From assembly GCA_964408285.1 (NCBI GenBank), contig CAYOYV010000004.1, positions 32,001 through 96,000 on the forward strand: a stretch of DNA of 64,000 nt, written 5' to 3'. The notes beneath the pieces were generated by a model. The model worked only from the letters and a program-made list of their open reading frames with translations. It was not told the origin of the DNA and did no database searches. Below, piece by piece: positions 1 through 64,000 of this stretch. Within the stretch, counting starts at the first letter, position 1; each line of letters opens with the position of its first letter. This DNA comes from an uncultured Nitrososphaerota archaeon. Lineage in GTDB: Archaea > Thermoproteota > EX4484-205 > JAAOZO01. Made by a program: the position numbers and the translations under genes.

Positions 1-1685
1 CTGAGGAGGAGATAATGTCAATCTTGCCCAAAGAGGCCGGCGTCAAGAGACTGATCTTCAACCACAACACGGGTGAGGTCATAGCAATCGCCACGCACCT
101 TCACATACTCGAAGCGAGTATCGAGGTGCTATCCATGGAGGTCGCAAAACGGACAGGCTGGAAGCTAATTGCCGAGATGAAGTTCCTCTCAGATTCGAAG
201 ACTTTCCTTCAGGTCCTGCATGTCCTCACTAGTCCTTCCGAATCCAGAACGAGGTTCTTGAGGGAAACCGGAGACAGGATATTCAGGATTCCTCTTTCAG
301 AGGCTCCGAGCCTTATGGTCTCATTCTTGGGCGGGGTAGAGCAGGTTGGAAGATCAAGCGTTCTCGTATCTTCGGACGAAAGCAAGGTCCTGCTCGACTC
401 AGGCGTAAATCCAGGGGCCTCCAACAGAAGTTTCTTCTTCCCAAGATTTGACTACGAATTATCCGATTTCGACTCATTGGATGCTATAGTGATCTCACAC
501 GCTCACCTTGACCATATAGGAGCACTGCCCTTCGCTATCAAATATGGATACGAGGGTCCAATCTACATGACAGAGCCTACTCTTCACCTTGTTACATTAT
601 TGCTGGAGGATCTGCATACTGTCGAAACAAGATCTGGTTCAATGCCTTTCTTTGATCTGAAGGACATCAGATCGGTGATCGAGCGCACAATAATTCTCAA
701 GTATGGACAGGTGACGGATATCTCTCCGGATCTAAGGATTACCCTGCACAACGCAGGACACATACTCGGTTCCGCAATGATCCAGCTGACTCTGGAGGAC
801 TCTGCTCATAATCTGCTATACACAAGCGACTTCAAATTGGGCAGGTCGCTCTTGCTGAATCAAGCCATATCTCATTTCGCAAGGATAGACTCCCTATTGA
901 TGGAGTCAACGTACGGTGGGGAGGGAGACATCATGCCGAATAGGGCTGAGGTCGAAGGCAGGTTGATTTCTCTCGCTAACGAAGCATTCTCGAAGGGAGG
1001 AAAAGCGCTGATTCCGACCTTGGCAGTTGGCAGAGCTCAGGAGGTGGCGCTCATACTGACTAAGGCAATGGAGAACAAGCAGATAGAAGTTGCCCCGATT
1101 TTCTTGGACGGCATGATAATGGAGGTGACTAAGGTCCATTCGGCATTTCCGGAATATCTTTCCTCTGAGCTATTCTCCCTGATAACTGAAGAGGACATTG
1201 ATCCACTCAAATCGGAATACGTCGTTCCTGTGAAGAACCAATCCGGAAGGACTGAAGCCATGTCCGAGGGAAAGGCGATCATACTTTCGACCTCAGGCAT
1301 GCTCGAGGGCGGGCCGGTTTTGGAGTATTTCCGCTTCTTAGCCCCCGATGGAAGGAACGCGATTATCTTCGTGAACTATCAGATAGAGGGAACGCTCGGT
1401 CAGAGGATCCTGTCAGGGATCAGAGATGTCCAACTCTATGATCAGGACGGCAGACTGGCAAAGGTCAACATACAGAGTCCGGTTCACAGAATGGACGGCT
1501 TATCAGGACATTCTGATAGGGCTCAATTGCTGACCTTTGCGAGAAGCGTTCTGACCGGAAGGGGGCCCCTTTTCCTGATGCATGGTGAAAGGACAAAACT
1601 CAGGACTCTGCAAAGGACCATGAACAGAATGTTCCTAGGGCGAGTACACGTCCCCAGAATATCAGAAAGGTCCCGGATCGTGTAA
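1..1685 (+). CDS. beta-CASP ribonuclease aCPSF1/FttA family (5' end lies upstream of the window)
   Basis: MBL/beta-CASP motifs HAHLDH, AGH, TSDF, ESTYG, SGHSD, HGE; the N-terminus resembles the second KH domain (ILPKEAGV...NTGEV...KRTGW), so the frame probably starts before base 1. Confidence 0.88.
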   Translation, partial: EEEIMSILPKEAGVKRLIFNHNTGEVIAIATHLHILEASIEVLSMEVAKRTGWKLIAEMKFLSDSKTFLQVLHVLTSPSESRTRFLRETGDRIFRIPLSEAPSLMVSFLGGVEQVGRSSVLVSSDESKVLLDSGVNPGASNRSFFFPRFDYELSDFDSLDAIVISHAHLDHIGALPFAIKYGYEGPIYMTEPTLHLVTLLLEDLHTVETRSGSMPFFDLKDIRSVIERTIILKYGQVTDISPDLRITLHNAGHILGSAMIQLTLEDSAHNLLYTSDFKLGRSLLLNQAISHFARIDSLLMESTYGGEGDIMPNRAEVEGRLISLANEAFSKGGKALIPTLAVGRAQEVALILTKAMENKQIEVAPIFLDGMIMEVTKVHSAFPEYLSSELFSLITEEDIDPLKSEYVVPVKNQSGRTEAMSEGKAIILSTSGMLEGGPVLEYFRFLAPDGRNAIIFVNYQIEGTLGQRILSGIRDVQLYDQDGRLAKVNIQSPVHRMDGLSGHSDRAQLLTFARSVLTGRGPLFLMHGERTKLRTLQRTMNRMFLGRVHVPRISERSRIV

Positions 1686-1737
1686 ATATGTGCTTAACTT
1701 TATATTCGGTCAAGAACCCCTGCCGGGGTGAATTACC

Positions 1738-1962
1738 GTGTTCTCGGAGCCTGCGCTTCAGTCGCTCGAAAGATCTCTGGGAAAGAACATAATGCTCAGA
1801 TTGAAGGGCGGAGGAGGAATCAGAGGAACATTGCTTGGCTTCGACGCTCATATGAACCTAGTGCTTAGCGATGCTGAGGAGATCTTCAAGGACAATGCAA
1901 AGAAGCTAGGCCTGATAATCGTGCGCGGGGACAACATAATACTCGTCTCACCTGCGGAGTAG
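1738..1962 (+). CDS. Sm-like archaeal protein (SmAP1/Lsm)
   Basis: Sm1 motif GTLLGFDAHMNLVL and Sm2 motif IIVRGDNI; sits upstream of rpl37e as is usual in archaea; TATA-like TTTATA near 1699. Confidence 0.95.
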   Translation: MFSEPALQSLERSLGKNIMLRLKGGGGIRGTLLGFDAHMNLVLSDAEEIFKDNAKKLGLIIVRGDNIILVSPAE

Positions 1963-1972
1963 GAGATCCCAA

Positions 1973-2173
1973 ATGGGAAAGTCCACTGCTGGCACAACTG
2001 CTTTCGGAAGAATGCACAAGAAGAAGATACACAAACGATGTCCACGATGCGGTAGAAGGGCCTTCAACATAAGGAAGAAGTTCTGCGCTGCCTGTGGCTT
2101 CGGAAGAGACGCTAGGATCAGGAATTATTCATGGGCGAGGAAGACACTAACAAGGTCAATGAGAGTTGTCTAG
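1973..2173 (+). CDS. rpl37e: 50S ribosomal protein L37e
   Basis: GT.AFG...KK.H.RCPRCG...CAACGFG zinc-finger pattern. Confidence 0.95.
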   Translation: MGKSTAGTTAFGRMHKKKIHKRCPRCGRRAFNIRKKFCAACGFGRDARIRNYSWARKTLTRSMRVV

Positions 2174-2840
2174 ATCCTCCAAATCCATCAAGCAGTTGCT
2201 TGCCAGGGCAATCAAGATGATCGACAGATCGCGGTCTTCCCTGAAAAAAAGGGAGCTTAGGAAGAGGGAGGTCGAGGAACTGGGAGGGACCCTTCTGAGC
2301 AATTGCAGGGAGATCGTAGCCAAAGTCAATTCCGATGACCTGCCTTCAGCGAGACGAGTACTGGCCAGATCAAAGACTTCCGTCCGCAAATTTCTGAGAA
2401 TAACTAAAGCTGATAACAAGTTCTGTGACTGGGGCTACGTTATCCAAGTCCTTCAGGAATATCTTGAGGCAAGCATGCTTTATGTGATGGCTGGAGGGAA
2501 AGACCAAGGGACCATCAATCTCATTAAGGGATTTCCAGAGCAGTCGATTTTGTATGGTTTATCTGACTTGATCGGCGAACTGAGGAGACGATTGCTGAAG
2601 GAGCTGACAAAGGGTAACATCGAAAACGCCAGATCACTCGCTTACATCATGACAGAGGTTTATGCGAAACTCGAAAGAATCAGCCTAGCCGATTCCGTCC
2701 TACCCGGTTTCAGGAGAAAACTTGACGTGAACAGAACATCCATCGACATTACCATGTCTGAGCTTTCGGAGGAAGTAAGCAGGAAAAGATTGAGAGATTC
2801 GTTGGATTCATTGCGGCAGTTGGTGGAACGAAGCGAATAA
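2166..2840 (+). CDS. Translin/TRAX (C3PO-like) family protein
   Basis: QEYLEA and YGLSDLIGELRR motifs, RRKLD C-terminal motif, all-helical character. Confidence 0.85.
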   Translation: MSRSSKSIKQLLARAIKMIDRSRSSLKKRELRKREVEELGGTLLSNCREIVAKVNSDDLPSARRVLARSKTSVRKFLRITKADNKFCDWGYVIQVLQEYLEASMLYVMAGGKDQGTINLIKGFPEQSILYGLSDLIGELRRRLLKELTKGNIENARSLAYIMTEVYAKLERISLADSVLPGFRRKLDVNRTSIDITMSELSEEVSRKRLRDSLDSLRQLVERSE

Positions 2841-2864
2841 AAACCGAGAGAGCTTCTGAGATCT

Positions 2865-3461
2865 GTGCTCAACGAGGACCGTGCGGCCAAGGCTCAATTA
2901 TCGCTGAGTAAGCTTGCAATCTTGAAGCCGCTGGACGTGTCACAAGTAAGGAGAATAGGGGCCGTCGATGTCGCATACACGCAAAATATCGGTTTGGTGG
3001 TCTATGCGGAGACGGACTTCCCTTCAATTGCCAATCTGAGGTTGGTGAAGGGCCGTTACCCGGTGAAGATACGCTATGTCTCCACCTTCTTGGGCTTTCG
3101 AGAAGGCCCTCTGATAATTAACCTGATGATCAACAAGGTCAGGGAATTGCCCGATCTTCTGTTGGTGAATGGACATGGAATGGCGCATCCAAGGCGATGC
3201 GGCCTTGCCACGCATGTGGGCATAGTCCTGCATCTGCCCACCATAGGCATATCCAAGAGGCTTATCGGAGACCCGGAGGAAAGTCTCAATAGAGCTTTCT
3301 CAAGGAGGGTGGACAGGCTCTACATAAGTCCCGGCAACATGACGACGCTTCACCAGTCAGTAGGTATTATAAGGCAGCTTCCGTTGGTGCATGGATATCC
3401 AGAACCTCTCGGGAAAGCTCACTATGAATCCAAGAAAGAAATCAAGGAATGCATACGGTAG
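2865..3461 (+). CDS. nfi: Endonuclease V family protein
   Basis: AVDVAY, Y...FLGFRE, (N)GHG.AHPRR.GLA.H.G, PTIG..K, YISPG, PEP...AH motifs. Confidence 0.9.
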   Translation: MLNEDRAAKAQLSLSKLAILKPLDVSQVRRIGAVDVAYTQNIGLVVYAETDFPSIANLRLVKGRYPVKIRYVSTFLGFREGPLIINLMINKVRELPDLLLVNGHGMAHPRRCGLATHVGIVLHLPTIGISKRLIGDPEESLNRAFSRRVDRLYISPGNMTTLHQSVGIIRQLPLVHGYPEPLGKAHYESKKEIKECIR

Positions 3462-4137
3462 AATAGCCAAGGAGTTTCTATTGCTCCTACGATTACTTAA
3501 GATGTCAAGTAATAGAGGGGAGCTAGTCACGACGGCGAGTAGGCTGGCCGAACTCGCGAACATGCCCAAGCGATCTGTATCTGCAATATTGGAGGGTTTG
3601 GCCTCTGACGGTTGGATAGTTAGGAAACTGAATAAGGAAGGAGAACGTGTTCTCCTTACATCAAAGGCCTATCATAGAATAGCACAAGAGCTGTCCGGCG
3701 TTTCCATTCCTGACATTCTGCTCAGGTCAGAGCGAACGGAGCAGACGGTCACCGGCACAGTCTTTACCGGAAAGGGAGAAGGTGCCTATTATGTCTCACA
3801 GAGGCAATACTTCATTCAGATGCAGGAAAAGCTCGGCTTCATGCCATATCCAGGTACGCTGAACCTGAGGTTGAGCGATTTTGATGATCTTAACAAGATA
3901 CTTCTTCTCCATTCGCTTCCCCCGATCAGGATAGCGGGTTTCAGCACACATGAGAGGACATTTGGAGATGTCCTCTGCCACGAGGTCCGGATAACTGGAG
4001 AGCTGAAGGTCTATTTAGCGAGATCCGAACGAACTTCCTATGACCTGACGGTTGCTGAATTGATATCAGATGTCTACCTCAGGAAGGCATTACATGTGAA
4101 GGATGGAGATCCGGTTAGGTTCTCCTTTTTCCCTTGA
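3424..4137 (+). CDS. ribK: CTP-dependent riboflavin kinase with N-terminal winged HTH
   Basis: GTVFTGKGEGAYY, LGF.PYPGTLNL, RTFG, ELIS..YLR..L..KDGD motifs; start codon uncertain (3391 or 3424). Confidence 0.9.
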   Translation: MNPRKKSRNAYGRIAKEFLLLLRLLKMSSNRGELVTTASRLAELANMPKRSVSAILEGLASDGWIVRKLNKEGERVLLTSKAYHRIAQELSGVSIPDILLRSERTEQTVTGTVFTGKGEGAYYVSQRQYFIQMQEKLGFMPYPGTLNLRLSDFDDLNKILLLHSLPPIRIAGFSTHERTFGDVLCHEVRITGELKVYLARSERTSYDLTVAELISDVYLRKALHVKDGDPVRFSFFP

Positions 4138-4591
4138 CGTTTGAGGCGATCAGATTCTTTATCGTGCTTGAATGGGACAGATATCCGTAATCGAATCTCC
4201 TGATCCTAACGAGCTTCGTCTTATGCCATTTCATTTCCTCCATGACCTCTTTTGCTTGCGAGTATATCCACTTCTGGTCGTATCCTATAGCTATGATATC
4301 GGGCTTCAGTTTCAAGATTATTCTCCTTATGCCACTTTTCAGGTCGTACGTGGAAGGTCCCAGAACCGCTCGGTCAACCGGTTTCAGGGTTCTTATCATG
4401 TATAGTCTGCTCTTTTCATCGAAAGTCGGATCGGCCCCGGTCTCACGCTTGACGAGCCTGTCCCGGGCTACAACAACGACAAGCTTTGCTCCAGGCCCTC
4501 CGGCTGCTTTAGCCCTTTCCAAGTATCTTATGTGAGCCTTGTGTATGAGGTCAAAACGACCTGAAGCAACCACGACCTTGGGCTTAGCCAT
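4115..4591 (-). CDS. ribL: Archaeal FAD synthetase (cytidylyltransferase family)
   Basis: GRFDLIHKAH (HxGH-like), VVVARD, KPDII.IGYDQ, SSTIK; convergent with ribK, 23-nt overlap. Confidence 0.85.
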   Translation of the reverse strand: MAKPKVVVASGRFDLIHKAHIRYLERAKAAGGPGAKLVVVVARDRLVKRETGADPTFDEKSRLYMIRTLKPVDRAVLGPSTYDLKSGIRRIILKLKPDIIAIGYDQKWIYSQAKEVMEEMKWHKTKLVRIRRFDYGYLSHSSTIKNLIASNVKGKRRT

Positions 4592-4607
4592 CCGTAGACG
4601 GGACAAG

Positions 4608-4625
4608 GCATAAAATAAATAAAAC
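4608..4625. promoter_or_regulatory. AT-rich TATA-like region between divergent ribL and tRNA-Lys
   Basis: taaaataaataaaa about 25-35 nt upstream of the tRNA 5' end. Confidence 0.45.
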
Positions 4626-4646
4626 TATCCGCCTGAACCTCGCCGA

Positions 4647-4782
4647 GGGCCCATAGCTCAGCATGGTAGAGCTGCAGCCTCTTAAGCTGAAGGTCGAGGG
4701 TTAGCCTGGGCATGCGGTGCTCAGACCCCGAACAAACCGATGCCTGACTGTAGGCGCTGGGAAAGTCCCTCTGGGCCCGCCA
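4647..4782 (+). tRNA. tRNA-Lys(CTT) with two non-canonical introns in the T-loop (4703-4732 at 55/56; 4737-4765 at 59/60); CCA encoded
   Basis: Acceptor GGGCCCA/TGGGCCC+GCCA; D arm GCTC-AGCATGGTA-GAGC; anticodon loop CT-CTT-AA; removing the two hairpin inserts gives T arm GAGGG-TTCAAAT-CCCTC. Confidence 0.9.
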
Positions 4783-4854
4783 CTTATCAGCAGGTTAACT
4801 ATGAGGATGTTTCTGTGAAATCAAATCGTTATCAAATAATTTCGCTCCAATGAA

Positions 4855-6048
4855 TTGATGCCAACCACTCCTAAGAGGAGCATTTTGTCTTTTCTTGAAA
4901 CCTTATCCGTCGCTCCCATCATATCCCTATTTTACCACGATAGCTGGGTTCAGCGCTTCAAGAAGGTGAGCTATATTGTCGTTCCGTTCTACGAAATCTG
5001 GGATCATAACAACCTACGCGAAGTCGTAGGACACAAGGACATTCACGATTTTCTGCATTTCGATGGTCCTGTAGGACTCTCGAGCATAGGGCCAGATGAC
5101 TACGTCGTGAGCGAGGCCTATTTCTCGGATTTCGTCAGACTATCAACCGAGAACAATTTTGACTTCGTCATCGCTTGGGACGTGCCTACATACGCCGACT
5201 GGCCTGCGGAACTGTCCTGGGAGAACGCGGTTTACGGACTTGAGCAGATAAGGAGACTAGTTAGACAGGGAATTGAAGTCATCGGTCTGCTCAACGGAAA
5301 CAGCAGAACGCAGTTTGAGAAGTGCGCCGATTCGTTGATATCGATGGGCGTTGATAGCGTAGCTGTTCACGCCTCGGATTACCTGAGGCACAGAAAGGAT
5401 TACCTTCTAGCGGGCCTTCTTCATGATTCAGTAAAGACTGCCATTTCGAGATTCAGTAGGACCTTGATTGTTGGAGCAACCGACCCATACCTCATAAAGC
5501 ATGAGGGCAAGGATCTCTTTCCGAACGTTTCAGTATGTGGGTTCAGCTGGTTCATAGACGCGCAGAATGGCTTAGCCTACAGCATCAGGGGAAGGGTCAA
5601 TACGTACGAAAACGATGCCCTTTGCAGTTGCCCTCATTGCAGTACAAGGGAACCAGCTGTGATCTCTAGGTCCGTTCCAGACAGAGTTCTTCACAATTTC
5701 TTGGTCGTTGAGAACTCAATCGAGGGAGAAACCTTTCCTAGCTTGGAGACATCAGACATAGTCCACCGGGGACAGAAGCTCGTAATGGCAAGTGATATCC
5801 ATCTTGGGACAAAGGAGAGCCTGTTGCTTCGTTTCATCGAGATGATGCGGAGGGAGAGGCCGGAAACTCTAGTCTTAGTCGGTGACACTTCCGATTTCAC
5901 CGATTATGACCCCCAACTTCTCCACGATCATGCGAAGTCTTTCTTCAGACTGTTATTTGACATCGGGTGTGAGGTGTATCCTGTTTTCGGGGCGAGGGAT
6001 AGATCAAACCACCGGAACGGCATTGATCAAGGCCGGATTGACACCTGA
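4855..6048 (+). CDS. Divergent tRNA-guanine transglycosylase (TGT)-fold protein fused to a truncated metallophosphoesterase domain
   Basis: IHDFLHFDGP (cf. LHxFMxWDGP), AWDVP, IGLLNG, CSCPHC...HN zinc site; then SDIHLG and LVGD..D phosphoesterase motifs, ending abruptly at GARD. Confidence 0.6.
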   Translation: MMPTTPKRSILSFLETLSVAPIISLFYHDSWVQRFKKVSYIVVPFYEIWDHNNLREVVGHKDIHDFLHFDGPVGLSSIGPDDYVVSEAYFSDFVRLSTENNFDFVIAWDVPTYADWPAELSWENAVYGLEQIRRLVRQGIEVIGLLNGNSRTQFEKCADSLISMGVDSVAVHASDYLRHRKDYLLAGLLHDSVKTAISRFSRTLIVGATDPYLIKHEGKDLFPNVSVCGFSWFIDAQNGLAYSIRGRVNTYENDALCSCPHCSTREPAVISRSVPDRVLHNFLVVENSIEGETFPSLETSDIVHRGQKLVMASDIHLGTKESLLLRFIEMMRRERPETLVLVGDTSDFTDYDPQLLHDHAKSFFRLLFDIGCEVYPVFGARDRSNHRNGIDQGRIDT

Positions 6049-6622
6049 TAAGAAGACACTGAACCAATATTACCATCCCTTGCCTGATGGAATTCTAAGA
6101 GATTCCGGCCTCTCGCATTACCATTTGTCCGCGACGTTCACTGAGGAAGGGTGGACAAGCCTTTCCATGAAAATTGGCGAGAAACCAAGGATTCTTGTTA
6201 GCTATGTAAGGAACATAGACGTAACTAATATCATTCCTAAAGATTTCGCCAATTCAATGGAAGTTACAAAGAAGATCACGATGGGTGAGATCCCTAGTGA
6301 GATTCGGGCTCGAATAAACATGGAGCCCTTTCCTTTGTTAGAAAGCGAAATAGGCTTGGCTAAACAAGCTTTGGATGTCCAGCCTCACGTCAATATCCTA
6401 TCGCTCTATAAGAGCAAGAACGAAAGAATCACCGTCGAATGGCGTGTGAGCCTTTATGGCCCTGAGAGGGTCCGAAGATTTACCGAAAGGATTGGCTTCC
6501 TACCGGGATCCGAAGCAGAAAGGAAGTTTGAAAAGACATGGGAAACATACGAGGAGAATAAGGACAAGAAGCTAAGTCGAAAAGACATCAAAAATATAAG
6601 AAAGAAACTCAAGGAAATCTGA
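6000..6622 (+). pseudogene. C-terminal fragment of a LAGLIDADG-type homing endonuclease-like protein
   Basis: GTALIKAGL.P.KK...PLP..I, degenerate motif HLSATFTEEG, W.VSLYG...RRF.ERIGF; no convincing start codon or first LAGLIDADG repeat. Confidence 0.55.
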
Positions 6623-6934
6623 CTACTTGGGCTTGACACTATGTTTCTCAAGGAATTCCTCGAGGTCTTCATAAGACTTAGCGCATACCGTTGGAGTCCA
6701 CCCAAGGCCAACACCGGCCTGAATCCATTTTAGGTTTCTTTCAGCTTTGTATATTAATAGCAAGAGTTCCTTTCTGTCCTTTATCTTTATTCCAAGTTTC
6801 TCAAAGAATTCCAACATCTCCCGTTCTGAAATCACATCAATCCTATAGTGTAAGAAGAGCTTCTCAAATAGCCTCCCAGCCTCCTCCTCTGAAAGCGAAC
6901 TTGAACCCTTTGTCGCGACCAATGACCGTGACAT
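6623..6934 (-). CDS. Hypothetical protein (103 aa)
   Basis: ORF with protein-like charged/helical composition; ends next to the LAGLIDADG fragment. Confidence 0.55.
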   Translation of the reverse strand: MSRSLVATKGSSSLSEEEAGRLFEKLFLHYRIDVISEREMLEFFEKLGIKIKDRKELLLLIYKAERNLKWIQAGVGLGWTPTVCAKSYEDLEEFLEKHSVKPK

Positions 6935-7045
6935 CTAGCATTCTTCCATATGAATTGATTTTTATGGGCATCATCCACGATCAACGCGTCATGTTTAAGG
7001 GCATTGTTTTTATCATTACGTTTTGATAAGTAGGTCGTTATCTAG

Positions 7046-8119
7046 ATGTCCCAAGAGTCCCGACTGACATGGGCCCTCAAAATCCCCAAAACGGGCTACG
7101 AGAAGGTCCGGCCCACGCTAAGAATTCTTGGTATACTGGATCCAGAGTATGAGCCACGGGTGGAGGGAGATTACATATTCGTGCCGGCAATTCGAAATGC
7201 ATACAGTTCAAACCTAGACAAAATACCCATCATGACGGAGATAGTGCAGAGGCAGCTCAAACTTAGGAAAAGAAGACCAAAGGATCTAAGGGATGCTCTG
7301 TCCGCTATTCTCCCCAAGGAGGTTCTAAGGGACTTCAGGAGATCCTTTGACATAGTAGGAGACACCGTCATCATAGAACCCACGGACATTATGAAAATCC
7401 ATAGAAGCCAGATGGTGGAGGCCCTAAGGTCAATCCATCCAAACATCCGGATGATATTAGCCAAGACATCACCGATTTCCGGAGAGGAAAGGATAGCTTC
7501 GTATGAAACTTGGTTCGGAGAAGGCCCAACGGAGACAATCCACAAGGAGCACGGCTGTACCTATCTTCTAGATATGACCAAGGTATTCTTCACTCCCAGG
7601 CTATCCACTGAAAGGAAAAGGGTAGCCTCTTTAGTCGGGCAAGGTGAGGCTATCTGCGATCTATTCGCAGGAATCGGTCCTTTCTCAATACTCATAGCGA
7701 AAACCCAGATTAGCTGCAAGGTATTTGCATGTGACATCAATCCAGCAGCCTATGAATACCTATCGAGGAATGTCTCTCTGAACAAGGTGGCATCAAGGGT
7801 AAAGCCATTCCTTGGAAACGCGAGGGCGCTGGCCTCAAGCAGACTCAAACGAACTGCAGATAGGGTGATAATGAATCTTCCCAAGGGGGCCGAGCTATAT
7901 CTGGACGTCGCATTAGATGCTCTAAGCGAAAAAGGTGGGGTGATTCACCTGTACCTCTTCAGGTCAGAACAAGAGGATGGGAAACGCAGAGTTGACCAGA
8001 TAACATCAGAAATGTGTGGATTGGGGGCATCAGATGTTCAGGTGCTTCTACACAAGAAGGTAAGAGAGGTGGCTCCATTTCTTTACAACGAGGTCGTAGA
8101 TCTCAGAGTCACCACATAA
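7046..8119 (+). CDS. trm5: tRNA (guanine-37-N1) methyltransferase, aTrm5 family
   Basis: SFDIVGD, TIHKEHGC, FF.PRLSTER, DLFAGIGPF, DINP.A, IMNLPK. Confidence 0.9.
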   Translation: MSQESRLTWALKIPKTGYEKVRPTLRILGILDPEYEPRVEGDYIFVPAIRNAYSSNLDKIPIMTEIVQRQLKLRKRRPKDLRDALSAILPKEVLRDFRRSFDIVGDTVIIEPTDIMKIHRSQMVEALRSIHPNIRMILAKTSPISGEERIASYETWFGEGPTETIHKEHGCTYLLDMTKVFFTPRLSTERKRVASLVGQGEAICDLFAGIGPFSILIAKTQISCKVFACDINPAAYEYLSRNVSLNKVASRVKPFLGNARALASSRLKRTADRVIMNLPKGAELYLDVALDALSEKGGVIHLYLFRSEQEDGKRRVDQITSEMCGLGASDVQVLLHKKVREVAPFLYNEVVDLRVTT

Positions 8120-8163
8120 TTTTATCTTCCCTGTGGCTTGAGCGCAAAGAGCACTCTGCGAGT

Positions 8164-8592
8164 TCATTGGAAGGTCTCCAGCTCCATGGACATCTTCGTT
8201 TCCGGGGATCTGAGAGCCGAGATTATTCTCCTATCGATGTCCGACGCCGACCTATCGCAATTCAAGCAAACTGTCCTATCGTCGATGAAATCACTCTTCC
8301 TAAAAACCAAGGAGGTCGTGCTCTCAATGTTCAGCGCCGTTGATCCAATTCCCCAGATCACATCGCACAGGTTGCCTACTCTTATTGTAGTCCTCAATCT
8401 GGCGCCCCGTTTCAAGGACCGTTTCAATTCCTGGTCCAGATGAGAGGCGGCCTTACTGGCCGCAACTGCAATTATACACGTCCCCCTTCTTCCAAGCTCT
8501 TCTTCCCTTGTCACTTCAAAGGTCGTTCTGTGAATGCCCCTGACATTCCGGTGGCCGGAGGCTTCGATCTTATCGAAGGCCAAGCGCTGCAT
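8164..8592 (-). CDS. DUF371 family protein
   Basis: GHRNVRG.HRTTFEVT.E..L..RG.CII.V.A and VFRKSDFIDDRT motifs. Confidence 0.85.
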   Translation of the reverse strand: MQRLAFDKIEASGHRNVRGIHRTTFEVTREEELGRRGTCIIAVAASKAASHLDQELKRSLKRGARLRTTIRVGNLCDVIWGIGSTALNIESTTSLVFRKSDFIDDRTVCLNCDRSASDIDRRIISALRSPETKMSMELETFQ

Positions 8593-8633
8593 TACTAACC
8601 CATATATCCGGGCAGATTTGAGCTTAATAGAGT

Positions 8634-9308
8634 TTGGAGGCCTTCAGCACCAGAAGGAGGAGGCTCGTACAAGATCTGAAATCAGTGGGAATAATCAGAT
8701 CAAGTCGCGTGGAGAGGGCCTTTCTTACAGTGCCAAGGGAGGAGTTCGTGCCAATTGAGCTGAGGCAAGACGCATATCTTGACTGCCCTCTGCCCCTAAT
8801 GGGAACGGGTCAAACGATTTCAGCCCCTCATATGGTCGCTTACATGGCTGAGGCCCTAGATCTCGTTGGTTGCCAAAAGGTGCTAGAGGTGGGTGCAGGA
8901 AGCGGCTATGCCGCAGCGATACTGGCCGAGATATTGAACCCGACTTCAGAAGAGGTAGAATGTCCCAAGGTCTACTCCGTGGAGATAGACCGTGCATTGA
9001 TCAGCTTCGCTAGGGCAAACCTAGACAGGACGGGTTACGCCAACAGAGTTGAAGTGGTGGAAGGAGATGGCACATTGGGTCTACCTCGTCTAGCTCCCTT
9101 TGATAGGATATTGGTATCGGCAGCCGCCCCATATGTCCCTCCCAATCTGACGGAGCAATTGGCAGAAGGTGGAAAGATGCTCGTGCCAATAGGCACGGGG
9201 CTTTGGGGCCAACAACTCTATCTTATCATCAAGGAAAAGGGGAAGACGAGCAAACACTACATCATGGACGTTGCATTCGTGAGCCTAAGGGGCACCCATG
9301 GGTTCTGA
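8634..9308 (+). CDS. pcm: Protein-L-isoaspartate O-methyltransferase
   Basis: VPREEF, GQTISAPHM, VLEVGAGSGY, GDG.LG...APFDRI, VAFV.L. Confidence 0.95.
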   Translation: MEAFSTRRRRLVQDLKSVGIIRSSRVERAFLTVPREEFVPIELRQDAYLDCPLPLMGTGQTISAPHMVAYMAEALDLVGCQKVLEVGAGSGYAAAILAEILNPTSEEVECPKVYSVEIDRALISFARANLDRTGYANRVEVVEGDGTLGLPRLAPFDRILVSAAAPYVPPNLTEQLAEGGKMLVPIGTGLWGQQLYLIIKEKGKTSKHYIMDVAFVSLRGTHGF

Positions 9309-9526
9309 CAACCCACGCGTAGGCGAATCTATGCCGCAGTTGAGATCCCTGAGCGTTTTCACCATCGCGCTCAGGATTTACCGGGTACAAACATGTGCTC
9401 GTCATTACAATGGCGCTAGCGAACAGATCAGATAAACAAGGCCCAGCCATTGGTTTGCGAGTATCCTGCACTCTCATGCAGGCCTCCCCCAAGGTTCACT
9501 TCCCCAAGAAATTCTCCTGCCCATTG

Positions 9527-10483
9527 TCACAGAATTACTTCCTCTCCTGGGACTCTCCTGAATGGTTGAATGTCACCTATGTGCTTGGCTCCTACCAGAA
9601 ATCGTACGAGCCGCTCCACCCCAATTCCTGCACCAGCGCTCGGAGAAAGCAATCCCGTCCCTGCAACCTGCAGATATGCTTCGAAATCCTTCGGATCTAG
9701 CCCGTCCTTTTGTATTCTTGCCAAGATTCTCTTGTACTCCCATTCCCTTTCGCCTCCAGAAACCCCCTCCCCATAGCCTTCAGGGTAGACGAGATCGTAG
9801 TTCCTGAAATGCCCGGGTTTTTCCGGATCCTCTCTGTCGTAAAATTCCCTCCTGAAGCAGGTAACCCAGAACGGGAACTTATGTTCGGAAGAAGCCAGAT
9901 TCTCCCATTGCTCGCCGTATTTCGCCTGAAGTTGATGGGAGGTATACACCGTGAATGGCTTTGAAGGCATATTCAATTTCCTCCTAAGACGTTCCAACTC
10001 CTCCTTTCTTTCAGAAACGACGGTCGAGACGACTTCGATCACCAAATCCTCAAGCAGTGACATGACATCCTGCATAATACCGCCTCTTATCTCAAAGTCC
10101 ATCTGGGTGAACTCAAACAAGTGTTTGCCAGTTTCTTTTCTTTTCTTATCCTCCAATCTTATGTTCGGGGACATTATGAAAATTCTGTCGGCCCCTGTCA
10201 GCAACGAAAGCTGTTTATGTAATAACATGCTTTGAGTTAGAACAAGTTCTTCCTCGTAGTACTTTATTCGCGGGATCATTATAACAGAGCTGCCAGGATC
10301 TGGCCCTAGGGGATCCGTAACCCTTGATGTTATTACTGGCATTAGCTGAACAAAATCCCTTGAGACCATGAAGTCTTCAATTGTTCTTAGAGCGGTCGTT
10401 TGGATCTTCAGGGCAGGGAGTAACCGTTCACTCTGAAAGGACGCAAGGGAGCTCCTAAGCGCTCCTTGGCCAACCTCCTTCAT
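9527..10483 (-). CDS. asnA: Archaeal asparagine synthetase A (AsnRS-catalytic-core homolog)
   Basis: TDPL.PDP, LTQSMLLHKQ, SPNIRLE, HLFEFTQ.DFE, GYGE..SGGERE, GAGIGVERL; no anticodon-binding domain. Confidence 0.88.
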   Translation of the reverse strand: MKEVGQGALRSSLASFQSERLLPALKIQTTALRTIEDFMVSRDFVQLMPVITSRVTDPLGPDPGSSVIMIPRIKYYEEELVLTQSMLLHKQLSLLTGADRIFIMSPNIRLEDKKRKETGKHLFEFTQMDFEIRGGIMQDVMSLLEDLVIEVVSTVVSERKEELERLRRKLNMPSKPFTVYTSHQLQAKYGEQWENLASSEHKFPFWVTCFRREFYDREDPEKPGHFRNYDLVYPEGYGEGVSGGEREWEYKRILARIQKDGLDPKDFEAYLQVAGTGLLSPSAGAGIGVERLVRFLVGAKHIGDIQPFRRVPGEEVIL

Positions 10484-10755
10484 GGATGATCACCGAACCT
10501 TCGGTTTCGGTCCGTACATAAGATCTTGATGCAAGATTGCCCAAAATTGCCAGGAACTCAGGACACGACAAGGAAGAATCCGTAAATCTGACATACGCCT
10601 TCATATCGAACACTCCATTTCGGAGCGTCAGGCTCGGCTCTTTGGTTCAGGCTAGGTATGGGCTGGAGAGGAATACTCTCTGCTATTGCAGCACCACGCC
10701 TAGGATATTTTTGCACGATTGCTTGTGGGGAAACGCATTAACGAATGAGCGGCCT

Positions 10756-11778
10756 CTAGCTCATGAATTTTCCGAGGCCTGTTGCTCTTCTATCATACGT
10801 CAGGATAACGGGCTCAATGGCCTTTCTGACCCTCTCCTCCGAGAAATCATATTCGTCCACTAGAAACGAGAGTAGCTTATCTTGATCCGGCCTCTCGAGA
10901 TTCAGCTCCTTTATGTCGGTTACAGGTGGATTCATGAAGAATTGCTTTATCTGTTCCGTTTCCTCAGGCTTTTGAAGACCATTTTGTGCATATATCTCAT
11001 CGATGCTTAGTCCTTGCCTTATCAGTGCCAACGCCTTCTTAGGGCCTATCCCCTTTATGCCCTCGGTATAATCTGTGCCTACAATCATTGCGATCAGCAC
11101 AAGGGCTTCCCGTGAAATCCCAATCTCTTTGAGGGAGGCGTCGATGTCAATCAGTTCAGGGTTCACCTCAATATAGGACTTCTTTCCGGGAAGCTTCCTT
11201 CTTCCAGTTATCGCTAGATTTCTCACAATGAACTTAGCTCCAAAGAGCGCGGAATCATAGTCCTGGCTTGCAGTTGCAAACACCAATCCCTTCTTCGAGA
11301 GATAGGCAGCTTCTGCTTCGCCCTCCGACGGCGCATCCACAGTCGGGATTCCCAGCAGTCGCAGCAATTGCTTTCCGCTAGACAATATGTGTTGATCTAT
11401 CCTTGAGGCTGCTTGGGCGAACTTCTTGGCCTGCTCCAGCTGACCCTCTCTCAGCGCCTCATCGTATTTCTGCCTAGCCTCCTCCCGCCTCTGGCTTCTC
11501 TCTCGAACCTCCTTGATCTTGAAATCCGGAGGCTTTCCATCGAATACATAGACGGGTCGGATGTTGTTTGTCAAGAGGTTGCAGGTTCTATAAAATATCC
11601 CCGATAGATGGCTAGTCACCTTGCCTTGTCTATTTGAAAGAGGGCGTCCATCAGGTCCTCGGATTATGGCCAGGAATTGATAGAGCGCATTGTGACCATC
11701 TATGGCCACTGCCTTTGAGCCGAGACGATGAAGATCAATTTCCTCCTTTACTAGTATCTCTCCTATGTCGGCACCCAT
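10756..11778 (-). CDS. fen: Flap endonuclease 1
   Basis: AIDG.NALYQFL..IR, TSHLSG.FYR, APSEGEAEA, SQDYD, GTDY..GIKGIGPKKAL, C-terminal PIP-like motif; start set at MGAD. Confidence 0.96.
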   Translation of the reverse strand: MGADIGEILVKEEIDLHRLGSKAVAIDGHNALYQFLAIIRGPDGRPLSNRQGKVTSHLSGIFYRTCNLLTNNIRPVYVFDGKPPDFKIKEVRERSQRREEARQKYDEALREGQLEQAKKFAQAASRIDQHILSSGKQLLRLLGIPTVDAPSEGEAEAAYLSKKGLVFATASQDYDSALFGAKFIVRNLAITGRRKLPGKKSYIEVNPELIDIDASLKEIGISREALVLIAMIVGTDYTEGIKGIGPKKALALIRQGLSIDEIYAQNGLQKPEETEQIKQFFMNPPVTDIKELNLERPDQDKLLSFLVDEYDFSEERVRKAIEPVILTYDRRATGLGKFMS

Positions 11779-11809
11779 CCAACCATAAAATAAATCGCTT
11801 TGGAGAATA

Positions 11810-12046
11810 TTAAGTTGTAGTTTGGTCCTTTCGCACGTATTCAATCAACAAGTTCTTCTTAGCCAATCTAACTGCAGAGATCGTTCCAGACAGCTCAAGC
11901 CTCATGAGTATCCTGACTATATCCTTTTCCTGAACTTCTGGATCGCTCTTTTTGACCTCCTTCAATAGATCCTCAAGCTTAATCGAGTTCTTCGATTTTA
12001 TTATGTTCAAGACTTCACTTGGAAGCAGAACCGAGGGTGTGCTCAT
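11810..12046 (-). CDS. Small winged-helix-like protein
   Basis: 78 aa with LM.LEL.G.I.. pattern; 4-nt overlap with the EF-1beta stop, so probably co-transcribed. Confidence 0.7.
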   Translation of the reverse strand: MSTPSVLLPSEVLNIIKSKNSIKLEDLLKEVKKSDPEVQEKDIVRILMRLELSGTISAVRLAKKNLLIEYVRKDQTTT

Positions 12047-12333
12047 TTTGGCTTGCTCACATCTATGAATCTCCTTTCGCTCTCTATGGTGATTTCGCCC
12101 ACACCCTTAATGCCCTTTATTTTGTCCTCGTAGACCTGACTTATGCCTTCTGTCTCAGGCGCAGTTATGTCCACAATGAGGGCTTCTATGCCGTAGGCTA
12201 TTGGATCGTTCCTCACATTCAATATCCTCTCCTCTGGGAAGGCGCGCCTCATCGCAAGGAGAATCTCGTCGAGGGAAACCTGATCCCCCTCGGGGAAAAT
12301 ACGGATGGTCATCACGATTCTTTTCTCAGTCAT
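12043..12333 (-). CDS. ef1b: Translation elongation factor 1-beta
   Basis: IRIFPE, DPIAYGIEAL, I.GIKGV pattern; archaeal length. Confidence 0.9.
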   Translation of the reverse strand: MTEKRIVMTIRIFPEGDQVSLDEILLAMRRAFPEERILNVRNDPIAYGIEALIVDITAPETEGISQVYEDKIKGIKGVGEITIESERRFIDVSKPK

Positions 12334-12342
12334 AGCAACTCC

Positions 12343-12504
12343 CTATGGTCCGGTGAAGCCACATTTCGGACAGATCCAATCCCTAACGAATTTTCTGTCC
12401 TTCTCTCCTCTCCAAATAGTCACTTCTCCGCAGTTGAAACAAAGAAACTTCACGTATCTCTCATGTGGATCTAAGGGCTTATTCGATGAAGTGCTCTTTG
12501 GCAT
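12343..12504 (-). CDS. DUF1610/HVO_2753-like zinc-ribbon microprotein (53 aa; missing from the ORF track)
   Basis: Hand translation MPKSTSSNKPLDPHERYVKFLCFNCGEVTIWRGEKDRKFVRDWICPKCGFTGP; C-terminal CPKCGFTGP and position upstream of EF-1beta are characteristic. Confidence 0.88.
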   Translation of the reverse strand: MPKSTSSNKPLDPHERYVKFLCFNCGEVTIWRGEKDRKFVRDWICPKCGFTGP

Positions 12505-12537
12505 TGGTTATGTCGGTCTGTCACCGGCTTCCTATGG

Positions 12538-13701
12538 CTATTTAAATGATGCATTGAACAGCCGCAAGCCAGCTCTGAGACAGAAAGAAAGCCAAAAAGG
12601 ATTCAGCCTAATCATCTTAATAATTCCAGACGGAGATCCATGAAAATCAAAATCCGCGCGCTCAAGGAATCCGGAGGCCTTCTTCGTATTGATTCCGTGA
12701 GCTATTGTTTCGTAAAACAAGTCCTGTCCTATGCCGTTGATAACCCTGCGCATCAGAAACATATACTGCATCTGGGTTAGAAGTCTTCTTTCAAAGGGAT
12801 TCTCATCCTTCCGTGTCCCTTTTCCCGCCTCACTCAATAAGTCGCTTGCGGCGAGCCTTGCAGAGAGCCCGCCAAAGACTATGCCCCCACCGGAAGTTGC
12901 CTTCACCCTACCCACGGCATCTCCAACCCCGAGCACCCTTCCTGCCCTTGTTCTGCCCACTGGATCCCCAATCGGGATTCCCCATAGGTGGGGCTTGCCA
13001 ATCAACGAGGCGCCGAGCTTCCTTGACACTGATTCCAGAGATCGCAAGACATCATGTTTTCTGGATGCAACTCCTATTCTGGCCAATTCCTCGTCTAGGG
13101 GCACAACATATGCGAAGAAATCGGGAGCCACCTCATTTGAGAGGAAAACCGTCGCCAAAGAGGGATCAGTCTTCACTCTCGCAATTGACTGGGCAGAGGG
13201 AAACACGCCACTTACTTTCCTTTCTCGCCACACGCTCCGATTGATTCTCCCTGCGATCCCATCGGCAACTATCGCGTAATCGGCTCGAAACTGCTTTCCC
13301 CTTTCATTGGTGACTGTGACGGTTGAGGAGTTCTGCTCAAGAGCCACCGCCCTTTCCGTTGTAAATATCCTTGAGCCGTTCCCTTGCGCAATCTCTGATA
13401 GGTACAAATCCAATCTCTTCCTTGAGATCACTTTGGCGATTGGGTTACGAATTCTGAATTCCAGTTCCTCAGATCCGTTCGTGAATCTGACCCCGTAAAG
13501 GGAGTTCAAATCGAGAACAGATCTGAGGGGGATTCCCAACTTCTCATGATAGTCAGATGAGACCATTCCAGCGCAGTGAGACGGAATGCCAACCTGCTCA
13601 TGTTCTTCCAGTAGCACGACATTTACACCTGACCTAGAAAGCTCTATAGCGGAAACTAGGCCACTTACGCCGGCACCAATCACGATGACATCCAAGGACA
13701 A
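12538..13701 (-). CDS. Geranylgeranyl reductase family FAD-dependent oxidoreductase
   Basis: IGAGVSG, P.HCAG, ADG, PDFFAYVVP, VGDA.G.VKATSGGGI. Confidence 0.88.
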   Translation of the reverse strand: MSLDVIVIGAGVSGLVSAIELSRSGVNVVLLEEHEQVGIPSHCAGMVSSDYHEKLGIPLRSVLDLNSLYGVRFTNGSEELEFRIRNPIAKVISRKRLDLYLSEIAQGNGSRIFTTERAVALEQNSSTVTVTNERGKQFRADYAIVADGIAGRINRSVWRERKVSGVFPSAQSIARVKTDPSLATVFLSNEVAPDFFAYVVPLDEELARIGVASRKHDVLRSLESVSRKLGASLIGKPHLWGIPIGDPVGRTRAGRVLGVGDAVGRVKATSGGGIVFGGLSARLAASDLLSEAGKGTRKDENPFERRLLTQMQYMFLMRRVINGIGQDLFYETIAHGINTKKASGFLERADFDFHGSPSGIIKMIRLNPFWLSFCLRAGLRLFNASFK

Positions 13702-13926
13702 TCCCTCCCAAAGGGGCTCAGCTAGTTCTGCATCAATTCTTCATCACGCGTTTTAAACCTAACACTGACCCAAATTGAATTCTTCAGATGACCGCTTTGT
13801 AGCGCCTTAGGGCCCCGCAGGATCTCGGATGACCTTGCCTACTCTTGGGCAGGACAGGAGGAGTTCCTCCAAATGCCAAGAAACGTTAAGAAAGGCTGTT
13901 ATGAGGTATTCAGCCGGGTACTTGGT

Positions 13927-14289
13927 ATGAGGTTCGAGTTCAAACAATGCCTTATTGCCAGAGCCGACCTGCAAATCTCAACAGGCAAGCTTGCAGCTCA
14001 AATAGCACATGCAGCAGTAGATTCTGCTGAAGCAGCTAGAAAGACCAAGCGAGGCTGGTACGGGAAGTGGGTAAGCGAGGGGCAAAAGAAAGTCGTGCTG
14101 TTGGCGAATTCGCTGGATCATCTCTTGAACTTGGAGAAAAAGGCCAAAGCCCTGAAATTGCCAACGGCTCTTATAAAGGACATGGGCTTGACCGAATTAC
14201 CAGCCGGCACGGTGACTGCACTGGGAATAGGTCCAGCGCCAGAGGAAATAATCGATAAGGTCACGTCAAGTCTGCCTCTTTTGAAATGA
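13927..14289 (+). CDS. pth: Peptidyl-tRNA hydrolase Pth2
   Basis: KQ...R.DL....GKLAAQ.AHA, GQKKVVL, D.GLTE...GT.T.LGIGP, ID.VT..L.LL. Confidence 0.95.
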   Translation: MRFEFKQCLIARADLQISTGKLAAQIAHAAVDSAEAARKTKRGWYGKWVSEGQKKVVLLANSLDHLLNLEKKAKALKLPTALIKDMGLTELPAGTVTALGIGPAPEEIIDKVTSSLPLLK

Positions 14290-15653
14290 AGACGTTCATC
14301 CTTCCTCTAACCGTAGAGGAATTGCAGGCGGTGCTCAGAGGAAATCTCTGGGATCGGATAATCGGAATTCAGGGTTATCGCTTTCCTGAGTCATCGATCG
14401 TTTCCAATTTCAGGATCCGGGAGACTCCTGAGGATTTCCGTGTATCTGAGAAAATAAGAGAAGGTGAGATCAAAAGGATAATCGCCGCCAAGAAAGTCGA
14501 ACCAAGCTCATATCGGTACGCAATCTACTTGGCCAACAAAAAGAAAATGGAAACGTCAGAGTTGGTCAGAACCCTCGCTTCTTCGATGGGGCTCCAAGTG
14601 TGGGAAATAAAACACCTAGGTCTAAAGGACAAAAGGGCAGTAACCTCGCAGTTCCTCTGCGCTAAACTCCGGAGAGAGATGAGGCCCCCGATCAGAATGC
14701 AAGGGACTCATTGGGATGCGGAACTATGTGGATTTTCTGACAGGCCCTTGAACCCTGAGGACGTGATTGGCAATGCATTCGAGATAACGTTGAAGGTTGA
14801 GGAATCAATAGACAGAGATCAACTCGATTCGTTCTTCAGGCGATTTGTTCATTGGTCTACAACGAATGGAATTCCTGACTTCTACGGCTATCAGAGATTC
14901 GGGACAACTAGGCCAATCAATCATGTCTTGGGATACCTAATGATGAAGCGGGACTTCGTGGGGGCCTGCGATATTGTCCTAGGACTAGGGTCCTCATTTG
15001 AACCAGATAGATTGAGAACTGAAAGGGATGAGTACCGAAGGAGCCACAATCCGACAAAGCTATTGCGGGAGCTGCCCAGATCATTCAGGATTGAGAGAAA
15101 TCTTTGTTTTAGTCTATCCAGAGGAAAGACGGAAAAAGAGGCATTCATGAGATTGCCCATCACGGAGATCAGATTTCTACTGGAGTCCTTTTCGAACTTC
15201 ATATTCAATCTTACATTGAGCAAGTGGATAGGCGAAGGGGCTCGACCAACAAGGGGAGATTTCTTCGTCCCATTGGACGACTTTGGTTCTCCAATTGACG
15301 CCGTTGCGAAACTCACTGAGGAAACTGAACATGTTCTGCTCAACGATTTCGAGAGACAAAAGGCCGCCCCGGCGATTCCTCTGCCGGGCTACTTGACAGA
15401 AGAGACCATATATGATGAGACGAGGCAAATATTGGAGGAACTCGAAATCGATTGCAATTCGTTCCTATTCGAAGGTAAAACGCAGGCAAGCTATCCCGGC
15501 GGCTTCAGGCAAGCATTGACTTGGCCCAGGAATCTCGAGATATCTACGTCTAATTGGCCTCGCTGTAGGTTGTCTTTCTTACTCAAGAGAGGCTCATATG
15601 CAACCATTCTGCTAAGGGAGCTACTGAAGCCCAAGAGCCCGATCTCTGTCTGA
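14286..15653 (+). CDS. truD: tRNA pseudouridine(13) synthase TruD
   Basis: PEDF.V.E, GLKDKRAVT.Q, GN.F.I, FYGYQRFG, F.L.RGSYAT.LLREL. Confidence 0.93.
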   Translation: MKTFILPLTVEELQAVLRGNLWDRIIGIQGYRFPESSIVSNFRIRETPEDFRVSEKIREGEIKRIIAAKKVEPSSYRYAIYLANKKKMETSELVRTLASSMGLQVWEIKHLGLKDKRAVTSQFLCAKLRREMRPPIRMQGTHWDAELCGFSDRPLNPEDVIGNAFEITLKVEESIDRDQLDSFFRRFVHWSTTNGIPDFYGYQRFGTTRPINHVLGYLMMKRDFVGACDIVLGLGSSFEPDRLRTERDEYRRSHNPTKLLRELPRSFRIERNLCFSLSRGKTEKEAFMRLPITEIRFLLESFSNFIFNLTLSKWIGEGARPTRGDFFVPLDDFGSPIDAVAKLTEETEHVLLNDFERQKAAPAIPLPGYLTEETIYDETRQILEELEIDCNSFLFEGKTQASYPGGFRQALTWPRNLEISTSNWPRCRLSFLLKRGSYATILLRELLKPKSPISV

Positions 15654-15790
15654 TTCTAGGAGCTCCAGACGATGAGGAGGAAACATGACGGGGCGTTCGT
15701 ATGAATTCAGACCTAGAAAATGATATCAGATTTTCATATCCGCCTTAATCTTATTAATGAGTTAGGCTCATATGTATCTGGTGCTCTTGC

Positions 15791-16450
15791 TTGCTGCCAT
15801 CTGAGGCTTCGGCTAGGCTAAGGCGTGAGTCCCTGAACTTATGCCAAGAGTTAACCAGAGTGACCCTTGACTGCATAAGGACTCTTCACAACATGATTAC
15901 GGCCTTGTCAGAGGGGAATGCAAGCGAGGCGGTGAGTCTCTTCCCAAGAGTTTCCTCGCTTAAGGACGAGGCCACAAACCTGAAACGATCGTTGGCTGAA
16001 GCCCTGATCTCTGCTGGGGCGATCCTCTTCAGCAGAGAGGACTTCCTTAGGCTCGCCGTTCCATTGACAGAAATGTGTGACGGAGCCGAAGGCGTCGCCT
16101 TTCGCCTCAAGGAAGCATCAAGCCGTAAGGAATTTCCCGAGAAACAGGTGTTGGATGCCGTAAGGGCTCTTTCAGAAGGCGTGTTGGACTGCGCCCTCAA
16201 ATTGCGGGATGTTACCTATTCATTGAATTTCGATATAAGTAAGGTAGAGTCCCTGGTGACTTCTGTAGAGACCTCAGAAAGACAAGTGGATGACCTCTAT
16301 AGAAAGGCAGTCATCAAGCTCGTATACTCGAAAATGGAAGTCCCGAACCTTCTTCTGATGAGGGACGTTCTTGAGATGCTTGAGGAAGTAGCCGACAAGG
16401 CTGAGGACGCGGCTGACGCGTCTAGGATGCTTGCGCTGAGTGTTCTCTAG
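15791..16450 (+). CDS. DUF47 / PhoU-like phosphate transport regulator
   Basis: REDFLRL, E...DDLYR, LE.VADKAEDAAD; helical repeat. Confidence 0.85.
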   Translation: MLPSEASARLRRESLNLCQELTRVTLDCIRTLHNMITALSEGNASEAVSLFPRVSSLKDEATNLKRSLAEALISAGAILFSREDFLRLAVPLTEMCDGAEGVAFRLKEASSRKEFPEKQVLDAVRALSEGVLDCALKLRDVTYSLNFDISKVESLVTSVETSERQVDDLYRKAVIKLVYSKMEVPNLLLMRDVLEMLEEVADKAEDAADASRMLALSVL

Positions 16451-16451
16451 G

Positions 16452-17024
16452 ATGAGCGAGAAGGAAAACCAAGCAAAAGAGAAAATGATTGCGGAATTGG
16501 TAAACGACAGGCTGATAGTCTGGAACGTAGAGCACTCCAGAGCCATCTATAGGAGCGGATACTATGGAAAGCCAATCGGAGTTCCAAAGCCGAAGAATTT
16601 CGAGTTCAATGCTCCACTTACCCTAGATCTGATCGAGGGGCTCCATCTGCTCAGGAGTGGAACGATAGGAATCGTTAAGGGAAACAAGAAGGTAGGTCCC
16701 GCAGCCCTCGAGCGGATGGCCAAGAAGTATCACGAAGGATTCGACATAAAGTACAAAGTGTATGAGGATCTAAGAAAAAAAGGCTATGTAGTGACACCTG
16801 GGATAAAATTCGGCTGCACCTACGCGGTATATGAGCATGGGCCGGGAGTTGACCACGCGCCATTTCTTGTAGAGGTGAAGGAGCAGAATGAATCCGTCAC
16901 AGCTCCGGATCTAGTGAGGGCTGGTAGACTTGCGACAACCGTGAAGAAGCGCTTCGTTTTCGCAATCATAGACAAAAGGACCGGGTCTATTGACTATCTC
17001 GTTTCTAAATGGTGGAAGGCATAG
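16452..17024 (+). CDS. endA: tRNA-intron endonuclease catalytic (alpha) subunit
   Basis: VYEDLR.KGY.V.PG.KFG, catalytic Y (AVYEHGPG), H (DHAP) and K (TVKK); GYYGKPIGVPKPK crenarchaeal-specific-loop-like segment. Confidence 0.93.
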   Translation: MSEKENQAKEKMIAELVNDRLIVWNVEHSRAIYRSGYYGKPIGVPKPKNFEFNAPLTLDLIEGLHLLRSGTIGIVKGNKKVGPAALERMAKKYHEGFDIKYKVYEDLRKKGYVVTPGIKFGCTYAVYEHGPGVDHAPFLVEVKEQNESVTAPDLVRAGRLATTVKKRFVFAIIDKRTGSIDYLVSKWWKA

Positions 17025-17095
17025 CAAAAACCAATAACAGATCAGAGGTGATCCCCTTAGATTTTCCACTGTGCTCTTCCGGTTTTTTGGCTTCG

Positions 17096-17752
17096 CTATT
17101 TGAGACGGTATTCTTGGCCTTCTTGCAGTAGTACCACCTTGGTTCTTGAGTTCGCTTCCACTTTCCTTTTGAACACATTGCGGTCTTCATCCCATGTGTG
17201 CATTGGCATCGCAATCTTTGGCTTCATTTTAAGAACGGCTTTTGCGGCTTCAATGTTGTCCATAGTGTATTTATCCCCTGTCGGGACTATGGCCAAGTCT
17301 ATGTTCTGCAGGTGCAGCATCTCTGGGATAAGATCTGTGTCCCCGGCGTGGTAAATCGTTTTGCCTTCGGATTTTATCAAGTATCCTACGCCATATCCTT
17401 TGGGATGCCACGGCTTCCCAGATGGCTTGAAGCGCTTGATGTTGTATGCCTCAACTGCCTGAATAGTCACACCATCAACGGCAATTATTTCGCCGGGTTC
17501 TATTGACTTGCCCCCCATGCCAATCCTTGAGATACAGTTCTTGGGAGCAATCACGACAGTATCTTTTGTACAAAGATTCCGAATTTTCCCTGGGCTACAG
17601 TGATCGCCATGATTGTGGGTAACCAATACGATGTCCGCCTTCTTCGAAACTTCAGCTGTTTTTCCATATTTCTTCAGATCGATATAGATGACCTTGCAAT
17701 TTGTACTGATCTGGAAACTTGCGTGCCCAAGCCACTTCAGGTAGACTGTCAT
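17096..17752 (-). CDS. MBL-fold metallo-hydrolase
   Basis: WLGHASF, THNHGDH, YHAGDT, PMH motifs. Confidence 0.9.
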   Translation of the reverse strand: MTVYLKWLGHASFQISTNCKVIYIDLKKYGKTAEVSKKADIVLVTHNHGDHCSPGKIRNLCTKDTVVIAPKNCISRIGMGGKSIEPGEIIAVDGVTIQAVEAYNIKRFKPSGKPWHPKGYGVGYLIKSEGKTIYHAGDTDLIPEMLHLQNIDLAIVPTGDKYTMDNIEAAKAVLKMKPKIAMPMHTWDEDRNVFKRKVEANSRTKVVLLQEGQEYRLK

Positions 17753-17848
17753 TCGGAGACCGAACACCACCAATCGTGACGTACGAATATAAGGCTTAGA
17801 AAGCATGTTTCTTCTTGTTTGTTTTATGGGGGCGCGCTTCTCGACTTG

Positions 17849-19396
17849 TCACTGGGAAGTGGATTCTATGTCCTGCCCCTTTATCAGGTTCCGAATTACG
17901 GAGGGAAGTTTGGTAACGGCGACTCTAAGCTGCTTTGTTGTATTCCGGTCACGGACGGTAACGGTGTCATCTTTTAGCGATTGGTAATCGACCGTTATGG
18001 CCCATGGAGTGCCTATTTCATCGCTTCGTGCATATCTCTTTCCGATGCTACCGGTTTCATCATAGAACACATCGAACTCCTTCTTCAGAGAGTTGTATAT
18101 CTCGCCAGCTCTTCGTGCGAGATCGTCCTTTCCCATCAATGGAAATATGCCTGCGACGTAGGGGGAAATCTTGGGTGGAAGTGCAAACCATTCCCAATCC
18201 CTTTCATCCGCTGATTTGTAGCTATACAAGAGTACTGCATATACAGTTCTGTCAATGCCAAATGAAGGTTCGACAACATGAGGCACCACTTTTTGATCTC
18301 CGTCCATCATCGAGAGGTCGTCCCCAGAGTGCTTCGTATGTGTAGATAGATCGTAATCGGTCCGATATGCATTGCCGACGACCTCCTTCCATCCATAATC
18401 GAACTTGATCTCCATATCGAAATTCCCCTTGGAGTAGTGAGGTGTCTCCTGGGGAAGCATATGGCGGAATCTTATTGCTGGCTCGGGAATGCCAAGTTCC
18501 GTGTACCACAGGAGTTCCATTGCGAGGATATACGCCATGAACCGATTCGGCACTATCTGCTTCTCCGCCGCGTCCCGTGCGGTTGTTTCGAGTGGCTCGA
18601 GCCCTGATTTCTGCTGCTCCCTTGTAAAGATCCTTATTCTCACGTTTTCTATCTCGTCGAAACCAGGCACCTCATTTGCCTTCTCTGGATTGAAGAACAC
18701 TTCTATCTCCATTTGGTTGAACTCCCTTAGTCGCGTAATCCAATGCCTCGCTGATATCTCGTTTCTATAAGATCTCCCTATCTGAGCCACTCCGAAGGGC
18801 AATTTCGCCCTTGTGGCTGCAACGATATTCTTGAAATTGACGAATATGCCTTGGGCGGTTTCGGGTCTCAAGTATGCAACGCTTCCAGTAGCCGGGCCAA
18901 CGTTCGTGTTAAGCATCAGATTGAATATTCTCGTCTCGGTCAGTTGCCCCTTGCATCTCGGGCATTTCAAACCTGAGTCGCGAATAATGGCAGTCAATCC
19001 CTCTGCATCAATGCCTTCTACGAATCGTCCTGTTTGTTCCAGAATGAGCTCGTCAGACCTGTAGAATGTTTTGCAATTGGTGCATTGGGTCAATGGATCT
19101 ATGAAATCCTTGAGATGGCCTGAAGCTTCCCAGACCTTCTCGTGCATAACAATCGATGACTCTATCTCGAAGACATTCGCCCTTCCCTTTAGGAAGAAGT
19201 GCCTCCACGACTCCTCTATCTTCAGTTTCAGCAATTTCCCAATCGGCCCATAGTCATAGAAACCAGAAAGGCCCCCGTATATCTCAGAAGAAGGGAACAC
19301 GAAGCCCCTTCTTTTCGCAATCGGGACTATTTTCTCGATGTCTAGAGTATTGGATTCGTCTCGCAAGTCTTTGCTCCCTCGTCTATTCCCTAGCAC
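17849..19396 (-). CDS. glyS: Glycyl-tRNA synthetase (alpha2 type)
   Basis: RRGF.FPS.EIYGG, YLRPETAQG, RNEIS...RLREF.QMEIE, VVEPSFGIDR, SIGKRYAR.DEIG. Confidence 0.96.
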   Translation of the reverse strand: MLGNRRGSKDLRDESNTLDIEKIVPIAKRRGFVFPSSEIYGGLSGFYDYGPIGKLLKLKIEESWRHFFLKGRANVFEIESSIVMHEKVWEASGHLKDFIDPLTQCTNCKTFYRSDELILEQTGRFVEGIDAEGLTAIIRDSGLKCPRCKGQLTETRIFNLMLNTNVGPATGSVAYLRPETAQGIFVNFKNIVAATRAKLPFGVAQIGRSYRNEISARHWITRLREFNQMEIEVFFNPEKANEVPGFDEIENVRIRIFTREQQKSGLEPLETTARDAAEKQIVPNRFMAYILAMELLWYTELGIPEPAIRFRHMLPQETPHYSKGNFDMEIKFDYGWKEVVGNAYRTDYDLSTHTKHSGDDLSMMDGDQKVVPHVVEPSFGIDRTVYAVLLYSYKSADERDWEWFALPPKISPYVAGIFPLMGKDDLARRAGEIYNSLKKEFDVFYDETGSIGKRYARSDEIGTPWAITVDYQSLKDDTVTVRDRNTTKQLRVAVTKLPSVIRNLIKGQDIESTSQ

Positions 19397-19552
19397 TCAG
19401 ATTAATCTTTGTCTGACGGATGGGGCCATGAGGATTTTCTGGCGGTTAGGAACTTTTCGCAGGGCCGAGCGCTTACCCCAAGCAATCAAGGGAAGAAAAG
19501 CATCCTTCAAACGCTTTTATGTGGATCGCTGTTAGTCCAAAGTGTAGAGATA

Positions 19553-20524
19553 ATGTCGGACATAAGAAAGATAGCTGTCGTGACCTCCGGCGGCGATGCC
19601 TCCGGAATGAATGCTTCGGTGAGATCCGTCGTCAGAATGGCCACCCGTGACGGGCTCGAGATAGTCGGAATCAATAGGGGATATACTGGCTTGGTCTACA
19701 ACGATGTTGTGCCATTGGACAGAACATCGGTAAGCGGTATCATCAACCTTGGAGGAACCATACTGAGATCTAGCAGGTGTCAAGAGATCAGGACAGAAGA
19801 AGGAGTGGAGCGGGCTAAGGATACTCTGGAGTACAATTCAATAGACGGACTAATAGTGATAGGGGGAGACGGTTCTTTCAGAGGAGCGCACGAGATAAGA
19901 CGCAAATCCGGGGTCCCGATGATAGGAATTCCTGCAAGCATAGACAACGACATCTACGGGGTTGATGAGACAATAGGCTTCGACTCGGCTGTCAATGTCG
20001 CCACAAGGGCCATAGACAGCCTGAGAGACACGGCATATTCTCACGAGAGAATGTTCATCGTTGAGGTGATGGGAAGGGAAAGGGGCTTCATAGCTCTTTC
20101 AGTGGGCATAAGCTGTGGAGCGGAATACGTCCTCGTACCAGAGATAAAGGAAGATCTGCAAAAGATATCCAATGAACTCAAGGACTCCGAGAAACGAGGG
20201 AAAAGATCCAACATAATAGTTATCGCAGAGGGATATGGAAACACTGCCGAGATAGCTCGGTATCTTCAGAGCAACACTGGGCTCGAAACTAGGGTCTCGA
20301 CAATAGGATATCTGCAGAGGGGCGGCTCTCCCTCAGCAAGAAGCAGAATGCTTGCGACCTCGTATGGGTCGAGGGCAATTCAAGAGCTTTTGAACGGTGA
20401 AACGGAAACTGTCGTGGGCCTTCAGGCAGGGGAGATAAAGACTGAACCGCTCTCCTTCGTGGCCCTCAGAAGAAAGGAATTGGATATGAAGTTGTATGAG
20501 CTTGCAAAGGAGCTTTCGTACTAG
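19553..20524 (+). CDS. pfkA: 6-phosphofructokinase, PfkA family (ATP-type motifs)
   Basis: TSGGD..GMN, GGT.L.SSR, IGGDGS, SIDNDI, TIGFDSA, VEVMGR..G, GYLQRGG; start set at MSDIRK. Confidence 0.92.
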   Translation: MSDIRKIAVVTSGGDASGMNASVRSVVRMATRDGLEIVGINRGYTGLVYNDVVPLDRTSVSGIINLGGTILRSSRCQEIRTEEGVERAKDTLEYNSIDGLIVIGGDGSFRGAHEIRRKSGVPMIGIPASIDNDIYGVDETIGFDSAVNVATRAIDSLRDTAYSHERMFIVEVMGRERGFIALSVGISCGAEYVLVPEIKEDLQKISNELKDSEKRGKRSNIIVIAEGYGNTAEIARYLQSNTGLETRVSTIGYLQRGGSPSARSRMLATSYGSRAIQELLNGETETVVGLQAGEIKTEPLSFVALRRKELDMKLYELAKELSY

Positions 20525-20668
20525 GATTCCTCCCTACTCACGATTGAATCCGCAGACGCGAAGTTTGGCTCTCCGTCTCGCGTCTTGGTCAGGCAAAGAT
20601 AGAAGCGCTGACCAACAGGCCATGATCCATTGAATGAGCCTGCAATCAAGCCGGAGGTAGACTATGCC

Positions 20669-21031
20669 CTAGAGCATTTTCCTCGGACGCGAAAGCAGGG
20701 TCAAAGCCATTAGGACAATCGAAAGAACCGTTCCCAGCACAACGGATATCATGTCCGCCCAGCCGGAACTCGAAGCCCGCAGTATTATCAGATGGTAGTT
20801 AACGGAGGAGAAATAGACGAACAGAGTTGACCCAATTAACATGTTCAGACCTCTGGAAACACCATATCCCTTTACATAGCCCAGCGCTACCAGTGGGAGA
20901 GTTATGGCGATTATGAATATCAAAACATCAGCTATTCCTCTCCATATCGTTATGCCCGCTAGGATCACGGCCAAAATCAAGTCAACGACAGTTACCGCCC
21001 AGACGTACAGGTCGCTGATCCTACGACTCAT
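20669..21031 (-). CDS. Small membrane protein (about 4 TM)
   Basis: Four hydrophobic segments; minus-strand TATA (CTTAAATA) about 30 nt upstream. Confidence 0.75.
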   Translation of the reverse strand: MSRRISDLYVWAVTVVDLILAVILAGITIWRGIADVLIFIIAITLPLVALGYVKGYGVSRGLNMLIGSTLFVYFSSVNYHLIILRASSSGWADMISVVLGTVLSIVLMALTLLSRPRKML

Positions 21032-21296
21032 GGACTTCGTTTCGATATGATTTACGTATTGTATTTAAGTCTCTCTATGACGAGTTCAATATGATGAAAT
21101 TTGCTTGCGAGAGTTTATGCTAATGAATCAATGGCGCGAACTCGGTCGGGCCAACTCGTTCAGCAATCGGACTATCCAATCCATAAATAGACTGAATTCT
21201 GAGTGATGCATTCCTGCATGGGCTCCGATGGGATTAACTCAATGGATTTAAGCCAGTCCGTCAGGATAGAAAGTACATGGAGGAGCTGACGAAGGG

Positions 21297-22172
21297 ATGA
21301 ACAAGCAAGGGTACCCGAATTTCCTAAATCTATATCCCTCAATGGCATTCGGCGGAGCACAGTCTGATCTAGAGGCTTCGGAATTCGTCTTGATAGGTGC
21401 TCCTCTCGATTCGACCGGGACCTTCAGGACCGGATACAGGGAAGGGCCAAACGCAATAAGGACCGTTTCCGCTCAAATCGAGCAGTACAGCTACCGCTTC
21501 TCAGTTGATGCTTCGAAGGCAAACGTACATGACCTTGGAGATCTCTCACTGGGTCCTGAGCCTGCAGAAAACGTGAATGTGGTGGAACAGGCAGTTAGCC
21601 GGATAAGGTCGATGTCCAAGATACCCATAATTCTGGGGGGAGAACACACAATCGCATTCGGAGGGTTTCTTGGGAGCGAAGCGGATCGTCTGATTGTGTT
21701 TGACGCTCACATGGATCTCAGGGATGAGTACCTCGGCTCCAAGTTCTCGCATGCTACCTGGCTAAGAAGACTCTTGGATAGAGTGGATCTAGGCAGAGTC
21801 CTCCAGGTCGGAACGAGGTCGACATCCGAAGATGAGCTCGCCTCAAATCCACCTCGCATCGAGATGGTGGCGTCGGACGCACTTATGGCAAGGAGATTCG
21901 AAAGTGTCAAGAAATGGATCAGGCCGGGGTTGAAGTATTATCTTTCAATCGATCTAGATGTGTTTGATCCGCCATACGCACCCGGTGTGGGAAATCCTGA
22001 GCCCGAAGGTATTTCGCCTACTGTTTTCTTCGATCTGCTGAAAGAACTATCCCCTCTTGACATGGTCGGGTTCGACGTCTGTGAGCTTATACCGAGATAT
22101 GATCCAAGTGGGATAACGACGATACTTGCCTCAAAGATAGCCTTGGAGCTTCTTTGCGCCAAAATCGCCTAG
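21297..22172 (+). CDS. speB: Agmatinase (ureohydrolase family)
   Basis: G.P.D.T.TFR.G...GP, GGEH, FDAHMD, SHAT, SIDLDV.DP..APGVGNPEP.G. Confidence 0.93.
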   Translation: MNKQGYPNFLNLYPSMAFGGAQSDLEASEFVLIGAPLDSTGTFRTGYREGPNAIRTVSAQIEQYSYRFSVDASKANVHDLGDLSLGPEPAENVNVVEQAVSRIRSMSKIPIILGGEHTIAFGGFLGSEADRLIVFDAHMDLRDEYLGSKFSHATWLRRLLDRVDLGRVLQVGTRSTSEDELASNPPRIEMVASDALMARRFESVKKWIRPGLKYYLSIDLDVFDPPYAPGVGNPEPEGISPTVFFDLLKELSPLDMVGFDVCELIPRYDPSGITTILASKIALELLCAKIA

Positions 22173-23117
22173 AAATTGCTTGAATTCAAGGGATCTATTC
22201 ATGGTATTAGACATCAAGGCCGCTTCAGCAATGGCAAGATTTGCGACCGCATCCTTCTCGTCCGGACTTGGTTTCCTTCCTGCTAATATGCAATCGACGA
22301 AGTGTTTCAACTCGAAGAGCAATGGCTCCTTCCACTCCGCAAATCTTGTGAAGGAACCCTCTCCGTTCTTCAGGGTCACTTCCTGAGTGACCAAGTCTGC
22401 CTCGATATATCCTAGGAATCCTGTGAGAGTCAGTTTCCTGCTCTTGCTGGGGGTGATCCAATTCGCTTCAAGTATTGCCCAGCAATCTTGTCCGAAGTTC
22501 ATTATTACCGTGGCATGATCCTCGTTCGTGCTTCTGGTTAATGACCCGGCTCTCGCATAAACGGAAATCGGTTGTCCCTTCAGAATGAACCTAGCTATGT
22601 CAATATCATGAATGGCCGCATCCTTGACTACTCCTAGGTCTACTGGTCTATCCGGCCATCTTCTGATCCTAAGTGCTGTCATTATTATTGGTCTTCCAAT
22701 TTTGTTCTGTTCAAGATATTCCTTCGCTGTCAGAACTCCTTGGTTGAACCGTTCTATGAACCCGGCCATGAATTTAACGTCATGTTGTTTTCCGAAATCG
22801 GAAAGCTCGACAGCTTCGCTTACCTTAGCCACGAACGGTTTCTCGAGGAACAGGTAATGGACGCCCTTGTTAATCAGAGACTTCGCGATTTCTTGGTGTG
22901 TCGTGGTTGGCGTTGCTATGACTGCGCCATCTATGGATCTGAAGTCGAATGAGTCGACATTCGAACTCCAAGGAATGTTATACAACTGGCCATATTTTCT
23001 TGCCGTTTCCTCATTCCTGTCTATGGCCCCGCCAAGTGCACCCAATTCGTTGAGGACTCTCACATGGTTCTTGCCAAATGACCCAGTTCCAACGACAGCT
23101 ATCTTTGTCAAGTGCAC
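22131..23117 (-). CDS. Gfo/Idh/MocA family oxidoreductase (possible nucleotide-sugar dehydrogenase)
   Basis: VVGTG.FG..H, ATPT..H, EKP, GFIERFN, D.AIHDID. Confidence 0.9.
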   Translation of the reverse strand: MHLTKIAVVGTGSFGKNHVRVLNELGALGGAIDRNEETARKYGQLYNIPWSSNVDSFDFRSIDGAVIATPTTTHQEIAKSLINKGVHYLFLEKPFVAKVSEAVELSDFGKQHDVKFMAGFIERFNQGVLTAKEYLEQNKIGRPIIMTALRIRRWPDRPVDLGVVKDAAIHDIDIARFILKGQPISVYARAGSLTRSTNEDHATVIMNFGQDCWAILEANWITPSKSRKLTLTGFLGYIEADLVTQEVTLKNGEGSFTRFAEWKEPLLFELKHFVDCILAGRKPSPDEKDAVANLAIAEAALMSNTMNRSLEFKQFLGDFGAKKLQGYL

Positions 23118-23121
23118 TTCA

Positions 23122-25617
23122 TCACATGAAATCTAGGAGTTTTGAACTTTTGCCCTTGCCAGAAATATCCACTCCAAGCGGCTCTAGGATCTGCTCAAAT
23201 GTCGTTGTCATTATTTCCATGTATTTGTCGACATCTATCTCATCTGGTTTCGCCATATTTGTTGGCTTCACTCCCAATCTTCCCTTGACCTTTACGTAGG
23301 ACACCATGTCTCCAGCCTTTGGGATTTCCCCATTCTTTTGCTGCATCATAGCCGCCTTAATGTGTTGGGGGGTGGTCTTCCTGTAGTCCTCTATGTCCTT
23401 GCTCATCATTATGTTGAACGACAAATCCTCAACTGGGATCTGCTTCTTCTTTAGCCTCTCAACTGTGTCCTTCAAGATGGCCTCCACATTTCTTCTTGCC
23501 TGTTCGAATTCATTGTCATTCTTAACCTTGCTCAAGATCGATAATACCTCAAAGAAGGTCTTCTTCACGAATTCCGGAGTGGAACTCTTCTTTCCTATTA
23601 GGCCCTTGACGTCTGGAATCATGTCCTCAGTAACGCCAAAGTAATTCTTCTTTCTTGAACTGAACACAGCATACCTGTATTTCTTGTCGAAATTGAGCTG
23701 GATTCCGTATTTATTATAGGCAAAGTCAGAGAGGATCCTGATATCGTCCTGCGTGGGCTCCTTCAGAAAGATGGAATCTGTATCCCCATAGATGATGTTT
23801 ATTCCCCTCTCCTTCGCGAGTTGTATGACGCTCGTCAGCAACATCCTACCAACAGCGGTGACACTTTCGGCAACCGGAGGAGTATAGAATTGAAAGCTCT
23901 CGGCGCCCATGACTCCATAACTAGCATTCAGGAAGACCTTCAGAGCTCTTTGTACTGCCTCGTATCTTTTTCTGGTTATTGGGCTGAGTTCCTTGTCCTT
24001 TGACATGGGGACGTATATATTCACTCTGAGGTCTCTCAACGTTCCTATCGTGGAGCTTGTCAAGCCCACAACCTTCTTGCATACCCAATGCGGCAGATCC
24101 GCGACCTTGTTGTCCCTGCACTCAGGGTGCGGACACATGACCGTTTCATAGGAAAGATTGTACCTCGCTATCACACTAGGATACAACGAAGCGAAGTCCA
24201 TGACGACTACGTTGAAATGGGCTCCTGCCTCAGGCTTGAGGACTATGGCACCCAAGTACTTTTTCCCCTTGATGACAGCCCTTGTTACCGTTTCGCCCTT
24301 TATCTTAATTATGTCCTCGTTATTTGGAACGAGGATCCCCCTCTCTCTGTGCAGCGCTATGAACAAGCTCCTTATCCAAGATGAAACCGCATGTCTGACG
24401 ATTTCCTCCATTGGTGACCTGCTGATTCTCATTAGCATCACGATCAGCTTCACGACAATGGAATCATCATAGGTAGTCAGGCCAATTGTTATGTCGGCGT
24501 CGTTACTGCAATATTTCCACAAGTCGATATATGTTATCTTACTGAAGTCCTGTTCGACCTTTATCTTTCCCCTGCCGAGAAGCGACTTAGATATAGCGTC
24601 AAGGGTCGCCTCCTTGTAAACGTTGTTGAACGCATATATCTGGATTGAGCGGTTCAAGAAGAACCTGTAGAGATCAATGTGAACTCCCCCCTTTATATCG
24701 GCGAAATCTCTTCCAAGTTTTATTGGGATCTTCTCTTCCGGAATGCCCAAGGTCTTAGCCCTATTCCTCAAATAAGGGAGGTCGAAGTTGTCGCCGTTAT
24801 AGGTCACTATGACTGGGTATTTCGCTAATATGGAGAAAGCTTCAAGTAGCATATCGTTTTCGTTCTCAAAAATCCTAAGGTTAGTCGCTTTCTTCAGCTC
24901 GTCGGATGGCTCACCGAGGTCTCGCCTGACCAGAAGTAGCGTGATGATCTCTCCGGAATTATCTGCAAACGATATTGCTCCTATTCTCTCCTTTGCACTC
25001 TCAACATCGGGAAGCCTGTTGACTCCCTCTGCTATGACCTCAATATCAATGGCCGCTCTACGTCCATTTGGAATTGGCTGTTCGAGAAACGTCATCCATT
25101 CCCTCAATTCCCCAACATTGGGCACTTGCGCCTTAGCGAGATATTCCTCTACTTTCTGAGTCGTGGATTCGTCTAGTTGCATGAACAGAGGAGACAGTTC
25201 TCCATCCTCAGAGACATAGAATTGGCCTGGCCTCAGCCTCGAATCATAGATGTAGTTTAGGACATAAGGAATGTCAGCCTCCCACACCTTCCTAAGTACA
25301 CTTCTAACTGTGCCACTTGGTTTTCCACTGATGCTTAGCGGGTCAGACACGATGATCTTAGTCATAGGCTTTTCCTTCTGGAGTAAGGCGTCGAATTTCG
25401 TCTCGGCGTCGAATTTCTCAAAGCCGGGAAGAGCGACGAGGTCCTGGTTCTTTTCAAGTTCGTCAGGGAGTTCATCAGAGTAGCAGTACGGCTTGTGGTT
25501 GTAAGGGTCTTCCATCAGAGTGACTGATTTTCCTTCTTCGTTCAGGAACTTGAGAATGGCCTTCTTTGATTGTCCGTCGTATCCTAACGAGATGAGGAAT
25601 CCCTTTTGAATTGACAT
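23122..25617 (-). CDS. polB1: DNA polymerase family B, crenarchaeal B1-type
   Basis: ExoI DIE, ExoII YNGDNFD, ExoIII Y...D; DFASLYPS, KVFLNASYG, YGDTDS, KKNYFG; CPHPEC...HWVC insert typical of B1; no intein. Confidence 0.93.
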   Translation of the reverse strand: MSIQKGFLISLGYDGQSKKAILKFLNEEGKSVTLMEDPYNHKPYCYSDELPDELEKNQDLVALPGFEKFDAETKFDALLQKEKPMTKIIVSDPLSISGKPSGTVRSVLRKVWEADIPYVLNYIYDSRLRPGQFYVSEDGELSPLFMQLDESTTQKVEEYLAKAQVPNVGELREWMTFLEQPIPNGRRAAIDIEVIAEGVNRLPDVESAKERIGAISFADNSGEIITLLLVRRDLGEPSDELKKATNLRIFENENDMLLEAFSILAKYPVIVTYNGDNFDLPYLRNRAKTLGIPEEKIPIKLGRDFADIKGGVHIDLYRFFLNRSIQIYAFNNVYKEATLDAISKSLLGRGKIKVEQDFSKITYIDLWKYCSNDADITIGLTTYDDSIVVKLIVMLMRISRSPMEEIVRHAVSSWIRSLFIALHRERGILVPNNEDIIKIKGETVTRAVIKGKKYLGAIVLKPEAGAHFNVVVMDFASLYPSVIARYNLSYETVMCPHPECRDNKVADLPHWVCKKVVGLTSSTIGTLRDLRVNIYVPMSKDKELSPITRKRYEAVQRALKVFLNASYGVMGAESFQFYTPPVAESVTAVGRMLLTSVIQLAKERGINIIYGDTDSIFLKEPTQDDIRILSDFAYNKYGIQLNFDKKYRYAVFSSRKKNYFGVTEDMIPDVKGLIGKKSSTPEFVKKTFFEVLSILSKVKNDNEFEQARRNVEAILKDTVERLKKKQIPVEDLSFNIMMSKDIEDYRKTTPQHIKAAMMQQKNGEIPKAGDMVSYVKVKGRLGVKPTNMAKPDEIDVDKYMEIMTTTFEQILEPLGVDISGKGKSSKLLDFM

Positions 25618-25688
25618 ATAATAGGTTGATGTGTGTCTGCCACCAGAAAGTTTTAAGCTTATTTGCCATCAACAGTTGCTTACCTGGA

Positions 25689-26012
25689 TTGCAGAAGGTG
25701 CGAGAGAGATACCTCTTGTTGGCGATTCGCCATAGCGGCACATTGTCAAGAGATTATTTGAGGGCCAAATTGAAGAGTGTGTACCTCGGTTTATTGAAAA
25801 AACCAAGCAAGTTCAATAATCTCTTCTTGGAACTACAGAATGACCACGTGATTTATTCAGTTCCGCACCTCCTGGTTCAGGATTTTAAGAAAGCCGCCAA
25901 AGAGGAACTCCGGAAGGATAAGATAGAATGTGAAGTTGTTCTCGTTTCTGGGACTATTAGAGCACTCAGAGATAAGGCAGGACAGAAAGGATTTTTGACT
26001 CCCAGGAGTTGA
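25689..26012 (+). CDS. Probable RNase P protein subunit Pop5/Rpp14
   Basis: N-terminal RERYL and C-terminal VSGTIR motifs; about 107 aa; start uncertain. Confidence 0.65.
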   Translation: MQKVRERYLLLAIRHSGTLSRDYLRAKLKSVYLGLLKKPSKFNNLFLELQNDHVIYSVPHLLVQDFKKAAKEELRKDKIECEVVLVSGTIRALRDKAGQKGFLTPRS

Positions 26013-26023
26013 TCGAGGGAGGA

Positions 26024-27088
26024 ATGGACAAGGTTAGGGTGGGCTTCGTGGGAGTAGGACAGATGGGGCAGTGTGCCCATTTGAGGAACTACGTCAACAT
26101 GTTGGACTGCGAGGTCGTCGCTATTGCAGAATTGCGTCCTAAATTGGCAAAACTCGTTGCTACGAGATTCGGCATCCCCAATGTCTACAGGAATCACAGG
26201 GAAATGATAGGGGCGGAGACTCTCGATGGGATAGTTGCCGCGCAGCAATTCACCCGCCATGGGCAGATTGTGCCGGAATTGCTCAAGGCCGGCACTCCAA
26301 TCTTCATAGAGAAACCACTAGCCTCTTCAGTTGAAACAGGAGAGAGGATCGTTCGGGCGGTCGAGAAGAGCGGGACATGGGTGATGGTGGGATATCATAA
26401 GAGAAGCGATCCAGCAACCATCTACGCCAAGGCGGAGATTGACCGGTTGAAACAGACAGGGGAGCTAGGTGAGATGCGCTATGTCAGAATCACAATGCCA
26501 CCAGGCGATTGGATAGAAGAGGGTTTCATTGGACAAGTCACAACAGATGACCCAATACCTAAGCTTGAGGAGGATCCTCCTGATTCCGAGATGGACGAGG
26601 CCACCTATGAGGAATACGTCAGCTTCGTCAACTATTACATCCATCAGGTGAATCTCCTTCGACACTTCCTCGGAGAATCCTATGGCGTTAAGTACGCCGA
26701 TGTATCAGAACGTCTTCTCCTTGGCCAGAGTATGAGCGGAATTCCCGTGGTCTTGGAGATGGCGCCCTATTTCACCACGGTTGATTGGCAGGAATCAGCA
26801 CTTGTATGCTTCAGGAACGGTTGGATCAAACTGGACCTGCCAGCTCCGCTGGCCTCAAATAGGCCGGGAACTGTTACAATATTCAGAGATCCGGCCAAAG
26901 GGGCAGTACCCCAGACCGTGATTCCACAACTTCCTTGGATTGGTGCAATGCGACAACAGGCAATCAACTTCGTAAAAGCCATAAAGGGAGAGATGAAGCC
27001 CCCATGTGAAGCAGGAGAAGCCCTAGACGATCTGAGAATCGCACGAGACTACATCAGACACATCAAATCATCGAACCCTAGTCCATGA
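26024..27088 (+). CDS. Gfo/Idh/MocA family oxidoreductase
   Basis: GFVGVGQMG..H, EKP, VGYHKR.DP; GGAGG RBS upstream of ATG 26024. Confidence 0.9.
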   Translation: MDKVRVGFVGVGQMGQCAHLRNYVNMLDCEVVAIAELRPKLAKLVATRFGIPNVYRNHREMIGAETLDGIVAAQQFTRHGQIVPELLKAGTPIFIEKPLASSVETGERIVRAVEKSGTWVMVGYHKRSDPATIYAKAEIDRLKQTGELGEMRYVRITMPPGDWIEEGFIGQVTTDDPIPKLEEDPPDSEMDEATYEEYVSFVNYYIHQVNLLRHFLGESYGVKYADVSERLLLGQSMSGIPVVLEMAPYFTTVDWQESALVCFRNGWIKLDLPAPLASNRPGTVTIFRDPAKGAVPQTVIPQLPWIGAMRQQAINFVKAIKGEMKPPCEAGEALDDLRIARDYIRHIKSSNPSP

Positions 27089-27171
27089 AATTTCGCCTAT
27101 CAAGCGACCACTACAATTTCCAGTTTCACAAAGTGCCGAAACCGCTGGCTTGCCATATACGCTGGAATACC

Positions 27172-29052
27172 TCATACAGTGGGCGGCGGAGGTGGAATCT
27201 CAAGTGGCGGACCAGTCCGTCCTCTTGCCAATATCATCAGAGCTATCGACACAAATGTAGCAGTCACTCCCCACATCAGATAGAAAGTCAACGGAATCAC
27301 TTTGAACAGGGTGCAGCAATATAGCGTGAATGAACTGAAGAAGATTCCAAACCAGATGACCTTACTGTGCCTGAATATTTCCTCTCCCTCCAAAGGTTTT
27401 GTAGGGAACGAAGTAAAGCAAGCACTCATGGTTGTAGCCAACAGGCCGACATCTCCTATTATCGTATAGCCTAAATCATACACGAAGTAGAATGGCACCA
27501 TGAGTATCAATGAGCTCACTATTTTCAGCACTGCTATCGTCGCAGATCTCTTCTTGTCAAGTTCTCCTTCATATTCAGTCCTGCTCGGCGAAGCGAAAGG
27601 TGCCAGAAATACGATGCCCGTTATGAGGAACGATATCAATCCATAGAGCCAGATCTTGGTCTCGGCCCATACGTTGGTGACGAGCGACACGAAGACGGAA
27701 AACGCGACATTGAAGAGGAATACAAACACGACAGTGAGCAGAACATATGGAATGACCGAGATCATCGTGTCAATGTCAAGGATATTTGGATATCCGTTGG
27801 CCTCGACATACGAATAGATCAAGAAGAGCATAACCGCTGAAAGCAGAACGGCCATTAGCTGTCCGGCTCTAAGGATGCCCCTCTTCCTCTTGTGTGCGTC
27901 GATCTGCTCTGGGGTTAGGCTCTTGAACGTCTCCTCTCCGTAGAATAGTAGGAAGTCCTTAAGCCAGTCTGGAATCGACAATCCGGAGATTGCGGAATTT
28001 ATCGTGGCGCCTAGGCCCGTGAAGCTCATGATGGCCGCGACCCCAGCCGACGCGCCAACTCCGACCGCAGTGGCCGTAGCCGCAGTTTCAATCGCCGGAA
28101 TTTCCCTAGGGCTCTCTTGCTGGCCTTCTTGTCGTCCTTGGCCGGCAAGGTACCTTATCGTATTCTGCAACAGCCTTTGGTTGTTTCTTTCATCAATGTT
28201 CTTTATCCCGTCCTTGTCAGAATCGTCGTCATCCCACAGATTATGATCGCCTATTATGACAACTTGCCCAAAGCCGCTCCGAATTAAGATCATGACTGGG
28301 GTATACGGTATGCCCTTACCTCGGTAGTACCAAGTCGCGTCGTTGTCTGTGGTTACTAGGGTCGTTGCTCCTGTCGATGTTATGTTTGTTGCTGCGTAAA
28401 CCTCTATCTCGCTGACGCCCTCGGTTATCTGATGTTCCTCAATCCTGTCTAATATGATCCAATATTTTTGTCCGCCAACGTAATCTGTCGGGTCACTGAT
28501 GCAGTCCCCGTAGCCGGACGAGCCGAACGATGCCCCGAATGTCCTTGCCAGCCTTTGCATATCGTCCATTGATACCCAGTCCGATATGAGTAGAAGGCTT
28601 CCTCCACCATGAACCCAATCAGATATGGCTGCGATCTCGCTGTCACTGTGTGCTTTGACGCTCAGGACGATTACCAAACAAGCGACGCCCTGCAATTTGG
28701 AGTAAGTTATGACCTCACCTGGATTCAGCGTCGAAACAGTGTATCCGATGTCACGAATGGCTCTCGCGAACCCCGAATACTTCCCCCGCGTGCTTTCGGT
28801 CGAGGATGGATTGGTCCCTATAGTTGAGAGTGGAGTATGAGCCTCATCTATCAGTACAAGGTCCCCGAAAGGAATCCCATTATTTATGTTCGAGCTCTTG
28901 TCTGACTGGCCGTTCGCTCTTCCCCCTGCTTGAGCATTCAGAGTGACCTGACGTGCAACGAAGCACAAAACAAATAGAATGAGAAACCAGACTATCGCAA
29001 GCCCCTTGCGCAACAGAATCACCGCTGTGCGTATGGGTTTGAGCATTTGCAC
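27172..29052 (-). CDS. Membrane protein with extracellular GATase1-like/DUF4350-type domain, multi-TM C-terminus and proline-rich tail
   Basis: Signal-like N-terminus; LIDEAH...WV.GGG.LLL..D...G.V..IGD...W pattern; about 7 C-terminal TMs; ends PPLEIPPPPPTV. Confidence 0.7.
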   Translation of the reverse strand: MQMLKPIRTAVILLRKGLAIVWFLILFVLCFVARQVTLNAQAGGRANGQSDKSSNINNGIPFGDLVLIDEAHTPLSTIGTNPSSTESTRGKYSGFARAIRDIGYTVSTLNPGEVITYSKLQGVACLVIVLSVKAHSDSEIAAISDWVHGGGSLLLISDWVSMDDMQRLARTFGASFGSSGYGDCISDPTDYVGGQKYWIILDRIEEHQITEGVSEIEVYAATNITSTGATTLVTTDNDATWYYRGKGIPYTPVMILIRSGFGQVVIIGDHNLWDDDDSDKDGIKNIDERNNQRLLQNTIRYLAGQGRQEGQQESPREIPAIETAATATAVGVGASAGVAAIMSFTGLGATINSAISGLSIPDWLKDFLLFYGEETFKSLTPEQIDAHKRKRGILRAGQLMAVLLSAVMLFLIYSYVEANGYPNILDIDTMISVIPYVLLTVVFVFLFNVAFSVFVSLVTNVWAETKIWLYGLISFLITGIVFLAPFASPSRTEYEGELDKKRSATIAVLKIVSSLILMVPFYFVYDLGYTIIGDVGLLATTMSACFTSFPTKPLEGEEIFRHSKVIWFGIFFSSFTLYCCTLFKVIPLTFYLMWGVTATFVSIALMILARGRTGPPLEIPPPPPTV

Positions 29053-29350
29053 TTAAGCATTGGGGTGGCTAGAAAGTTCTGCTCATTCCATCTCCTTGCT
29101 CCCGCTCCCATGTTGGGACACAACACCCTCATTCCCATGCAGAGGCGACAAAATGGGGACAGTCCTGTTGCTTGTGACACTGCAAGATATTGCTGCTTGG
29201 TCATGAACGCAATCGGGAAAACGATGAGGCCAGATTCATCGACTAGTTATGATAGCGTATTCACAAACCTGTGTTGTCTGTTATCTCTATAGTAGAGCGA
29301 GGGGAATTCATCGAATGTTTATAATGGCATTGACTCTGAGAAGGCGCCAA

Positions 29351-30754
29351 ATGAAGAAAGTGAGCAGGCTTCATATGGTCCTATTCGCATTGGTACTGAT
29401 CTCGATTGTCAATGTTACAGGCAGATTGCCTATGACTACCAGGGCCTCAGACGGGGACGCCATCAAAGGGATCAAGGAGCTGTTGGCCTATGTGCCGTCG
29501 ATGAAATGCACAATGACGACTTCAAGTAGCGGGGCCTTTGATTTCGAGTATTCAGTCGTTGCCGAAGAAACAATGGGAGGTACTGCCTGTTGGAAGGTTA
29601 AGGCCACTTTCGGCGACTCTCTTTCAACAAACGATTATGTCATATGGATCTCAAAATCAACTGGCACGGCAGTTCAGGTTTCGATTGGTGAAGATACCTA
29701 CACCGGCGACTTGGCGACGACCATGGGTGGGGCATTCCTAGGAGCATTCAATCTCTTCTACTCATTCTGGGCTGTCTGGGACTACGAGGCCTTCTATCCA
29801 TATTGGCAAGAACATCAGGCCTACGGAACCTTCACCTTTCTAGGCACTGAGCAAAGGTCCTATGGTCCGACTACTCTGACGGTCTACAAGTGGAAATACT
29901 CAGGAACTACCGCAGCTCCTACAAGCTACCAGTGGGCAGTCGAAGGTTGGACATCTCCATCACAGACAGGCGGAATGCTCACGTATCTGTATGTGGAATC
30001 GCTTGACAAGAAGACTTGGTGGAAATGGGAGCTAATCTCAATCAAGTTCTCCGAGGCACCCAATCCTCCCAGTGTCTCAACTGGTTCAACCCGATCGAGT
30101 AGCACCGATGTGAATCCCGGGGAATCATTTACAGTGAGCATTGATTATTCAAACCCGGGGACCTCATTCGCAATTCACAATGCAGAGCTGAAAGTTGACG
30201 GAAAGGTTGTGGAAAGCAGATTGGTAACGGTCTTCCCAGGAAAAAGTGAGATTGTCACATTCGCCTTGACTATCCTAACTGAAGGTACGCACATAGTGGA
30301 GATAGATGGAAAGATGCTCTCCATAACGGTCTCGGCAACTCCACCTGCGAAATTCACGCTAAGTAACCTAAGGATTGAGCCAAGCTCCGTTGAAGTGAAG
30401 AAGACAGTCACTATTTCTGCGAAGCTGGAAAACACAGGAGGAAAGATCGGAGCTTACACGGTCGTGTTGTCGATAAACGGCAGAAAGGTGGACGAGAGGA
30501 CAGTGACGCTTATTGGAGGCGAGTCCACGACCGTCACATTCACGACTTCCAATGACCAGGCTGGAACCTACTCAGTAACTCTGGGAGATCTAAGCGGAAC
30601 ATACACTGTAAGCGAGGTATCTCCGATTCTTCTCATTGGAGCCGGTGCATTAGTTATTGTCGCTATAGCGGTGGTTCTGTTCCTAGTCACGAGAAGACCA
30701 AAACAACAAGAAGCCACACAACCACCACTTCCACCCCCGCCACCCTCTTGCTAG
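29351..30754 (+). CDS. Cell-surface protein with two CARDB/Ig-like domains, C-terminal TM anchor and polyproline tail
   Basis: Signal peptide; TVSIDYSNPG and TISAKLENTGG CARDB-like repeats; TM followed by RRPK...PPLPPPPPSC. Confidence 0.78.
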   Translation: MKKVSRLHMVLFALVLISIVNVTGRLPMTTRASDGDAIKGIKELLAYVPSMKCTMTTSSSGAFDFEYSVVAEETMGGTACWKVKATFGDSLSTNDYVIWISKSTGTAVQVSIGEDTYTGDLATTMGGAFLGAFNLFYSFWAVWDYEAFYPYWQEHQAYGTFTFLGTEQRSYGPTTLTVYKWKYSGTTAAPTSYQWAVEGWTSPSQTGGMLTYLYVESLDKKTWWKWELISIKFSEAPNPPSVSTGSTRSSSTDVNPGESFTVSIDYSNPGTSFAIHNAELKVDGKVVESRLVTVFPGKSEIVTFALTILTEGTHIVEIDGKMLSITVSATPPAKFTLSNLRIEPSSVEVKKTVTISAKLENTGGKIGAYTVVLSINGRKVDERTVTLIGGESTTVTFTTSNDQAGTYSVTLGDLSGTYTVSEVSPILLIGAGALVIVAIAVVLFLVTRRPKQQEATQPPLPPPPPSC

Positions 30755-30824
30755 ACCGCACAAGATCCAATAATCACATCCTTATTTGCATCCGGAACTA
30801 GGTCGAATACAAGTGGAGGCATCA

Positions 30825-31607
30825 ATGCTAGAACCGAGGAGGATCACCGAACGCCTTGATGGGCTACTCAGGGAAATAGGAGCCACGCAAGTAGGTGGTT
30901 TCCGTTTCGGAGCAAAGGTCCTAGCGGTTTCGGAGATTGCCTCTCAATACTACTGCGAGAAGGCAGTCGAACTGGGCCGGATACATGGCAAACGTGAGAC
31001 GCCCGAGATGAAAATAGGTGGTGATGCTCACGAGATCCTTCTGAAGGACGCGATCAGAGCCAAGAGGGAGAAAATCTTACGAGAGATATACTCAGGAAAA
31101 CCGGTGGGTGTCAGGGAGATGCCTCTAATCGGCAAACATGGTGATGCGGTCATCGTGGGGATAACCGACGCGATATTATTCTCAAAGAGACTGCCGGTTC
31201 TTCTGGTTGAACATAAATTCTCGATGAAGCATGTACCCTTCGCCAGTCATCATGTTCAGGCAAGATTGTACTGCTATTTACTGTACTTGATGGGTTGGAA
31301 TATTGACCAGTTGAAGTATGCAATAGTCATGGCATCGCCGAGCCTCGAGGACGACCCTGAGCTGAGAAGGATCCCACTCCATGTCATGTGGAGCTCAAAA
31401 GAAGAACGGATGCTGGTAAAACTCGCCGGGGGAAATGCACACGTCTATATCAACAGCTTTGACATTGACAAAGCCGTCGCTGACCTTGATTGGGCGCTAG
31501 GCTTCTGGAGAAAACTAAGGCGGCCGGTCCCAACAAAGAAATCGGCAAAATGCAAGGTATGTGAATTCGGGGACGAATGTGATTCTTCCCAACGGAATAA
31601 TCTGTGA
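30825..31607 (+). CDS. PD-(D/E)xK nuclease, Cas4/Exo5-like with putative Fe-S cluster
   Basis: SEIASQYYCE, G...HE, G.TD...VEHK, QARLY, C-terminal CKVCEF...C (four Cys in total). Confidence 0.8.
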   Translation: MLEPRRITERLDGLLREIGATQVGGFRFGAKVLAVSEIASQYYCEKAVELGRIHGKRETPEMKIGGDAHEILLKDAIRAKREKILREIYSGKPVGVREMPLIGKHGDAVIVGITDAILFSKRLPVLLVEHKFSMKHVPFASHHVQARLYCYLLYLMGWNIDQLKYAIVMASPSLEDDPELRRIPLHVMWSSKEERMLVKLAGGNAHVYINSFDIDKAVADLDWALGFWRKLRRPVPTKKSAKCKVCEFGDECDSSQRNNL

Positions 31608-31692
31608 TTCTGTAGATAAGTAGGAGATGACAAACAGATGGCTGAATCTCGGCGTATCGTTACGTAAATCGGGCTGACTCGATTGAATGCTG

Positions 31693-32886
31693 CTAGCGCT
31701 CAATCGGGGGATAATATATGAACAGATGACTAATCCTATCGCTTTCCCCCATGTATATCTCTCCGTATTTTCCGGTAATCATGCTGTCGAATTCATATCC
31801 ATGCCAATACTGATCTGAGTAAGCAAGCGGAATGCCGAGATCAGTGAGGCCACCAGACTGGACGTCATATCTGAAGAGATGGGCCGAGCCGCCGACTTTT
31901 CCTGAAATGCCATAGACTCTCCTGTCTTTGCCAACCACAATCGCCCTTGTCCTTGGTTGGGCTGTCGGCTTTCCCAACGAGGTAACAGCCTTAAGTGATG
32001 GGTCGAAGATGAACAGCACCCCGTCAGCTGTTCCTCCGCCATAGATCTTACCTGAACCACGATCGAGCGCCATAGAATCTATCCTGTTGTACACCTGCCG
32101 ACCAGCGAGCGAAGGTATTCTCACTGGGAGTTCGGTAATGACTTCCAATTCTGGATCGAATTCAAACATCTTTCCCCACCTCTTTCCACCATATACTCGC
32201 CCGTCATATCCAACGATCAGACAGCCGGAGAATTCACTTAACTCGTCTACAGGCCCAAAGAGCTTATGTGAACATGTTTGAACATCCAGCGAGAACAGGA
32301 ATCCACCTGGAGATGTCAAACCATAAATGCGCTCTTTCGAATCGTCATAGACCAGACATTCTACTCCCTGATCTGCTTTGGGCAGTTCCACTTCCTCTAG
32401 CTTCGGGCCAACATCCTCCCATCCCGTCTCATTGAAATCAGTCTTGAACTTGAGAAGCCTGCCTGGCCCGGACTTACCCGGCCTCCTTCGTGTACCAATG
32501 AACACAACCCCCTCCCGGCATATGACAAGTGAATTCTTGGCTATCGACTCCCTGTCTATGGTACAGAGATCGACTGCCCTATCAACTTCCGGATCGTAGA
32601 CAAAGAGATGTGAACGATCTCCAGAAGTGAGACCTAGGATTCTGCCCCTTTGATCCAATGCGAGCGAAGTTAGGGCGGACTCGCCCGGTGGGATGGTTTT
32701 CATCAGACCCTTCCATCCAAGGTGGCGAAGGACGATCCTCCCTTCGCTAACGAAGGCAGATCTGTCATACTCCCGAACGGCAGATCTCAGAATGGCTTCC
32801 CTTTCGTCTGGCTTTTCTACGGACGGACCCACCTCGAAAGGAGGCTTTGGCCACTTTCTCTTGTCGAGATCATCTTCGATTGACAT
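31693..32886 (-). CDS. Beta-propeller repeat protein
   Basis: Repeated blades (L..D..GRIYG, HLF.YDP, LG); start overlaps the upstream stop (TAATG). Confidence 0.75.
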   Translation of the reverse strand: MSIEDDLDKRKWPKPPFEVGPSVEKPDEREAILRSAVREYDRSAFVSEGRIVLRHLGWKGLMKTIPPGESALTSLALDQRGRILGLTSGDRSHLFVYDPEVDRAVDLCTIDRESIAKNSLVICREGVVFIGTRRRPGKSGPGRLLKFKTDFNETGWEDVGPKLEEVELPKADQGVECLVYDDSKERIYGLTSPGGFLFSLDVQTCSHKLFGPVDELSEFSGCLIVGYDGRVYGGKRWGKMFEFDPELEVITELPVRIPSLAGRQVYNRIDSMALDRGSGKIYGGGTADGVLFIFDPSLKAVTSLGKPTAQPRTRAIVVGKDRRVYGISGKVGGSAHLFRYDVQSGGLTDLGIPLAYSDQYWHGYEFDSMITGKYGEIYMGESDRISHLFIYYPPIER

Positions 32887-34118
32887 TAGCCCCACCTCCT
32901 GACATTGTCCCAAGTCAACCTGAGATCAGATTTCGGCCTATAGGCGAATACTTTCGTTGGCCTAGTGGCGCATGAAGCGAAATAGAGATTTCCACTGAAG
33001 TCTATCGTCGCTTTAGATATGTATCGGGAGAGACCCCCCGGAGGATCGGAGAACGGACTCACTTCCTCTCTCTCTAGGCTGTCTGGATCCATCTTGATTA
33101 GATACATTCCCTTTGGCTCCTTCCAATGCACGTAAGTTGCGAAGTATAGAGCCCCATCGGGGCCAAAAACTAGACCGCCCGTGTGATGGTTCTTGAAGTC
33201 GGCCCAAGCTGGTCCGGCCTCGTCCGGTCTATATGCCCATCCTAGGTCATGGATTTTCCCCTCTGGACCATCAAAGGGGTCATACCGAAAGAGTCGGTTG
33301 TCCAGGACTCTTATATCGACGTTCCAATGAACTCCATAGATGCTGTTTCCATCCGGAGCTGGAACAGAATCATATATCAGATTATATGCGCCGTCCCTGT
33401 AATCCGCAAAGGGCAATCTTACATCCAGATGGCTTAGCTTGTCACTCGCGACCTCGTACTTCACGATATAACCGAGGTCATCAACCGTGTACGCGTTCTC
33501 GTCCCTGTCCAAGAACACGCTCTGGGGATTTATGTCCCCGATTCTTCCAAGGTCCCGGTACTCATTTGATTCCAGGTCAAAAACGTAAAAGTGATCACGG
33601 GGATATGTGACTCCAACCAATTTTCTGTTTGTGTTGCACAGGGCCATTGCCCTTGATCCTTCATTGGGCGACATGTTCCCGAAGTCTTCGATTTTGTCAT
33701 TCGTAGGATTGTAGTTGAATATGTGGAATCCAGTAAACATTCTTTCAGGATCGTCCCAGCAATTCCATGGCCTCCAAACGAAATCTCGTACAGGCGCCCC
33801 CGTGCAATGCGTAGCCCCGTAGAGTGTCCCGTCTTCAGATGGCAGCAAACAATAGTGAATCTTACTGTGCGTCGCATGGCCGTTGTCCGGAGGTTCGCCC
33901 AAAGCCTGAGCCACATCCAGAAGATATCGCAACTTGTCGTATTGCGGGTCATAGGACACTAGAAAGACTCCGAGGCCGCCGGTCATCTCACCACACACCC
34001 CAACGTAGATCCTTCCATCTCTGCCGGTCGTTATTGACCAACATGTATCGTGAACGGGTAACTTCGAGAAGGTTATTGGCTGCAATATAGATGACTCTTT
34101 GACGTTCACGGCAGACAA
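32886..34118 (-). CDS. Beta-propeller repeat protein
   Basis: DGRIYVG, HSKIH...LYGATH, F.YDP, FGPDG.LY blades. Confidence 0.75.
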   Translation of the reverse strand: MSAVNVKESSILQPITFSKLPVHDTCWSITTGRDGRIYVGVCGEMTGGLGVFLVSYDPQYDKLRYLLDVAQALGEPPDNGHATHSKIHYCLLPSEDGTLYGATHCTGAPVRDFVWRPWNCWDDPERMFTGFHIFNYNPTNDKIEDFGNMSPNEGSRAMALCNTNRKLVGVTYPRDHFYVFDLESNEYRDLGRIGDINPQSVFLDRDENAYTVDDLGYIVKYEVASDKLSHLDVRLPFADYRDGAYNLIYDSVPAPDGNSIYGVHWNVDIRVLDNRLFRYDPFDGPEGKIHDLGWAYRPDEAGPAWADFKNHHTGGLVFGPDGALYFATYVHWKEPKGMYLIKMDPDSLEREEVSPFSDPPGGLSRYISKATIDFSGNLYFASCATRPTKVFAYRPKSDLRLTWDNVRRWG

Positions 34119-34195
34119 GCGCCGCGCCTATGTTAATAGGCCTTACTGACCCATTACCAATGATCTCTTGAGACCTGCATGAAATAACGGTGATT

Positions 34196-34669
34196 CTAGA
34201 TCTGTTGTATTCTGTCGTCTAGGTAGCAATAACCGGCATCTACCTTTCTCTTCATTTCATCAATCCATTTGTCAAGACCGATGTCCTTGATTCTTTTCAG
34301 TTCCTTGAGACCATAGTCATACTGCCGCAATTTCTCGCAATCGTCCATCTCATTACATTCAGTGCATGTGACATATTCTTTCTGCCTTGCGCATTTGCGA
34401 AGCGCACAATTCGGATCTCCCCCGTTTCCGATGCATCCGGGGCAATCTCCGAAGAGAGTCACGAAGCCATTCAACACCTTCTCATACTCCGGGTAGTGCT
34501 GGAACGCAGGTTCCCATTTAGCCAACTCCGGGGCCATTTTGTCAAATCCGTAGGCACTCACAACCTTTCGCATGTTTTCGGCAGCCTGCTTTATCCTGCC
34601 TTGGTATATTCCGCAGGCACCACAATATAGGCCACAATTGGCAATGAGATTCCTTGGGGTTTCCTTCAA
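34196..34669 (-). CDS. DUF3795 family Cys-rich protein
   Basis: CGLYCGAC...CPGC...C..RKC......TCTEC...C. Confidence 0.85.
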   Translation of the reverse strand: MKETPRNLIANCGLYCGACGIYQGRIKQAAENMRKVVSAYGFDKMAPELAKWEPAFQHYPEYEKVLNGFVTLFGDCPGCIGNGGDPNCALRKCARQKEYVTCTECNEMDDCEKLRQYDYGLKELKRIKDIGLDKWIDEMKRKVDAGYCYLDDRIQQI

Positions 34670-34890
34670 TGTGACGATAGATGGCTGAAGTTCGTATTTT
34701 AATTTTTCAGATCTTCCGTAGTCCTCCTTAGGTGCTAGGGGGCTATAGATCCGTCACAACGATGTCCACAATCGTTCGCTTGGTTCTCATAGCACTCTTC
34801 ATAACAAGGTGCGAGCCAGCGCGAGCGCGAACTGACATTGGAACCCACGATTTGTTTATTACTCCAAATCATCGCTTTGCGGGTGAGTCC

Positions 34891-36111
34891 ATGAGCAAAA
34901 TAAGGGCGCTGGCTCTAGAGCTAGCACCTTTCACGAAGCTGAACAGGGACACTAACCTCATAGTACTGGCGGCTGGCCTATCCAGTCTACCATTCGGTTA
35001 CCTGATGGTAATCCAGTCTATCTACCTCAAGATGATTGGCATCGATGAAGGATCGATAGGGCTGATACTTAGCGTATCCACATTGACCAGCTCGCTCTTG
35101 ATAATCCCATTTGGGATTCTCTCGGATAGGTACAGCAGGAAATGGATCATGATATTCGGACAGGCCCTCACGGCATTCGCTTGGTTGATATATGCTGGCT
35201 TGGCTGAAGTCTGGGGCTTCTATGCCTCGAGCCTTCTGCTCGGAATAGGAACCGCAGGTATCTTTGGACCCTATCAGGCCCTATTGGCCGAGAAAACTAC
35301 CGATGAAGACAGGACCGTAGCGTTCAGCCTTTCTGCTTTCGCGTACATGGCGGGCTCCACAGTCGGTGCCATGGCCAGTGGGGTTCCTGAGTGGTTGATT
35401 CGGGAAATAGGCTCTGGCATTTTCCAGGCCTATCGGCCGTTATTCCTCGCTGCTTTCCTCATCTCTTCGCTCGCCTCTCTGATTCTAATTCCGTTGAGAG
35501 AAAGTCCACCAATCAGGCGCGGGGGCAAGATACTGCCTACGAAATCAAGGAAAGAGATTGGGAAATTGTCCGCTGTGACTATGCTCGTTGGGCTCGGCGC
35601 CGGGCTGATAATCTCGTTGATTCCTCTCTGGTTGCATCTAAGGTTTGGAGTCGGCGGAGCCGAGCTAGGCCCGCTATTCGTGGTTGCGAATGCCGTCATG
35701 GCTGCGTCGTATTTGGTCTCACCTACGCTTTCTAGAAGGATTGGACCAGTTCGTGCTATCGTTTCAACACAAATGCTATCGACTGGCTTTCTAGTGATCA
35801 TGCCTGTAATGCCGGCCTACAATATCGTTGCCGTCCTTTACGTCATTAGGACTTTCCTGATGAATATGTCCGGGCCCATCCAATCCGCGTTCATAATGAG
35901 TTTGATCTCTCCTGAAGAAAGGGCTTCTGCTTCGGCTATCTGCTCCCCACAATCGGGAGTTGTCTGGGGAGTTTCGTATTCTGTAAGCCAAGGCATTGGG
36001 GGCTTCATGCTAGAACAGGGAATGCTGGCTTTGCCTTTCTATATATGTGGCCTCCTGTATCTACTTGCGTCAATTTTCTTCCTCGTGTTCTTTCGCGAAT
36101 CAAAGGTCTAG
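34891..36111 (+). CDS. MFS transporter
   Basis: About 12 TMs, G.LSDRYSRK motif A; GGTGA RBS before ATG 34891. Confidence 0.92.
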   Translation: MSKIRALALELAPFTKLNRDTNLIVLAAGLSSLPFGYLMVIQSIYLKMIGIDEGSIGLILSVSTLTSSLLIIPFGILSDRYSRKWIMIFGQALTAFAWLIYAGLAEVWGFYASSLLLGIGTAGIFGPYQALLAEKTTDEDRTVAFSLSAFAYMAGSTVGAMASGVPEWLIREIGSGIFQAYRPLFLAAFLISSLASLILIPLRESPPIRRGGKILPTKSRKEIGKLSAVTMLVGLGAGLIISLIPLWLHLRFGVGGAELGPLFVVANAVMAASYLVSPTLSRRIGPVRAIVSTQMLSTGFLVIMPVMPAYNIVAVLYVIRTFLMNMSGPIQSAFIMSLISPEERASASAICSPQSGVVWGVSYSVSQGIGGFMLEQGMLALPFYICGLLYLLASIFFLVFFRESKV

Positions 36112-36299
36112 CTGACGTGCGAGAGCGAGATCGATAATGTCAGCGGTGCGATACACGAACTCCAACATCGATTGCCGCCGGTACGTTAGGCACATGTCAA
36201 TAGTCAGAGCGAGCAATACGCACGCGTAGTGATTTTTCGGTTTGTTTTCTGTTTCTGGATCTGCCATATTATTTTATCGTTGACATCGCGGCGAGGAGG

Positions 36300-36662
36300 A
36301 TGGTGCGAAGGTCCATGAATCAGATTGTCGCGTTCTGCGGGCTGGATTGCACAAAATGCCGCGGATTCATCGCGACACAGAAAGACGACTATGAGCTGAG
36401 GAGAGAGGTAGCTGAATCTTGGTCGACGGAGAACGAGAAGCTCAAAGCTGAGGATATTAATTGTGACGGCTGCTTGCCTGGTGGAAAAAGAATACTTCGT
36501 TTCTGCCATCTTTGCGAAGTAAGGAAATGCGGAATGGCGAGACGCGTGAAGAACTGTGCCTACTGCGATGAATATCCGTGCGGAAGGCTCGAAGGGGCTT
36601 GGAAGATGATGCAAGCTGAGGAGGCAAGGATGACCCTGGACAAAATTAGGCGTCGAGTGTGA
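36300..36662 (+). CDS. DUF3795 family Cys-rich protein
   Basis: CGLDCTKC...CDGC...C.LC.VRKC......NCAYC.EYPC. Confidence 0.85.
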   Translation: MVRRSMNQIVAFCGLDCTKCRGFIATQKDDYELRREVAESWSTENEKLKAEDINCDGCLPGGKRILRFCHLCEVRKCGMARRVKNCAYCDEYPCGRLEGAWKMMQAEEARMTLDKIRRRV

Positions 36663-36777
36663 CTTCGAGCGTGCAATAGCTGGCCTCATGATCTTCTATG
36701 GCATTCCACGAGGATACGGCCCCAAAAGGATGAAACAGAAATCGCAGCTACATTCGAGTGCGTTAGGCCCGAAGGCG

Positions 36778-37215
36778 CTAGATCAGCCTGAAATCCTCTT
36801 TGACGATGTTCAATACGACTCTGGTGTTTGTTCTCTCAACATAATCCATGGCAAGCAAGGATTTCACGAATGAATTGAGCTCCCTTCTGTTCCTGAATTT
36901 CGCAACGATTATCGCATCGGTCTCCCCAGTCACATCATAGACTCCACAAACGTTCTGGAAATGCGATATTCTTTCCTCCACTTCTACGAGCTTGCCCCTC
37001 GATCCAGTGATTTCTATCAAGACGCTGATATCGTAGCCCAATTTCTCGTGATCAAATACTGCCGTATAATGTCTGATTACCCCCATTCCTTCCAATCTCC
37101 TTGTTCTGGAGAGAACAGTTGCCGGAGAGACCCCGATGTTCCTGGCAATCTCCCGAAAAGAACGCCTAGAATCGGTTGTGAGTTCCCTCATTATCTTCAT
37201 GTCAACCTCGTCCAT
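36778..37215 (-). CDS. Lrp/AsnC family transcriptional regulator
   Basis: DEVD..I..EL..DSR.SFREIA..GVS..TV..R..RLE..GVI, YDVTGE.D; divergent from glnA; start may lie further upstream. Confidence 0.92.
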   Translation of the reverse strand: MDEVDMKIMRELTTDSRRSFREIARNIGVSPATVLSRTRRLEGMGVIRHYTAVFDHEKLGYDISVLIEITGSRGKLVEVEERISHFQNVCGVYDVTGETDAIIVAKFRNRRELNSFVKSLLAMDYVERTNTRVVLNIVKEDFRLI

Positions 37216-37345
37216 CGTTTGTTCAGCCTTAGCTTCTCTTTCCTTCGCATTTTGGCCAACTGCATGATGCATATGTCTCTGATTGCTCATTTGCATACCC
37301 AGGCGAAGGAAATCCATTTATCTGTTTTCCCCCAGGCTCCGCTGA

Positions 37346-38626
37346 ATGGGATCCAGAGACAGCACGGAGCTCTTTGAGGCAAAGCTCATTGACTTTGGGG
37401 GTGTCGTTAGAAGCAGGCTATTTCCCAGAAGAAGGCTTCGAAGCGTTCTATCAAACGGATTCGGTTTCGATGGATCATCCGTAGGATTCGTTGACATTGA
37501 GGACTCTGATATGGTTGCTAAACCGGACAAGAAATCAAAGCGAATTTTGCCCAGTCAAAATGGCAACATTCTTCTTTTCATGTGTGACCTTCTCCACAAA
37601 GGAAAGCCATACGAGGGATCAACAAGATTCCTACTGAAAAAGGAACTGTCCCTTTCCAAATACAAGATTCAAATGGGGCCCGAAGTGGAGTTCTATGTCC
37701 TTAGGGACGGTAAACGCATTGATGATGGATCATATATGGTGTCACATCCCCACGATGCCTTCGAGACGTTCAAGAGGTCGCTTTTGCTGAAGCTACAGAG
37801 GATAGGGCTCGACATAGAGGTTTCACACCACGAGGTCGGTCCAAGTCAACACGAGATAATAATGAAATCGGGCAGTCCACTCGAAATGGCGGATAGGGTA
37901 ATCCTATACAAATACATCCTGAGGGTCCTGTGCAGGGAAAACGGATATGACGTGACTTTCATGCCAAAGCCGTTTCAACGATTTGCAGGAAATGGGATGC
38001 ACGTTCATCTGAGTCTTTGGGAAAGGAACAACTTGTTCTATAATGGCAATGATGGCAATGGCATTTCACAGAAGGGCAGATACTTCATCGGTGGCCTTCT
38101 CGAATTCTATCCAGAGATTGCCCTAGCGACGAATAGCACGGTGAATTCATACAAGAGGCTTATTCCTCATCATGAGGCGCCTGTGTATGTGACATGGGGT
38201 TTCGGGAACCGCTCAACACTTGTGAGGATCCCAAACTATGGACTAAGGAGCGATTCTCTCAGGGTGGAAGTCAGATCGCCGGATTCGCTATCTGACCCAT
38301 ACTTGGCTTTCGCATCGATCATCAAGGCAGGCGTCGAGGGAATCAAGAAGAAGATAGAGCCTCCTGAGCCCTGTTCAACGAATGTCTACAAGCTATCCCG
38401 ATCTGAGATCAGGGACTTGCGGATAAAGACATTGCCAAAGAGCCTTATTCAGGCAGTGGAATACGCGACCAATGGGAGAATACTCAAGGAGCTACTCGGG
38501 AAGTATTTCGAACGATTCGTTCACCTGAAGCAAAAGGAGTGGAAGGACTATCTGAGCAATAACGGTGGCAGGGATCGGCCATTCTTCATTGAAGAATGGG
38601 AGTTGAAGAAGTATTTCCTTATGTAG
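37346..38626 (+). CDS. glnA: Glutamine synthetase type I
   Basis: FDGSSV.F..IEDSDM, GPEVEFY, HHEV...QHE, TFMPKP...GNGMH.H, NSYKRL.P..EAP, NRS..RIP, R.E.RSPD. Confidence 0.9.
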   Translation: MGSRDSTELFEAKLIDFGGVVRSRLFPRRRLRSVLSNGFGFDGSSVGFVDIEDSDMVAKPDKKSKRILPSQNGNILLFMCDLLHKGKPYEGSTRFLLKKELSLSKYKIQMGPEVEFYVLRDGKRIDDGSYMVSHPHDAFETFKRSLLLKLQRIGLDIEVSHHEVGPSQHEIIMKSGSPLEMADRVILYKYILRVLCRENGYDVTFMPKPFQRFAGNGMHVHLSLWERNNLFYNGNDGNGISQKGRYFIGGLLEFYPEIALATNSTVNSYKRLIPHHEAPVYVTWGFGNRSTLVRIPNYGLRSDSLRVEVRSPDSLSDPYLAFASIIKAGVEGIKKKIEPPEPCSTNVYKLSRSEIRDLRIKTLPKSLIQAVEYATNGRILKELLGKYFERFVHLKQKEWKDYLSNNGGRDRPFFIEEWELKKYFLM

Positions 38627-38695
38627 GAATCTTGGATCTGTGAATGGGCCAGAATCGCATTTCCGGTCGAACAACGCAAGAAGGGTCCAGCTGAG

Positions 38696-39283
38696 CTATT
38701 TCCTTCCGACAGTGGTGTTTTTCTCTCTTTCCCATCTTTCTACTTCGCTAAGGAGTGGAGGTCTGACCAAGATGACATTGATCTCTGATGGAAATTGAAG
38801 CTGCATTCTCTCATCGTCGTTTATCATCAGTAATCCAGTTTGCCCTTCTTTAAGGGTCTGGGATATACGTTCGACAATATGCCTCCTTCGGCTTTCGACA
38901 GCTTTTTTGTAGGCCTCTAGGATTTCTGCCGTGATACTGGCGACCTTCTGAGATATCTCCTTACTAAGAAATCCAAGTGATAGGAAAACCTGGCAATCGA
39001 TGATTTGAAGGAATGTCTGTCTGTCCTCCAGTGCCTCAACCTTTCCGCCGCTTTCTGCTACGTTTTTTATGAATTGAAAGCCTTTCTGATTGATCGCCTG
39101 AAGGTGCCTAAGCCCCTCATCGTCAGGGGAATCGTTTGCCTCATGGTACAGACTGCTGATATTCCCATAGATCCTTTGCAGTGTTTCTATCTGTTCTCCT
39201 ATCTGCGTCCAATACTTGTTGGCAAGATCCTCAGGTACCTGATCTCCAATCAGAGGAACGCAAAAAAGATTCTTGCTCGTCAT
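38696..39283 (-). CDS. Hypothetical protein
   Basis: 195-aa ORF with protein-like composition filling the gap between genes. Confidence 0.65.
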   Translation of the reverse strand: MTSKNLFCVPLIGDQVPEDLANKYWTQIGEQIETLQRIYGNISSLYHEANDSPDDEGLRHLQAINQKGFQFIKNVAESGGKVEALEDRQTFLQIIDCQVFLSLGFLSKEISQKVASITAEILEAYKKAVESRRRHIVERISQTLKEGQTGLLMINDDERMQLQFPSEINVILVRPPLLSEVERWEREKNTTVGRK

Positions 39284-39354
39284 TTCCGTTGTATTATGAT
39301 ATTAGATCCCGGTTATTTCTATTTTGTTCTCCGTGTTTTGGGCCGGTCTAAGGA

Positions 39355-40446
39355 CTATCTCTGGGGCAGATATGTTCGGGCTGCCTCATACATGCTGAGG
39401 ATATTCTCAACTGGCACATCAGGTTGCATCGAATGTGTCGGCCCGAGTATGAGGCCGGTAGGACCGCACGTTTGTATCCGATATCTTATTTCCTCTGCTA
39501 CCTGTTCTGGGGTGCCATGGGGGAGTGTGCTCTGGACTCCTATTGTGCCATCAAAGCATAGTTCGTCTCCATACTTAATTTTGAGTTCAGCTGGGTTCAT
39601 GCACTCTGGCTGGACTGGATTCAGGATATCCACTCCTATGTCGATGAGGTCGGGGATTATTGGCTCTATCCAACCATCACTATGAAACATGACGTATGCG
39701 CCCCTCTTCTTGAACTCCCGGAACATCCCCGCGTATCTGGGCTTCAGGTGCCTCCTCCATAGCCTCGGACTCACAATCATGCTATTCTGCGATCCAACAT
39801 CGTCCCCGTTGCAGACGAAATCGACACCCGCTTCCGCCTCCAGGATTCCCTGTTGAGTTGAGATGCGGAAGAGTTCGTCCATTAGTCTGATGATTAGAGG
39901 ATCGTCATTATGCATGCCTATAAGGAATCTCTGCATCCCTGTCAGCTTCCATGCTGTCTCAAAGACTTGAAGGCAGCCAGATCCCACGTAATGATCTTCA
40001 TGGCGTCTGCGATAACGGATGATGGCCGTTTGATCCTCGGCGATCACGGTTGGCCAGATGAAGTCATTCAAATCCTCGATGTGGGTGAAGGGATGTCTAT
40101 AGTACGAGTATGTGTAGGCGTGCTCGGGGGCCCAAAGGGTCTCCACTTTCCAGATATTAGTATGCAACTCGAACGGGCCTTCATGGCGTAAGAACCAGCC
40201 ACCTTCCTCATCCCTTGGAACCGATTGAATCGGAGCATAAGGGCTCTTGATGCCTACTCCAGGTGCGCCATACTCGTCAATCCCCAAACACTCATAGACT
40301 TCGTCATATTCGGCTTCGCCATGTTTTATCCCCAAGGCACGAACCAACTTGCTATATGGCTCGGGCCTAATCCTCAGTACTAGGGGGATTCTGTCAAGTT
40401 CCTGATGCAAAATAGCACCGATACATCGCTCCCTCGATGAAACCAT
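39355..40446 (-). CDS. Uroporphyrinogen decarboxylase / MtaA-CmuA methyltransferase family protein
   Basis: SSRER......DRIP, GDD.GSQ...SP..W, FHSDG, NPVQPECM, G.I.VQ.TLP.GTPE, H..QPDVP.EN. Confidence 0.88.
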   Translation of the reverse strand: MVSSRERCIGAILHQELDRIPLVLRIRPEPYSKLVRALGIKHGEAEYDEVYECLGIDEYGAPGVGIKSPYAPIQSVPRDEEGGWFLRHEGPFELHTNIWKVETLWAPEHAYTYSYYRHPFTHIEDLNDFIWPTVIAEDQTAIIRYRRRHEDHYVGSGCLQVFETAWKLTGMQRFLIGMHNDDPLIIRLMDELFRISTQQGILEAEAGVDFVCNGDDVGSQNSMIVSPRLWRRHLKPRYAGMFREFKKRGAYVMFHSDGWIEPIIPDLIDIGVDILNPVQPECMNPAELKIKYGDELCFDGTIGVQSTLPHGTPEQVAEEIRYRIQTCGPTGLILGPTHSMQPDVPVENILSMYEAARTYLPQR

Positions 40447-40498
40447 CTCATGAATCGATCTTGAAGTTCTATTAAGCCTTTGAAGGGCACCTGATGGG

Positions 40499-40801
40499 CT
40501 ATTGTGAAGGTTTCTGCTTCGGTATCAACAGCAATTGGAACCGAAGGCCAGTTGGGGCTTCCCTCAGCCCCTCAACCTGAACCTCAGCATTTCCCTTAGC
40601 TTCATTCCCCCGGTCATCTATACAGTGGAAATCGACCAATTGGCCAGGATCCATCTGTGCAAACTGCCTGATCTCGTCAATCAATTGCTCCCCGTGGTCG
40701 ATCTCGCCACCTATGTCGATTCCGGCCACCGATGAATACACATAGTGGATGTATTCCTGTGGAATCTTGACCCCGTTGATCTGTGCGTAGGTCATCGCCA
40801 A
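40499..40801 (-). CDS. Hypothetical protein (100 aa)
   Basis: ORF co-oriented with neighbours; minus-strand TATA-like CTTAAAT about 20 nt upstream. Confidence 0.6.
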   Translation of the reverse strand: MAMTYAQINGVKIPQEYIHYVYSSVAGIDIGGEIDHGEQLIDEIRQFAQMDPGQLVDFHCIDDRGNEAKGNAEVQVEGLREAPTGLRFQLLLIPKQKPSQ

Positions 40802-41039
40802 TTGCAGCCGAGTGACGGAATTTAAGGGGGCGTATGTAATCGAAACATACAGAATTCAAGTTGCAAGCATGAGCCAAATCACTTCCTGCCATTGTAGGGA
40901 AGTCCACTTTAGGGAGTATTGACGACCCCTTGAATCTGATTATTGAAGTCGCGATCACTCGCGCACGATCGCGTATGCTCCCCATGTCTCGATCTTGGAG
41001 GAATTGAGAATCTATGTCTGCAAAAGCTAGAAACCCAGG

Positions 41040-42788
41040 TCAGGCCTGAGGGAATTCAACTCTTGTCTGCGTTATGCCTGTTGGATAACCATCAAAACGT
41101 CCAATCCTCGTTCCGAACTGCGTAGCCAGCTCCTTCTTGTGCCCCATTCTGATTAGTCTGTTCCATCTTGGGAGAAGGAATGGCGCCCCCCCCATCTCCC
41201 AGATAAGGACACCTTGAGCACCTTGATTGTAGAGATCGTTTGCATGTCGCAGCAATCGATTTGGATCCAACTGCGGAACCATTTTCCTAGGCCACCTTCC
41301 GAAATAGCCCCGCCAGTCATAGTCCTCGGGAAAAAGACTTAGGTCTGTCTGGCCAAGGACGGCCCACAACTTGCATTTCGTTCCCTCGGTCATCCGGACA
41401 TAGTAATCCAAATTTATGTTCGAATAGATCCTTTCCCTAGAGACTGCGAGAACGTCTATGAGATCCTCTGCGATCCAAGTTCGGAGATCTAGGGCATTGA
41501 CTAAGTTCATGTCTGCCCTTCCACTGGGATTTGTTATGAAGGTTGGTTGGCAGTCCACTTGCGCTGCTAGGGAGATTCTTGTTCGCGTTTTTCTCTCCAT
41601 GTCGTTCACCTCAGACCTCAGCTTCCTCATGAATTCCGTCATGTACCCGGCCTTATGCTGCAACCACCTTAGGTCGTTGTCCTCGATCTTTCTAGGGTCC
41701 TCCCCGTATTGCTCTATGAAACTATCTACAACAGGGGGCTCGTATAGAACCCAAGGAGGAAACCGTGTAAAGTCAAGGTAGATGCCATCGACACCGTATC
41801 GGGCTTGTTCTTCGAGTGCAGCCAACTTATGAGCGTTCACCTGAGGGTAAGCGTGGGATAGATGAACATTGTAGCTGCCGTCCTTATTGATGCAACGAAG
41901 GTGCTGATTCTCCCTCTGAAATCTGCCGGTGAAATCATCATTATAGGCTCCTACGGGGTAAGTGTGATCCACCCTATAGTCAGCATAGATCTCCAATCCA
42001 TTGTCGTGGCAATAGTCAACAGCCACACGTAAGGGGTCCCATCCTTCCCTTACGCTGGTTGCCAGGAATTCAGAGCAGAACCTATTGGCGTCATTGAGGA
42101 AATCGCCTTTGCCATGGCCAAACACTTCACCGATTTTTGTATGATAGAGGTAGGTATATGTTGTGCAGGTCGTTCCCCAGCAGATAGTCCTGAAATCAGT
42201 CCCTATGAATGGTTCCAGATTCTTCTTTATCGTGTTCGGATCATAGGGTGGGCTTTCACAGAGAATCTCATGAACATCGAAAACGCCACCACATATCTTT
42301 GTCTCCAGTTGCCTCCTCTCCGCATCTGCCCTTGCGACTTCCTCGTCAGATAACGGAGCAAGTCTGGCGTAAGCCAGAAAAGCCCTATTCCTATCCGCCT
42401 TAAAGAAGTGCAGACTTTGACCAGTGAGATTCGCGTCTTTCCAGTGGCCCTCCACGATATATCCGTAGGGTTGATTGAGGAATGAGCATCCAGTCACAAC
42501 GCGTCGAACTTCATCTCCGGTCAACCTCGCCTCCAGTGTGCAAGTCCGCTGATCAGGTTGGTATATTCCGACATGAATGCCGTACCAGCCCTTCAGATTC
42601 AGGGGATACGTGACCTCGGGAACTGAGACGCCAGGCTCTGCCGTCAACATTGTTCCTTCCAAAGCCACTGCCTTGTAACGTCTGAGGAGCCAACTATTGC
42701 TTTTCTCCGCAAACGAGACAGCGTCATTTGGCAAGCATTTGTCGAAATCTGAAATCAGGAGCGAACTCCGGGTATCTGGACGTGCCAA
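41040..42788 (-). CDS. Glycoside hydrolase-like TIM-barrel protein (GHL10/DUF187-like)
   Basis: DPL..AVDYCH..GLE.Y...R, YGVDGIYLDF.R, W.QH.A..MT.FMR patterns. Confidence 0.7.
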   Translation of the reverse strand: MARPDTRSSLLISDFDKCLPNDAVSFAEKSNSWLLRRYKAVALEGTMLTAEPGVSVPEVTYPLNLKGWYGIHVGIYQPDQRTCTLEARLTGDEVRRVVTGCSFLNQPYGYIVEGHWKDANLTGQSLHFFKADRNRAFLAYARLAPLSDEEVARADAERRQLETKICGGVFDVHEILCESPPYDPNTIKKNLEPFIGTDFRTICWGTTCTTYTYLYHTKIGEVFGHGKGDFLNDANRFCSEFLATSVREGWDPLRVAVDYCHDNGLEIYADYRVDHTYPVGAYNDDFTGRFQRENQHLRCINKDGSYNVHLSHAYPQVNAHKLAALEEQARYGVDGIYLDFTRFPPWVLYEPPVVDSFIEQYGEDPRKIEDNDLRWLQHKAGYMTEFMRKLRSEVNDMERKTRTRISLAAQVDCQPTFITNPSGRADMNLVNALDLRTWIAEDLIDVLAVSRERIYSNINLDYYVRMTEGTKCKLWAVLGQTDLSLFPEDYDWRGYFGRWPRKMVPQLDPNRLLRHANDLYNQGAQGVLIWEMGGAPFLLPRWNRLIRMGHKKELATQFGTRIGRFDGYPTGITQTRVEFPQA

Positions 42789-42884
42789 GAACGTTCAATC
42801 CGTTGGGAAATGGCCTTTCATATTAATCTTCTCAGAGACTGAGCTGGATTCAATCATAAATATCCTATTCTCATATAGGAAACC

Positions 42885-43838
42885 ATGCGGAGTTCGTACG
42901 AGGTTAGGGTGATTGACATTTTGGAGAGGGAGAAGCTGATGGAGCACGTCTACGAATTACCTCTTCGCGAAAGGAAAGCTGACATCGATGGGCTATGTGT
43001 CAAAATAATGACCAACGTGGACGCGTTCAAGGAGATGTTCGAAGACAACTTCTATTCGATGAGTGAGGGAATCCGCCCACATGTGAGGTTGTACGTTGTG
43101 AACGATGGAACAGCGTTTTCGGTCCTGTATGAACCGATCTCACATACAGTCTTCATCATGAACTGCGATTACTACGGCTGGATAAAGAGCATCACGCTAG
43201 CTGCTGCTGCAGATCTCTTCGAGGAGTACTACTCAGTGCACAGGAGATATGCAGTACATGGGTCCCTTGTAGATAAGGGAGGCCGTGGCATTGCCCTCAT
43301 CGGAACACCGGGCAGTGGAAAGACGACACTTACTTATGGCCTTCTCATTGAGAAGAAGCATAGTTTCGTCGCCGACGACTGGTTCTTTACAAGATTAATG
43401 GGTGATGATGTCATGGCCTACTCTTCTGAGAAGAACTCATACGTCAGAGCTGATCTCGCGAACCTTTGGCCCTCATTGGCAAGTCTTCTCGAAAAAATAA
43501 GATATGATCTGAAGGGCAGGGCGATCGTTGATGTTCGTATGCTCTTTGGCAGCGCAAGGATAAGGGAGAGCTCCGTCCTGAAGGCAATCATCTTATTGAA
43601 AAGGGACAAGTCAGACCCGAGCGTAATCAGTCGCATATCGAGCGATGCGGCCTTGAAATTCATGCTTGCCAACGATTTCTGCAATCCACATCAATTGATA
43701 AGAGATGAGAGGAAGACAACACTCAGGGCCAAGTTCATGAAAGCCTTACTCGATGTCGTGCCAACGTATCTACTCAACACGACCGAGACGCCTTCGGAGT
43801 CCCTTGGGAGAGTTAAGGAGATAGCAGGCTCAATCTGA
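42885..43838 (+). CDS. HPr kinase/phosphorylase-like P-loop protein
   Basis: HGSLV...GRG.ALIG.PGSGKTT followed by FVADDW. Confidence 0.78.
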   Translation: MRSSYEVRVIDILEREKLMEHVYELPLRERKADIDGLCVKIMTNVDAFKEMFEDNFYSMSEGIRPHVRLYVVNDGTAFSVLYEPISHTVFIMNCDYYGWIKSITLAAAADLFEEYYSVHRRYAVHGSLVDKGGRGIALIGTPGSGKTTLTYGLLIEKKHSFVADDWFFTRLMGDDVMAYSSEKNSYVRADLANLWPSLASLLEKIRYDLKGRAIVDVRMLFGSARIRESSVLKAIILLKRDKSDPSVISRISSDAALKFMLANDFCNPHQLIRDERKTTLRAKFMKALLDVVPTYLLNTTETPSESLGRVKEIAGSI

Positions 43839-43913
43839 TTCGAACAGACGGAATAACCCAAGCAAGACCAGTCACCGGAAATGTCAAGAGGATGCAGCAA
43901 CGTTTTGCAGTCG

Positions 43914-44996
43914 CTAAGGTGTGCCAGTTATTCCTGCCAGCTTGGGGTAAGGAGTGGCTTCCCATATTGAATCCAAGCCACAGACATATCTCGTGAACCT
44001 TTCCAAACCTATGCCAAAACCGGAGGAAGGAGGTATGCCGTCCCGTAGCATCTCAAGATACCAACCATATTGGTCGGCATTCTCTCCGGATTCAGTAATC
44101 CTAGCGAGCACTTTATCATATTCGTATTCTCTCTCAGCACCGGATGCCGCCTCTCCAAAGCCATTCGGATATATGAGATCGAAGCAATTCAAAGTACTGG
44201 CATCTGTCGGATCTTGCCTATCATAGAAGCTCCTTGAGCCATAAGGGTAATCATACACGAAGAAGGGTTCGCTGAACAAAAGGGAGAGTTCTTTTTCTAG
44301 GTCGATATCTCCTCTCCAAGGTATTTCAGAATCATAGCCAGCTGGGAATCCCTTGGCGTTCAAGAGATCAATGGCCTCTCTGTGTTTGATTCTTTTGAAG
44401 GGTATGGACGGCTTGGTCAGTTTGCTGCGAAGAGATCCGAGCAATTCGCCCCTTTCAGTCAAGATCCTACCTATGACGTTCGCCACCAATTCCTCCAATA
44501 ATGCCATTGCTTCATGGTACGTCGAATTCGCCTGCTCGACATCTACCTGATAGAACTCGCAGAGATGCCTCCTCGTCCTTATACTTTCCACGGGCTCAAG
44601 CCTTATGTTTGGAGCGAATAAGTAAATGCTACCGAGAGAAGCTGCAAGCATCTGCTTGTACAAAATGGCGCTACTCATTATCTTGTAAGAGGTGCCGTAG
44701 AAATCGAAGGTAGCTTGGTCTGCTCCTCTTAATCCGGGGTCAGTCACAGGGCCTATCACGGGTGGGATTGCCTCTATGAATCCCTTTGAGTCAAGAAATT
44801 CCCTAATGTAGGATGACAAGGACCCCTGAATCATAATGACTGCTTTCCTCGTTGGCCCCCTCAAGAGGAGATGGGCCTTCCTGAGCTCTTGGGGATCCGG
44901 TACAGAGATCTGCTCAGGCGACACATCTGTCCCGGGCTTGGGATCCTCAATAAGCTTTTCCGTCGATAGACCGTCATTCTTGTACGAAATTGCCAC
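43914..44996 (-). CDS. Second asparagine synthetase A-like class II aaRS-core ligase
   Basis: VTDPGLRGA, SAILYKQ, APNIRLE, HL.EF.Q.DVE, GFGEAASG.ERE, GFGIGLER. Confidence 0.82.
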   Translation of the reverse strand: MAISYKNDGLSTEKLIEDPKPGTDVSPEQISVPDPQELRKAHLLLRGPTRKAVIMIQGSLSSYIREFLDSKGFIEAIPPVIGPVTDPGLRGADQATFDFYGTSYKIMSSAILYKQMLAASLGSIYLFAPNIRLEPVESIRTRRHLCEFYQVDVEQANSTYHEAMALLEELVANVIGRILTERGELLGSLRSKLTKPSIPFKRIKHREAIDLLNAKGFPAGYDSEIPWRGDIDLEKELSLLFSEPFFVYDYPYGSRSFYDRQDPTDASTLNCFDLIYPNGFGEAASGAEREYEYDKVLARITESGENADQYGWYLEMLRDGIPPSSGFGIGLERFTRYVCGLDSIWEATPYPKLAGITGTP

Positions 44997-45160
44997 TTGT
45001 TGCTTGCCAAACCGAATGAATTACGCGAAATGGGATTTTCCTTCCCGCGCATCTGTCTGGAAAGGTGCCTCGAAGGACCTCAGGTCGACGAGCCACTGCA
45101 TGTTCCATCAACTTGGTAAAGAATCTGAACAAGGTTTAAAGGGGGGGTTTTCTCGGAGCT

Positions 45161-48100
45161 ATGTGGCTGACCAAATCAATGCTTTTTCGCCAGTTCGCTC
45201 TTCTGTTGCTGCTAGCAGCATTTGTGTTGGGCCCCTCGCATGTCGTAGTGGCACAGCAAGACCAAGAGCTTTACAGATTCAATTATCGCGTGAACTTCAA
45301 TAGCCAAGACGATCTGGTGCCGGAGAGGCTCAATCTTACTTGCCAATTCTACATCACGACCGCTCGTTCGATAGTACCGCTATCGGTTGTGATTCCTGTC
45401 TCAAAGTCCGGGCAATCGACAGGGAACGTGAATGTTACGCTCGATATGAATCCAACAGATGTCATTCTGGCTTCGATCGGATCAGACGTGAGTCTGTTGC
45501 TCGGCAGACAAAATGCCTTCTATCCAGAAGCACGCGAGAGGAACTTCGTAATCCAGTGGGAGGTGGAAAGCATTGGAAACCGTTTCGTGTACACGCCTCT
45601 CGCGATCCCAAGCCCATACATGGCGTACATGTACTCGAATCTGGCAACCGATTTGCGAATAAGGCCAACTGGATACTTTGGACGTTCCATAGAAGTTGGA
45701 ACTAGGTCGATCAATGTCTACATTTCGCTCTCTGCAAGGGCTGGAGACAAATATGCCTGCGATCCGCTAGGCCTAGAGGACCTAAAGTATTCAATCTCCT
45801 TCAATGAGCCCGGACCAATCATCCTCTCAAGGGATCTCTCTTTTGTAATAGTCGACGCAAGAAATTCCACAGTCCATATACGGGCATCGTACATGCAATC
45901 TGTTCCAGCGCTGCCGAATCAGAAATGGATTGAACTCCCATTTGAATTCGACATCGAATTGGAGGAAGGACGGCCTTTGGCACTTGGGTCCAGATTGCTC
46001 AGCTCCCTCGAAGCTGCGTCCATGGATTGGCTCATGAGGGAATCAGAATTCTTGAACAAGAGCAGAGCCGTTGTCCCCGATATAGCGGCCAAGATTAGCC
46101 AAGCTAAAGAGGATATTAGCTCTTTTGAGTTAGCCTTCATTGATGATCCGGCCTCAGCCAATTCCTTTGCCCTGCAGAGGGGTCTGAAGCTGCTAGCTGA
46201 GGCCGATGACCAGCTTGCGATTCTGTCTTCAACGCTGAGCCTTTTCGTTACGCCGGCCATACTTAGTTTGTTGCTCATATTAGGAGCGATACTGTCGCAT
46301 CTGTTTCTTAACGGCAATAAGGTTGCTACGCTTGCTATAGCTGGGTTTGCGTCGCTCTTGGCTGCGGAATTACACCCTGGATTAAGGGTATTCCTGATAT
46401 CGCTTAGACCGGATTTCACCACTCTCGTTACAGCTGCAATGCCGGTTCTCTCGTTGCTCTTCACTGGTTTTCTCATATTTCGCGGCTCTGGGCCCCGGTC
46501 CCAAGTGGGCCTTGCGATATCTACCGCGATAAGAATGACAAAGACCAGGAAGCTCAGGGGATTGCTCACCGTATTAGCAGTTGCAGTAGTTGCGAGCGCA
46601 GCCGTACCGAGCATAACCGTGAAGACGGTGATGCCAGTGAGAATACAAGTACTCGAGACTCAATATGAGGGATCGCTCCTGCTGTCTGTCAGCAATTCCT
46701 GGAGAATGAGAATGGCTACTCAAGGTGGTGCGGCCTCAGAGGAATCCGGCTTCTCTTCGATGAGCTCTTCCGAACCCTCTTTCTACGCAATGACTCTGGG
46801 CTTCAGGGAATCCACGCCCATATCCCTCGCATTCTACAGGTCCTCTAAGGCATCAGGCTGCGTCATATTTGCCAATCTCACGTTTCTGGCCAAGTATCTT
46901 GGGCTGGCACCACGTGGAGTGAATATCACCAAAGTAAGTCAGGCCATCATAGTGAATAGCAGACTGGACACAATCAGACAAGGAGAGACGCTCGTGGTCG
47001 CTGGCGTGCCACTTAAGGTCATTGGATTCTTCGATAGCTCAAGTCTCACAGATCTGACGGGCAGGCCTCTCGAAGAGCTTATTGAAGGAAATGAGCTGCT
47101 CTTTCAGAATCCAACTTGGGATTCCTTGACTTCTCCCGCCTCTAGTCCGTTTGGGAGGAGTGTTCTTGATCAGCTCATAGCGGAGAGGGCTCCATTTCTA
47201 CTGTCAACCAAATATGCGCTGCCACCACAGATTGTCGGCGTCGTCGATATCAATATGATCTCAGGTATCAACAAACGGAACCTAGTCACTATTTCTGTTG
47301 TCGGGACTTTGGGTAGTGAGGTCGATGAGGCGAAATTGGAGGGGACCGTCAGGGGCCTGATATCCTCGACAAAAAACTCACTATCAATGGTAGACTCAGA
47401 GCAAGGAATCTCGGTTGAATTCATTAGCTCTATATCTACTACGATTTCGGCAAATGGTCAGTCAAAACAACTGGAGATCGATTTCCCTGTCGTGCTGCCG
47501 TTGGGAAGCTGGACATCACAACTAATCCTTATGTCAATAGGGGGGCTGATAATATATACTGTAATATTGGGGTCGACCGTAGAAAGGGCAAAGGAGTCTG
47601 CCACGATTAGCAGCCTAGGGGCTTCTCCGAATTTCATCACGTTCTCCTTTCTGGCTGAAGGGCTCATGTTGGGAGCAATAGGGGCTGTCATAGGATTCTC
47701 GGCTGGATATATTCTCGCAATAGCAATAGGGACGAGTTCCCCAGATGTGGCCACGGAGTTCCACACTCTGACGCCAATGCTCCTTGTGCTATCCACTTCA
47801 ATAGTCATTACCGGTTTGGCTTCCATTTCTCCAGCTAGAAATGCTATCATGAAGGTCGTGCCCAGTAGGAAGATGCTGACTAGGGGCATAGGAGAGATAA
47901 GGATAGACAACACGGGGGCAAGGAGAATCTATGTTCCACTTAGACTCAGGGAAGGTCAGGTGACTCCGTTTCTAGATTTCATTTCCAGAAGGCTTGGCAC
48001 CTCTTCCTACTACGAATATGGAATGCGAATCAACGGGTATCAGATAGATGACTTGGGCCACAGATTCAAGGTATCTTACACAGGAGCTGGAGGAATCACT

Positions 48101-48277
48101 GACAGAGTGGCAAACTATGACATGAAAGTCGCATTGGTGCCTGTTGGGGATTATCTTCATGTTGAGTTGGTGGCTCGCGCTGATGACGGAAAATGGACGA
48201 AGCTTCACGACTCTTTTCTCAAGGAAATGGTATATAGCATAAGAGACGAAATCCTGAAGTTCACAGTACCAACTTGA
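45161..48277 (+). CDS. Large FtsX/MacB-like ABC transporter permease (1038 aa)
   Basis: Signal peptide, large extracellular domains, central TM cluster, C-terminal ER.KE.A..SSLGASP..I...F.AEG FtsX motif. Confidence 0.82.
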   Translation: MWLTKSMLFRQFALLLLLAAFVLGPSHVVVAQQDQELYRFNYRVNFNSQDDLVPERLNLTCQFYITTARSIVPLSVVIPVSKSGQSTGNVNVTLDMNPTDVILASIGSDVSLLLGRQNAFYPEARERNFVIQWEVESIGNRFVYTPLAIPSPYMAYMYSNLATDLRIRPTGYFGRSIEVGTRSINVYISLSARAGDKYACDPLGLEDLKYSISFNEPGPIILSRDLSFVIVDARNSTVHIRASYMQSVPALPNQKWIELPFEFDIELEEGRPLALGSRLLSSLEAASMDWLMRESEFLNKSRAVVPDIAAKISQAKEDISSFELAFIDDPASANSFALQRGLKLLAEADDQLAILSSTLSLFVTPAILSLLLILGAILSHLFLNGNKVATLAIAGFASLLAAELHPGLRVFLISLRPDFTTLVTAAMPVLSLLFTGFLIFRGSGPRSQVGLAISTAIRMTKTRKLRGLLTVLAVAVVASAAVPSITVKTVMPVRIQVLETQYEGSLLLSVSNSWRMRMATQGGAASEESGFSSMSSSEPSFYAMTLGFRESTPISLAFYRSSKASGCVIFANLTFLAKYLGLAPRGVNITKVSQAIIVNSRLDTIRQGETLVVAGVPLKVIGFFDSSSLTDLTGRPLEELIEGNELLFQNPTWDSLTSPASSPFGRSVLDQLIAERAPFLLSTKYALPPQIVGVVDINMISGINKRNLVTISVVGTLGSEVDEAKLEGTVRGLISSTKNSLSMVDSEQGISVEFISSISTTISANGQSKQLEIDFPVVLPLGSWTSQLILMSIGGLIIYTVILGSTVERAKESATISSLGASPNFITFSFLAEGLMLGAIGAVIGFSAGYILAIAIGTSSPDVATEFHTLTPMLLVLSTSIVITGLASISPARNAIMKVVPSRKMLTRGIGEIRIDNTGARRIYVPLRLREGQVTPFLDFISRRLGTSSYYEYGMRINGYQIDDLGHRFKVSYTGAGGITDRVANYDMKVALVPVGDYLHVELVARADDGKWTKLHDSFLKEMVYSIRDEILKFTVPT

Positions 48278-48313
48278 CAGCATCGCATCACCTCCTGACT
48301 TGAAATCCAACCG

Positions 48314-49345
48314 TCATCGAAGGTACAATTGGCGGTCCACGAATCGACGCGCATCGTCCATGAGGACATTGGCCACAGACAGCATCGTCTCAGATGAATC
48401 GATGTCGAACAACTCCAAACACTTCAGGTGCCTGTTGACCCACTTTCTCGGATGACCTTGGAATGCATCGGACTGCCCGAACATATCAGGCGGGAGCTTC
48501 TGAAGGCTGGTTAGGTCTCTAAAAAGGGAGGATGTCACGAAGGGAAACTCAATGTACACTATCCAAACGAGATCCCTAGGATCGTTGCGGTAGACTGGTT
48601 CTATCCTGTTGTGAAACCAAGCTTCCGAGTTAGGTTGCTGGATCATGTACTTCGGACCTATTGATTTTCCCCTGAAGAAACCCCAAATCTCACGATAGCC
48701 TTCTTGCAGATGTGATAGCAATTCCTGGCTGTGTTCTATTGTCTTCGGAAACCCGTAGAGTTGACAGCACCTCGTCACAAAATCTTCAGCTCCGTATTTT
48801 CTCACTGCCCGTTCGAGTCTACTGCACCTGCACTTGACGGTCCTGTTCTCCCCAGCAGCTACCGTTAGAACCATACTCATTGTCCATGCATACAGATGGA
48901 GGAATACGATGGTCGATCGAGGGTCAACACTGAGGGCTTCTTCGGCCCTTCTCAATAAGCCATCAGACTCAGCTAGATCGTTCTGAACCATTTGAAGAAG
49001 CTGTTCGTTGAGGTCTCTCGAGCCGAGCTCCTTAGTCATTATACCGTAGGGATCATAGATCGGGCGCGTTTCATATGGCAAGCGCGACAGGCTTTTCTCC
49101 CCAAAAAGGCCGAAGTCTACACTTATGCTGCCCTGCTCAGTGTTCAAGACGGTGAACTCTCGATCTCCCTTCAGGATGACCTCAAGATCTATGTCAGAAT
49201 GGGCCCATGTGTCCTCGTGAGCGAAGGATCCGGCAATGCCGAATGCAAGCACATCTGGGTTCGCCTTCAACCGCTCGACCTCTTTGGTCAGAACGTCTTT
49301 CCATGGAGGAGGAACCTTTCTAATGTCGAAGGGCCTTACATCCAT
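48314..49345 (-). CDS. Nucleotidyltransferase domain protein (Pol-beta superfamily)
   Basis: FGIAGSFA......SDIDL (GS...DxD) followed by a helical domain. Confidence 0.75.
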   Translation of the reverse strand: MDVRPFDIRKVPPPWKDVLTKEVERLKANPDVLAFGIAGSFAHEDTWAHSDIDLEVILKGDREFTVLNTEQGSISVDFGLFGEKSLSRLPYETRPIYDPYGIMTKELGSRDLNEQLLQMVQNDLAESDGLLRRAEEALSVDPRSTIVFLHLYAWTMSMVLTVAAGENRTVKCRCSRLERAVRKYGAEDFVTRCCQLYGFPKTIEHSQELLSHLQEGYREIWGFFRGKSIGPKYMIQQPNSEAWFHNRIEPVYRNDPRDLVWIVYIEFPFVTSSLFRDLTSLQKLPPDMFGQSDAFQGHPRKWVNRHLKCLELFDIDSSETMLSVANVLMDDARRFVDRQLYLR

Positions 49346-49551
49346 CTCAATTCTACATAGATCGTTATTACCATTTATTTGTACGTGTTCAGTGAAGGTC
49401 TGGCCAAACCGGATCTGGCCTCAAAGGCTGTACTGAGGGTGATTGCACAATCGGGGAGGAAGAGCGGGTAGAAGGCCCGATCGCCTAATTCTAGACCAAA
49501 TAGAAACCAACACTTATAACGCTCGGTAGCTTGTCAAGAACCAAACGCAGG

Positions 49552-50073
49552 ATGGCCAAATTCAGAAAAGTGACTCTGGTTGGGCTGTCCATTGCTACAT
49601 TGGGGCTATTTGCGGTGCTGGTATTGTCTTTTCCTGTTACGAGTGCGGAAGAGATGATCAACATTTCGCTCGAACTTAATTCTGGAGCTGAATATGGTCC
49701 CCCGAGATCAGGAACCGGCTATCATACCCGAATACTTGGTTGGTCGATTCTGAAAGGTGAAGTAATGGCGGAAGGTGGAGACATCCATCTGACTGTCATT
49801 GGCTACAACACCAAGGACCTCGAGGATGTACAAGTAGGTCAGCATTGCAGTTTCGCTATCGATCGAGCGGATGATTTGTACACCTTCAGATTCCGCAACT
49901 CAGGGATCAGCGCAAGCTTGATCCATTTCACCTTGGAGGAGATCTGGACTAGGCCTTTGGCATTCGCCTCAGGTCAGTTTTTCGTGCTGAGTTTGTTCTC
50001 AATCCTCCTGTTGGCTATTGGCATAATCATCCTAACCGTGACTTATCTTCGACATGGTTGGTATTCCACATGA
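49552..50073 (+). CDS. Membrane-anchored protein with a small extracellular beta domain
   Basis: N- and C-terminal TMs; Y.F.F.N pattern; TATA-like CTTATAA upstream. Confidence 0.7.
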   Translation: MAKFRKVTLVGLSIATLGLFAVLVLSFPVTSAEEMINISLELNSGAEYGPPRSGTGYHTRILGWSILKGEVMAEGGDIHLTVIGYNTKDLEDVQVGQHCSFAIDRADDLYTFRFRNSGISASLIHFTLEEIWTRPLAFASGQFFVLSLFSILLLAIGIIILTVTYLRHGWYST

Positions 50074-50102
50074 CAAGAACATAGGCAACGCGCGATATTT
50101 CA

Positions 50103-51533
50103 TCATTGGATTTTGTTGATGCTATCTATAATATTGCCTATTCGACTGATGTTATGCAGGACTAATCTCATCCGGAAAGAGCTCTTGGGTGCCATTGCCA
50201 CTTGCCTAAGAAGATAACTTGGTCTAAGCACAAAATCGCGAAAGCCATCATGGATCATCCGCTTTATTTCGGCTGAGGATATCCCATCAGGACACGCATC
50301 CGACACTAGAACGCCGGTCTCCCAATATTGTTCTTCATCCAGGAGTCCATTGATCTTTAACTCATCCCAAATCGCCATTCCAGGATAGGCGATCAAGACA
50401 TTAAACTGTGGGAGATCTATTGGAAGCTGCTTGGCGAGCTCGAGCGTATTATGAATCTCCTCTTCTGTTTCGCCTGGGGCGCCCAAGATAAATGATCCGA
50501 CTATCATATCTATTCCGGCCATTCTAGCTGCATCAACGGCCTTTCTCCCCTGATCAATGGAGGCTCCCTTGCCGTAGTAATCTAGGATCCTCTGAGTTCC
50601 ACTCTCAATGCCGAAGTATATGACCTTGCATCCGGCTCTAGCCAGCTCCTTGAGCATATCATACGAGCATGTGTCGACCCTTCCTTCACAGAGCCATTCT
50701 ATATCTAATCTCTCGTCCATTATGCTTCTGCAGAGCTCCATCACCCTCTTCTTGTTCAAAGTGAAATTGTCATCCACGAAAATGAACTGCCGGAATCCTT
50801 GGTCCGAAAGGCACCGTAGTTCCTCCAATACGTTTCTGACGGACCTTGCTCTCCAAGTCCTATGGGCGAACTCCTGGCAAACACAGAATCTGCATCGATA
50901 GGTACATCCTCGGCTCGAAACAATGCTAGTGAATTTCCTAGTGGCCAGCTTTGCGCCAGCGACCATGGAATGATACTCGGTGTCAAGCAGATTTCGATCC
51001 GGGAACGGAATTGAATCAAGATTCTCTATCAAAGGTCTATCCGGGGTCGAGACCACTGCGCCGGATTTCCTAAAATTGATCCCCGGAACGTCTTCGAGCT
51101 TACCTTGATTCCTCAAACGCTCCTCAAGATCGAGTATCGTGGCCTCTCCTTCTCCTCGGACTATGATGTCCACAGAAGGGTATTTCCCTAGGATTCGATC
51201 GGCATTGAATGTTGCATAGTAGCCGCCGAAGAGAATCACAACGCTTGGATTCTCCTCCTTGACCTGCTCAGCTATAAGTGCTGCTGTGCGTCCGGAACTA
51301 GCAAATGTAGAGAAACCGAGGATTTGCGGGTCCTCCTTCTTCACCCACTTCAAGGTCTGGTCGATTGTCATACCCTTTGCGGGCTGATCTAGAACTGAGA
51401 CCTCTACCCCTCTTTCCCTGAGCATTGTTGCCAGATACAATATTCCAAGTGGGGGCCACGCTGCAATGCCTCTTCTGCTCTCCCACTCAGGAAGATCTTC
51501 GTTTGGACTTGGGTTGATGAATGAAAGTTTCAC
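50103..51533 (-). CDS. Cobalamin-binding radical SAM protein
   Basis: PPLGILYLA, GEGE, SRGCTYRCRFC (CxxxCxxC), F.DDNF, GIESG. Confidence 0.93.
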   Translation of the reverse strand: MKLSFINPSPNEDLPEWESRRGIAAWPPLGILYLATMLRERGVEVSVLDQPAKGMTIDQTLKWVKKEDPQILGFSTFASSGRTAALIAEQVKEENPSVVILFGGYYATFNADRILGKYPSVDIIVRGEGEATILDLEERLRNQGKLEDVPGINFRKSGAVVSTPDRPLIENLDSIPFPDRNLLDTEYHSMVAGAKLATRKFTSIVSSRGCTYRCRFCVCQEFAHRTWRARSVRNVLEELRCLSDQGFRQFIFVDDNFTLNKKRVMELCRSIMDERLDIEWLCEGRVDTCSYDMLKELARAGCKVIYFGIESGTQRILDYYGKGASIDQGRKAVDAARMAGIDMIVGSFILGAPGETEEEIHNTLELAKQLPIDLPQFNVLIAYPGMAIWDELKINGLLDEEQYWETGVLVSDACPDGISSAEIKRMIHDGFRDFVLRPSYLLRQVAMAPKSSFRMRLVLHNISRIGNIIDSINKIQ

Positions 51534-51673
51534 TTTCTGATTCCGTGACTTCCGGCTGATTTGGTCTTGTATAAAACTGTTTTGAACTGAAGCTACGAAG
51601 GAACTCGCCCTCAGAACTCCGGTAAGGATCTTGCATGGTAAAGGACCACACGAATGCTAAGGGAAACGCCGGC

Positions 51674-51934
51674 TCAGAAAGGCTTTACCTCGAATACGTA
51701 CACTCCAGAGTCAGGAACCTTGCTGATCACGATGGTGTCACTTGGCTTTGCTATTCTGTGCACCGGGAAGTAAATCCTGCCTTTTTCATCTATCCTTGCT
51801 CTGAGTCTTACCCCGACCACGATTATCGGAAAGATGCTTGGGAATGAATTCCTGAACTTCTTCGGGATATATATGTAATCATTGTTGACCTCGCTTGGAG
51901 AGACTTTTTTTCTGAATACCTCTTCTCTGATCAT
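51674..51934 (-). CDS. Small hypothetical protein, possibly AbrB/B3-like beta-barrel DNA-binding
   Basis: YIYIPK.FR..FP and RID.KGRI.FP patterns. Confidence 0.6.
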   Translation of the reverse strand: MIREEVFRKKVSPSEVNNDYIYIPKKFRNSFPSIFPIIVVGVRLRARIDEKGRIYFPVHRIAKPSDTIVISKVPDSGVYVFEVKPF

Positions 51935-52040
51935 TCGCGGTCTTCCTAGTTCCTTTTCAATCCATTCGTCTAGATAAATTCATGCTGAGAGCCTGTAGGG
52001 TAGACTCCAAGAAGCCGACCTCAGGATTGCGTGATTGGGA

Positions 52041-53252
52041 TCAGGTGTTTTCGCGTATCAGTCTTCCGTAGAACTCGCCGGTTGTTGTAAACTTGCCAAC
52101 GAGGATGTTCTCCGCAGCCCTCCTGTTAACCAAGCCAGTCGATTCATCATAAGGCAAATTGGCTGTGCTGGTGTCATATTCGATGTAGGAGAAGAAAAAG
52201 GTCGTGCAGAATGGCGAGATATATTCGATGTTGTATGGGCGGGCTGACCTAACTATGACGGATAGGAGTTGCTGGTCAAGTGGAGCCCAGAAGCTGATAG
52301 AATCCCTCCTGAACACGTCTACGCTTGCGGCCACACTGCTTGTAATGGCATCAGTCTTGTAAAGCCATGCTTCGTCGAGAATTAGGCTCTTGTTATATTC
52401 TCTCGCAATTTCTGCAATGGTCTGGATGCGTTGCAAGAACTCCCCATTGGTGGGGTATACATGCATCGCGATGAATTCTAGGTCAGTACTAGAGGCGAAG
52501 CTCTTGATATGCTCGATATTTCCCCACGTTCCAATCCCTGCCCCGATCTTCGTCCTGCCCCTATCAAGCCCCTCCAGAACATAGTTGATGTATTCTGTGT
52601 ACTTCTGAGGGCTCTTCAGCTCCTCCAGGCGAAGAAGGGCGAATTCGGTGTCTGGTTCTGCGCCTAGGTTCAGGTAATCAGGAGCCAGGTCTCTCACAAT
52701 GGTAGCGACCATGCATTCCTTTTCGTGAACATATCTAGTCCAAGTCAGTCCCACATAGCTTATGTTGATATTTGCGAAAGCTGTCCCCGAAAAGATAACT
52801 CCTGCCTCCACATTAACCTTCATCCCTCTTGGCCTGGCTTCCTGCATGACTAGCTTGTAGAACGCAACGTATTCTTGATAGTTTGGAAAGCTTGGCAAGT
52901 ACGAGGCATAGCTTATGGCTATCGTCACACCTTCTACTCCAAGCTCGTGAAGCCGATCAAGATATACAATGACCCCTTGGATCGCATTTGATCTGAGGAG
53001 GTCCGGTCCCCTATTAACGTTCGCGGGTAGCAGCTCTGCTCCAAATACCACCTGATGTTTTCCTTCTACTCCATGCGAATCCGTATATCATTCATACTTG
53101 TTCAAGTTTGCCCTCAGAAAAGAGTACATATCACGGTAATCTCCCGGTACTGCTGCCGCTTTCAGGAAACTCAGAATGCGGCACAGGATGAGAACGCCAA
53201 TTGCAGAGAGAATGACGAACGCAATCGCGACTACGATATGGCCAGCTTTCAC
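52041..53252 (-). pseudogene. Secreted glycoside-hydrolase-like TIM-barrel protein interrupted by an in-frame TGA (53088-53090)
   Basis: GTG at 53252 with AGGTGA RBS encodes signal anchor MKAGHIVVAIAFVILSAIGVLIL..., in frame with ORF 52041..53051 (EPDTE, MHVYP, LDEAW acid/base and nucleophile-like motifs). Confidence 0.7.
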
Positions 53253-53474
53253 GGTCCAGCTTCACCTAGTTCGACTTCTTGCTCGCAGCTGATCTTTGCA
53301 CAGGATAAACAAATGTGTGGTGACCAAAGGTCTCGAACAACGAAGACGATAGGCTGTTGCTTGTATGATCTACAACGTAATGAACTTCCAGACTATTGCA
53401 ATCTGTAAGATGGGAACTGCGTGGCGCGCGCCGACGGAGATGCTTGGACTGAGCGGTTTTGATTCAGACTGGAG

Positions 53475-54851
53475 TCACAGAGTAAATTGCCTGTGATACG
53501 GATTCAGGTCAGAGTCGAGTGGCTCATTGTTCCCGACGAGGTGCTGTACATCCAAGGGCAACCTGTTGTAGACCCCTACTTTCCTACCCTTTTTCCAGAA
53601 CGCGTCTTCAATGACATCATAGAGGGTCTCAAAAACCGGTTTATGCCTTTCAGTGAAACCCAGCAGGGCAACATCGATCATTAAGGCGACCTCATTGCCT
53701 AGGGGATCGTTTGTATACGGAGTTACTGCTCCATATCCCTCTTGACATTCAGAACAGCCCGTATTATGGATGAAAGTGTAGGGCTCTGTGGGGCTGTTCC
53801 ACTTATTGTCCAAGGTCTTGAGTCTCAATCCCTCAAGGTATCTCTTTCCCTGCTGATCTATGAAATTCGATGGTAGATCGTCCTCTGTGGCCTTCACGAC
53901 TGCATCCATTACAACCCGATAAAGCCCCTCAACAGCTTGGTGGAAGTCCTTTTGGCCATTGGTGAAGGGCCTACCCAATCTGAATGTCCTTCTCATAATA
54001 CCATGATAGCCATTGAATGTTGGACTAACCCCCATCGAGACCATATCACCTTCCCTTAGCAGATTGTTTGTCGCAGGTCCTATTACTGTATAGTTCCGTT
54101 GGCCAGCAGTGACAATAGTGGGGAATCCAGTCCTCCCTGCTCCCAGTTCCTTCATGACAAAATCTCCAACTCCGGCCACCTGAACCTCTGTCATTCCAGG
54201 AGTGGATACAGCCAACATGGCCCTGAAAGCAGCATCTGCTATGATGTTCGCCATTCCACATATAGCCAGTTCCACATCGGATTTCTCATACTTTATGAGC
54301 TGAAGGAGTCTCTCATCGAAAACTACCCTATCTGTCCCAAATATCCTCTGGAAAAGGACGACATGTTCATACGGTATGAACTGCGGGCTGGAGAGAATCG
54401 CAAGGGGTTTAGATTCCGATCTCGTGATATCTTTCAGGATATCTGCGAGTGATTCGAAACGAGCGTGTCTGTAGTCCTCATCTGATATCTGGAATTCCCT
54501 CAGAAGGGCAATATCAGCACCCGATTGCTCAACTCCCTCTTCCATGACATGCCCTCCTTCAGAGCCAGCAAGCACAACTGGTGTACCATCGGCTGGAACG
54601 AGAATCCCGTAACGCTCTATGATCGGGTCAAATATTCCAGCGAGCCATGCCACATCGGATCTATCGAGTTCGCTGCCACACGCGTAAGCAATTCCGTAGC
54701 CCTTCATTCTCATTGCATCTTGCACTGCGGCCCACCTCTTCTTGTACTCATCTCTCTCTATTCGCAATCCAAGATTCACTTTGTCTTTGGTTCCCTCAAT
54801 TATCTCAGCCGCAATCTGGATCATTTCTTCTCGACTCGGATTACGCTCCAT
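53475..54851 (-). CDS. M24 (pita-bread fold) aminopeptidase P/creatinase-like hydrolase
   Basis: EY..R...VQ..M N-domain, KS..EL, PG.TE, GYH...RRT, H.TG....E, IED; several metal ligands are substituted. Confidence 0.8.
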   Translation of the reverse strand: MERNPSREEMIQIAAEIIEGTKDKVNLGLRIERDEYKKRWAAVQDAMRMKGYGIAYACGSELDRSDVAWLAGIFDPIIERYGILVPADGTPVVLAGSEGGHVMEEGVEQSGADIALLREFQISDEDYRHARFESLADILKDITRSESKPLAILSSPQFIPYEHVVLFQRIFGTDRVVFDERLLQLIKYEKSDVELAICGMANIIADAAFRAMLAVSTPGMTEVQVAGVGDFVMKELGAGRTGFPTIVTAGQRNYTVIGPATNNLLREGDMVSMGVSPTFNGYHGIMRRTFRLGRPFTNGQKDFHQAVEGLYRVVMDAVVKATEDDLPSNFIDQQGKRYLEGLRLKTLDNKWNSPTEPYTFIHNTGCSECQEGYGAVTPYTNDPLGNEVALMIDVALLGFTERHKPVFETLYDVIEDAFWKKGRKVGVYNRLPLDVQHLVGNNEPLDSDLNPYHRQFTL

Positions 54852-55017
54852 TCCCACTGACCACCTGAATCTGATCAGGTGTCTGGATTCTGCCCTTATA
54901 TCCATTCTCGGTTCGTGCCTTTCGACCAATTGACGCTGTGCGAAATGACACGCAAGCATGGAGCATCTTTATAGATTCCAGAACAGACTTGTATACCGGA
55001 GCGAGTTGAAAGGAACG

Positions 55018-55800
55018 GTGGACAAGGGACGAAAGCAGAGGGTTGTACTCGCGGTGGGAGCGCACCCCGATGATGTAGAGTTTCTCATGGCCGGAACTCT
55101 TTCCCTTCTTCACAAGAGGGGATGGGATGTCTGCATAGCAACGATTTGTACTGGAGACATGGGATCGATGGAGCTGAGAAAAGAGGAAATCTCCAGCAAA
55201 AGGTTCCAGGAGGCCAAAAGCTCCGCGAGAATTCTCAGAGCGCCCTATGTCTGTCTCGGAGAGTCCGATCTGCACATAGTCTTCGACAACCCCACCCGTT
55301 CAAAGGCAATTGAGCTAGTAAGGAAGATAGATCCTGCCATTGTCATCACTCACTCTCCGGAGGACTACATGTTCGACCACCAGTTGACTGCAGATCTGAT
55401 GTGGGATGCTTGTTTCAGCGCATCGATTCCAAATTATGCGACCGATCAGGCCAACCCGGCAAAGCCGACTAAGAGGACACCATACCTTTACTACTCCGAT
55501 GCTGTGGGGGGCTTGGACAGATTCGGCCGAAGGGTTCGGCCGGATTTCTATGTAGATATAGGTTCAACGATGAACATAAAGGAGAAAATGCTAACAAGAC
55601 ATGAGAGCCAAAGGAGGTGGCTGCGCGAGCAACACGGAATCGACCAATACATACTTCAGATGAAGAAATGGTCAAAGGAAAGAGGATCGGAGATTGGCAG
55701 GAAGTACGCAGAAGCATTCCGTCAGCACAAAGGCCATCCATTCCCAGAAAGCAATATTTTGGTGTCAATCCTTGGCCGGGGGTACATTGAGGTTGGTTGA
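55018..55800 (+). CDS. PIG-L/LmbE family deacetylase
   Basis: AHPDD.E...GTL, R..EA..SA, TH.P.DY..DH, H.SQ, YAEAF; start uncertain (54958, 55006 or 55018). Confidence 0.92.
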   Translation: MDKGRKQRVVLAVGAHPDDVEFLMAGTLSLLHKRGWDVCIATICTGDMGSMELRKEEISSKRFQEAKSSARILRAPYVCLGESDLHIVFDNPTRSKAIELVRKIDPAIVITHSPEDYMFDHQLTADLMWDACFSASIPNYATDQANPAKPTKRTPYLYYSDAVGGLDRFGRRVRPDFYVDIGSTMNIKEKMLTRHESQRRWLREQHGIDQYILQMKKWSKERGSEIGRKYAEAFRQHKGHPFPESNILVSILGRGYIEVG

Positions 55801-55832
55801 TCACCTACCAGTGTTTCTTTTGCTCACTCATG

Positions 55833-56603
55833 TTATTGTTGACTTGCGCAAACAACCTGTGAATCCGAAATCTTCTCGGCCAATATTGTCAAGGAATCGG
55901 ATTCCAGTCCAAAATGGTCGGATAGATCGCCATAGATCTTGACAAGCGTCATTCCAACTTTCTCCAACATGAGGGTCAGTTCTGGAATCGTGTATTCCCT
56001 GAAACTGCTGATGTACGTCTTCGTCGTGTTGGTCTCCTTGTCAAGGACTTCCTCTTCAATATTGAGTCTGCTCGTGATGATGTCGAATGTCCAAATCGAA
56101 CGTACTTTATGGGATTCATAGTCGTATTCGCTTGTGCCGACATATTTCCTTATGTAAGCGTCTCTGTTGTGTAAATCTAGCAAGAGCTTTCCGTCCTCAG
56201 TCAGTGCTTGAGACACCAATTGCAGGACTTGCTCATTTTCCTTGTCCGAGAAGAAGCCGAAACTTGTCCCCCAGCTCACCACGGCATTGAATTGATGACG
56301 ATAATCTAGTTGTCTCATATCTCCTTGGACGAAGTCGACTCTTACTCCCTGATCTCTGGCCAATTGCCTTGCGATCTCAAGGAGGTCGTCGGAGAAGTCA
56401 AGGCCAACGACCCGGTATCCCATTCTCGCAAGTTCGATGGAGATCCTGCCGTAACCGCAACCTAGATCCAATATCCGAGCCCCGGATGGAATCTTCAGTG
56501 CATTTACTATGAAGCGTGCAGATCGAACATTGACTTCCTTCGACTTCATCGGTTCCAATAGGAGCCACTCCTTTGTGAAGTATGTCTTCCACCAATCCTG
56601 CAA
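55833..56603 (-). CDS. Class I SAM-dependent methyltransferase
   Basis: ILDLGCGYGR, VGLDFS, GDMR, SFGFF, REYT..EL..ML; GAGGAG RBS before TTG 56603. Confidence 0.92.
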   Translation of the reverse strand: MQDWWKTYFTKEWLLLEPMKSKEVNVRSARFIVNALKIPSGARILDLGCGYGRISIELARMGYRVVGLDFSDDLLEIARQLARDQGVRVDFVQGDMRQLDYRHQFNAVVSWGTSFGFFSDKENEQVLQLVSQALTEDGKLLLDLHNRDAYIRKYVGTSEYDYESHKVRSIWTFDIITSRLNIEEEVLDKETNTTKTYISSFREYTIPELTLMLEKVGMTLVKIYGDLSDHFGLESDSLTILAEKISDSQVVCASQQ

Positions 56604-56829
56604 GTTTCTCCTCGCATTGCGCTCTCGCATAAGGCTACCAGGACAACCTGGCAGAATATCTACATTAAAGTTTGCAAGCATCGACTTAGACATACCATTG
56701 GTTCTGACCTGCTTTCCGGCAGTTGATCTACCTGCTTCTTGAGCCCAACAATTCCTTGAGATCTATCAATTAGGTTCCGCTCTACAATCCTTAATAGTCT
56801 AATCACGTACCGCCTTCATTCAGAGAGAT

Positions 56830-57189
56830 ATGGTAGAAGAAGTGGCCTGTGACATTTGCAGCGCCAAGGTTCCAAAACCAAGTGGATATCTTCTCAATTC
56901 AAGTGAGGTTATCAACTCGTCGAGATATTGGCAACGGTACTACGAATATCACAAAGACGAATTCCAATTCATGGGAATTTCGTCTTATGAAGGATTCAGA
57001 CGCAATTCGATCTTATGGAACACGACCTACAACACATTGGCAGGTCAACGGACTCCTTGGCTGGTATGTGATAGCTGTATTGCGATCTTCAACGTTGATC
57101 GTCAAAGGGCTAGACGACATGCCGAGCAGTGGTGGGAAAGTGGAGGATCTTTTCAACCCGCAAATTGGTGGGAATTCTGGAAGAAATAA
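56830..57189 (+). CDS. Hypothetical zinc-binding protein
   Basis: CDIC and CDSC pairs; Trp-rich C-terminus WWEFWKK; TATA-like CTTAATA upstream. Confidence 0.65.
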   Translation: MVEEVACDICSAKVPKPSGYLLNSSEVINSSRYWQRYYEYHKDEFQFMGISSYEGFRRNSILWNTTYNTLAGQRTPWLVCDSCIAIFNVDRQRARRHAEQWWESGGSFQPANWWEFWKK

Positions 57190-57204
57190 CTAGCGCAGGT
57201 GATC

Positions 57205-58320
57205 TCACTTCCGCTCCATTCGTCTCTTACCTAATTCGGCGCAAAGATCCAGATACAACTTGATTGCCTGCGGGGGCGTATTCCAAGGGATGTGGTTCCC
57301 AACGCAGAAGACATAGCCGCCAGTCATGCTGGCTGTCTCCACCATTCGCAACACCATATCCTCTATTTCGAGGTGATCATTGCGTAGAAGGATTCTGCAA
57401 TCTCCCTCTCCAGCCAAGAAGCAGTTGCGATATTTTCTGGCGATGGCACGATAATCGGTGTATGGTTCGCTTATGATGCCTCTCGCACCACAGGCCATGA
57501 CATCATCGACATAGGCGTCCATGCAACCATCCGACATGAAGATCACTTCCTTCCCTGCAGTCTTGACGATATCCCAGAATTCCCTGTAGCGGGGAAATAT
57601 GTAGCGACGCATCCATTCTGGAGACAACACTGGCCCATGTGAGCTGACGATATCGTCATGGCAGATCACGAAATTGACCGGTAACCTTGCAAAGACGCGA
57701 AATACCCGTCTGTTGATCTCTGCGAATTCATCCATAATGCGAGCGAAGCGCTCGTGAAGGCACGTTCGGAGGAAAAGATTCCACCCAAATGTGAGAAGTG
57801 GCCACATGAACATCGTGTTGTAGAAGCTCACGGAAGCTGTGGATCCATCCGGAGCGCTGTCACGCCACTCCGATGGGTAGTTGACGCGATATGCTTTGTA
57901 AAGTGCCTCTTCGGTCCTATAGTCATGTGATTCGACGACCGGGATCTCCCTGAAGTCCCCTTGTTTCAGTGGCGAAAAGGCAAACACATCTTCCGGAGAC
58001 TTGAACTGCTGCCCCCAATTCCAGTGACTCGTGATTGAATCTCCCCACCGAACGTACCGCCGTCCCTTCTCGTCGGCGAAAGAGCTTCCCCTGCCCAAGC
58101 CCAACTGCGGTCGAGGAAGTGGATCGTCTTTGCCTGGGATAGGGAGCTCAAGCTGTGGATAGAGCTCGGCCATCTTCTGACGACATAGGCGAGGGTGCTC
58201 ATAGTAATCAATGCCTGTCAGGTAGGTCTCGGCATCCGGACAGGACCAGTGCTCCCAATGGGGAATGCGCTGGGGCCAACGCCCCATGAAGGCCAGGTAT
58301 TTGTCGCTATGCTCCACCAT
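57205..58320 (-). CDS. Uroporphyrinogen decarboxylase / MtaA family-like protein
   Basis: HDDI......SPEW.R.YIFP, F.SDG, GGY...VGNHIP.N.P. Confidence 0.8.
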   Translation of the reverse strand: MVEHSDKYLAFMGRWPQRIPHWEHWSCPDAETYLTGIDYYEHPRLCRQKMAELYPQLELPIPGKDDPLPRPQLGLGRGSSFADEKGRRYVRWGDSITSHWNWGQQFKSPEDVFAFSPLKQGDFREIPVVESHDYRTEEALYKAYRVNYPSEWRDSAPDGSTASVSFYNTMFMWPLLTFGWNLFLRTCLHERFARIMDEFAEINRRVFRVFARLPVNFVICHDDIVSSHGPVLSPEWMRRYIFPRYREFWDIVKTAGKEVIFMSDGCMDAYVDDVMACGARGIISEPYTDYRAIARKYRNCFLAGEGDCRILLRNDHLEIEDMVLRMVETASMTGGYVFCVGNHIPWNTPPQAIKLYLDLCAELGKRRMERK

Positions 58321-58485
58321 AACGAACCAGAACCGGATTCGGAACAAGCACGATCATATATAGGAGTAACTCATGCCAAGAAGCCCCATCTAGCCGTGCA
58401 TGTCGAGTGCTTCCAATCAGGGGCGGGAGCTCTAATTCTCAAGCGCGGTGTGTTTGCTCCTGAGCGGGCGCGATCTGATAGTAAG

Positions 58486-61400
58486 TCACTGCTCCTTTTG
58501 CCAATGTCTCGATAAGGTGATTCTGAGCAGTTCCTCCCGCAAGTCATAGACCATCTGTCTGATCAGACTTTGTTGGTCTCTGATCCACTTGTCCTCTGGG
58601 CTTGTCACGACGAGTTCGATCTGATAGAACTCCTTGGCGGGAATATAGCGAATCTTTACTTTGTAGCGAACTATTCTCTCGGAATATCCAACGAATCCCC
58701 TGTAATCAAGAAGCAGGGATTCTCCATCAGCCTGTCTCTCGCGCGAACTGATGTTCACGCCGTAATGAGTGCCCGAGTAGTGACGATCCAAGCCTGAAAC
58801 GAAAGCTGAAAACCGGACAAGCTGCTCCTTTCTGAGCCTTATCGGTATCAACACTCTCCTTGAACCATCTTTCTCCACGTTGATTTCTCCGATATCTTTG
58901 CTCAGCATGATCTTGCTGGGGACTACTTTTAGTATAGCCTCCTTGGCAGGGAATACGGACCCGAGGCTTGTTACAATCAGTGAAACAACGAGGACAAGGA
59001 AGAGAGAAGTCAAGCTGTGCAGCTCCGACGCTATCTCGGGAGAGCTTACTCCTATCCAATACCCCCAAGCATACCCCATGATGTAACCGGTACAAGCTCC
59101 AATAATCCCCAGCATTAGCCCCTCGGCAACGAACGAATACGTGATGAATGCTGGCGAGGCCCCCAAACTTGACATTATGACCGATTCTTGTCTTCGTTCG
59201 TAGGTGGAGTTCAGAACAACGCTCAGGGTAATCAGCGTTCCGATCGACATCAATATGATTTGAGCATACCAAGTGCCGAATATCATTGATTTCGGGAAAT
59301 CCATCTGCAACGTCGTTGACCTAGACCCGCTTTCTATCATCGCTGAATAGGACGACATGTAACTCAATGTCATGGGTATCGGACCCATCTGCTTCGTAGC
59401 GCTGAGCCAAACCTTGTGGGAGGAGATCAGCGACTTGAGATAGTCTTCTACTACTGGCAACTGGTCCTGTTTACCATGCTCGCCGACTAGGAGAATGACC
59501 CTATTGCGAAGACAGGGGTACTTGGAGACATCTACCTCGCCTATCGCCAATACCGGAGTCGGAATATGAAATCGTTGATTGCCGCTGAAGTCCTTCTGTG
59601 CAATAAGAGTTGATATTGGCTTAGGAGGTGAAGTCAGGGAATCCCAGTCGGGGTCACCAATGAAAAGCTCCATCTTTTCAAGGTATTCCTCAAATCCATT
59701 TCCGTTGGGCAATCTCAGAGTTGACGGTGCAAATGACCCAGCGGTCACTAGTCTTGCCCCTTCAATCATAAGCGAAGATGGCATTGGTTGGTCGGGGCGA
59801 ATCAGTTCCTCGTTGATGAATACAATTCCAGCCTTGTTTTCCATTGAAGGAGATTTTTGAAGCTTAAGTCCGCAATAGCGACATAGCAAGGTCAGGTTGG
59901 CGAATATCACTGAGCCGCTGAGACCTGGCGAGATGTGAACTGAAAGATAAACTGGGGTATATTCTCTCAATCCCAATTTTCTTGCGTTGAACATTGCTTC
60001 GTCATAGCTCATCGGGATGAAGCCACTACTCTCCTCGAATATGTCCCCCGTTGGTGTTCTCACTACGAAGTTGGATGACCACACATTTGAGAAGCAGACA
60101 AGTGTTTGACTGGCTGGCTCTGAGATAGTGGTCTGAGAAACTATTGGGAAAACCATCTTGAGCGTCAAGCTCGGCACGATTGCCATAGCTATTACGATGA
60201 CGGTAGCTATTGTCAATGCTCCGCGGAGCTTTCTACTTTTGATCAACCTCACGGCATTCGAGAATGAAAGGCTGTATATTGACGCGGTTCCGGAGTACCT
60301 GAGAATCGCGATTGCAGCAAGCAGAAGGAAAACGAGGCTCGTGCCGGACGAGAGGGCAAATATTGATGTATAAGGGCGAAGACTTGGGTCCGATAATGCC
60401 TCTGTCGACATGATTGGCAAGGAGAAACGCAGAAGCCTCAATCCTGAGTGGATCTCAAACATCAAGGCTGCGATTACCACGAACAAGAATATCGTCATCT
60501 TCCTGCTGCCGTTGAACAGGAAGTGAGAGATTATCGCTCCCATGACAAAAACAATGACTGATATGACAGGAGCAACCAATATCCCAGAAGAGAAAATCAG
60601 TTCCCTTATTTCGTGATGACCCTGTGAAATGAGTTTCAACGCTCTCTCTAAGGGGAAGACATCAGATGATCTCTGGAGTCGCTCGCCATTGATCCCGAGA
60701 TCCAAGAGATCTGCGTTTGCCTGCTCGAACCTGCTCGCTGTCTCAGGCAGGAATATGCGCGTCTTATTGAGGAGCGTCATGTCATCGTTCATCGTCGTAG
60801 CTGCCCAGATTGAAATCTGTTCACCCAATTCAGGGCCGATTCCTATCGTATAGCCCCTTGACAGATTCAGTCGTAATGAGAATGGAATGGAGATGGTCCT
60901 GTTGAGCAACAAGTCAGGAATCCTCCTGAGATACGATCCTGACAGGAGAAGGTCCGTGATGTTACTGCGAACTATCAGGAGGCGCGGATTTGACCCAGAG
61001 CCAATGACTATATGAGCGTTCTCTGACTGATCGAGCCATATCCCTGAGCCAAACTTCTCAAGGGGTGATAGATCGAGTTCACATTTCCTTGCTTGACTTG
61101 CTCGAAGTGTGAGATTGATGCCGATGATCCTCTGCTCCGGGGAATCCTTCTGCAGGAAACAAATCAGGGATGAGGAGAACTCCAGCTGACTTTGCAGTGT
61201 TCTTGCGATTGCGGATTGGGAGGGTGAGAACGAAACCAGTTGCCTGGTAATGTATCGGTAGAGATCACCATCGAGTTGAACGTCCCATCTCATGGGCGTA
61301 CTCAACCGACTGCCGCCCATGGATCCGACAATTGAGGTCAGGGAACCCAAATGCAAGCATGAATCCGCGTACAATCCAACCAAGACAAAATACTCTCTAT

Positions 61401-61710
61401 ACGATTCAGTGTATGGGACAGCAAACATCTGGGTGATTGTTGAGTTGGAGGAATGATCGACGCTCCACGGAAAAGCGAGTCTCTTAGACACAGATCCTTT
61501 CGTTGGGTAGGTCGCCGCCATGTTAGTTTCAAAAGTGAAATTTATCGGGGAAACAGATGTCCACTGGTCAAGAACTGTTCTCACATTGAGGACTATGACA
61601 TGCTCCAGGTCTGAAGCAGTCTGTCCATAGGTGCTAGACGTAACCGTGACTAGCAGTAACATAATAATTATGAAGAAGCACAAGGTAAAGTGGCGCATGG
61701 CGTGCAACAT
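58486..61710 (-). CDS. Large FtsX/MacB-like ABC transporter permease (1074 aa), paralog of 45161..48277
   Basis: Same architecture; shared motifs RKLRG.LT, EESSGF, WDSLTSP, SSLGASP.FI..SF.AEG, KVVPS. Confidence 0.82.
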   Translation of the reverse strand: MLHAMRHFTLCFFIIIMLLLVTVTSSTYGQTASDLEHVIVLNVRTVLDQWTSVSPINFTFETNMAATYPTKGSVSKRLAFPWSVDHSSNSTITQMFAVPYTESYREYFVLVGLYADSCLHLGSLTSIVGSMGGSRLSTPMRWDVQLDGDLYRYITRQLVSFSPSQSAIARTLQSQLEFSSSLICFLQKDSPEQRIIGINLTLRASQARKCELDLSPLEKFGSGIWLDQSENAHIVIGSGSNPRLLIVRSNITDLLLSGSYLRRIPDLLLNRTISIPFSLRLNLSRGYTIGIGPELGEQISIWAATTMNDDMTLLNKTRIFLPETASRFEQANADLLDLGINGERLQRSSDVFPLERALKLISQGHHEIRELIFSSGILVAPVISVIVFVMGAIISHFLFNGSRKMTIFLFVVIAALMFEIHSGLRLLRFSLPIMSTEALSDPSLRPYTSIFALSSGTSLVFLLLAAIAILRYSGTASIYSLSFSNAVRLIKSRKLRGALTIATVIVIAMAIVPSLTLKMVFPIVSQTTISEPASQTLVCFSNVWSSNFVVRTPTGDIFEESSGFIPMSYDEAMFNARKLGLREYTPVYLSVHISPGLSGSVIFANLTLLCRYCGLKLQKSPSMENKAGIVFINEELIRPDQPMPSSLMIEGARLVTAGSFAPSTLRLPNGNGFEEYLEKMELFIGDPDWDSLTSPPKPISTLIAQKDFSGNQRFHIPTPVLAIGEVDVSKYPCLRNRVILLVGEHGKQDQLPVVEDYLKSLISSHKVWLSATKQMGPIPMTLSYMSSYSAMIESGSRSTTLQMDFPKSMIFGTWYAQIILMSIGTLITLSVVLNSTYERRQESVIMSSLGASPAFITYSFVAEGLMLGIIGACTGYIMGYAWGYWIGVSSPEIASELHSLTSLFLVLVVSLIVTSLGSVFPAKEAILKVVPSKIMLSKDIGEINVEKDGSRRVLIPIRLRKEQLVRFSAFVSGLDRHYSGTHYGVNISSRERQADGESLLLDYRGFVGYSERIVRYKVKIRYIPAKEFYQIELVVTSPEDKWIRDQQSLIRQMVYDLREELLRITLSRHWQKEQ

Positions 61711-61952
61711 CAGAATGTGAGGGCTACATTCTTTTATGTCTTGCCTTCTTTAGAGGGAACTCGTCTGCCCGGACGTGATAGGCTTCCCCATCTTACCTTT
61801 CAACAGCCGCAGTGCAAGATACGTCATGGAGCTCGTCTTCTTTTGTTGAGTTTCCGTGCGCGTGTGGTAGAGGCCATTGTTGTTCACTAGACACCGGAAT
61901 AGAAAGATTATATCCATCCGATCCAATTGCAGAACAATCCGTCAAGTGTGAA

Positions 61953-62741
61953 ATGCCCGTGTCGAGTTCAGCCGGGGAATTGGGAATAAGGTGTGAGAGA
62001 ATCTGGAAGAGTTTCGGAGAAGTAGTCGCATTGGATGGGATCGACCTTAGAATGCCGAATGGTCTTGTGCATTCGCTGCTGGGCCCAAATGGCTCTGGAA
62101 AGAGTACCTTGATGAAGGTTGCCATCGGTCTCTTGAAACCTGACTCCGGAAGGGCGCTCGTAAATGGAATAGATCCAAGAATAGATCCAATATCAGTGAG
62201 GAAAATCGTAGGATACATGCCAGAGGAGGTGGTGGCATATGACAGTCTCAATCCAGCGGAATATCTCAGCTTCATAGCCAGCTTGTACGAGATGCCAAGG
62301 GAATCTCTGGAAGTTAGGTCGAGAGCTCTGTCCAAACTTCTTGCTTTGGAGGAATACATGTCAAAACCCATAGGGGAACTCAGTCATGGAAACAGGAGGA
62401 AAGTGTTGTTAGCGGGCAGCCTCATTCATGACCCGTCGGTTCTGATCTTGGATGAACCCTTCTCAGGGTTAGACCCCGAATCTGCGAAGATATTGAAGGA
62501 GGCATTATTAGATTACGCCTCTCGGGGCAAGACGGTGATCATATCAACACACGTTCTGGAAATCGCAGAGGCCGTCTCGAAGCAGGTCGTTATAATGCAA
62601 AGAGGCAGGATTGTTGCGGAAGGTCCAGTTGACTCACTGAGGTCGATGACAGGCGCAAAGGATCTTGAGGAAGTCTTCATTCAGGTGACCGGAGTGAGCG
62701 GAGAGATCCAAGACCTACTTAGGGCTCTGAAGGAGTTGTAA
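61953..62741 (+). CDS. ABC transporter ATP-binding protein (ABC-2/CcmA-like)
   Basis: GPNGSGKST, LSHG signature variant, LILDEP, STH, LEEVF; TATA-like TTATAT near 61908. Confidence 0.93.
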   Translation: MPVSSSAGELGIRCERIWKSFGEVVALDGIDLRMPNGLVHSLLGPNGSGKSTLMKVAIGLLKPDSGRALVNGIDPRIDPISVRKIVGYMPEEVVAYDSLNPAEYLSFIASLYEMPRESLEVRSRALSKLLALEEYMSKPIGELSHGNRRKVLLAGSLIHDPSVLILDEPFSGLDPESAKILKEALLDYASRGKTVIISTHVLEIAEAVSKQVVIMQRGRIVAEGPVDSLRSMTGAKDLEEVFIQVTGVSGEIQDLLRALKEL

Positions 62742-63070
62742 GAGCACGCGATCCTAGCTGTTGAAAACCGAGAAGGGTTACTCATGGAGCATCGGCCTCG
62801 AGATTGGTGGAGGGACGAATTGGGCGATCTTATCATCGAAGAACGCGGATTTGACCCGCTCGAGGGTCGTAGCATGCCAGGATTGCACTCGTCAACGGAG
62901 ATTGCGCAATGACTCATGACCTCAGCATTTGTAGGCACTTCATTCCAGAGTTGGAGCATATGCTGAAAGAAGCAGGAATGTGTGCAAGGGTTCTTTATGG
63001 CGCTCTCGACGATTCTAGGTACAATCTTAATGTCATTAGACGGCGATGTTTGTGGAAAAGGCATGAATTC
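62742..63070 (+). pseudogene. Relic C-terminal fragment of a class I SAM methyltransferase with a frameshift
   Basis: AVENREGLL...IEERGFDPLEGR, then after a frameshift near 62872 ...FIPELEHMLKEAGM...LYGALD; resembles the C-terminal half of the 55833..56603 product. Confidence 0.55.
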
Positions 63071-63123
63071 TATGGACATTCCCAGACGTCAAACGCGGCT
63101 GAAGCAGAACATCCTGAGGATTA

Positions 63124-63798
63124 TCAACTGATTATTCTCCTTCCGCAATGCCAACAGAACTTATAGTACAATTCATTTTGTTCTAGGCAATAAGGGCATA
63201 GGTGCTTGGCAATCTCCCTAGGTGCGTTCCCTGAACTGGCTTTCTCTCCCTTCTTGGAATCAATACTGCCTGCTCCTCTCCCTCCCATGCGATGATCCGG
63301 GAGCTTTTGTTGGGCCCCAACGAGAAGACTCTCGTCCTTTAGCTCCGCCAGACTTCGCTTTCTCATCTCAGGGATAAGTCCGTCCCCGGCAGATCCGTCC
63401 CCCATTCGATTGCATTGCGCAACGGTCGTATAGAAGCAGTTGAATGTATTGTTTTGGTAATACAAGTTACCGTCTTCGATATTCGAGAGCTCTTCGATTC
63501 TGCCGTTACGCCAGTCCAACATAGCTAACCAAATCGTTGAATAGCAGGGATTCTGACAAGAAATCGTCAACATGATATTTCCATGACAGAACTGAGAACT
63601 ATGGTGCATGTACGTTCCAAAGTGGAAAGGGCGTTTAGAAAGAAGAGGTAGCAAGGCCTCTCTTCGATCACCTAAGAGACGGGGGTAAGGAGGGACATTG
63701 GTTATTTCAAGGTGGTATGTCTTGTAAGCTGAATCAATTTGGAAATCGCGATCTGCTTTGCCGCGGTACATCCACTGAAGAATCGGATTCGGACTCAC
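63124..63798 (-). CDS. Hypothetical protein with C-terminal double zinc ribbon (true start unclear; may be degraded)
   Basis: CPYC...N....KFCWHCG at the C-terminus; N-terminal half not recognisable. Confidence 0.45.
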   Translation of the reverse strand: MSPNPILQWMYRGKADRDFQIDSAYKTYHLEITNVPPYPRLLGDRREALLPLLSKRPFHFGTYMHHSSQFCHGNIMLTISCQNPCYSTIWLAMLDWRNGRIEELSNIEDGNLYYQNNTFNCFYTTVAQCNRMGDGSAGDGLIPEMRKRSLAELKDESLLVGAQQKLPDHRMGGRGAGSIDSKKGEKASSGNAPREIAKHLCPYCLEQNELYYKFCWHCGRRIIS

Positions 63799-63943
63799 AT
63801 CGCATTTGATCCTGATCTCAAGAACCTAGACTCGATGGATCAACGAGAACATTGAAGAGTCGCTGTCTTTACACCATTGATTTCAAAATCGAGAGCGAGA
63901 TTTATGATGAATTGACTAGGTAGTTGGAAAAGGAGGACAATCC

Positions 63944-64000
63944 GTGACACTGGATGATTGCGCGCTTGAACTAAGGATGGTATGGCAGATCACACCGACT
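63944..64000 (+). CDS. Possible gene start running off the window
   Basis: AGGAGG RBS 7 nt before GTG; frame open to the window end. Confidence 0.3.
   Translation, partial: MTLDDCALELRMVWQITPT

Follow-up and report, generated by a model that had tools for sequence, protein, structure and literature searches.

Introduction

In the bulge-helix-bulge (BHB) motif of archaeal tRNA introns, the 5′ strand consists in turn of an outer helix, a 4-nt central helix (H), a 3-nt bulge and an inner helix, each cut lying behind the second base of its bulge. This ruler, which was used throughout the present work, agrees with the definition given in the accessible text of one report, namely two 3-nt bulges with a 4-bp stem between them (PMC3978253).

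The closest described systems are the multi-intron pre-tRNAs of Pyrobaculum, Thermofilum and other Thermoproteales, in which at least two BHB-type introns interrupt a single tRNA gene. The removal of close-set introns in a given order has already been published, according to the available text of two papers that cite Sugahara 2008 and Tocchini-Valentini 2009 (PMC3728597, PMC8450103). In line with this, tRNAscan-SE 2.0 is described as iterating its intron search, since the last intron may be unable to form its BHB until another one has been processed (PMC8450103). The maximum number of introns per tRNA gene given in the accessible parts of the literature is three (PMC8450103, PMC4033280), and the highest published total for a genome is 71 introns in 46 genes (PMC8450103).

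The tRNA-Lys(CUU) gene analyzed in this study resembles these pre-tRNAs in carrying two probable introns of this type, and both of them lie within the T-loop. Ordered removal itself is already known; what is new is the lineage in which it would occur and the fact that a single T-loop holds the two introns.

Experimental Section

The whole stretch of DNA that was analyzed, 64 kb of contig C4 of the assembly, is referred to as the window. The tRNA genes were searched for with ARAGORN and Rfam, in the window and in the whole genome (1.82 Mb). The exon–intron junctions of the tRNA-Lys(CUU) gene were fixed by homology alone, independently of splicing motifs. For the shuffle test, the exons and the cut sites were kept fixed, the intron letters were shuffled 200,000 times, and those shuffles were counted that reached the pair counts observed for the central and the inner helix.

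T-loop inserts of the genome were collected by a virtual-splice census, which yielded 7406 candidates; ARAGORN was used as filter and was followed by BHB inspection. For a complete census of the introns in all tRNA genes, a loose BHB filter gave too many candidates per region when used without a scoring model such as that of tRNAscan-SE. The strain comparison covered positions 4560–4860 in four DNA runs, one of which (X9) contributed the upstream flank only.

Results

No tRNA gene was called by ARAGORN in the 64-kb window, and Rfam gave no match at gathering score in it. When RF00005 was run on the whole genome, a sub-threshold partial match of 26.9 bits was obtained for the 5′ part only (contig C4, corresponding to window positions 4647–4714), so that the gene is indeed missed by standard scanners, as a first-pass annotation of this DNA had expected. 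The same annotation had read the T-loop as TT, a 30-nt intron, CAAA, a 29-nt intron and T, and re-reading of the sequence confirmed this arrangement base for base. The features of the locus are collected in Table 1.

Table 1. Features of the tRNA-Lys(CUU) locus and of the endonuclease gene encoded in the window.
Feature	Position	Strand	Description
A/T-rich box ATAAAATAAATAAAAC	4610..4625	+	Candidate archaeal TATA-type promoter; read from the sequence
tRNA-Lys(CUU) gene, two T-loop introns	4647–4782	+	Direct sequence reading
Exon 1, 56 nt	4647..4702	+	Acceptor 5′ strand, D-arm, anticodon arm (CTT), variable loop, GAGGG, T54 T55
Intron 1, 30 nt, tRNA position 55/56	4703..4732	+	Relaxed BHB
Middle exon CAAA, 4 nt	4733..4736	+	C56 A57 A58 A59 of the T-loop
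Intron 2, 29 nt, tRNA position 59/60	4737..4765	+	hBHBh′ only without intron 1
Exon 3	4766..4782	+	T60, CCCTC (T-stem 3′ strand), TGGGCCC (acceptor), discriminator G, encoded CCA
EndA catalytic (alpha) subunit, crenarchaeal type	16440..17024	+	PF01974 (6.2e-30), PF02778 (4.8e-16)

Removal in silico of positions 4703–4732 and 4737–4765 resulted in a 77-nt cloverleaf which was called tRNA-Lys(ctt) by ARAGORN, and no tRNA call was obtained from this program for the forms lacking one intron only. The spliced product could be aligned without gaps with all six intron-less orthologues (64–67 of 74 positions identical), the T-loop TTCAAAT being identical in every case; the mature T-arm predicted earlier is exactly that of these six genes. 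Judged by its orthology and by its cloverleaf, which without the inserts has a 7-bp acceptor stem, a D-arm, the anticodon CUU, a T-loop of the T-T-C-R-A type and a discriminator base, the locus at 4647–4782 is a real gene of an archaeal elongator tRNA-Lys(CUU). When a single intron was assumed instead, no contiguous stretch downstream of 4702 restored the T-loop of the orthologues. The bases that flank each cut differ, and neither junction is therefore able to slide.

A G27–A43 mismatch in the anticodon stem, also pointed out in the first-pass annotation, was present in the ARAGORN drawing of the spliced form. The same G27·A43 is found in five of the six intron-less orthologues, the sixth having G·T, which identifies it as a trait of the lineage and not as a defect. 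The CCA end is encoded at 4780–4782, and in 0/6 of the intron-less orthologues does CCA follow the discriminator.

A BLAST search with the gene against 40 relatives gave matches covering exon 1 only, which ended exactly at query base 56; the six intron-less tRNA-Lys(CUU) genes are among the loci matched. On its own genome the gene matched itself and the tRNA-Lys(UUU) gene only, and ARAGORN called no Lys(ctt) gene in the whole genome. The locus is the only tRNA-Lys(CUU) gene detected in this genome, which is 93.7% complete and in which a second copy is possible. In addition, a 216-nt contig from another organism of the same sample kind (run X8, record 6) matched positions 4667–4702 with six differences; its exon 1 runs directly into an uninterrupted T-loop and T-stem, providing a natural intron-less counterpart alongside the interrupted gene. 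The tRNA-Lys(CUU) genes of five order-level relatives (L009, L010, L011, L015 and L016) did not resemble an acceptor 5′ strand over the first 12 bases preceding the match, which suggests that an intron or a split near position 12/13 has displaced their 5′ end.

The helices and bulges that had been claimed for the two introns, with one A–G mismatch in each central helix, were all present. In intron 1, H is formed by AGGG (A50–G53) and CCCG (4727–4730), with three of four pairs and one A·G, and is flanked by the bulges TT^A and AA^C; the inner hairpin (4704–4713/4717–4726) is paired at nine of its ten positions. The outer helix is displaced and comprises 3 bp only, which makes this a motif of the relaxed HBh′ type, and the pairing of intron 1 occupies the 5′ strand of the T-stem. 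In intron 2, H is formed after removal of intron 1 by TTCA (T54–A57) and GGAA (4760–4763), again with 3/4 pairs and one A·G, the bulges being AA^C and AG^T. Its inner hairpin (4738–4746/4751–4759) is paired at 8/9 positions, and its outer helix is the T-stem itself, GAGGG/CCCTC, with 5/5 pairs once intron 1 has been removed.

Shuffled introns scored as well as the observed ones in 63 of 200,000 cases for intron 1 and in 229 of 200,000 for intron 2, the latter in the form lacking intron 1. By plain pair count the true site of intron 1 ranked eighth, nine of 5435 boundary pairs scoring the same or better, and a register shifted by two bases had one pair more than the true site. The register used by intron 1 appears to be singled out by homology alone.

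Nearest-neighbour folding gave probabilities of 0.00–0.01 for the three G–C central pairs of intron 1, where the minimum-free-energy fold pairs GGGU/ACCC and UCG/CGA instead; enforcing the BHB cost 3.4 kcal/mol at 37 °C and 4.0 kcal/mol at 70 °C. The central helix of intron 2 had a probability of 0.01–0.02 at 37 °C and 0.08–0.10 at 70 °C, and could be enforced at a cost of 6.4 and 4.6 kcal/mol, respectively. As a control, the other 59/60 introns of the genome were folded, and five out of seven had P(H) ≤ 0.15. Folding energy favours neither of the two central helices at the cuts fixed by homology; by this control, however, folding does not discriminate, which weakens the objection, and we do not take the low P(H) of intron 2 as evidence against the model.

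The first-pass annotation had placed an EndA splicing endonuclease at 16452. This position is the second Met codon of an open reading frame (16440–17024) which matched both PF01974 and PF02778. The best solved relatives of its product were 2cv8_A, 3p1z_B, 3ajv_B and 2zyz_B, which we take to be the catalytic subunits of the Sulfolobus tokodaii, Aeropyrum pernix and Pyrobaculum aerophilum enzymes. The product retains the catalytic His and has a Lys opposite K44 of the A. pernix enzyme, a residue of the Crenarchaea-specific loop (CSL), the KPK of the query lying under EKPR of 3p1z_B. Mutagenesis of the A. pernix enzyme, as described in the available text, has shown K44 to be required for relaxed motifs (PMC3241643). 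A second EndA paralogue, encoded on the minus strand of contig C8 (L032, 1477–2130), has Thr where the Methanocaldococcus jannaschii EndA has its catalytic His; it fits a structural beta subunit, with which the catalytic subunit may assemble. RtcB was also found (560.7 bits), and the genome encodes both a ligase and an endonuclease predicted to act on relaxed motifs.

In the primary transcript predicted from the gene, the four bases upstream of the 5′ bulge of intron 2 are AACA, not TTCA, in agreement with the previous claim that the TTCA strand exists only after removal of intron 1. The central helix of intron 2 has 1/4 pairs in the primary transcript versus 3/4 without intron 1, the first five positions of its outer helix have one pair versus five, and its true cut sites rank 201 among 5435 boundary pairs versus 2 among 3275. 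The pair probability of the T-stem was 0.00 in the primary transcript versus 0.99–1.00 without intron 1 at 37 °C, and 0.10–0.11 versus 0.89–0.94 at 70 °C. Intron 1 has the same motif whether or not intron 2 is there. Since a motif is available for both introns only if intron 1 leaves first, the implied order is intron 1 and then intron 2. The ordered splicing proposed in the first-pass annotation is thus supported in silico by the central helix, the site rank and the T-stem probability.

We consider it probable that the locus gives rise to a precursor of about 136 nt, from which the BHB introns at 55/56 and 59/60 are removed in order by EndA and RtcB, intron 1 first. The 3′ end of intron 1 (CCC, with the G opposite A50) would pair with G51–G53 to give a relaxed BHB with cuts at TT^A and AA^C. 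An alpha2beta2-type EndA would then cut out intron 1, and RtcB would join exon 1 to the piece made up of CAAA, intron 2 and exon 3. At this stage the T-stem could form, and T54, T55, C56 and A57 would become one strand able to pair with GGAA in a standard 59/60 hBHBh′, in which EndA would cut AA^C and AG^T and RtcB would seal the mature T-loop. With intron 1 leaving first, the 4-nt exon would always be attached to a larger piece and would never be released free.

An EndA of broad specificity might not need a complete central helix to cut intron 2, in which case both introns would be spliced with no fixed order, the relaxed alpha2beta2 enzyme recognizing the hairpin of intron 2 and the flanking single strands. 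We regard this as unlikely. The primary transcript already contains the inner hairpin of intron 2 (P 0.98–1.00 for the core pairs), but it allows only one of the four central pairs, and its T-stem is sequestered by intron 1 (P 0.00 at 37 °C). Relaxed bulge-helix-loop motifs are described as substrates of crenarchaeal EndA that has the CSL lysine (PMC3241643); however, the relaxed motifs in the accessible text of the published work (hBH, HBh′ and BHL) all retain helix H. Helix H is likewise of marginal stability in several undisputed 59/60 introns. Simultaneous cuts, on the other hand, would free the 4-nt exon, with nothing holding it for ligation.

Ordered removal with intron 1 first can be set beside the other tRNA genes of the same genome, in which at least ten genes in all have T-arm introns. 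The 59/60 design was recognized in six of the eight loci tested in the 59/60 register (Trp, Arg-CCU, Gly-GCC, Ala-UGC, Leu-CAA and Ser-CGA), in which the T-stem outer helix has 5/5 pairs and T54–R57 is paired with the intron 3′ end at three or four of four positions. The Gly-GCC intron has the same TTCA/GGAA helix with the A·G mismatch as intron 2 of tRNA-Lys(CUU), and tRNA-Lys(UUU) is a seventh 59/60 case, with TCCA/TGGA as H (4/4 pairs). A Pro gene has an insert fitting 58/59 and Thr-CGU one fitting 53/54, whereas an intron at 55/56 was observed in no gene other than Lys(CUU). Five further candidates (Pro on contig C3, Pro-CGG on C10, Gln on C1, a minus-strand locus on C14 and Thr on C1) had no BHB in any register tried and are probably false. 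In L030, a relative of the same family, the tRNA-Lys(UUU) gene has by hand reading a single 22-nt 59/60 intron with a perfect TTCA/TGAA central helix.

Intron 2 is an ordinary member of this local 59/60 class whose exon strand has been split, which suggests that intron 1 is the later arrival. It probably entered the splicing motif of a 59/60 intron that was already in place.

The tRNA-Lys(UUU) gene itself (contig C8, 53944–54104, plus strand) showed four apparent intervening sequences. The first, of about 20 nt in the D-stem, had no BHB that could be found; the second, of 17 nt at 30/31, has a perfect hBHBh′ in which the end of the D-stem insert takes part in the outer helix; the third, of 20 nt at 48/49, also has a perfect hBHBh′; and the fourth is the intron at 59/60, of 29 nt. 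Slicing them out in silico gave a 76-nt product which ARAGORN called tRNA-Lys(ttt), with a T-loop TCCAAGT that has C at the normally invariant U55. When the literature was searched for archaeal tRNA genes with four introns, the term was found only in the available text of a red-alga paper.

Directly upstream of tRNA-Lys(UUU), on the same strand (about 53740–53895), a tRNA-Trp gene carries a 66-nt anticodon-loop intron (ARAGORN i(37,66)) as well as a 16-nt intron at 59/60. Long introns of archaeal tRNA-Trp genes often hold a box C/D guide RNA.

About 46 tRNA genes are expected for an archaeon. In the whole genome of 1.82 Mb, ARAGORN called 21 tRNA-like genes, several of them doubtful, and RF00005 gave 17 matches over the cut-off. 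ARAGORN and the Rfam tRNA model thus recover less than half of the expected set, and annotations of metagenome-assembled genomes in such a lineage will under-report tRNAs.

Contigs from three other public metagenome runs span the interrupted gene (X2, 4560–4860; X4, 4649–4860; X8, 4607–4860), and no difference was listed inside the gene, introns included, in any of the three. The occurrence of the same interrupted gene in three other runs shows that it is not an assembly artefact. Compared with the six orthologues, pair 7–66, which spans exon 1 and exon 3, is A–T versus G–C in 6/6, and pair 31–39 is C–G versus G–C in 6/6; these two-sided changes indicate that the tRNA is still selected for pairing. 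The centre of the A/T-rich box lies about 28–30 nt upstream of the 5′ end of the gene, and comparable boxes were found about 30 nt upstream of tRNA-Trp and tRNA-Lys(UUU) on contig C8. The box is a candidate promoter of tRNA-Lys(CUU).

These observations bear on whether the gene is decaying or silent, with the AAG codons left to tRNA-Lys(UUU) or to a Lys(CUU) gene that the assembly lacks. We find this quite improbable, for although both BHBs are imperfect and the assembly is incomplete, the cloverleaf formed by the intact exons is perfect, the compensatory changes point to selection on pairing after divergence from the orthologues, and both insertions are at places where the BHB ruler fits. The promoter-like box upstream, the lack of listed differences within the gene in the three other runs and the fact that the tRNA genes of this genome are as a rule interrupted argue in the same direction. 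It is very improbable that the precursor is processed in the thermodynamically favoured register, which the minimum-free-energy fold and the extra pair of the boundaries shifted by two bases would favour, or by one 63-nt excision into an RNA with a non-standard T-loop, since the alternative cuts leave a product that is not a tRNA, a single excision of 4703–4765 has AGGG unpaired against GGAA in the central helix and leaves a 3-nt T-loop, and only the proposed cuts restore the T-loop of 6/6 orthologues.

The arrangement of two T-loop introns, for which ordered removal is the preferred reading, was found in none of 40 relatives by gene BLAST and in none of the 23 relatives' loci that were read. 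A degenerate exon pattern with two gaps had no match in the genome contigs or in the metagenome contigs, and a pattern also permitting a lone 59/60 intron had none in the metagenome contigs, the window's own records possibly being outside these scans. A blastn-short search of the genome with both introns and their flanks revealed nothing beyond 15-nt matches (best E 0.045) as paralogues, and intron 1 and intron 2 gave a weak local match only when compared with each other.

Loci sharing the 5′ half of the tRNA-Lys gene were found in Brockarchaeota, Nezhaarchaeota/-ales, Methanomethylicota, Thermoproteota and 'Nitrososphaerota' metagenome-assembled genomes, several of them coinciding with the matches in family- and order-level relatives. 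The lineage is most likely a Brockarchaeota-like member of the Thermoproteota outside Thermoproteales. A literature search for tRNA introns of Brockarchaeota gave only a paper on Asgard archaea, in the text that was available.

Discussion

The locus constitutes a fully specified test substrate for the gating of the removal of one archaeal tRNA intron by another: it has two short introns and a 4-nt exon, the gene of the cognate endonuclease is in the same window, and the orthologues fix every junction. Heavy interruption of tRNA genes is extended to a lineage of Thermoproteota outside Thermoproteales, and the known splicing mechanism is left unchanged. A wider picture is put forward only tentatively and is doubtful as a whole: the tRNA set of this genome would be among the most fragmented outside Thermoproteales, a recent insertion of an intron into a splicing motif would have made the order obligatory in tRNA-Lys(CUU), with a 4-nt exon that is never released, and tRNA-Lys(UUU) would have more than three introns.

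As in the Thermoproteales pre-tRNAs, to the extent that these are covered by the accessible literature, the BHB of the last intron forms only after removal of the other, here as seen in silico. The alpha2beta2 EndA of broad specificity is likewise a common feature, predicted here from the genes. In contrast to the Thermoproteales cases, the lineage is Brockarchaeota-like and the two introns share the 7-nt T-loop, where 4 nt separate them. The arrangement also differs from that of nested Thermoproteales introns, because intron 1 is located in the exon strand of the central helix of intron 2 and not inside intron 2. Unlike the intron families described for Thermoproteales (PMC4033280), no intron paralogues were found in this genome.

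In Thermofilum pendens, the available text describes 59/60 as a recurrent BHB site, with single T-loop introns and the junction of permuted tRNAs (PMC3978253), and intron 2 shares this site. Its design is that of seven other 59/60 introns of the same genome and of one in L030. In contrast with the 59/60 introns of T. pendens, the exon strand of the motif is split here by a second intron.

The nuclear pre-tRNAs of Cyanidioschyzon merolae are comparable in that several BHB motifs are removed in order, which was established there by RT-PCR of intermediates (PMC3728597). In that eukaryote, according to the same text, the motifs fold independently and the order is kinetic, whereas the order in the tRNA-Lys(CUU) precursor would be structural.
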